NCBI GenBank assembly: GCA_951406725.2
Contig: OX597836.1
Span: 43,152,001 to 43,216,000, forward strand
Length of the DNA: 64,000 bases
Source of the DNA: Octopus vulgaris
Taxonomy: Eukaryota
Reading direction: 5' to 3'
The notes under the pieces: model-generated
Database searches by the model: none
Told to the model about the DNA's origin: nothing
The model's input: the letters and a program-made list of their open reading frames with translations, nothing else
Shown: piece after piece, positions 1 through 64,000 of the stretch
Numbering within the stretch: position 1 is the stretch's first letter
Layout: every line of letters starts with the position of its first letter
Program-made: the position numbers and the translations under genes

Positions 1-27673: not shown

Positions 27674-27763
27674 TATGCAGTACGATCGTTTCACGAAACT
27701 CCATTTAATTGAACAATGAAATCATGACATCAATTTAAATGCAGAGCAATCTTCAGCTGCACA
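27674..27763 (-). ncRNA. Type I hammerhead ribozyme with long stem II
   Basis: Minus strand TGTGCAG-CTGAAGA-TTGCTC..CATTTAAATTGA..TCAATTAAATG-GAG..-GAAACGATCGTA-CTGCATA; 7-bp stem I; palindromic ACGATCGT; base of stem II poorly paired. Confidence 0.72.
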
Positions 27764-27907
27764 AAGCCATAGAATTTAATTAAATTAAAACAGATGGACA
27801 CATTAGTATGATTTTACCTAAAATCTCCAAGAATTTAAGGAGATAGACAAAGAACATGTTGCCCTCACTTCAGCGTAGAAGTTGCTAAGCTATCAGGAAG
27901 AAAGACA

Positions 27908-28333
27908 AGATTTGCTTGTCAGTTGTTTGACCTTAACCAGTTGAGCATATCCCTTAGTGGCTGACGATATGTGCATCTCTGATCACGAGCATAAGTAGTG
28001 GGGGAGCATCATAGTCATGTGTCGAGAAGAATTCTTTGGTGTTTGGATAATTGACCTCAGGAATCATGGGTGTTTTGTTCAACATCCTTAAGCAAACCTT
28101 ATTCAGAGACCTTTTGAGTGGGATGGGCTACTCGACCTGAAGAAAATTTCTGCTGGGCCTGAAGGTCATGCAAGGTCATGCGCTGTTAATCTTCATAAGA
28201 GATCACCATGTCACAGACATATGGTTGTGATGCATGTGCCTGGTGTACCCTTATCAGACGAGTAGTCATGATGAGTATATTGGGTTTCCTATATTTTACC
28301 CCAGTGTCACTTTGAAGCCATGTACTGCTCTCT
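27908..28333 (+). mobile_element. 5'-truncated copy of the 560-bp TAA-associated element
   Basis: Homology to 39421-39978. Confidence 0.8.
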
Positions 28334-28344
28334 TAATAATAATG

Positions 28345-28411
<67 letters not shown>

Positions 28412-28415
<4 letters not shown>

Positions 28416-28635
28416 GGAAGTGCAAAAAATCGTGTTAACTGGAACGATTCGTGTACTGAGAAGAGCATTATCGCTGTGAAAACAACATCCATTAATGAAT
28501 TTATTTATTTAAATATATATTTTACCTGCGAATTTGCGGGTGTAATCTGGGAATCCATATAATAAGGTTCTCTGATCTAGGTGCGCGGAAAACACTCGGC
28601 GAGAAATGGAAGAAAATTTGAAGAAAGAAGGAAAA
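28412..28635 (+). mobile_element. Extreme 3' fragment of R4/Dong-like element
   Basis: KEVQKIVLTGTIRVLRRALSL* directly after (TAA)n and followed by (TAA)n. Confidence 0.7.
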
Positions 28636-29234
28636 AAATAATAATAATAATATACGCGCACATATACATACACACACACATACATACATACATACATACA
28701 TACATACATACATAGATACATACATACATGCATGCATACAATCATTCATACATACATACATACATACATACATACATACATACATACATACATACATACA
28801 TACATACATACATACATACATACGCACGTATGTTCATACAGGGTTGGCCAACAGTCACCTGACGTGTTAATCAAAACAATTTAATTCCAAGATTTATTTA
28901 TGTTTAACAACAGAATGGATTTAATAAAAACCTTTTAAATGTGAAACATCATGAAAACTGTTCAAACTGAAGTCCTTCTTTTGTGAGTCATTTTTCCATT
29001 CCTTTCAGTACAGGATTACGGATAGTATTTATGGAATTTTGATTTACTGCCGGGTGACTGTAGAAGCTGAGTTTTGCAAAACCAGAAAACACACGCTCAA
29101 TCAAGAGATAACATGATAATAATAATATCGAAAGTACTGTAAAACTATGTAAAATATTTCAGAAATTTAGTTTGTAATAAGATCCACGTATGCAATGTTA
29201 TCTATACCGTCAACCAAATGCATGTGTGCACATA

Positions 29235-30496
29235 CGTACATACATGCATACATACATACATGCATACATACATACATACATTCATACATACATAAATACA
29301 TACATACATACATAAAGACATACATACATACACACGTACATGCATACATACGTACATACATACATACATTCATACATACATACATACATACATACATACA
29401 TACATAATTACATACATAGATAGATGAATACATACATACATGCATGTATACATACATACATACATACATACATACATACATACATACATACATGCATGTA
29501 TACATACATACATACATACATACATACATACATACATAATACATACATACATACATACATAAATACATACATACATACACACGTACATGCATACATACGT
29601 AGATACATACATACATACATACATGCATGCATACATACATACATACATACATACATACATGCATGCATACATACATACATACATACATACATTCATACAT
29701 ACATACATACATACATACATACATACATAAAGACATACATAGATACATAAATACATACATACATGCATGCATACATACATGCATACATACATACATACAT
29801 ACATACATACATACATACATACATACATACATACATAAAGACATACATAGATACATAAATACATACTTACATGCATGCATACATACATACATGCATACAT
29901 ACATACATGCATACATACATACATACATACATACATTCATACATACATACATACATACATACATACATGCATGCATACATACATATATACATACATAAAT
30001 ACATACATGCATACATACATACACACACATACATACACACGTACATGCATACATACGTACATACATACATTCATACATACATACACACATACATAAATAC
30101 ATAGATAGATACATAATACATACATACATGCATGCATACATACATACATACATAAATACATACATACATAAATACATACATACACACGTACATGCATACA
30201 TACGTACATATATGCATGCATATATACATACATTCATACATACATACATACATACATACATGCATGCATGCATGCATACATACATACATACATACATACA
30301 TACATACATACATACATACATACATGCATGCATGCATGCATACATACATACATACATACATACATACATGTTTACATACATGCATGGATACATACATACA
30401 TACATATATACATACATAGATGCATGCATGCATACATACATACATACATAGATACATACATACATACATACATACATACATACATACATACATACA

Positions 30497-30527
<31 letters not shown>
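29235..30527. repeat. About 1.3-kb imperfect (CATA)n array
   Basis: Direct reading. Confidence 0.95.
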
Positions 30528-30528
<1 letters not shown>

Positions 30529-30814
30529 AGGCTACCCTATTGACGATTAAATTCCATTGGATGAGGATTATTTCTGAGCAAGTAAATAGCACATTTCCTA
30601 CTCGTGAGAAATTCAAAAATAAAAATCTAAGAAGACAACGAATAATAGTATTACATGGTAGGAGGTTCTTTGTCATCGTAAACTGTTTTAGGTAACAATG
30701 TAATCGCGAGCTAACATAACCACTTCTTGATCTTTCTATACTTGATCCAAGGGTGTAACGAGGATGTGACAGCTGGTGGGAGAGAGGATTGTTTTAACAA
30801 CGTGAAATAAAGTA

Positions 30815-31381
30815 TTGGGTTGTCCGGAAAGTTCATGCCGATTTATAGTTGCTTACCTCTCGACTTATTTTAGAACATGGTTGAGTCCATAAAATAGGAT
30901 TTGACTACACCTCCATTTAGAGCACAGTTTAAGATATATTTTCGTGGAAGAAGGCTTATGTTCCTATTACCTGAGTTAATTCTGCAACCCTTTAAAATGG
31001 AAGATAAGAAAGTTCATTTTCGGCACTTGATGCTTTGGGAACAAGACAAAAATTGCTGCAGCTTGGCTGGAATGTGTTACCCCACCCTCCATATTCACCA
31101 GATATTGCTCCATCGGATTTCCACTTATTCAGGTCTCTGCAGAATAGTATTAATGGTAAAAATTTCAATTCCTTGGATGACGTAAAAAGATACCTTGATG
31201 AATTCTTTGCCATGAAACCACCTCAATTCTGGGAAGAGGGTATTTTCAAGTTAAAGGAAAGATGGAGATGCATTGTACAACAAAATGGTTCATATTTAGT
31301 TGATTAAAAAAGGTAATGGCAAGTATTTATTGACCTTTTTCTTTCCTTTAAGAATCGGCACGAACCTTCCGGACAACCCAA
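30815..31381 (+). mobile_element. Internally deleted mariner element
   Basis: TA-flanked TIRs TTGGGTTGTCCGGAA(A/G)GTTC; MEDKKVHFRHLMLW fused to LPHPPYSPDIAPSDFHLF..WRCIVQQNGSY. Confidence 0.92.
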
Positions 31382-31401
31382 TACTTTGAGGATTTGTTTT
31401 C

Positions 31402-31796
31402 AGGCGCAGGAGTGGCTGTGTGGTATGTAGCTTGTTTACCAACCACATGGTTCCGGGTTCAGTCCCACTGCGTGGCACTTTGGGCAAGTGTCTTCTACTA
31501 TAGCCTCGGGCCGACCAAAGCATTGTGAGTGGATTTGGTAGACGGAAACTGAAAGAAGCCCGTCGTATATATGTATATATATATATATACGTGTGTGTTT
31601 TTGTCCCCCTAGCATTGCTTGACAACCGATGCTGGTGTGTTTATGTCCCCGTTACGTAGCGGTTCGGCAAAAGAGACCGATAGAATAAGTACTAGGCTTA
31701 CAAAGAATAAATCCTGGGGTCGAGTTGCTCGATTAAATGCGGTGCTCCAGCATGGCCGCAGTCAACTGACTGAAACAAGTAAAAGAGTAAAGAGAG
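31402..31796 (+). mobile_element. Family 1 SINE, full length
   Basis: AGGCGCAGGAGTGGCTGTGTGG head through the GAAACAAGTAAAAGAG tail. Confidence 0.88.
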
Positions 31797-32144
31797 TGTT
31801 AAATAGATGTATGTGAATAGCAGAGGTATTAAAGTATTTAGTTACAGAGAAATATCAGCATGCCGAGGTCGTACGTAGCAATTTAAAGATTTTGATGAAC
31901 TGGAGGGGTGTCAGAGTTTACAGGTAGCTTGATTAGTCTAAACACGATATTTTATCCTGTACATGGACATCTTACAATAAAATATATAAATAAAAAGATA
32001 AAATGTTTCGTTTAATTCGGTGTTTTCTTTGCATTACTAAATATGATACTGTTGTCTCAGATTTAACATTCAAATCTCAATTTTTTTCTGGTTCAATATT
32101 CTTTTCTACTCTAGGCACAAGGCCCGATATTTTTGGGGACAGGG

Positions 32145-32680
32145 CCAGTCGATTATATCGACCCCAGTACGCAACTGGTACTCAATTTATCGACCCCGAA
32201 GGGATGAAAGGCAACGTCGACACGGTGGAATTTGAACTCAGAACGTAACGGCAGACGAAATACCTATTTCTTTACTACCCACAAGGGGCTAAACACAGAG
32301 AGGACAAACAAGGACAGACAAACGGATTAAGTCGATTATATCGACCCCAGTGCGTAACTGGTACTTAATTTATCGATCCCGAAAGGATGAAAGGCAAAGT
32401 CGACCTCGGCGGAATTTGAACTCAGAACGTAACGGCAGACGAAATACCTATTTCAATAGTACCCACAAGGGGCTAAACACAGAGGGGACAAACAAGGACA
32501 GACAAACGGGTTAAGTCGATTATATCAACCCCAGTGCGTAACTGGTACTTAATTTATCGATCCCGAAAGGATGAAAGGCAAAGTCGACCTCGGCGGAATT
32601 TGAACTCAGGATGTAACGGCAGACGAAACACCGCTAAGCATTTGCCCCGACGTGCTAACGTTTCTGCCAGCTCGCAGCCT
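32145..32680 (-). mobile_element. Family 2 SINE multimer
   Basis: Tandem bodies joined at GAAATACCTATTTC. Confidence 0.85.
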
Positions 32681-33611
32681 TTTTTATCTGATTCAATATT
32701 AAAAAGTAACAAGGCGGTGAGCTGGCAGGAACGTCACCGCGCCGGGCAAAATACTTAGCGGCCTTACTTCCATCTTTACGTTTTGAGTTCAAATGCCACC
32801 GAGATTGACTTTACCTTTCATCCTTTCGGGGTCGATAAAATAAGTACCAGTCGAGCATTGGAGTTGATGTAATCGACTCCCCCCTCCCCGCAAAATGCTG
32901 TGGGTTGTAAAGAAATATAATATTTTACACTGTATATCTTCCTATCCATTTATCATTTATACATTCTGTCTTCATTTATTGGTTTCGATACATTGTAGAT
33001 ACCCAGTCAACATCTCCATATTGTTTTCTATCGCCTGCGTCTACAAACCATTTAACAGCTACAGTCAATCTACGGTTTATCTTGCCAAATGTATATCGTG
33101 TTTGTCTCATCAACATCTCGTCAAATTCTACCCGTTGCAACTATTATTTAACATTTACATTCTGTTGATTCAGTCAACACTTTTTCAGAGTGCGTCCAGA
33201 TGACGCATGTACACATTGTTTAATCAATCAACATTTTAAATAGCCTTGTTGAACCAGACATGTACAAGCCGTATGCGATGTAATTTAACACATAAGCGGC
33301 AATACATCTGTTTGACATCGTACTTACAGATTTGCTTTGTCATTGATAAAACGGAAACGGCTACAGATACGTGTTTAACATCTGTTGAAAATATATATTC
33401 AGTTACAAGTGATAATGAGAACTTCCATCGTAGTCTAGAGAAGACACATGGTTAAGAAGTTAATTATATCTTACTTATTAGGTTCTTCCTACGTTTTGAA
33501 GCTTAGCAAGTTTGTCAGCGGTTCCGATATTACGTAATAGGAGATGAAAAGAAAGATTTCAGTCTTATACACATTTTAGTAGCTGAAAGTTGGTTTTCAA
33601 ATATACATAGT

Positions 33612-33745
33612 TTCTCTGTCCCTTTCTGTAGAAGAGCGTAGGCTCGAAACTTAAAATACTTTTTCTATTCCTGAGCGTTATACTAATACATCTGTTTGTT
33701 TTGTACACCACTTGTCTTCGTTTTTTTCTTTTTTTCGTAAACTCT

Positions 33746-33784
<39 letters not shown>

Positions 33785-34004
33785 TATATAGATATAGATA
33801 TAGATATAGATATATATATATATCGCCATGATAGATCGTTAGCCACTACACACATTTTTTTCTCTCCTTGTTTTTTCTGTGTCCCTTTCTGTAGAAGAGC
33901 GTAGGCTCGAAACGTAAAATACGTTTTTCTATTCCTGAGCGTTATACTAATACATCTGTTTTGTACACTATCTGTCTTCGTTTTTTGTTTTTTTAGTAAA
34001 CTCT

Positions 34005-34060
<56 letters not shown>

Positions 34061-34261
34061 CCATGATAGATCGTTAGCCACTACACACATTTTCTTCTCT
34101 CCTTATTTCTCTCTCCTTGTTTTTTCTGTGTCCCTTTCTGTAGAAGAGCGTAGGCACGAAACGTAAAATACTTTTTTCTATTCCTGAGCGTTATACTAAT
34201 ACATCTGTTTGTTTTGTACACCACCTGTCTTCGTCTTTTGTTTGTTCCGTAAACTCTCCCT
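33612..34261 (+). mobile_element. Three tandem Penelope/retrozyme-like units with a variant hammerhead-like motif
   Basis: Units separated by (TA)n, each with CTGTAGAA-GAGC-GTAG-GCTC-GAAACGTA (33626, 33889, 34138; minor variants); related unit at ~19780-19985. Confidence 0.6.
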
Positions 34262-37081
34262 ACATAGTTTTAGGATATATCTTGCGGATGCTATGGGATG
34301 CATCGCCAGTGGTGTTTCTGGGGTTTCGGGGAAATTTTGGGTCTTTAAACATTACATTCGCTCTTCTCAGTTCACCCAGTTGGGGCTGATCAAATCCCGG
34401 GTTGTATCTCAATAGCAGTAAACCACCTATCTGTTCTGTTTATTTAAGGACGCCTAGTGGCCCTCTCTGCAGTTTCAGTGATGGAATGTATGGCTCTCTT
34501 CTTTGCTGCAGCTCTAACTCCAAGCCTAGTCAGAATTTTGCTGAAGGAACGCTCCACAAAACCCCGACAGCCGGCTTCTATTGCCGCGCTACGTACCTGC
34601 CAGCTCCGATTTCATCACCGCTCTACCGCCTAGCAAACTTACACTTATGAACTTCCACCATGTGTTCCTCCCAGGATACAGTTAATTCCCACATTGTCAC
34701 CCGATTGGTACAATTTGAGAAGATCCCTATGTCTGGGTGGATTGTATTTGGTACGATGTTATGAGGGAAATTTAGCCATTCTACGAGATCTACTCTCAGC
34801 TGCTAGTCTGGAGCTATGGAAAAAAAGCATGATAGGCGTTGAAATTTCAGTGAACTGGGCTTCTCTTCGACTCTGAGAAAAGTGGTTACTTCTTTCCTGG
34901 GGTGGTACTTACTGGACTGAATGGCTGTCATCTCCGCAACCGCCCTGAGTAATTGGGAATACGGCGAACCCAAGGACATAGGGTTGGTCACCCGGTTACC
35001 ATTGCGTACATAAATGACCGAGATCAAAACATCTGAACGGGAATCCAGTCCATTGCAGGGTTCAAAAGTAACTATGATGGGATGAGGGAAAGTCGATCAC
35101 ATCGACCCCAGTACCCGAATGGTACTTATTTTATCTACTCCGAAAGGGTTAAAGCAAAGTTGATATAGCAGAATTTGAACTTAGAACGCAAAGAGTGGGA
35201 AGAACTGAAGTTTTGTCCGACGTGTTAACGATTCTGCCAACAGCTCAAAAACAAAGAATGCATCAGTTCCAAGACACCAGGATTCTCTGCTAGAGGAATT
35301 AATAGACTTCTTTTCGTGTTGGCAAAAATGTATAAATTATTTCGATTGATAAAATTAAGTTGATGGTTGAAGAACGTAATTAGTTTTGTATCAAGTTAAT
35401 AGAGAGAGAAGGGGGAGGGGGCAGAAAGAAGTGGATGAGTTAATGAATGGCTGGATGGAGATAGCTACATAGGTAGACTGAGGCAGAGCTGGGTGGAGTG
35501 ATGGATAGAGACAGGCAGACCGAGACAAGTGTTAACTAGCTAGCCAGCTAGATGGCTAGCTAATTAGTTAGCTAGAGAGAAAGGGGAGAGTTAGAAAGAG
35601 AGAGGAGAGAAACAAGTAGAAAGAAAGAAGTGGAATAATTAATGGTAAACAAACCAACACCGGTTTTCAAGTAGCGGTGCGAGACAAGCACAAGACTTGT
35701 AGATATGTACGTTTACATATATATGTATGTATGTATGCATGTATGTATTTATGTATGCATGTATGTATGCATGTATATATTATGTATGCATGTATGTATG
35801 TATGTATGTATGTATGCATGTATGTATGTATGTATTTATGTATGCATGTATGTATGCATGTATATATTATGTATGCATGCATGTATGTATGTATGTATGT
35901 ATGTATGTATGTATGTATGTATGTATGTATGTATGTATGCATGTATGTATGTATGTATGTATGTATGTATGCGACGGCCTTATTTCAGTTCCTGTCTACC
36001 AAAACCACTCACAAAGCTTTGGCCAGCGTCGTACTATAGCAGACGACCCTTGTCCATGCTGCTGCGCAATAGGACTGAACTGAACCCAAGACCACAGGGC
36101 TGGGAAGCAGGCTGTCAGCTACACGGCCCACGCCTGCATCAAGAGAAGGAAATGAAAATAAGACGCGAAGTTGCGATGACACTGAAGTATATGTTTATAT
36201 TTGGGAATGGCTCTGACGATGGAGTGTGATGGTGGCAAAAATCGGGATGATGATAGTGATGGCGGCAGCGGTGACAGTGATGGTAGTGGCGATGGTGGTA
36301 GCGATGGTAGTGGACTTATTGGTCAGTTTGTATTGGTGAGATTTATAACGCCGGTGGCTTGGCAACGATACTGATGATAGAGTAGCTCTCTAATAATTGT
36401 TGTTGCGTAGCAACAGGTCATACTTGACTGAGCAGACACATGATCAAAGGCCTTCCTGACATAACCATCCAGACATTCACTCGTGCATTGTGTACTCGAG
36501 CCTATATCATCTATTGGCGGCGAGCTGGCAGAAACGTTAGCACGCCGGGCGAAATGCTTAGCCGTATTTCGTCTGTCGTTACGTTCCGAGTTCAAATTCC
36601 GCCGAGGTCGACTTTGCCTTTCATCCTTTCGGAGTTGATAAATTAAGTACCAGTTACGCACTGGGGTCGATGTAATCGACTTAATCCCTTTGTCTGTCCT
36701 TGTTTGTCCCCTCTATGTTTAGCCCCTTGTGGGTTGTAAAGAAATATATATTATCTATTGTAATATAGCCTTGCTACTTTTAAAACGGTTAGGAAATAAA
36801 CTGTGACATGTTTGGTTGCTAGTCCTAGTAGATCAAACGGGGTGGTCGTAGGGGCTCCTACCGTTATTCGATGGGGTAGGCAAGGGTGGTGATAATCGAA
36901 ATGTGGTTTCTGTTGTTTTATCCAGCTCTGATCTGATCCTTCAAGCTTTTGATTAAAGGTGTTCTACCTGTAGCTTGCTTCCCAAATATATGGTTCCGGC
37001 ACAGCACCTTGTGTCAGACCAACCAAAACCTTTTGAGTGGATTTTGTAGACGTTAACTGAAAGAAGCCCGTCGTGTATGCG

Positions 37082-37116
<35 letters not shown>

Positions 37117-38659
37117 ATGTGTGTGTGTGTGTGTGTGTGTGCGCGTGTGTGAGTGTGTGTGTGTATGATTATGTGTATGTATGTATGTATGTATATATGT
37201 ATGTATGTGTGTGTATATATATGTATGTATTTATTTGTGTGTCTTTGTGACTGTTTCACCTACCATCGCTTGGCAACCGATGCTGGTGTGTTTATGTCCC
37301 TGTAACTTAGCAGTTAGGCAAAAGAGACCGATAGAATAACCAAAAAGCTTACAAACAATAAGTCCTGAGATCGATTCATTCGACTAAAACCTTTGAAGGC
37401 GGTGCTCCAGCATGGTCGCAGTCAAATAACTGAAACACTGAAACAAGAAAAGAATATGTGTGTGTGTGCGCGCACGTGTATGTGTTTACGTATGTGGATG
37501 TCCCCATTTTTGTTGCCCACCACTGCTTAACACCGGCGCTGGTTTGTTTACACTTCGTAACTTAGCAGTTGGGAAAATGAATCTAAGGGAGTGTCTAGCT
37601 TTCAGAAAAGAAAAAATAAGTACAAGAGGCGCTATCGACTAGACCCTTCAAGGCGGTGCTGTCGCATGGCCGCAGTCTAATGATTGAAACAGGTAAAAGA
37701 TAAGCGATAAGAAATAGGGTATCAATGGAGGTGCAAGGGTGGCTGACCGGAATCAAGATGGGGACGGTACACAGAAACCGAAGCACCGTTTGGCAACCAC
37801 AGCTGGGGACCAGCTGGGTTCTATAGCGGAAGGTCAAGATAGATGAGATCGCTTGGTGGCGTCCTGTGCCCCAAGAAGAAGAAGAAGAAGAAGAAGAAGA
37901 ATCAAGGATTACAGTTATTCAATATTTAAGATGGCACTGTGTTAATTACAGGAGATTTACTTGCTATTTCTAGCACGTGGAACGTGGAGTGCACACACGC
38001 ACAGACCTAGTGTTAGCTTGGTATGGGTGTGTGTGCGTGTGCGTGTGTTCATGTGTGTGTGAGAGAAAAAGAGTGTGCGTGTGTGTGTGTGTGCGTGCGT
38101 GCGTGCATGTGTGTGTGCGTGCATGCGAGCGTGTATATGTCCGTGTGTGTGTGTGTGTGTGTGTGTGTGCATGTGTGTACGTGTGTGTGAGTGCGTGAAT
38201 GTGTGCATGCGTGTGTGTACATGTGTGTGTGTGTGTGTGTATTTTTGTGTGTGTGCGTGCGTGCGTGCGTGCGTGCGTGTGTGTACGTCGTTTAAAGTGG
38301 TTTTAAGGTTCGGCCATTTTTGACGACGGCTGTCATTATGGGATACAATATTTAATTAAACAGACGAGTGAGGAATGGCCTCTTTACACTCTCTTCAGCA
38401 ATTGTCTTCTGTACTTCTGTTGACCTTTAAACAGTGACACTACAAACTAAGTGGGGAGTTAAGGGCTCTTCACTTGAACGAAATGACAACCGTCCAGCAA
38501 AAATTCCTCCTTAAGCGCGGCGACCATTTTTTTAACAGTCTAGTTTCGTTTCGCTTCAGTTTTTTATTTATTTTACTATTTTTTCATTACGTTGTCCAAT
38601 CCGTGTTTTCGAATATCTCTTTTCTCTTATGTCAGCACATTATTACAACACTCTCCTCC

Positions 38660-38679
38660 TGCTGCTGCTGCTGCTGCTG

Positions 38680-38767
<88 letters not shown>

Positions 38768-38772
38768 TAATA

Positions 38773-38812
<40 letters not shown>

Positions 38813-38844
38813 TGATAATAATAATAATGATAATAATAATAATG

Positions 38845-38890
<46 letters not shown>

Positions 38891-38898
38891 TAATAATG

Positions 38899-38929
<31 letters not shown>

Positions 38930-38943
38930 TAATAATAATAATG

Positions 38944-38983
<40 letters not shown>

Positions 38984-39006
38984 TAATAATAATAATAATA
39001 ATAATG

Positions 39007-39062
<56 letters not shown>

Positions 39063-39090
39063 TATTATTATTATTATTATTATTATTATT
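38660..39090. repeat. (CTG)n(CTA)n(AAT)n(ATT)n compound trinucleotide array
   Basis: Direct reading. Confidence 0.95.
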
Positions 39091-39312
39091 GTTATTTCAA
39101 TTTTTTGCCTCAAGGGCAGCTTGGGGAGGTTGGAATGAGTCTATCACATCGACCCCAGTGTTCAACTGGTACTTATTTTATCGATCCCGAAAGGACGAAA
39201 GGCAAAGTCGACCTCGGCAAAATTTGAACTCAGAAGGTAACGGCAAACGAAATTCCGCTAAGCATTTCGTCCAGTGCGCTAACGATTCTGCCAGCTCGCC
39301 GCTTTAATAATG

Positions 39313-39385
<73 letters not shown>

Positions 39386-39420
39386 GGATGATGATGATGA
39401 TAATAATAATAATGATAATA

Positions 39421-39978
39421 AATGCCCTGATGCAGTACCAGGTAGTGGCTCTCATGGCTTCTGATCTTAACTGATTGGAAGTGTTATCATGTACATTGTT
39501 TTGTCTTGGTATAAAAGATGGGCTACAGCAAATATTCTGCTCAATACCACAGATTTGCTTGTCAGTTGTTTGACCTTAACCAGTTGAGCATGTCCCTTAG
39601 TGGCTGATGATATGTGCATCTCTGATCACGAGCAGAAGTAGTGGGGGAGCATCATAGACATGTGTTGAGAGGGATTCTTTGGGGTTTGAATAATTCACCT
39701 CTGGAAACATGGGTGGTTCTTTCAACATCCTTAAACAACCCTTATTCAGGGACCTTTTGAGCGGGATGGGCTACTCAACCTGAAGAAAATTCTAACTGGG
39801 CCCCACCTGCCAGGTCATGTGCTGTTTATCTTGATATGAGATCACCATGTCGCGCACATATGGTTGTGATGCATGTGCCTGGTGTACCCTTATCAGACGG
39901 GTAGTCATGATGGATATATTGGGCTTCGTATATTTTACCCCAGTGTCACTTTGATTGCATCCACTGCTCTCTCACTCA
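39421..39978 (+). mobile_element. Full-length copy of the 560-bp TAA-associated element
   Basis: Same first bases (AAATGCCCTGATGCAG) and last bases as 16871-17428. Confidence 0.85.
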
Positions 39979-40035
39979 ATAATAATAATAATAAATATAA
40001 TAATAATAATAATGACAATAATAATAATAGTAGTA

Positions 40036-40084
<49 letters not shown>

Positions 40085-40154
40085 TAACAACAACAATAAT
40101 AATAATAACAAATAATAATAATAATAATTATAATAATAATAACAATAATAATAA

Positions 40155-40231
<77 letters not shown>

Positions 40232-40250
40232 ATAATAATAATAATAATAT

Positions 40251-40930
<680 letters not shown>

Positions 40931-40952
40931 CAACAACAACAACAACAACAAC

Positions 40953-41004
<52 letters not shown>

Positions 41005-41007
<3 letters not shown>

Positions 41008-41542
41008 GCAAAAATCCTCTGGGCCTTTGATTTCCAGACAGACAAAGTGTTAGAGCACTGAAGGTCGGATATAGTAACCTTTAGGAGGGACAAACAAGAG
41101 GGCCTAAGGATTGGCGTGGCAGTGTCAGGAGATCAACATATCATCATGAAAGGAAGAGAAAAAGATGACAAATATGGAAACCTGAGGATTGAGATCCCTA
41201 AGATGTCGCAGTCACGTGAGTCGAACATAAAGGTTATCCCTATTGTCATCGGAGAATTGGGTTCAATACAATCCAATCTGAAAAACACCTGAAAACCTTA
41301 GGCGCAGGAGTGGCTGTGAGGAGTGGCTGTGAGGCGCAGGAGTGGCTGTGAGGCGCAGGAGTGGCTGTGAGGCGCAGGAGTGGCTGTGTAGTAAGTAGCT
41401 TGCTTACCAACCACATGGTTCCGGGTTCAGTCCCACTGCGTGGCATCTTGGGCAAGTGTCTTCTGCTATAGCCCCGGGCCAACCAAAGCCTTATGAGTGG
41501 ATTTGGTAGGCGGAAACTGAAAGAAGCCCGTCGTATATATGT

Positions 41543-41600
<58 letters not shown>

Positions 41601-42018
41601 GTGTGTGTGTGTGTGTGTGTATATGTTTGTGTGTCTGTGTTTGTACCTCCCCAACATCGCTTGACAACCGATGCTGGTGTGTTTACGTCCCCATAACTTA
41701 GCAGTTCGGCGAAATAGACCGATAGAATAAGTACTAGGCTTACAAAGAATAAGTCCTGGGGTCGATTTGCTCGACTAAAGGCGGTGCTCCAGCATGGCCG
41801 CAGTCAAATGACTGAAACAAGTAAAAGAGTAAAGAGTAAAGAGAGATACCTTACAATCTAGATGTATTGTAAAAGTCGGCATTACTTGGAACTGCAAGCA
41901 TATTGTGTAAAGTACCGTCTGTCAGAGGCCCCTGTTGTGACTTGACAAACAGTAAAAACCCCGGTAGACACTATATCTTCAAACAACTACCTCACGACAT
42001 GGTATAATGTGCGACATC
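41005..42018 (+). mobile_element. R4/Dong-like endonuclease fragment split by a family 1 SINE (41300-41842)
   Basis: KAKILWAFDFQTDKVLEH*RSDIV..KVIPIVIGELG; SINE head 19-mer AGGCGCAGGAGTGGCTGTG tandemly duplicated. Confidence 0.75.
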
Positions 42019-42071
42019 AATAATAATAATAATTATAATAATAATAATCATGATAATAATAATAATAATAA

Positions 42072-42430
42072 TGTATCAATACCGGCAGATGACAACGTGT
42101 CTCTAAAAGAAATGAAGAAACTTTCAAAATACAAAGACCTGGAAATGGAGGTAACCAGAATGTGGAATCTAAAAACAGAAACAATTCCTATCATAGTAAG
42201 TGCATTAGTCATGATAAAAAAATATTCAGACAAATACATAACAAAAACACCAGGACTTACAAACACATATAACATACAGAAAATTGCACTACTAAGCACT
42301 GCACACATCCTACGCAGAACACTTTCCATACAATAACAATCAGAGCATCACAACAAATCACAGCACATACCCAAGGCACACAGAGCTGTGCTCGGTAGTG
42401 AAGTGAAAGCACGCTATAAAAATAAAACTA

Positions 42431-42434
<4 letters not shown>
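42072..42434 (+). mobile_element. 3' fragment of R4/Dong-like element
   Basis: VSIPADDNVSLKEMKKLSKYKDLEMEVTRMWNLKTETIPII..STAHILRRTLS; TAA-flanked. Confidence 0.88.
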
Positions 42435-42470
<36 letters not shown>

Positions 42471-42709
42471 TTTTTTTTTGTTTCTTTTCTGCCCACAAGG
42501 GACTAAACATGAAGGGGACAAACAAGGAAAAACAAAGGGATTAAGTCGATTACATCGACTCCAGTGCGAAACTGGTACTTAATTTATCGACCCCGAAAGG
42601 ATGAAAGCCAAGTTGACCTCGGCGGAACTTGAACTCAGAACGTAGCGACAGACGAAATACTGCTGAGCATTTCGCCCGGCGTGCTAACGTTTCTGCCAGC
42701 TCGCCGCCT

Positions 42710-42748
<39 letters not shown>

Positions 42749-43052
42749 TTAATAATAATAAGTGTTATTCTGTACATTGTTTTGAGACATCGCTGGTCAC
42801 AATGCGCTTCGCATTATTTTAGCCTTCAAATGACGCCACCCCGCTGGCTAAGCGAGCAGGCCAACAGAAGAAAGAGTGAGAGAAAGTTGTGGTGAAAGAG
42901 TACAGCAGGGATCGCCACCACCCACTGCCCCGGAGCCTCGTGGAGCTTTAGGTGTTTTCGCTCAATAAACACACACAACGCCCGTCTGGGAATCGACACT
43001 GCGATCCTACGACCGCGAGTCCGATGCCCTAACCACTGGGCCATTGCGCCTT

Positions 43053-43131
<79 letters not shown>

Positions 43132-43451
43132 TATATATATATATATATATATTATTTATTTATTTATTTATGCGCCCTTTGCAAGCCTAGCCAGGCTCAT
43201 GGGCCCGGTTTCCCGGTTTCTGTGGCGTATGTGTTCCCCCCAGCTGGACGGGACGCCAGTCTATTGCAGCATTACTCAACAAACAGGAAGAAAGAGTGAG
43301 AGAAAGTTGGGGCGAAAGAGTGCAGCAGGGGTCGCCTCGTGGAGCTTCAGGTGTTTCCGCTCAATAAACACACACAACGCCCAGTCTGGCAATCGAAACC
43401 GCGATCCTACGACTGCAAGTCCGCTGCCCTAACCCCTGGGCCATTGCGATT

Positions 43452-43518
<67 letters not shown>

Positions 43519-43578
43519 ATCATACTTTGTACCACTACATTTATCGACCATTTCTCTCTATCCCTGTCACACACACAG

Positions 43579-43676
<98 letters not shown>

Positions 43677-44221
43677 ACACGCGCACGTGCGCACTTGTAC
43701 ACATCCTAACAGACACAAACACAAAGGCAAACACAAGAACACACTCATATACGCTCCAACCACAAACAAGTTTACGCAAACACACGCCATAAGCGACACT
43801 TAAAGTATCCTTCTTGCAATTACAAGAATCCTTCGTCGGATATTCCATCAAACAATGCAATCATCGAGCGTCCACTTCAGCTTTACCTGACGCGCCTAAC
43901 ACCTGCAATTACACATGCATACAGCCATCACACACACACACACATATATACAGTCGTACATACATATATATACATACATACCTACGCACATAGATACATA
44001 CACACACTTATTTAATGTATGTACACATATACATATATGCGACGTATGAGTCTTCGTGTGTGTCCGTGTATTTACGTATGTGTCCGCAGGGTTTCTCTAC
44101 TGAAGGGTGTGCGATCAGCGGCAACTCCTGTCAGCATGCATGAGTGGGAGTGAGAGTGAGAGTTAGAGTGAGAGTGAGAAGGAGAGGGAGAAAGAGTGAA
44201 GCCGGCTTCCGATCTATCACC

Positions 44222-44260
44222 TATATAAGGGTGTACATTTCACTGGACAGCAATCATTCG
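44222..44260 (+). promoter_or_regulatory. Candidate TATA box plus initiator for gene B
   Basis: TATATAAG at 44222-44229; TCATTC (TCAKTY-type Inr) with A at 44256, about 32 nt downstream. Confidence 0.6.
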
Positions 44261-44289
44261 CTGTTTGTCGTCTGACACGAGAGTAACAG
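44256..44289 (+). other. Candidate non-coding first exon of gene B
   Basis: Follows TATA/Inr; CAG|GTAAGG donor at 44290; matching acceptor TTTTCAG at 48314. Confidence 0.6.
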
Positions 44290-44547
44290 GTAAGGTGATC
44301 CTTTGGCTTGTTGCTTCCGTCCTACTACAGGAGACATACATACATACATATACAGAAACGTACATACATACATACATACATACATACATACATACATACA
44401 TACATACATACTTACATACATACATATATATATATATGCGACGGACCGACGTCCCGTCCAGGTGAGGAACCTACTATATGCCAATGAAACCGGGAAACCG
44501 GCCCTTATAAGCCAGGCATAGCTAGAGAAGGAACAAACAACAACAAC

Positions 44548-44624
<77 letters not shown>

Positions 44625-44737
44625 CATACATATATACATATATACATACATATATATACATATATATATATACATACATACATACATTTATACACATACA
44701 TATATATATATGTATATATACGTATATATTTATATTG

Positions 44738-45420
44738 GTTTCAACCAAAGTTCCGGCAACACTGTGGCACCGCCTTTGCTGGAGCACAATACTATTTGAC
44801 TCTTTTATTTGTTTCTGCTCGAGAGCCACGACCAATGGTGGGACACCACCATTGATCTTTCCTTCTTTAATAATTGGCATTTTGGTGAATGAGGGACCTT
44901 CTTATTGTTGCCTTCAATTACCTTTCTTGCCGTGAAGTAGGTCCATCCGGGTCCTTTCAGACATTTGCAGTCACCCCATGTAGGTCACGTAAGTCTTTCG
45001 GGAGAACATAGCGCTTTGGAGCTTTGTATCCCAAGCTATTGTAGTGTCTGGTCCCGTATTTTGAAAGCCATATTAGCACCAGATGAGGGTGCAATAGCAT
45101 TGATATGATTTTCAGTACCAAAATCTGGGGCAAGTACTTCCAGGGTTTTCCTATATTATAGCATGTCTTTCCCGCCTTCGTTCCAAGGAATAGAGTCTTA
45201 ACCTTTTGAGTCTGTTCCAGGGGTTAAAATGCTGCGATCGGATGACCCTACTGTAGCTTCGTCCAGTTGCTTCGTCCGATTGCTGCGAGTTCTGTGATGA
45301 CAACTGTGGCGAGTATTAGTCAAAATGGCTTAGGACAAATGTCCTCCTAAGAACCACCATGGCTTTCCGCTCTCTTGTTCTGAAACTTCTTGGAATTTAT
45401 CCCAGCATTTCATTGCCAAC
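44738..45420 (-). mobile_element. Old degenerate CR1-like LINE 3' fragment
   Basis: Minus strand RHYNSLGYKAPK..VLPKDLRDLHGV and tail GGCGGTGCCACAGTG..GGTTGAAACC. Confidence 0.7.
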
Positions 45421-45617
45421 TTATTAATATGCATATGGAAGAATTCATCATTATTCATGTCAATATCCAGATAACACATTGATTGTAGTTCAAATTTCAG
45501 TGGGGATAAATGACTTCTATTTTTTGTTCTCGGTATGGTAGAAAAATAAATAGCAAAAACTGATCACAGAGGCCCTCTCAGATATGCCTTCATCCACACA
45601 GACAGGTATCCTTACAA

Positions 45618-45825
45618 TCATTTTCTTTTTGTGCCTTATAATTTAACACATTCACAGGTAAAATTTCCACTTATTCCTTATTTTTATTTTCCTAAAATTT
45701 TCGTTGTGTCTTGCAACCTTTTCAATAGTCTTGGTGCAACGAAAATTTTAGGAAAATAAAAATTAGGAATAAGTGGAAATTTTACCGGTGAGTGTGTTAA
45801 ATTATGAGACACAAAAAGAAAATGA
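45618..45825. repeat. Long inverted repeat (arms ~89 bp, spacer ~30 bp)
   Basis: 45618-45706 is the near-exact reverse complement of 45737-45825. Confidence 0.85.
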
Positions 45826-46055
45826 CTCTCCCCAGACACAACAGAATATGCTTCAACATACGAACTCACGTAATGAATCTTGCAAACCAAATTCAAAAAC
45901 GAAATATTTGCAATGTTTTTCAGAAGTATTATTCATTCAACTTAAACGTAGCAAGAAAGCCATATGATACAAACTAGTTTTGTAATCTATTTCTCTACCT
46001 TTGCAAAGTAAATTCTTCATATAGCTGATCTTTTTTATATAAAACACTGCTTGTT

Positions 46056-46618
46056 CAGTAATGCCTCTCTTTACGAGGGCCCGCTTTACGAGACTCTGGG
46101 TTTACGAGTTTCATTTTTCAAGCACAAGATCCTAATCTTGAAACAAGTGCAAATTTGCAAATTTCTTCTGCTATAAATTCTTCTGCGTGTTACCGAGAAA
46201 TTTATAGGGAGCGAAAAAAAAGCTTCTAAGCTAACAAATTTAGACATGAAAAGTCTAAATTTAGACTTGAAAATTTAGACTTGAAAAGAAATCTACAAGT
46301 CCGTCTACGAGTGCTTGTGAATCGCCGATCGTGTCTACATATGATGGTGAGCACGAGTCTAGGGAAAGCCATTCAGAAAACGATTATAAATGATCTTGGC
46401 ATACTATTTACTTTACATGAACAATTCTTTACATTCTCCTGTTGTTTTATTGCCATTTATTTACGATTATTATGAATTTTACAGCTAAAATATTTTTCTG
46501 GAACGAATTACGATTTATATAACATTGCTATTATGGGAAGTTATTGTTCTGATTTGCAAGTTTTCGCTTTACGAGTGGTCTCCAGGAACATATTAACTCG
46601 TATATCAAGGCATTAATG
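46056..46618. mobile_element. Tigger/pogo-like MITE
   Basis: CAGTAATGCCT..TACGAG / CTCGTA..AGGCATTAATG termini; repeated TTTACGAG subterminal motifs. Confidence 0.5.
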
Positions 46619-46761
46619 AAAATTTGCGACAACTGTAGATAGATGTTGTATAGATACTTCACTTTTAGAGTTTGTTTTTGTTTTTTGTTGTTTTTTTTTT
46701 GCTCATGAAACATGTCAAAGAATGTACAAAACGGTGAAGCCCGTACAATATATAAAGTTAT

Positions 46762-46967
46762 TCTTTTACTTGTTTCAGTCATTTGACTGTGGCCATGCTG
46801 GAGCACCGCCTTTTAGTCGAGCAAATCGACCCCAGGACTTATTCTTTGTCAGCCTAGTACTTATTTTATCGGTCCCTTTTGCCGAACCGCTAAGTGACGG
46901 GGACGAAAATATACCAGCATCGGTTGTCAAGCGATGTTCAGGAGACAAACACAGACACACAAACACG

Positions 46968-47015
<48 letters not shown>

Positions 47016-47180
47016 TACGACGGGTTTCTTTCAGTTTCCATCTACCAAATCCATTCAAAAGGTTTGGTTGGCCCGAGGCTATAGTAGAAGACATTTGCCC
47101 AAGGTGCCATGCAGTAGGAATGAACCCGGAACCATGTAGTTGGTAAGCAAGCTACTCACCACACAACCACGCCTGCGCCT
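46762..47180 (-). mobile_element. Family 1 SINE
   Basis: Reverse complement of 31402-31796. Confidence 0.85.
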
Positions 47181-47772
47181 ATGTAAATATTCTTTCACAA
47201 AGAATATTGAATTCAGTGGAAGGATTTTGCGCCAGAAAATAAAAAGAAAATATAGCAAATTAACGACTTCGGTCGTCTCCCTTCACAGATAGAGACGAAC
47301 TTACACAAGCAATAACTTTGTTTTATCATTAGCAGAGCCAAAAGTTCTGAAATTCGTGCTTTGACTGAGCTATCAAAACATACGAAGATAATTTGAAAGC
47401 ATTATGTAATATAAGGAGACCTTTTTTTTTGTCTTCTCTTAGGCAAAGAGCTGGTAGAATCGCTAGCACGCCGGGTAAAATGTTTCACAGCATTTCGGCC
47501 GTTTTTACATTGAGGTTTCAAATTCCACCGAGGTCGACTTTGCCTTTCGTCCTTTCAGAAGTCGATGAAATAAGTACTAGTTTAGCACTTGGGTCGATGT
47601 AATAGACTCACCCCCTTTTCCGATGTTACTGGTCTTGTGCCAAAATTTGAAATCAATATAAGGAGATTTTAAGTGAGAAATATCAACCATCTCGTCTGAC
47701 ATATAGAGACGAATTGCACAACAATAAAATGAAAAGTCTGTTTAATTTCTCAAAAATTATTCTCCCAATAAA

Positions 47773-48178
47773 GGCGGCGAGCTGGCAGAACCGTTAGCAC
47801 GCCGGGCGAAATGCTTTGCGGTAATTCGTCTGCCTCTACGTGCTGAGTTCAAATTCCGACTTTGCCTTTCATCCTTTCGGGATCGATTAAATAAGTACCA
47901 GTTACGCACTGGGGTCGAAATAATCGATTTAATCTGTTTGTCTGTCCTTGTTTGTCCTCTCTGTGTTTAGCCCCTTGTGGGTAGTAAAGAAATAGGTATT
48001 TCGTCTGTCGTCACGTTCTGATTTCAAATTCCGCCCAGGTCGACTTTGCCTTTCATCCTTTCGGGGTCGATAAATTAAGTACCAGTTACGCACTGGGGTC
48101 GATGTAATCGACTTAATCCCTTTTTCTGTCCTTGTTTCTCCCCTCTATGTTATAGCCTCTTCTGTGGGCAATAAAGAA
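47773..48178 (+). mobile_element. Family 2 SINE dimer
   Basis: Head plus two bodies; junction GAAATAGGTATTTC at ~47989-48002. Confidence 0.85.
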
Positions 48179-48342
48179 AACATTATTCTCCCAATATTAT
48201 AGTATAATTGATCTATGATATAATTGTTGTTTTGGACCTGAATATCTTTTAGTTAACATTATTAATGCTTCTTTTGATTACCTTAATTAACCACTTTTTT
48301 TCCCTTATTTTCAGATCTCCAATTCCTCAATAAACTGCCATC

Positions 48343-49029
48343 ATGAACATGTCCATTCTTGCCCTGGCTGTTTTCGCCTCCGTCTTCCTTTTGGTAAACA
48401 GTTCAGTTTTACCCCACGGTGAACACTATGGTGAACACTATGGAAAAGCAGGCCACGATGAAGCCCACCATGGTGTAGCTTCTGCTGAACACGTAGCAAA
48501 CAACGCCTACGCTGAACACGGTGAACACGGTGTGAAAGCCGCCTACGACGTCGGTTACCGCAACCATGAACACGATCACGTGGACAACTATGGACACCAT
48601 GAACACGACGAGGACCACGACAAACACAAGGACGACATGTTGGAAAAATATGGAAACTTTGTTGCTCATGCTGGCCACAACGCATACGGTGGTGAACACA
48701 GTGCTGTAGCTGGGCACGCTGACGTGTACGGCGCTGCAGGTGGACATGGCGGATTTTCCGGTCCCGGTTTTGATGGAGTTGGACTCGGTCACGGTGGTTT
48801 TGGTGGTCACGGTTTCGGAGGTCTTGGTGGCCACGGCGGTTTTGGCCATGGAGGTTTTGCTGGCCATGGTGGTCTTGGTGGTCACGGTGGTTTTGGTGGT
48901 CACGGTGGTTTTGGTGGTGTTGGTGGTCACGGTGGTTTCGGTGGACACGGCTTTGGTGGACATGGTATGGCTGGACACGGTTATGGTGGACATGGTGGTT
49001 ATGGTGGCTATGGCGGATACGGTCATTAA
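48343..49029 (+). CDS. Gene B: secreted His/Gly-rich structural protein (histidine-rich beak protein-like), 228 aa
   Basis: Acceptor at 48314 and GCCATCATG start context; signal-peptide-like MNMSILALAVFASVFLLVNS; His/Glu/Asp-rich middle; about 13 GHG motifs encoded with varied codons; no Cys; AATAAA at 49045 and 49136. Confidence 0.9.
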   Translation: MNMSILALAVFASVFLLVNSSVLPHGEHYGEHYGKAGHDEAHHGVASAEHVANNAYAEHGEHGVKAAYDVGYRNHEHDHVDNYGHHEHDEDHDKHKDDMLEKYGNFVAHAGHNAYGGEHSAVAGHADVYGAAGGHGGFSGPGFDGVGLGHGGFGGHGFGGLGGHGGFGHGGFAGHGGLGGHGGFGGHGGFGGVGGHGGFGGHGFGGHGMAGHGYGGHGGYGGYGGYGH

Positions 49030-49222
49030 AAATAACTTTGCAAAAATAAATTCTTTTATTTTTATCACACTTAAATCCCCAAAAGATGAACCTCAACGCC
49101 AACCTGAACCGTATTGATTTACTTACCTGTTGTTGAATAAACGGGTGTTTTCACCCAAATTGTACGTATTAAATATCTGTTTTGCTTTTTTATTATTACA
49201 TTTATTTCATATTGGCTGGATG

Positions 49223-49630
49223 GAATCTTTTCGCTTTGAACGGCAGTTTTTTCTAGCGGTGTCATATGAAATTGTCACCCATAATTATGACCCTAGTATC
49301 GATATATTGCATTTCAATCTGTTTTAGGGTTAGGGTTAGTTAGGGGTTTTTTTTTTTTTGCTTCAGAAATGTAAATAAACCCAATCTGTCTCTTAAACGA
49401 GGGACATATTCATACAGCACAGAATGTTTTCACCTCAATAGACGTCATTGATTGGTTGAAATTGCAGAAATTGAAGAAAAAAAAAAACAACAAATATCTT
49501 ACAAACTATAGAATTTTCTCAAGAGAGAAAAAGATGTTTTATAAACACATTCTACCAATATAAGAAGTTTAAAAGTGTTTAGTTACGTGGAAATTATTTT
49601 TTAAAATTGCCGGTCAAACCGAAAAGATCC
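49223..49630. mobile_element. MITE with ~28-bp TIRs and 8-bp TSD
   Basis: GAATCTTTTCGCTTTGAACGGCAGTTTT versus reverse complement GGATCTTTTCGGTTTGACCGGCAATTTT; GCTGGATG (49215-49222) and ACTGGATG (49631-49638); internal TTAGGG x2-3. Confidence 0.78.
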
Positions 49631-49864
49631 ACTGGATGGCCCCTTGGTTAGGAAGACATACCTTCGAACTAAGAACTAAATTCTTCACATTTATTTCCAT
49701 CGCGCTACGTCTTTAGATTCATTCACATCTTCCATCCCACACTACCGACCCTTGTCACGGACCCTCTGTAAAATAAGTCTCGGTAACTTGGCTTGTGTTG
49801 CTTTTTAACCCCAGGTTAACCACTATATAGAATTCCTGTCCCGACTATTACATCTATTCGGAAA

Positions 49865-50286
49865 GGCGGCGAGCTGGCAGAAGCGTTAGCACGCTGGGCG
49901 AAATGCGTAGCCGTATTTCGTCTGCCGTTACATTCTGAGTTCAAATTCCGCCGAGGTCGACTTTGCTTTCATCCTTTCGGGATCGATAAATTAAGTACCA
50001 GTTGCGCACTGGGGTCGATATAATCGACTTTATCCGTTTCTTTGTCCTTGTTTGTTCCCTCTATGTTTAGCCCCTTATGGGTAGTAAAGAAACGTTAGCA
50101 CGCGGTATTTCGTCTGCCGCTATGTTCTGAGTTCAAATTCCACCGAGGTCGACTTTGCTTTTCATACTTTCGGGATCGATAAATTAAGTACCAGTTTCGC
50201 ACTAGGGTCGATGTAATCGACTTAATCCGTTTGTCTGTCCTTGTTTGTCCCCTCTGTGTTTAGCCACTTGTGGATAGTAAAGAAAT
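49865..50286 (+). mobile_element. Family 2 SINE dimer
   Basis: 16-bp TSD TATTACATCTATTCGG at 49846-49861 and 50295-50310. Confidence 0.88.
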
Positions 50287-50307
50287 ACAAAAAATATTAC
50301 ATCTATT

Positions 50308-50621
50308 CGGTTTACGAATTTAATTTGTTCCCGGAAGCCGTTCGTCACTCGAAACGCTCGTAAACCGAAACGATTTTCCCCATAGGAAACTCAAGACAAA
50401 ACACGGCGAATTCGAACGAGGATGTGTACTGAGCGAAAGCTGGACAGCAACTGACGTTCTCCTGCTGATACTCCGAGTTTGTCACGCCAACCATTGCTGT
50501 CGGCTTGCGTGTTCGTTACTCCAGACATATTTCGTTACCCGAGACATTCTATGCACGAAAACGTGCTCATAAATCGATTTGTTCGTAATGGTAGGCGTTC
50601 GTAAACTGAGGTTCCACGGTA
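50308..50621. mobile_element. Tigger/pogo-like MITE remnant
   Basis: Right end TTCGTAAACTGAGGTTCCACGG|TA; partial left end CGGTTTACGAA. Confidence 0.5.
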
Positions 50622-50758
50622 GTACTTTTCTTTTAGGATGATAAGATGTGGTTTAAGGGAATCGTAACTATCATGTGTGTGTGTGTTGTACGTATATGTG
50701 TATGCTTATATGCATGCCTGTGTATGTATATACAAATGTAAGTAATAAGTATGTATGC

Positions 50759-50791
<33 letters not shown>

Positions 50792-50893
50792 TGTATGTAT
50801 GTATGTATGTATGTATGTATGTATGTATGTACGTGTGCATGTATAGATGGATGTATGAGTATATTAGTCGTCAATATACATTTGTGAAGGATA

Positions 50894-51112
50894 GGCGGCG
50901 AGCTGGCAGAAACGTCAGCGCGCCGGGCGAAATGCGTAGCCGTATTTCGTCTGCCGTTACGTTCTGAGTTCAAATTCCGCCGAGGTCGACTTTGCCTTTC
51001 ATCCTTTCGGGGTCGATAAATAAAGTACCAGTTACGCACTGGGGTCGACTCAATCCCTTTGTCTGTCCTTGTTTGTCCCTTCTATGTTTAGCCCCTTGTG
51101 GGCAATAAAGAA
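50894..51112 (+). mobile_element. Family 2 SINE monomer
   Basis: 20-bp TSD ATATACATTTGTRAAGGATA at 50874-50893 and 51113-51132. Confidence 0.88.
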
Positions 51113-51759
51113 ATATACATTTGTAAAGGATATAAGAATCGTTCAGGAAGCCGACAAGCTGTTACCTTATAAAGAAATTTCATGGAGATATTTAGATATT
51201 TTTTGGCACAAAATTTCACACAGTCCCTTGTCAATCTCACCGTCAGAAATATACAGTCGATTGTCAGTGGGAAAGATGTAACCAACGACGTTATTGTTCA
51301 CCCATTGCGATATTAAATAAATAGCTAAAACAAAGTCCTGGGTTGATATAATCGACTATTCCATGCCGCTATATTTTGTCGACCCTGGAGGGTTGAAAGA
51401 CAACGGTGACATTTACAGGATTCGAATTCAGAATGTAAAGAGTTAGAATGAATACCTATTTCTTTACTACCCACAAGGGGCTAAACAGAGAGGGGCCAAA
51501 CAAAGACAGACATAGGTATTAAGTCGATTACATCGATCCCAGTACGTACTGGTACTTAATTTATCGACCCCGAAAGGATGAAAGGCAAAGTCAACCTCGG
51601 CGGAATTTGAACTCACAACGCAACGGCAGACGAAATACGGTTACGCATTTCGCCCGGCGTGCTAACGCTTCTGCCAGCTCACCGCCTTAATCAGAATGGA
51701 TACCGCAAGGCATTTTTCCGACGCTCTGACGATTCTAACAATTCGCCAGCTGGAAAATA

Positions 51760-52325
51760 TTGGGTTGTCCGGAAAGTTCGTGCCGATTTATAGTAGCTTA
51801 CCTTTCGACTTATTTTAGAACATGGTTGAGTCCATAAAATAGGATTTGACAACACCTCCATTTAGAGCACAGTTTAAGCTATATTTTCGTGGAAGAAGGT
51901 TTATGTTCCTATAATCTGCGTTAATTCTGTAACCCTTTAAAATGGAAGATAAGAAAGTTCATTTTCGACACTTGATGCTTTGGGAACCAGACAAAAATTG
52001 CTGCAGCTCGGCTGGAATGTGTTACCCTACCCTCCATATTCACTAGATATTGCTCCTTCGGATTTCCACTTATTCAAGTCTCTGCAGAATAGTCTTAATG
52101 GTAAAAATTTCAATTCCTTGGATGACGTAAAAAGATACCGTGATGAATTCTTTGCCATGAAACCACATCAATTCTGGGAAGGGGGTATTTTCAAGTTAAA
52201 GGAAAGATGGAGACGCATTGTGCAACAAAATGGTTCATATTTGGTTGATTAAATATGTAATGGCAAGTATTTATTGACCTTTTTCTTTCCTTTAAAAATC
52301 GACACGAACTTTCCGGACGACCCAA
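51760..52325 (+). mobile_element. Internally deleted mariner, second copy
   Basis: Same TIRs and same deletion junction as 30815-31381; TA-flanked. Confidence 0.92.
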
Positions 52326-53014
52326 TATTTATAATGGTTTCTGATTTATGCACAAGGTAAGCAATTCTGAAGGAAAAGAATTAGTTGATATAATCTAAAT
52401 GATTGTTACATTACTCCATCGACCCAGAAGAGGTGTAAAGCAAGATTGGCCTCGGCGGAATTTGAACGCAGAACGTAAAGGCGGACGAAATGCCCCTAAG
52501 CATTTTGTCCGGCGTGCTAACGATTCTGCCTTAATAATAGTCTCAAATTTTAGTACAAAGCCAGCAATTTCGTGGGAGGAGAGAAGCCGATTACATCGAT
52601 CCCAACGCTCAACTGGTGCTGATTTTAACGATACTGAAAGAGTAAAAGGTAAAGTCGACCTTGGTGGAATTTGAACTGAGAGCATAAAGATAGGCGAAAT
52701 GTCACCAGGCATTTTCCCTAGCATGCTAACGATTCTGCCAGCTCAATAATATTTAATAATACTTTCTACTGGAGGAAGGAATAAAGTCGATTACATTGAC
52801 CCCAGTATTTCAGTGGTACTTATTTAATCGACTCCGAAAAGATGAAAGGCAAATTCGACCACGGCAGAATTTGAACTCAGAGCATGGAGACTGACGAAAT
52901 ACTACAAAGCATTTTGCCCGGCGTGTTAACGATTCAGCCAGCTCGCCGTCTAACTTATTACCTTAACAATCCTTTCTACTGGAAGCACGGGGCCTCAAAT
53001 TAGGGGGAAGGGAT

Positions 53015-53550
53015 TGAGTCGATTACATCGACCCCAGTACGTAACTGGTACTTATTTAATCAACCCCGAAAGGATGAAAGGCAAAGTCGACCTCTGCGGA
53101 ATTTGAACTCAGAACGTAACGGCAGACGAAATACCTATTTCTTTACTGCCCACAAGGGGCTAAACACAGAGAGGACAAACAAGGACAGACAGACGGATTA
53201 AGTCGATCATATCAACCCCGGTACGTAACTGGTACTTAATTTATCGACCCCGAAAGGATGAAAGGCAAAGTCGACCTCGGCGGAATTTGAACTCAGAACG
53301 TAGTGACAGAAGAAATACCTATTTCTTTATTGCCCACAAGGGGCTAAACACAGAGGGGACAAACAAGGACAGACATAGGTATTAAGTCGATTACATCGAC
53401 CCCAGTGCGTAACTGGTACTTAATTTATCGACCCCGAAAGGATGAAAGGCAAAGTCGACCTCGGCGGAATTTGAACTCACAACGTAACGCAGACGAAATA
53501 CCGCTCGGCATTTCGCCAGGCGTGCTAACGTTTCTGCCAGCCCGCCGCCT
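53015..53550 (-). mobile_element. Family 2 SINE trimer
   Basis: Bodies joined at GAAATACCTATTTC. Confidence 0.85.
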
Positions 53551-54252
53551 TAATAATAATGTTAATTCTTTCTAATTTTGGCACAAATCTACAAAATTTA
53601 TGGGGAGGGGCAGTCGATTTCATCAACACCAGGATTTGGTTGGTGCTTATGTTATCGACACCAAAAAGAAGAAGAGCAATGTTGATACTGGCGGCGCGAT
53701 TTGAGCTCGAGACGTAAAAAGCAACTATATATGTATATATCCATCGAGCCTCTTTCAGTTTCCGTCTACTAATCTACTCACAAGGCTTTGGTCGTCTTGG
53801 GGCTACAGTAGGAGATACCATGCAGTGGTAATGAACCCAGAACCATATAGTTGAGAAACAAGCTTCTTACCACACAGCCACACCTGCACCTTTCATATAC
53901 ATTTCACAAAAACAGTAATAATAGTTTAATACTAAAACATATTCAGACATCACGGAATTAATTCAAGTTACCTGTAACCTCTACAATTGCAAGAGATACT
54001 CACGGGGTGGTCATTAGCTTCCATTTGTACGGTGAACTGCTGTTTGGGCGACATTGGCCAAAGTGTCCCGTGGGATTCCTGCACATGCTCAACCAATTTC
54101 TTCCGGAAGAGCCATCAGGTGTAGCCGGCTCTCGGCTATACACGATATCCTTTTGGCGCCCCATAATTAAAAGTGTGGAGGCACATGGCCTAGTGTTTAG
54201 AGCAGCGGACTCGCGGTCGAGGGATCGTGGATTCGAATCTCAGACCGGGCGA

Positions 54253-54390
54253 TGAACACAGTGCTGTAGCTGGACACGCTGATGTGTCTCTCTAACCAAG
54301 AATACATCCATCAAAAATGAAATAGATATGAAGAATTTATTCTTAGTTCGAAGGTGTGTCTTCCTAACCAAGAGGCCATCCAGCCATTAT
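54253..54390. pseudogene. Captured fragments of a gene-B-like locus inside a family 3 SINE
   Basis: 54253-54287 matches 48693-48727 at 33/35 nt; 54318-54390 is the reverse complement of the gene B 3' flank without the MITE. Confidence 0.75.
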
Positions 54391-54639
54391 GAGCGAAACA
54401 CCTAAGCTCCACGCAGCTCCGGCAGAAGGTAATGGTGAACTTCTGCTGACTCTTTCGCCACAACTTTCTCTCACTCTTTCCTCCTGCATCTTGCAGCTCA
54501 CCTGCGATGGACCGGCGTCCCGTCCAGGTGGGGAAGCTATACGCCAAGAAACCGGGAAACCGGCCCTTATGAGCCAGGCATGGCTCGAGAAGGAGCAAAC
54601 AATAATTAAAAGTAAAAGGAGAACGTTTGGGAAAACCAA

Positions 54640-55330
54640 CGGCAAATCTTCATCCTATCCTTGAAAATTCCTATCCAGGTTAGTGCGCATGCTCAGCAGT
54701 AATAGGGTGATGCGCAGTCTGTTGAAAGAAAAATTTGTACTTTCCATAAAGTGTGTGTGTATGACAGGTAAAATGACCGTGCGTAGTATGTCTAGGTACG
54801 CTTGACCAGTGAAAGTACCTCCAAAGAAAAATAGTCCTATTAAGCCGTTGATGACACTCCACACCAGACTTTAATTACAACTATGTTGTCCACCAACAAA
54901 CAAGAGATTTCTGATGCCCAGTAACACAATTATGCCCGTTCACTGTTTCATTTAGCTTAAACTGTATTTCATCTCAACACACAATCGTCTGTGCAAACTT
55001 TTCATCCTCGTCTACCATGAGTTGATTGAAACTACGAGTACTCACAAAACTCGATTCTTTGATCAGGATCGTCATCGTTAATTGAAATAATCTTGCAACG
55101 TAAACATTCCATTTAGCTCTTTTAGGAATGTGCCATATGCTTGAAGCGTTAATTTCTATCTCTTGTGATGAGGGCCTGAAAATTATCCAACGCCATACCC
55201 GGGGAGGCAGCACTCGTTACTGTACGAGGTCAGCCGGATTTTCTCTTTTGTATACGGTAGCATGTGTTTCGAACTTACCACGAATCTGTGTCACTGTCAA
55301 GCGCGTTGGAAATTCTGTTCGAAATTCAGG
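54640..55330 (-). mobile_element. Degenerate Tc1/mariner-superfamily (maT/rosa-like) transposase
   Basis: Minus-strand pieces DEIQFKLNETVNGHNC, VWSVINGLIGLFFFGGTFTGQAYLDIL, FFFQQTA and RTNLDRNFQG. Confidence 0.65.
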
Positions 55331-55616
55331 CCTCGAAAGGCGGCGTGCTGGCTAAGGCGACGTGCTGGCTAAGGCGGCGTGCTGGCTAAGGCGGCGAGCT
55401 GGTAGAAACGTTAGCACGCCGGGCGAAATGCTTAGCGGTATTTCGTCTGCCGTTACGTTGTGAGTTCAAATTCCGCCGAGGTCGACTTTGCCTTTCATCC
55501 TTTCGGGGTCAATAAATAAAGTACCAGTTACGCACTGGGGTCGATATAATCGACTTAATCTCTTTGTCTGTCCTTGTTTGACCCTCTATGTTTAGCCCCT
55601 TGTGGGCAATAAAGAA

Positions 55617-55695
<79 letters not shown>

Positions 55696-56255
55696 TATAT
55701 GAAATTTCAAATTTAGTTTACTGATTCCCGGTACAACCTTTGTGGACCACCAGGGGACCGCGGACCCCAGTTTGGGAACCACTGCTAAATAGTAATACTT
55801 TCTAATATGGTACAAGACCGGCAATTTTGAGGGAAAGAAGAAAGCGATTACATTAACCCCTTTAATTGACTGGGAATTTATTTTATTGATCCCGAAAGAA
55901 TGAAAGGCAATGCTGACCTCGGTGGAATTTGAACTTTAAATGTAAAGAACCAAAAGAAATTCCTCTGAGCTTCTTTTTGCTCCGAAGAGCAAACGATTCT
56001 ACTAAGCCGCTGCCTTCATGTTTCTTCTGTTTGCTTCTATTATTAGACTGCGGCCATACTGGGGCACCGATTTGGAGATTTTTTTTTAGTCAAATGACTC
56101 AACCCCAGGGCTTAACTTCTTTTTTTTAGCCTGGTCCTTATTCTATCGGTCTCTTTTGCTGGACCATTAAGTCACAGAGACGTAAACACACGAACACTGG
56201 TTGTCAAGCAGTAGCGGGTGACAAATACAGATACAAACACACACACACATATACT

Positions 56256-56286
<31 letters not shown>

Positions 56287-56749
56287 GGCTTCTTTCAGTT
56301 TCCATCAGCCGAATAGGCTCGAGGCTATAGTAGAACTTCCCAAGTTGCCTCGCAGTGGAACTGAACCCAGAACCACACAGCGTCGCTTAAGCCCTTCATT
56401 CTCTACGAACTATAGGCCATCGACGACTCTTCCCCATTGTTCTCGACAGTGGGCTATCTTCAAGGCCACTCCCTCAGTAAGATAGGGAGAAACCCCTAAA
56501 GTAAGGCCTTCTTTTCTAAATTTTACTGGTCTTGAAATGTCAACGTTGCTTCTGTAACTTTCTGTTTTTGTTTTATGATAAGGGTGCTGGCCTTACGGAG
56601 ACCCATTTTTACATCTAGAAAGTAGTCTGGCCTCTCTCCTCTGACCTAGCAGTATGTGGCGCCATACCAGGAGCTTGAACTCCGCTTGCTTACATCTCGG
56701 GGTCATTGAAGCTCACAAGTTACCACACCGCTACAAGGACTAGACCATA

Positions 56750-56981
56750 CTCTCTTTACTCTTTTACTTGTTTCAGTCATTTGACTGCGGCTATGCTGGA
56801 GCAACGCCTTTAGTCGAACAAATAAACCCGAAGACTTATTCTTTGTAAGCCTAGTACTTATTCTATCGGTCTCTTTTGCCGAACCACTAATTTACAGGGA
56901 CGTAAACACACCAGCATCAGTTGTCAAGCGATGTTGGGGGGACAAACACAGACACACAAACATATACACGCATGTACATAT

Positions 56982-57046
<65 letters not shown>

Positions 57047-57212
57047 TATGACGGGCTTCTTTCAGTTTCCGTCTACCAAATCCAATCACAAGGCTTTGGT
57101 CGGCCCGAGGCTATAGTAGAAGACACTTGCCCAAGTTGCCATCCAGTGGGACTGAACCCGGAACCATGTGGTTGGTAAGCAAGCTACTTAACACACAGCC
57201 ACTCCTACGCCT
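56750..57212 (-). mobile_element. Family 1 SINE
   Basis: Reverse complement of 31402-31796. Confidence 0.85.
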
Positions 57213-57739
57213 ATACTGTATGAAACTAATAATACAAATAATTTACTCTTAACGAGATCTTGCAGTTCCTGTTTTTAATTATTCTCTGCAATTATTAATA
57301 ATGATCATTTCAAATTTTTTCATAAGACCAACAATTTCGTAGGGAGGAAGTACATCGATTATATTGATCTCAGTACTCAACTGGTACTTATTTTATCGAC
57401 CCCGTATGGATGAAGAGCTAAGTCGGCCTCAGCAGAATTTGAACTCAGAACGCAAAGACGGACCAAAAGCCGCTAAGCATTGTATCCCAGCGTGCTGACG
57501 ATTCTGCCAGATTGTCGCCTTTTTCCAATTACTAATAATAATCCTTTCTATTAAAGGCACAAGGCCTGAAATTTTGGCAGAAGGGAACGAGTCGATTAGA
57601 TCAACCCCAGTATTTCGCTGGTATTTAATTTATCGACTCCAAAAGGATGAAAGCAAAGTCGACATCGGCAGAATTTGAACTCGGAACATGAAGACGGACG
57701 AAATGTCGCTAAGCAGTTTTCCTGCGTGCTAACGATTCT

Positions 57740-58156
57740 TATTTCTTTATTGCCCACAAGGGGCTAAACATAGAGGGGACAAACAAGGACAGACAAACGG
57801 ATTAAGTCGATTACATCGACCCCAGTGCGTAACTGGTACTTATTTAATCGACCCCGAAAGGCTGAAATGCAAAGCCGATCTCAGCGGAATTTGAACCCAG
57901 AACGTAGCGGCAGACGAAATACCTATTTCTTTACTACCCACAACGGACTAAACACAGAGAGGACAAACAAGGACAGACAAACGGATTAAGTCGATTATAT
58001 CGACCCCAATGCGTAACTGGTACTTAATTTATCGACCCCAAAAACATGAAAGGCAAAGTCGACCTCGGCGGAATTTGAACTCAGAACGTAGCGGCAGACG
58101 AAATACGGCTAAGCATTTCGCCCGGCGTGCTAACAATTCTGCCAGCTTGCAGCCTT
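57740..58156 (-). mobile_element. Family 2 SINE dimer
   Basis: Junction GAAATACCTATTTC at ~57917-57929. Confidence 0.85.
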
Positions 58157-58292
58157 TTGGCAATTACTACTAATAACACAAATTAATTAATCTTAACGAG
58201 ACACTGCAATTACAATCTGCTCCACCTGTTATAAATACTCAAGTAAACTAGAATATCTACAGCCTGCCAGAAGATGTCGGTGATATTATTAA

Positions 58293-58800
58293 CCCATTGC
58301 TTACCATGAGCCCCATATGGGGATCTGTTAAAGATAGTCTCACTGCCGGTTGTTCGTTGTATTTAAAGTGAATTGCTTATACACATTGCATTTGCAGAGG
58401 TGCGTTTAACAAAATTCAGTAGTTAAAGTTTGTCATTATTATCCCTGGCTAATTCTAGAGGACATTTTATGTCATAAATCGCAGTTTTTGAACTACAAAA
58501 ATATTGTTTTGAAAACGTTTTTTTTTTCTTTAGCCTTTCCCATCTATATCATTCCCTGATATTTCATATACGTTCGCATTTGATACTATAGTTTAAAAAA
58601 AACTCAAATGATTATTATTGCGATTGAACAGAAAACGATAAATATGCTTTTTTTTTTTCAGCGTTCATCATTTGGGATTTTTCGAAAAATTTATCATAAT
58701 TTCCAAAATAATTCACAGGTGAAGAAAAGTTAAATACAGCATATTATTTTAACTCCTAAGACACCTGGCAAAGCCAAAAAATATGAATAAAACAACTGGG
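58293..58800. mobile_element. Possible piggyBac-type MITE
   Basis: TTAA|CCCATTGCTT .. AACAACTGGG|TTAA; TIR match is short. Confidence 0.35.
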
Positions 58801-58923
58801 TTAATACATAAAGGCCTTAAATTGATTTTCATCTCAGCTTATTCATACTTCAATCTAATTTAAGCCTAAGTATTTAAATACCTTTATGCATTGGGTGGTT
58901 TTTATATGGCGTGTATAAAACTA

Positions 58924-59148
58924 TTGGGTTGTCCGGAAAGTTCGTGCCAACTTTTAAAGGAAAGAAAAAGGTCAATAAATACTTGCCATTACATTTTTAA
59001 TCAACCAAATATTAACCATTTTGTTGCATAATGCGTCTCTATCTTTCCTTTAACTTGAAAATACCCTCTTCCCAGAATTGAGGTGCCTGGGAAAGTAAGT
59101 CGAAAGGTAAGATACTATAAATCGGCACGAACTTTCCGGACAACCCAA
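58924..59148 (-). mobile_element. 225-bp mini-mariner of the same family as 30815 and 51760
   Basis: Same TIRs, TA-flanked, larger internal deletion. Confidence 0.9.
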
Positions 59149-59839
59149 TATATTTGAAAGAATTAATGACTTTTATCTGAAACTCCGAGTGAAGTCCGTT
59201 TCCCCAGAATATTCAGAAATTACTTCTGATTGCATTACCTATGGTGATGTCTTCCGGCTTTACGTTCTGAGTTCAAATATCACCGAGGTTGACTCTTGTT
59301 CTTTCGGTGGTCGATAAAATAAATACCAGTCAAGTACTAGGGGCAATGTAATCGACTAAAGCCCTCCCTCAAAATTCTGGTCCTGTGCCTTCAGTAGAAA
59401 AGACCAGCAATGGTGACGTCATAACTGCTTTTAAAAAAACCACCTTCATTCAGCCCTCATAGCGCATACAAAGCTCACCACTCGTAAACAAGACCATTAA
59501 GGTTGCTGATGAGCATTTATAATTATACAGGAACTCAGTTTAGCTTTTAAGATATCACAGCTGGTATACACATTGTCGAATATTCTCTTTTTTCTTTTCT
59601 TTTCTTTTATTTGTTTCAGTCATTTGACTGTGACCATGCTGGAGCACCGCCTTTAGGCAAGCAAATCGACCCCAAGACTTATTCTTTGTAAGCCTAATAC
59701 TTATTCTATCGGTCTCTTTTGTCGAACTGCTAAGTTACGGGGACGTAAACACACCAGCATCGGTTGTCAAGCGATGTTGGGGGAACAAACGCAGACACAC
59801 AAACATATACATATACATACATATAAATATATATATATA

Positions 59840-61107
59840 CGAGGGGCGTTCAATAAGTAATGCCCTTGACCCACTTGCAGTTGTTTGATTTAGCTGAAAG
59901 TTTGCATGTGCACTTATTTATACCTCTATAGATTAAGTGGCGAATTACAGCTCTGAACTAATTGTGGTTTCTGATTTACAGGTGTTTGAACTGAGTCAAG
60001 TGTGAAATAGAGCCTGTTGAGTGTCGAGCAGTGATCTGGTTTTTGTATTTGAAAGGACGCACACCACGGGAGACTTTTGATGAAATGAAAGTAACTTATG
60101 GTGATGATGCCCCATCATATGACCTTGTAAAACGCTGGCATTGTGAATTCAAACATAGTCGGAACTCTGTGGAAACAGCTCCCAGATCTGGTTGCCCCCT
60201 TTTGCCGTTGATGAGACGTCTGTCCGTCAAGTTGAGGCTGCCATTTTGGAAGGTCAACGCATAACTATTTGCCAAATAGCCCATAAGGTCAAGATTAGTA
60301 CCGGGTCTGTGGAAACTATCATTCATGACCATTTGCATATGCAAAAGGTGTCTGCCAGATGGATTTCCAGGTTGCTCCCACCTTTCCAGAAGCAAGAACG
60401 CGTTGAGTGCTCGAGGATGAATTTGGAGATGTGCCAAGAAGATGAGTCAAAATTTTTCAAAAGACTGATCACACAGGATAAAACCTGGGTCCATCACTAT
60501 GATCCATAGACCAAAGCCCAGTCAATGCAGTGAAAGCACCGTGACTCACCTCCTCTAAAGAAGGCAAGGGTGCAGCCCTCCGCTGACAAGGTTATGCTCA
60601 CAGTCTTCTGGGACCAGGACGGAGTAGTGATGACAGATTTCCTGGCAAAGGGTACCACAATTACAGGAGCCTATTATGCTTCACTTTTGAGGAAATTAAG
60701 AGAAGCTATCAAAATCAAGAGGCGGGGCAAGATCAGAAAAGGCATCCTCCTCCTGCAGGACAACGCTCCGGTCCACAACTCGCGTGTCGCCAGATCAGAA
60801 GCACAGGCGTGCAGCTATGAACTCCTCCCCTTGCACCCTCTGATTTTCACCTCTTCCCAGCCATGAAGTTGATTTTGAAAGGAAAGCGTTTCCCAGATGA
60901 TGCAGCCTTGATTTCTGAAGTCACGTCGTGGTTGGAGGACCAAGCTGGGGTCTTCTACAAAAACGGTCTCCAGAGCTGTATCAAACGATGGGAGAAATGC
61001 ATAACTCTGGGTAGTTCCTATGTAGAAAAAGACTAATAACTGTGCCAGGTGTCGTTGCTCTACTGCTATGGTAAGTGGGTCAGGGGCATTACTTATTGAA
61101 CGCCCCT

Positions 61108-61109
<2 letters not shown>
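59840..61109 (+). mobile_element. Full-length (1270 bp) inactive mariner inserted in the TA tract of a family 1 SINE
   Basis: TIRs CRAGGGGCGTTCAATAAGTAATGCCC, TA-flanked; WISRLL, ITQDKTWVHHYDP, KVMLTVFWD, LLQDNAPVH; stops, frameshift and loss of YSPDL; SINE halves at ~59600-59820 and 61143-61308. Confidence 0.93.
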
Positions 61110-61144
<35 letters not shown>

Positions 61145-61682
61145 GACGGGCTTCTTTCAGTTTCCGTCTACCAAATCCACTCACAAGGCTTTGGTCGGCC
61201 CGAGGCTATAGTAGAAAACACTTGCCCAAGATGCCACGCAGTGGGACTGAACCCGGAACCATGTGGTTGGTAAGCAAGCTACTTACCACACAGCCATTTC
61301 TGCGCCTAAAACATATTGTAAAACATATTACTATCAACTTATGTATGTGAAGGTGCGTGGCTCAGTGGTAAGGTGTAGGGCACTCACGATCGTGAGGGCG
61401 TGGTTTGACTCCCCAACCGGCTACGCGTTGTGTTCTTGAGCAAAATACTCTATTTCGCGATGCTCTAGTCTTCAGCTGTAAATGGGTAAGCCTGCGACAA
61501 ATTAATCTTCCGATCAGGGGATTGTTGGCCTACGTGACTACCTATGCAGTAGAGTAGCATCATTTGAAAGCTAAAATTATGCAAAGCGCATTGTGACCAG
61601 CGATGTAAGACAACATCTGATAATCTGGTCCATCACGTGATCACATGATAACTTATGTAGCCTATGATACTGTTTTGCGTTG

Positions 61683-61709
<27 letters not shown>

Positions 61710-61722
<13 letters not shown>

Positions 61723-62075
61723 GGCAAAATGTCTGTCTGTGTGCGTGTCCTTTATACAAATCCACATTTTTTCAGTTAGAGGGCTCGAACTTTCTATGGT
61801 AATTCAAACCCGTCCAAGGGTGGTCGTGCACATCTTTACATTTCCCCAGTCACCCCACAAAGCCATTTTAAAAAATCAATAGAAGTGACTTTTTCGTGAA
61901 TTTTCTATCCAAAACCCAATCAAAATACCCGAAACTTGATACGCCAATTGAATGCCAGCTAGCTGTTTGTGAGTGGTCAGAGATTTGGACAGTACTCGCG
62001 TGTATGTGCGCACGCACGCAGCTATATATGCATGCACTAGCGTTATGACCCGGTGTTGTTGGGTCAGAGTTCTAG
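61710..62075 (+). mobile_element. Non-autonomous Helitron-like element
   Basis: 3' hairpin TGACCC..GGGTCA followed by CTAG|T at 62072-62076; 5' end lost in (TA)n. Confidence 0.55.
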
Positions 62076-62285
62076 TCTGACGATAAAATATTTACTGCTT
62101 TTCGTAGTAGACAGCCGATGTTTCAGCTTAAATGACTTACTTTCAGTCTTACAGATGATGTTGTTTGTTTGCAACGAATTATACAGTCTTTAAAGTGAAA
62201 ACTAGCTGGAAATTTCTAGCTTGTTTGTGGATGACATCACCATATTTGGTAACCAAAGAGTAACATAACAAAAACAAAACAAAAA

Positions 62286-62871
62286 AAATTGTGATTGCTT
62301 GCATATTCATTCTTAAAGCGTTCTGGCTGATCCGAACATAAATATGCTTATAGCTGTTGTATTTGTCACATGAGAACAGCTTCTCCTTTACGACCAATAC
62401 GTGTTCGTAGCTCATTCTATTCGTTAATTCAACGGAATCCAGGTCACCGCTGTTTCGACATGCTATGTCTCGTCAGACAGAAATTGTGATTGCTTGCGTA
62501 TTCATTCTTAAAACGTTCTGGCTGATCCGAACGTAAATATGCTTATAGCTGTTGTATTTGTCACATGGGAACAGCTTCTCCTTTACGACCAATACGTGTT
62601 CGTAGCTCATTCTATTCGTTAATTCAACGGAATCCAGGTCACCGCTGTTTCGACATGCTATGTCTCGTCAGACAGAAATTGTGATTGCTTGCGTATTCAT
62701 TCTTAAAACGTTCTGGCTGATCCGAACGTAAATATGCTTATAGCTGTTGTATTTGTCACATGGGAACAGCTTCTCCTTTACGACCAATACGTATTCGTAG
62801 CACATTCTATTCGTTAATTCAACGGAATCTGGGACACCGCTGTTTCGACATGCTATGTCTCATCAGCCAGA
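62286..62871 (-). mobile_element. 3 x 195-bp tandem array, each unit with a hammerhead motif (retrozyme/Penelope-like)
   Basis: Unit starts 62286, 62481, 62676; GTTTCGACATGCTATGTCTCRTCAG at 62452, 62647 and 62842. Confidence 0.8.
62828..62871 (-). ncRNA. Type I hammerhead ribozyme, complete consensus core
   Basis: Minus strand TCTGG-CTGATGA-GACAT-AGC-ATGTC-GAAACA-GCGG-TGTC-CCAGA; all three stems pair. Confidence 0.88.
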
Positions 62872-63060
62872 AGTATCCAGACCAATGAATCTAAGAAGAG
62901 CCGGTGGCTTTGTGATAAACTGTTTGCTGATCCATGCCGATATCTGACAACCGATAACGAATCATCATACGCACAGTAAGTAGTCAGATTCGAAACGATG
63001 ACGAATCTAATATGACATTGATTAATATTAAATGTGAACGCATCTCCAGTTAAATTTACA

Positions 63061-63353
63061 TCTTTATATATAAAAGTGAAGTTGTGTGTCTGTCTCCTAC
63101 GATTTAGATTCCTAACTACTCCCACATTTTGCGGTGCAGTTTAACCAAAACTAAATATCTTCATAGTCGTGATTCATATCGAGCCCTTCTGTATTAGCGC
63201 GCGACTACGATGAGTCTACGATTTAAAAAAAATTACCATCATTTTTCCCCATTTTTAATGCATTTTTTTACTATTTTTTGGCTATAACGCTCTAAAAATG
63301 CTTATATAGTTATTTCCATTACAAACCCGAGCAACGCCGGACGATATTGCTAG
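63061..63353 (+). mobile_element. Non-autonomous Helitron
   Basis: A|TC start, subterminal CCCGAGCAACGCCGG hairpin, CTAG|T end. Confidence 0.8.
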
Positions 63354-63464
63354 TTTACTATAAATCCATTTAACTAAACATTTCCTCACTTCCCAATTTG
63401 GACAACATCAACAAAATATCTTCTTGCTCTTTTACTCTTTTACTTGTTTCAGTCATTTGACTGA

Positions 63465-63625
63465 AGGCGTAGGAGTGGCTGTGTGGCAAGTAGCTTACTT
63501 GGTTCCGAGTTCAGTCCCTCTGCGTGGCACCTTGGGCAAGTGCCTTCTACTATAGCCTCGGGCCGACCAAAGCCTTGTGAGTGAATTTGGTAGACGGAAA
63601 CTGAAGGAAGCCTGTCGTATATATG

Positions 63626-63676
<51 letters not shown>

Positions 63677-63886
63677 TTGTGTGTCTGTCTTTGTCCTCAA
63701 AACATCGCTTGACAACCGATGCTGGTGTGTTTACGTCCCCGTAACTTAGAGGTTCGGCAAAAGCGACCGATAGAATAAGTACTAGGCTTACAAAGAATAA
63801 GTCATGGGATCGATTTGCTCGAATAAAAGCGGTGCTCCAGCATGGCCACAGTCAAACGACTGAAACAAGTAAAAGAGTAAAAGAGT
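63465..63886 (+). mobile_element. Family 1 SINE
   Basis: Homology to 31402-31796. Confidence 0.85.
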
Positions 63887-64000
63887 ATAACAAAGAGGCC
63901 TCCTGAGCCCCTAACGTTAAATTCCACTAAAAGAAATACCCAGACCTACTAATAAACAATCTGTATCTTATATGATGAGTCTGCTTGTTTATTATTCCCG

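Follow-up and report, generated by a model that had tools for sequence, protein, structure and literature searches.

The locus described here raises the question of whether a short tandem array of hammerhead ribozymes represents a retrozyme whose monomer is the repeat itself, or whether the repeat arose in another way. The array lies in a stretch of 64 000 nt of Octopus vulgaris DNA (the window), and an earlier note, made from the letters alone, had read it as three 195 bp units with one intact and two identically disabled hammerheads.

One intact hammerhead in a 195 bp array

TRF identified a tandem array at 62286–62872 with a period of 195, 3.0 copies and 97 % matches, and the three repeats are therefore real. 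All are read on the minus strand, with unit 1 at 62677–62871, unit 2 at 62482–62676 and unit 3 at 62287–62481. Unit 1 contains a type I hammerhead at 62828–62871 (minus strand), in which the core CUGAUGA (62866–62860) is followed by a 5 bp stem II, GAAA (62846–62843) and a 3 bp stem III with a 4 nt loop, and the cleavage side consists of GUC, with C17 at 62833, and a 5 bp stem I. The features of this type were all present (CUGANGA, GAAA, a UH core, stems I–III paired and stem I open), with 12 of 12 examined pairs able to form. This reading of the core and stems bears out the fully paired structure with a GUC site that had been proposed for the minus strand, and the position of C17 agrees with the cut predicted between 62833 and 62832. 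The hammerheads of unit 2 (62633–62676, minus strand) and unit 3 (62438–62481, minus strand) are identical to one another and have neither the U16.1 nor the paired stem I of a type I hammerhead: U16.1 is changed to A, the first stem I pair is broken and the distal strand of stem I is absent. The change of GUC to GAC and the broken stem I previously noticed in these units were recovered, with differences at unit positions 5, 38, 41 and 42.

A pattern of the core and stems had eight exact matches in the 2.8 Gb genome, the one in the window included, compared with none for a reversed control, indicating that the unit 1 hammerhead is not a chance occurrence. An Rfam search of 58000–64000 (E≤1) returned 11 matches, all to microsatellites and none to a hammerhead model. 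In a folding model without tertiary contacts, the hammerhead fold of unit 1 lay 14.0 kcal/mol above the fold of lowest energy, while the gap was 4.6, 4.9 and 6.0 kcal/mol in three fully paired relatives; this contrast is weak, since a further fully paired relative (L041) was also 13.2 kcal/mol above its minimum. Ensemble probabilities of the hammerhead fold were tiny in intact and broken heads alike. A competing hairpin, and hence misfolding, is predicted for the unit 1 head. The palindrome of loop III has been lost in all three units. A dimeric double hammerhead formed between units was considered and rejected, as loop III is non-palindromic everywhere and units 2 and 3 are without U16.1.

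According to the available text of Li et al. 2026 (10.64898/2026.07.22.740005), two consecutive complete heads are required for an active non-LTR retrozyme, while in the 195 bp array one head of three is intact. Because two cuts would be needed and the one intact head is predicted to misfold, no 195 nt monomer or circle is expected. The array is predicted to yield no circles, and a minus-strand transcript could be cleaved at most once, at 62833/62832. Changes from the family described below were found at 5 of 46 positions in the unit 1 head and at 44 of 266 elsewhere, without a clear deficit, and this head appears to be better kept than those of most relatives.

The 195 bp unit is not the mobile unit

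A genome search with unit 1 gave 42 matches (best 40 of 220 candidates scored), which comprised the three units followed by copies with 72–82 % identity; over most of the unit, copies outside the array did not exceed 79 % identity among these best 40 of 220 candidates. The junction between units, searched with up to two mismatches, had two matches in the genome, both inside the array. Among 83 family loci, six other irregular direct junctions were found and none was of the 195 nt type seen in the window. The proposal that the 195-mer is a repeated genomic unit is thus largely refuted, as its junction was matched only in the array and no other copy scored exceeds 79 % identity; genome searches of this kind score the best candidates alone.

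Homology to other copies does not stop at the hammerhead but extends upstream for a further 131 nt, as far as 63002, which had been overlooked. When a profile of the family was compared with the window, positions 1–329 matched 62999–62688 and two pieces of positions 143–329 followed downstream. The window therefore holds one full copy of an ORF-less, retrozyme-type hammerhead family with a unit of about 326 nt (62683–63002, minus strand), which ends at the family's short 3′ end (+5). Its 5′ 131 nt (62872–63002, minus strand) are single and unduplicated and carry the distal 5′ strand of an extended stem I; on the 63002 side, this upstream homology joins sequence that lies past the end of the 195-mer in relatives. 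Unit 1 corresponds to the 3′ portion of the insertion as first made, together with some 6 nt of flanking DNA. The 195 bp unit starts inside stem I, away from the cut site, and ends about 6 nt into the flank past the short end, with a 2 nt TT microhomology at the junction. No convincing target-site duplication was seen. As the family unit is about 326 nt, intact relatives would release RNAs of about 326 nt and not of about 195 nt as had been supposed.

An old and dispersed family of ribozyme units

Ten head-to-tail periods measured in relatives ranged from 319 to 338 bp. The family profile has 329 positions and was built from 42 segments; the family set consists of 91 loci outside the window, or 83 once eight repeated places were dropped, with a few short or weak matches among them. 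Divergence from the family majority at non-CpG positions had a median of 17 % (range 8–30 %) in 70 pieces of more than 100 positions, drawn from the first three of four locus searches. The full copy in the window, with 13.7 % non-CpG divergence and ordinary CpG loss, falls within this range. In the majority head, stem I has 6 bp, stem II has 4 bp and stem III is short and capped by a palindromic loop, a geometry that corresponds to the canonical metazoan type as presented in the available part of PMC4209133. Core columns varied less than other columns (22 of 269 versus 512 of 3662 cells in loci from the 195-mer search, cells not being independent), as would be expected if source copies needed the ribozyme. 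Intact heads were present in nine of 59 relatives, a set enriched for good heads, and all nine came from head-targeted searches; among loci picked with the 195-mer the count was 0 of 29.

The family unit is ORF-less, lies within 150–450 bp and carries a canonical type I hammerhead. It is dispersed over the 83 loci and occurs head to tail, the longest array seen being slightly more than two units. On these features of sequence and distribution, the family appears to belong to a known class, the non-LTR retrozymes, of which it would be an old, dispersed and decayed member. No young copy was found in the searches. No paper describing octopus retrozymes was found, and supplements may list molluscan families like this one. 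Two copies lying 1800 bp apart (1391–1642 in each of L045 and L049) are 96.8 % identical, have fully paired heads and are separated by unrelated sequence; they may reflect a local re-insertion or form a subfamily of their own.

Insertion scars and the search for an autonomous partner

In the 83 loci, 99 3′ ends were measured, of which 22 continue into the start of a next unit and 77 are terminal. The terminal ends fell mainly into two groups, with 41 at −5 to +15 and 23 at +38 to +52, while eight lay between these and five outside; tail values depend on scoring, and single values differ between measurements. The two preferred ends are thus about 40 nt apart, and their distances downstream from the cleavage site of the ribozyme (profile position 184) are about 150 and 190 nt; neither coincides with it. 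The 5′ ends are scattered, indicating 5′ truncation, and 16 loci have arms arranged head to head. Nine of the ten head-to-head pairs with both ends measurable combine one short end (≤13) with one long end (≥32), L008 having two short ends; four of the ten pairs came from a search pattern that extended to +9 on one arm, so that a long end was favoured on that arm but not a short end on the opposite one.

The family therefore displays 5′ truncation, partial tandems, inverted 5′ copies and a 30–40 nt tail. The same insertion features are described for Penelope-like elements in the available text of Craig et al. (10.1101/2021.04.23.441226), and an optional tail of 30–40 nt has been tied to two reverse transcription start sites in that of Frangieh et al. 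(PMC11167929). There is an even chance, in our estimate, that these scars record twin-primed reverse transcription, by a Penelope-type enzyme, of a single small ribozyme RNA that may have been circular, from two fixed sites about 40 nt apart, one for each strand. If so, the Penelope tail and the inverted 5′ copy would be explained in one step, and this route would have served retrozymes from the time of an old expansion onwards. The suggestion in the earlier note that the array is a cephalopod retrozyme or a tandem Penelope pseudo-LTR was accordingly sound as to kind, with a retrozyme-type family and Penelope-type insertion, and wrong as to the length of the unit.

Matches to PF01541 (GIY-YIG) numbered 148, and none of the 30 inspected, at 1.5 kb on each side, had a family copy nearby; an inspection of this size could miss a rare full-length copy. 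An autonomous Penelope-like element, with an ORF for reverse transcriptase and GIY-YIG joined to the unit, was found neither among these 30 of 148 loci nor in the flanks of the units. No shared sequence other than the unit itself followed the tail in 26 loci compared, and among the matches listed, a flank-against-flank BLAST search gave only those of SINE, Helitron and microsatellite type. Many of the GIY-YIG matches in the genome sit in open frames of 781 aa, candidate Penelope-like elements which make it plausible that enzymes of this type act in trans. Seven of the inspected loci (L073, L077, L091, L092, L095, L097 and L098) have in common a tandem motif that contains a hammerhead-like UUGAUGA…GAAAC pattern; the GIY-YIG match is several hundred bases away from this motif, which is probably the pLTR of a young Penelope family.

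Relationship of the three units

The three units differ at 11 positions in total. Unit 2 agrees with unit 3 at seven of seven diagnostic sites in positions 5–79 and with unit 1 at four of four in positions 109–179, has no private base, and is consequently identical to unit 3 over positions 1–108 and to unit 1 over positions 80–195. A single switch of type is given by two of 330 orderings of these sites. Unit 2 appears to be a recombinant, unit-3-like in front and unit-1-like behind, and its pattern matches that of an unequal exchange or slippage in a dimer of units 1 and 3, with the crossover within the identical stretch 80–108. Since the front of unit 2 is of the unit 3 type, its disabled head would have been copied together with that of unit 3: the two heads are indeed identically disabled, as had been noticed, and would reflect one history of disabling copied once rather than two.

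Unit 3 differs from unit 1 at 11 of 195 positions and is probably the older local duplicate. In 184 columns, units 1 and 3 have 24 common differences from the family majority, compared with four private to unit 1 and seven private to unit 3; other family copies carry no more than seven of these 24. This suggests that the duplication was late, after most of the decay at this site, and a lost source subfamily could explain some of the common differences. The head contains four of the seven private changes of unit 3, three of them within 5 nt (P=0.04 in a post hoc test). The truncated copies in the window lie downstream of the full copy, whereas the opposite order was found in 13 partial tandems of the family. 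The start within stem I, the included flank letters, the TT microhomology and the downstream position together fit a duplication at the DNA level better than one by reverse transcription.

Origin of the array

The array very probably represents the 195 bp at the 3′ end of a single old copy of the family with units of about 326 nt, likely duplicated in place, likely expanded to three units by unequal exchange and predicted not to produce circles. The architecture at the locus is that of a single family unit ending at the shorter of the fixed 3′ ends, and this unit would have been written there from family RNA by a Penelope-type enzyme acting in trans. Neutral decay would have brought the copy to about 14 % from the family, after which a tandem duplication of microhomology type, which began in stem I and took in about 6 nt of flank, may have produced two units. 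These would have diverged by 11 changes, in the course of which the downstream head lost U16.1 and stem I. The chimeric pattern of unit 2 is visible in its diagnostic sites, and an unequal crossover or slippage in the identical stretch 80–108 would account for it.

That the 195-mer is a retrozyme monomer formed by rolling-circle reverse transcription, with intact relatives releasing circles of about 195 nt, accords with the head-to-tail units, the type I hammerhead, a length in the size range reported for animal retrozymes and the fact that three of the seven 5′ changes spare the core. It is scarcely credible now that the genome searches with the unit and its junction have placed the repeat at a single locus in a family with units of about 326 nt; moreover, decay private to the locus is common to the units, and the array, with one intact head, lacks two consecutive complete heads. 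An improbable variant, which would leave the local duplication history unchanged, is that the unit of about 326 nt is a pseudo-LTR, solo or in partial tandem, left by an autonomous Penelope-like element that has died out. The two 3′ ends about 40 nt apart, the 5′ truncation and the head-to-head arms are Penelope hallmarks, and the available text of Li et al. 2026 (10.64898/2026.07.22.740005) derives retrozymes from pLTRs. A pseudo-LTR is, however, difficult to reconcile with the sequence past the tail, where the same unit restarts (22 of 99 3′ ends, with more than two units in L100) and other shared sequence never appears in the loci compared. The family head is also canonical (6 bp stem I, 4 bp stem II, palindromic loop III) and not of the minimal Penelope-like type, and 0 of 30 inspected GIY-YIG loci matched the family.

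It is unlikely, if somewhat less so, that the locus is a dimer in which unit 2 is an assembly artefact joining halves of units 3 and 1. The 195 bp joint and disabled-head alleles were present in contigs of all four DNA runs compared with unit 1; with X1 set aside as a possible source, the runs come from three studies and carry three organism labels, and their sequences barely differ from the window. In X4, one contig joins a 3′ half of the unit 1 type to a head of the unit 3 type at a depth of 22.6, compared with 24.8 for unit 1, which is what a dimer would give and, like the absence of private bases from unit 2, favours the artefact. In X3, by contrast, the disabled-head contig stops at position 108 and is followed by two contigs, one for each allele of position 109, as would result from a recombinant of the unit 2 type, and in X1 the disabled head has twice the depth of unit 1 (48.8 versus 24.7), with breaks that do not match unit 2 of the reference exactly. 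A polymorphism of copy number fits all of the runs better than a dimer. These contigs give a hint of copy-number variation between samples, and not proof, because contig depth is not copy number. Selection for the unit 1 ribozyme, cutting a host or local transcript while its duplicates were silenced, is very unlikely. The core of unit 1 is intact while those of most relatives are broken, and its contigs show only 0–1 differences in the three runs with listed unit 1 contigs, which carry three organism labels; yet these organisms are near-identical over the whole stretch, so that no constraint is demonstrated. The changes in the head show no clear deficit, a competing fold is predicted, at least nine other copies are intact and the locus was chosen because its head is intact. 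A late local duplication with a recombinant middle unit thus remains the preferred account of the array.

Neighbouring elements

Helitrons begin with TC after an A and end with a hairpin and CTAG before a T. A non-autonomous Helitron-like element with both of these termini lies at 63061–63353 (plus strand; CTAG at 63350–63353), and a second element at 61685–62075 (plus strand) is Helitron-like by its 3′ end, with a hairpin and CTAG (62072–62075) before T. The array had been described as lying between two Helitrons, which holds for both 3′ ends and for the 5′ end of the right-hand element; the 5′ end of the left-hand element is lost in a TA run. The right-hand element matches flanks of other family loci at unrelated distances, and both elements are neighbours that do not belong to the family. 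A role for the Helitrons in the duplication was considered and rejected, as the gaps to the two elements are 59 and 211 bp and Helitrons do not adjoin the unit at other family loci.

Further repeats were observed in the window. At 33611–34266 (plus strand), a 249 bp unit is present in 2.5 tandem copies, each with a TA run and a motif resembling a minimal hammerhead with a palindromic minimal stem III; its core is CUGUAGA, with U in place of A6, and there is an extra base before stem II. Relatives of this tandem occur in the GIY-YIG loci L074 and L076, and that in L076 also has U at position 6. Five arrays of two or three copies of a 184–193 bp unit (7593–8151, 32147–32632, 49913–50285, 53011–53502 and 57740–58106) belong to a very abundant dispersed repeat that is also frequent in the flanks of other loci. 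By translation, 60096–61040, 17605–18705 and 25412–26965 presumably hold the relics of one mariner-type transposase and two LINE-type reverse transcriptases. An open frame of 231 aa at 48334–49029 (plus strand) begins like a signal peptide, is rich in His in its middle and contains GGHGGFG repeats; we take it to resemble the His/Gly-rich structural proteins of the cephalopod beak. Another, of 256 aa at 15628–16398 (plus strand), has a signal-peptide-like start and a body rich in Tyr, Asn and Pro.

Comparison with known systems

The parent family resembles the metazoan non-LTR retrozymes, as characterized in the available text of PMC7229834 and 10.64898/2026.07.22.740005, in being ORF-less and head to tail, with units of a few hundred nucleotides, a low GC content and a type I hammerhead of canonical form, and in having many copies that are monomers or truncated. 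It differs from them in being old and decayed, and the 195 bp period of the window differs further as a private truncation with one intact head. With Penelope-like elements, as far as these are covered in the available text of 10.1101/2021.04.23.441226, PMC11167929 and PMC4209133, the family has in common 5′ truncation, partial tandems, an inverted 5′ copy, an optional 30–40 nt tail and fixed ends that lie downstream of the ribozyme cut and not at it. In contrast to those elements, it has no reverse transcriptase or GIY-YIG ORF among the loci inspected, and its head is canonical, not minimal. In vitro, the choice of start site did not differ between the DNA strands according to the available text of Frangieh et al. 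(PMC11167929), while nine of ten pairs in the family combine a short and a long end. In the papers compared here, the Penelope route for retrozymes has been proposed from co-occurrence and the phylogeny of pLTRs; the parent family adds an old and independent example of canonical-hammerhead retrozymes with Penelope insertion scars.

The locus itself, a decayed repeat, is of little importance. It does give cause for caution, since screens for tandem repeats with hammerheads may mistake a DNA duplication that followed insertion for a retrozyme monomer, so that the length of the unit comes out wrong and inactivation seems to have happened repeatedly. Minisatellites and VNTRs derived from transposable elements arise by tandem duplication and unequal crossover. 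Such an origin is also discussed in the available text of Li et al. 2026 (10.64898/2026.07.22.740005), where local amplification by unequal crossover after insertion is expected. The array in the window is similar to these in its single locus, its recombinant middle unit and its probable copy-number variation, and differs from them in that the duplicated piece contains a ribozyme motif. The 195 bp array is most likely a fossil, in which a portion of an old retrozyme copy was duplicated locally at a late stage.
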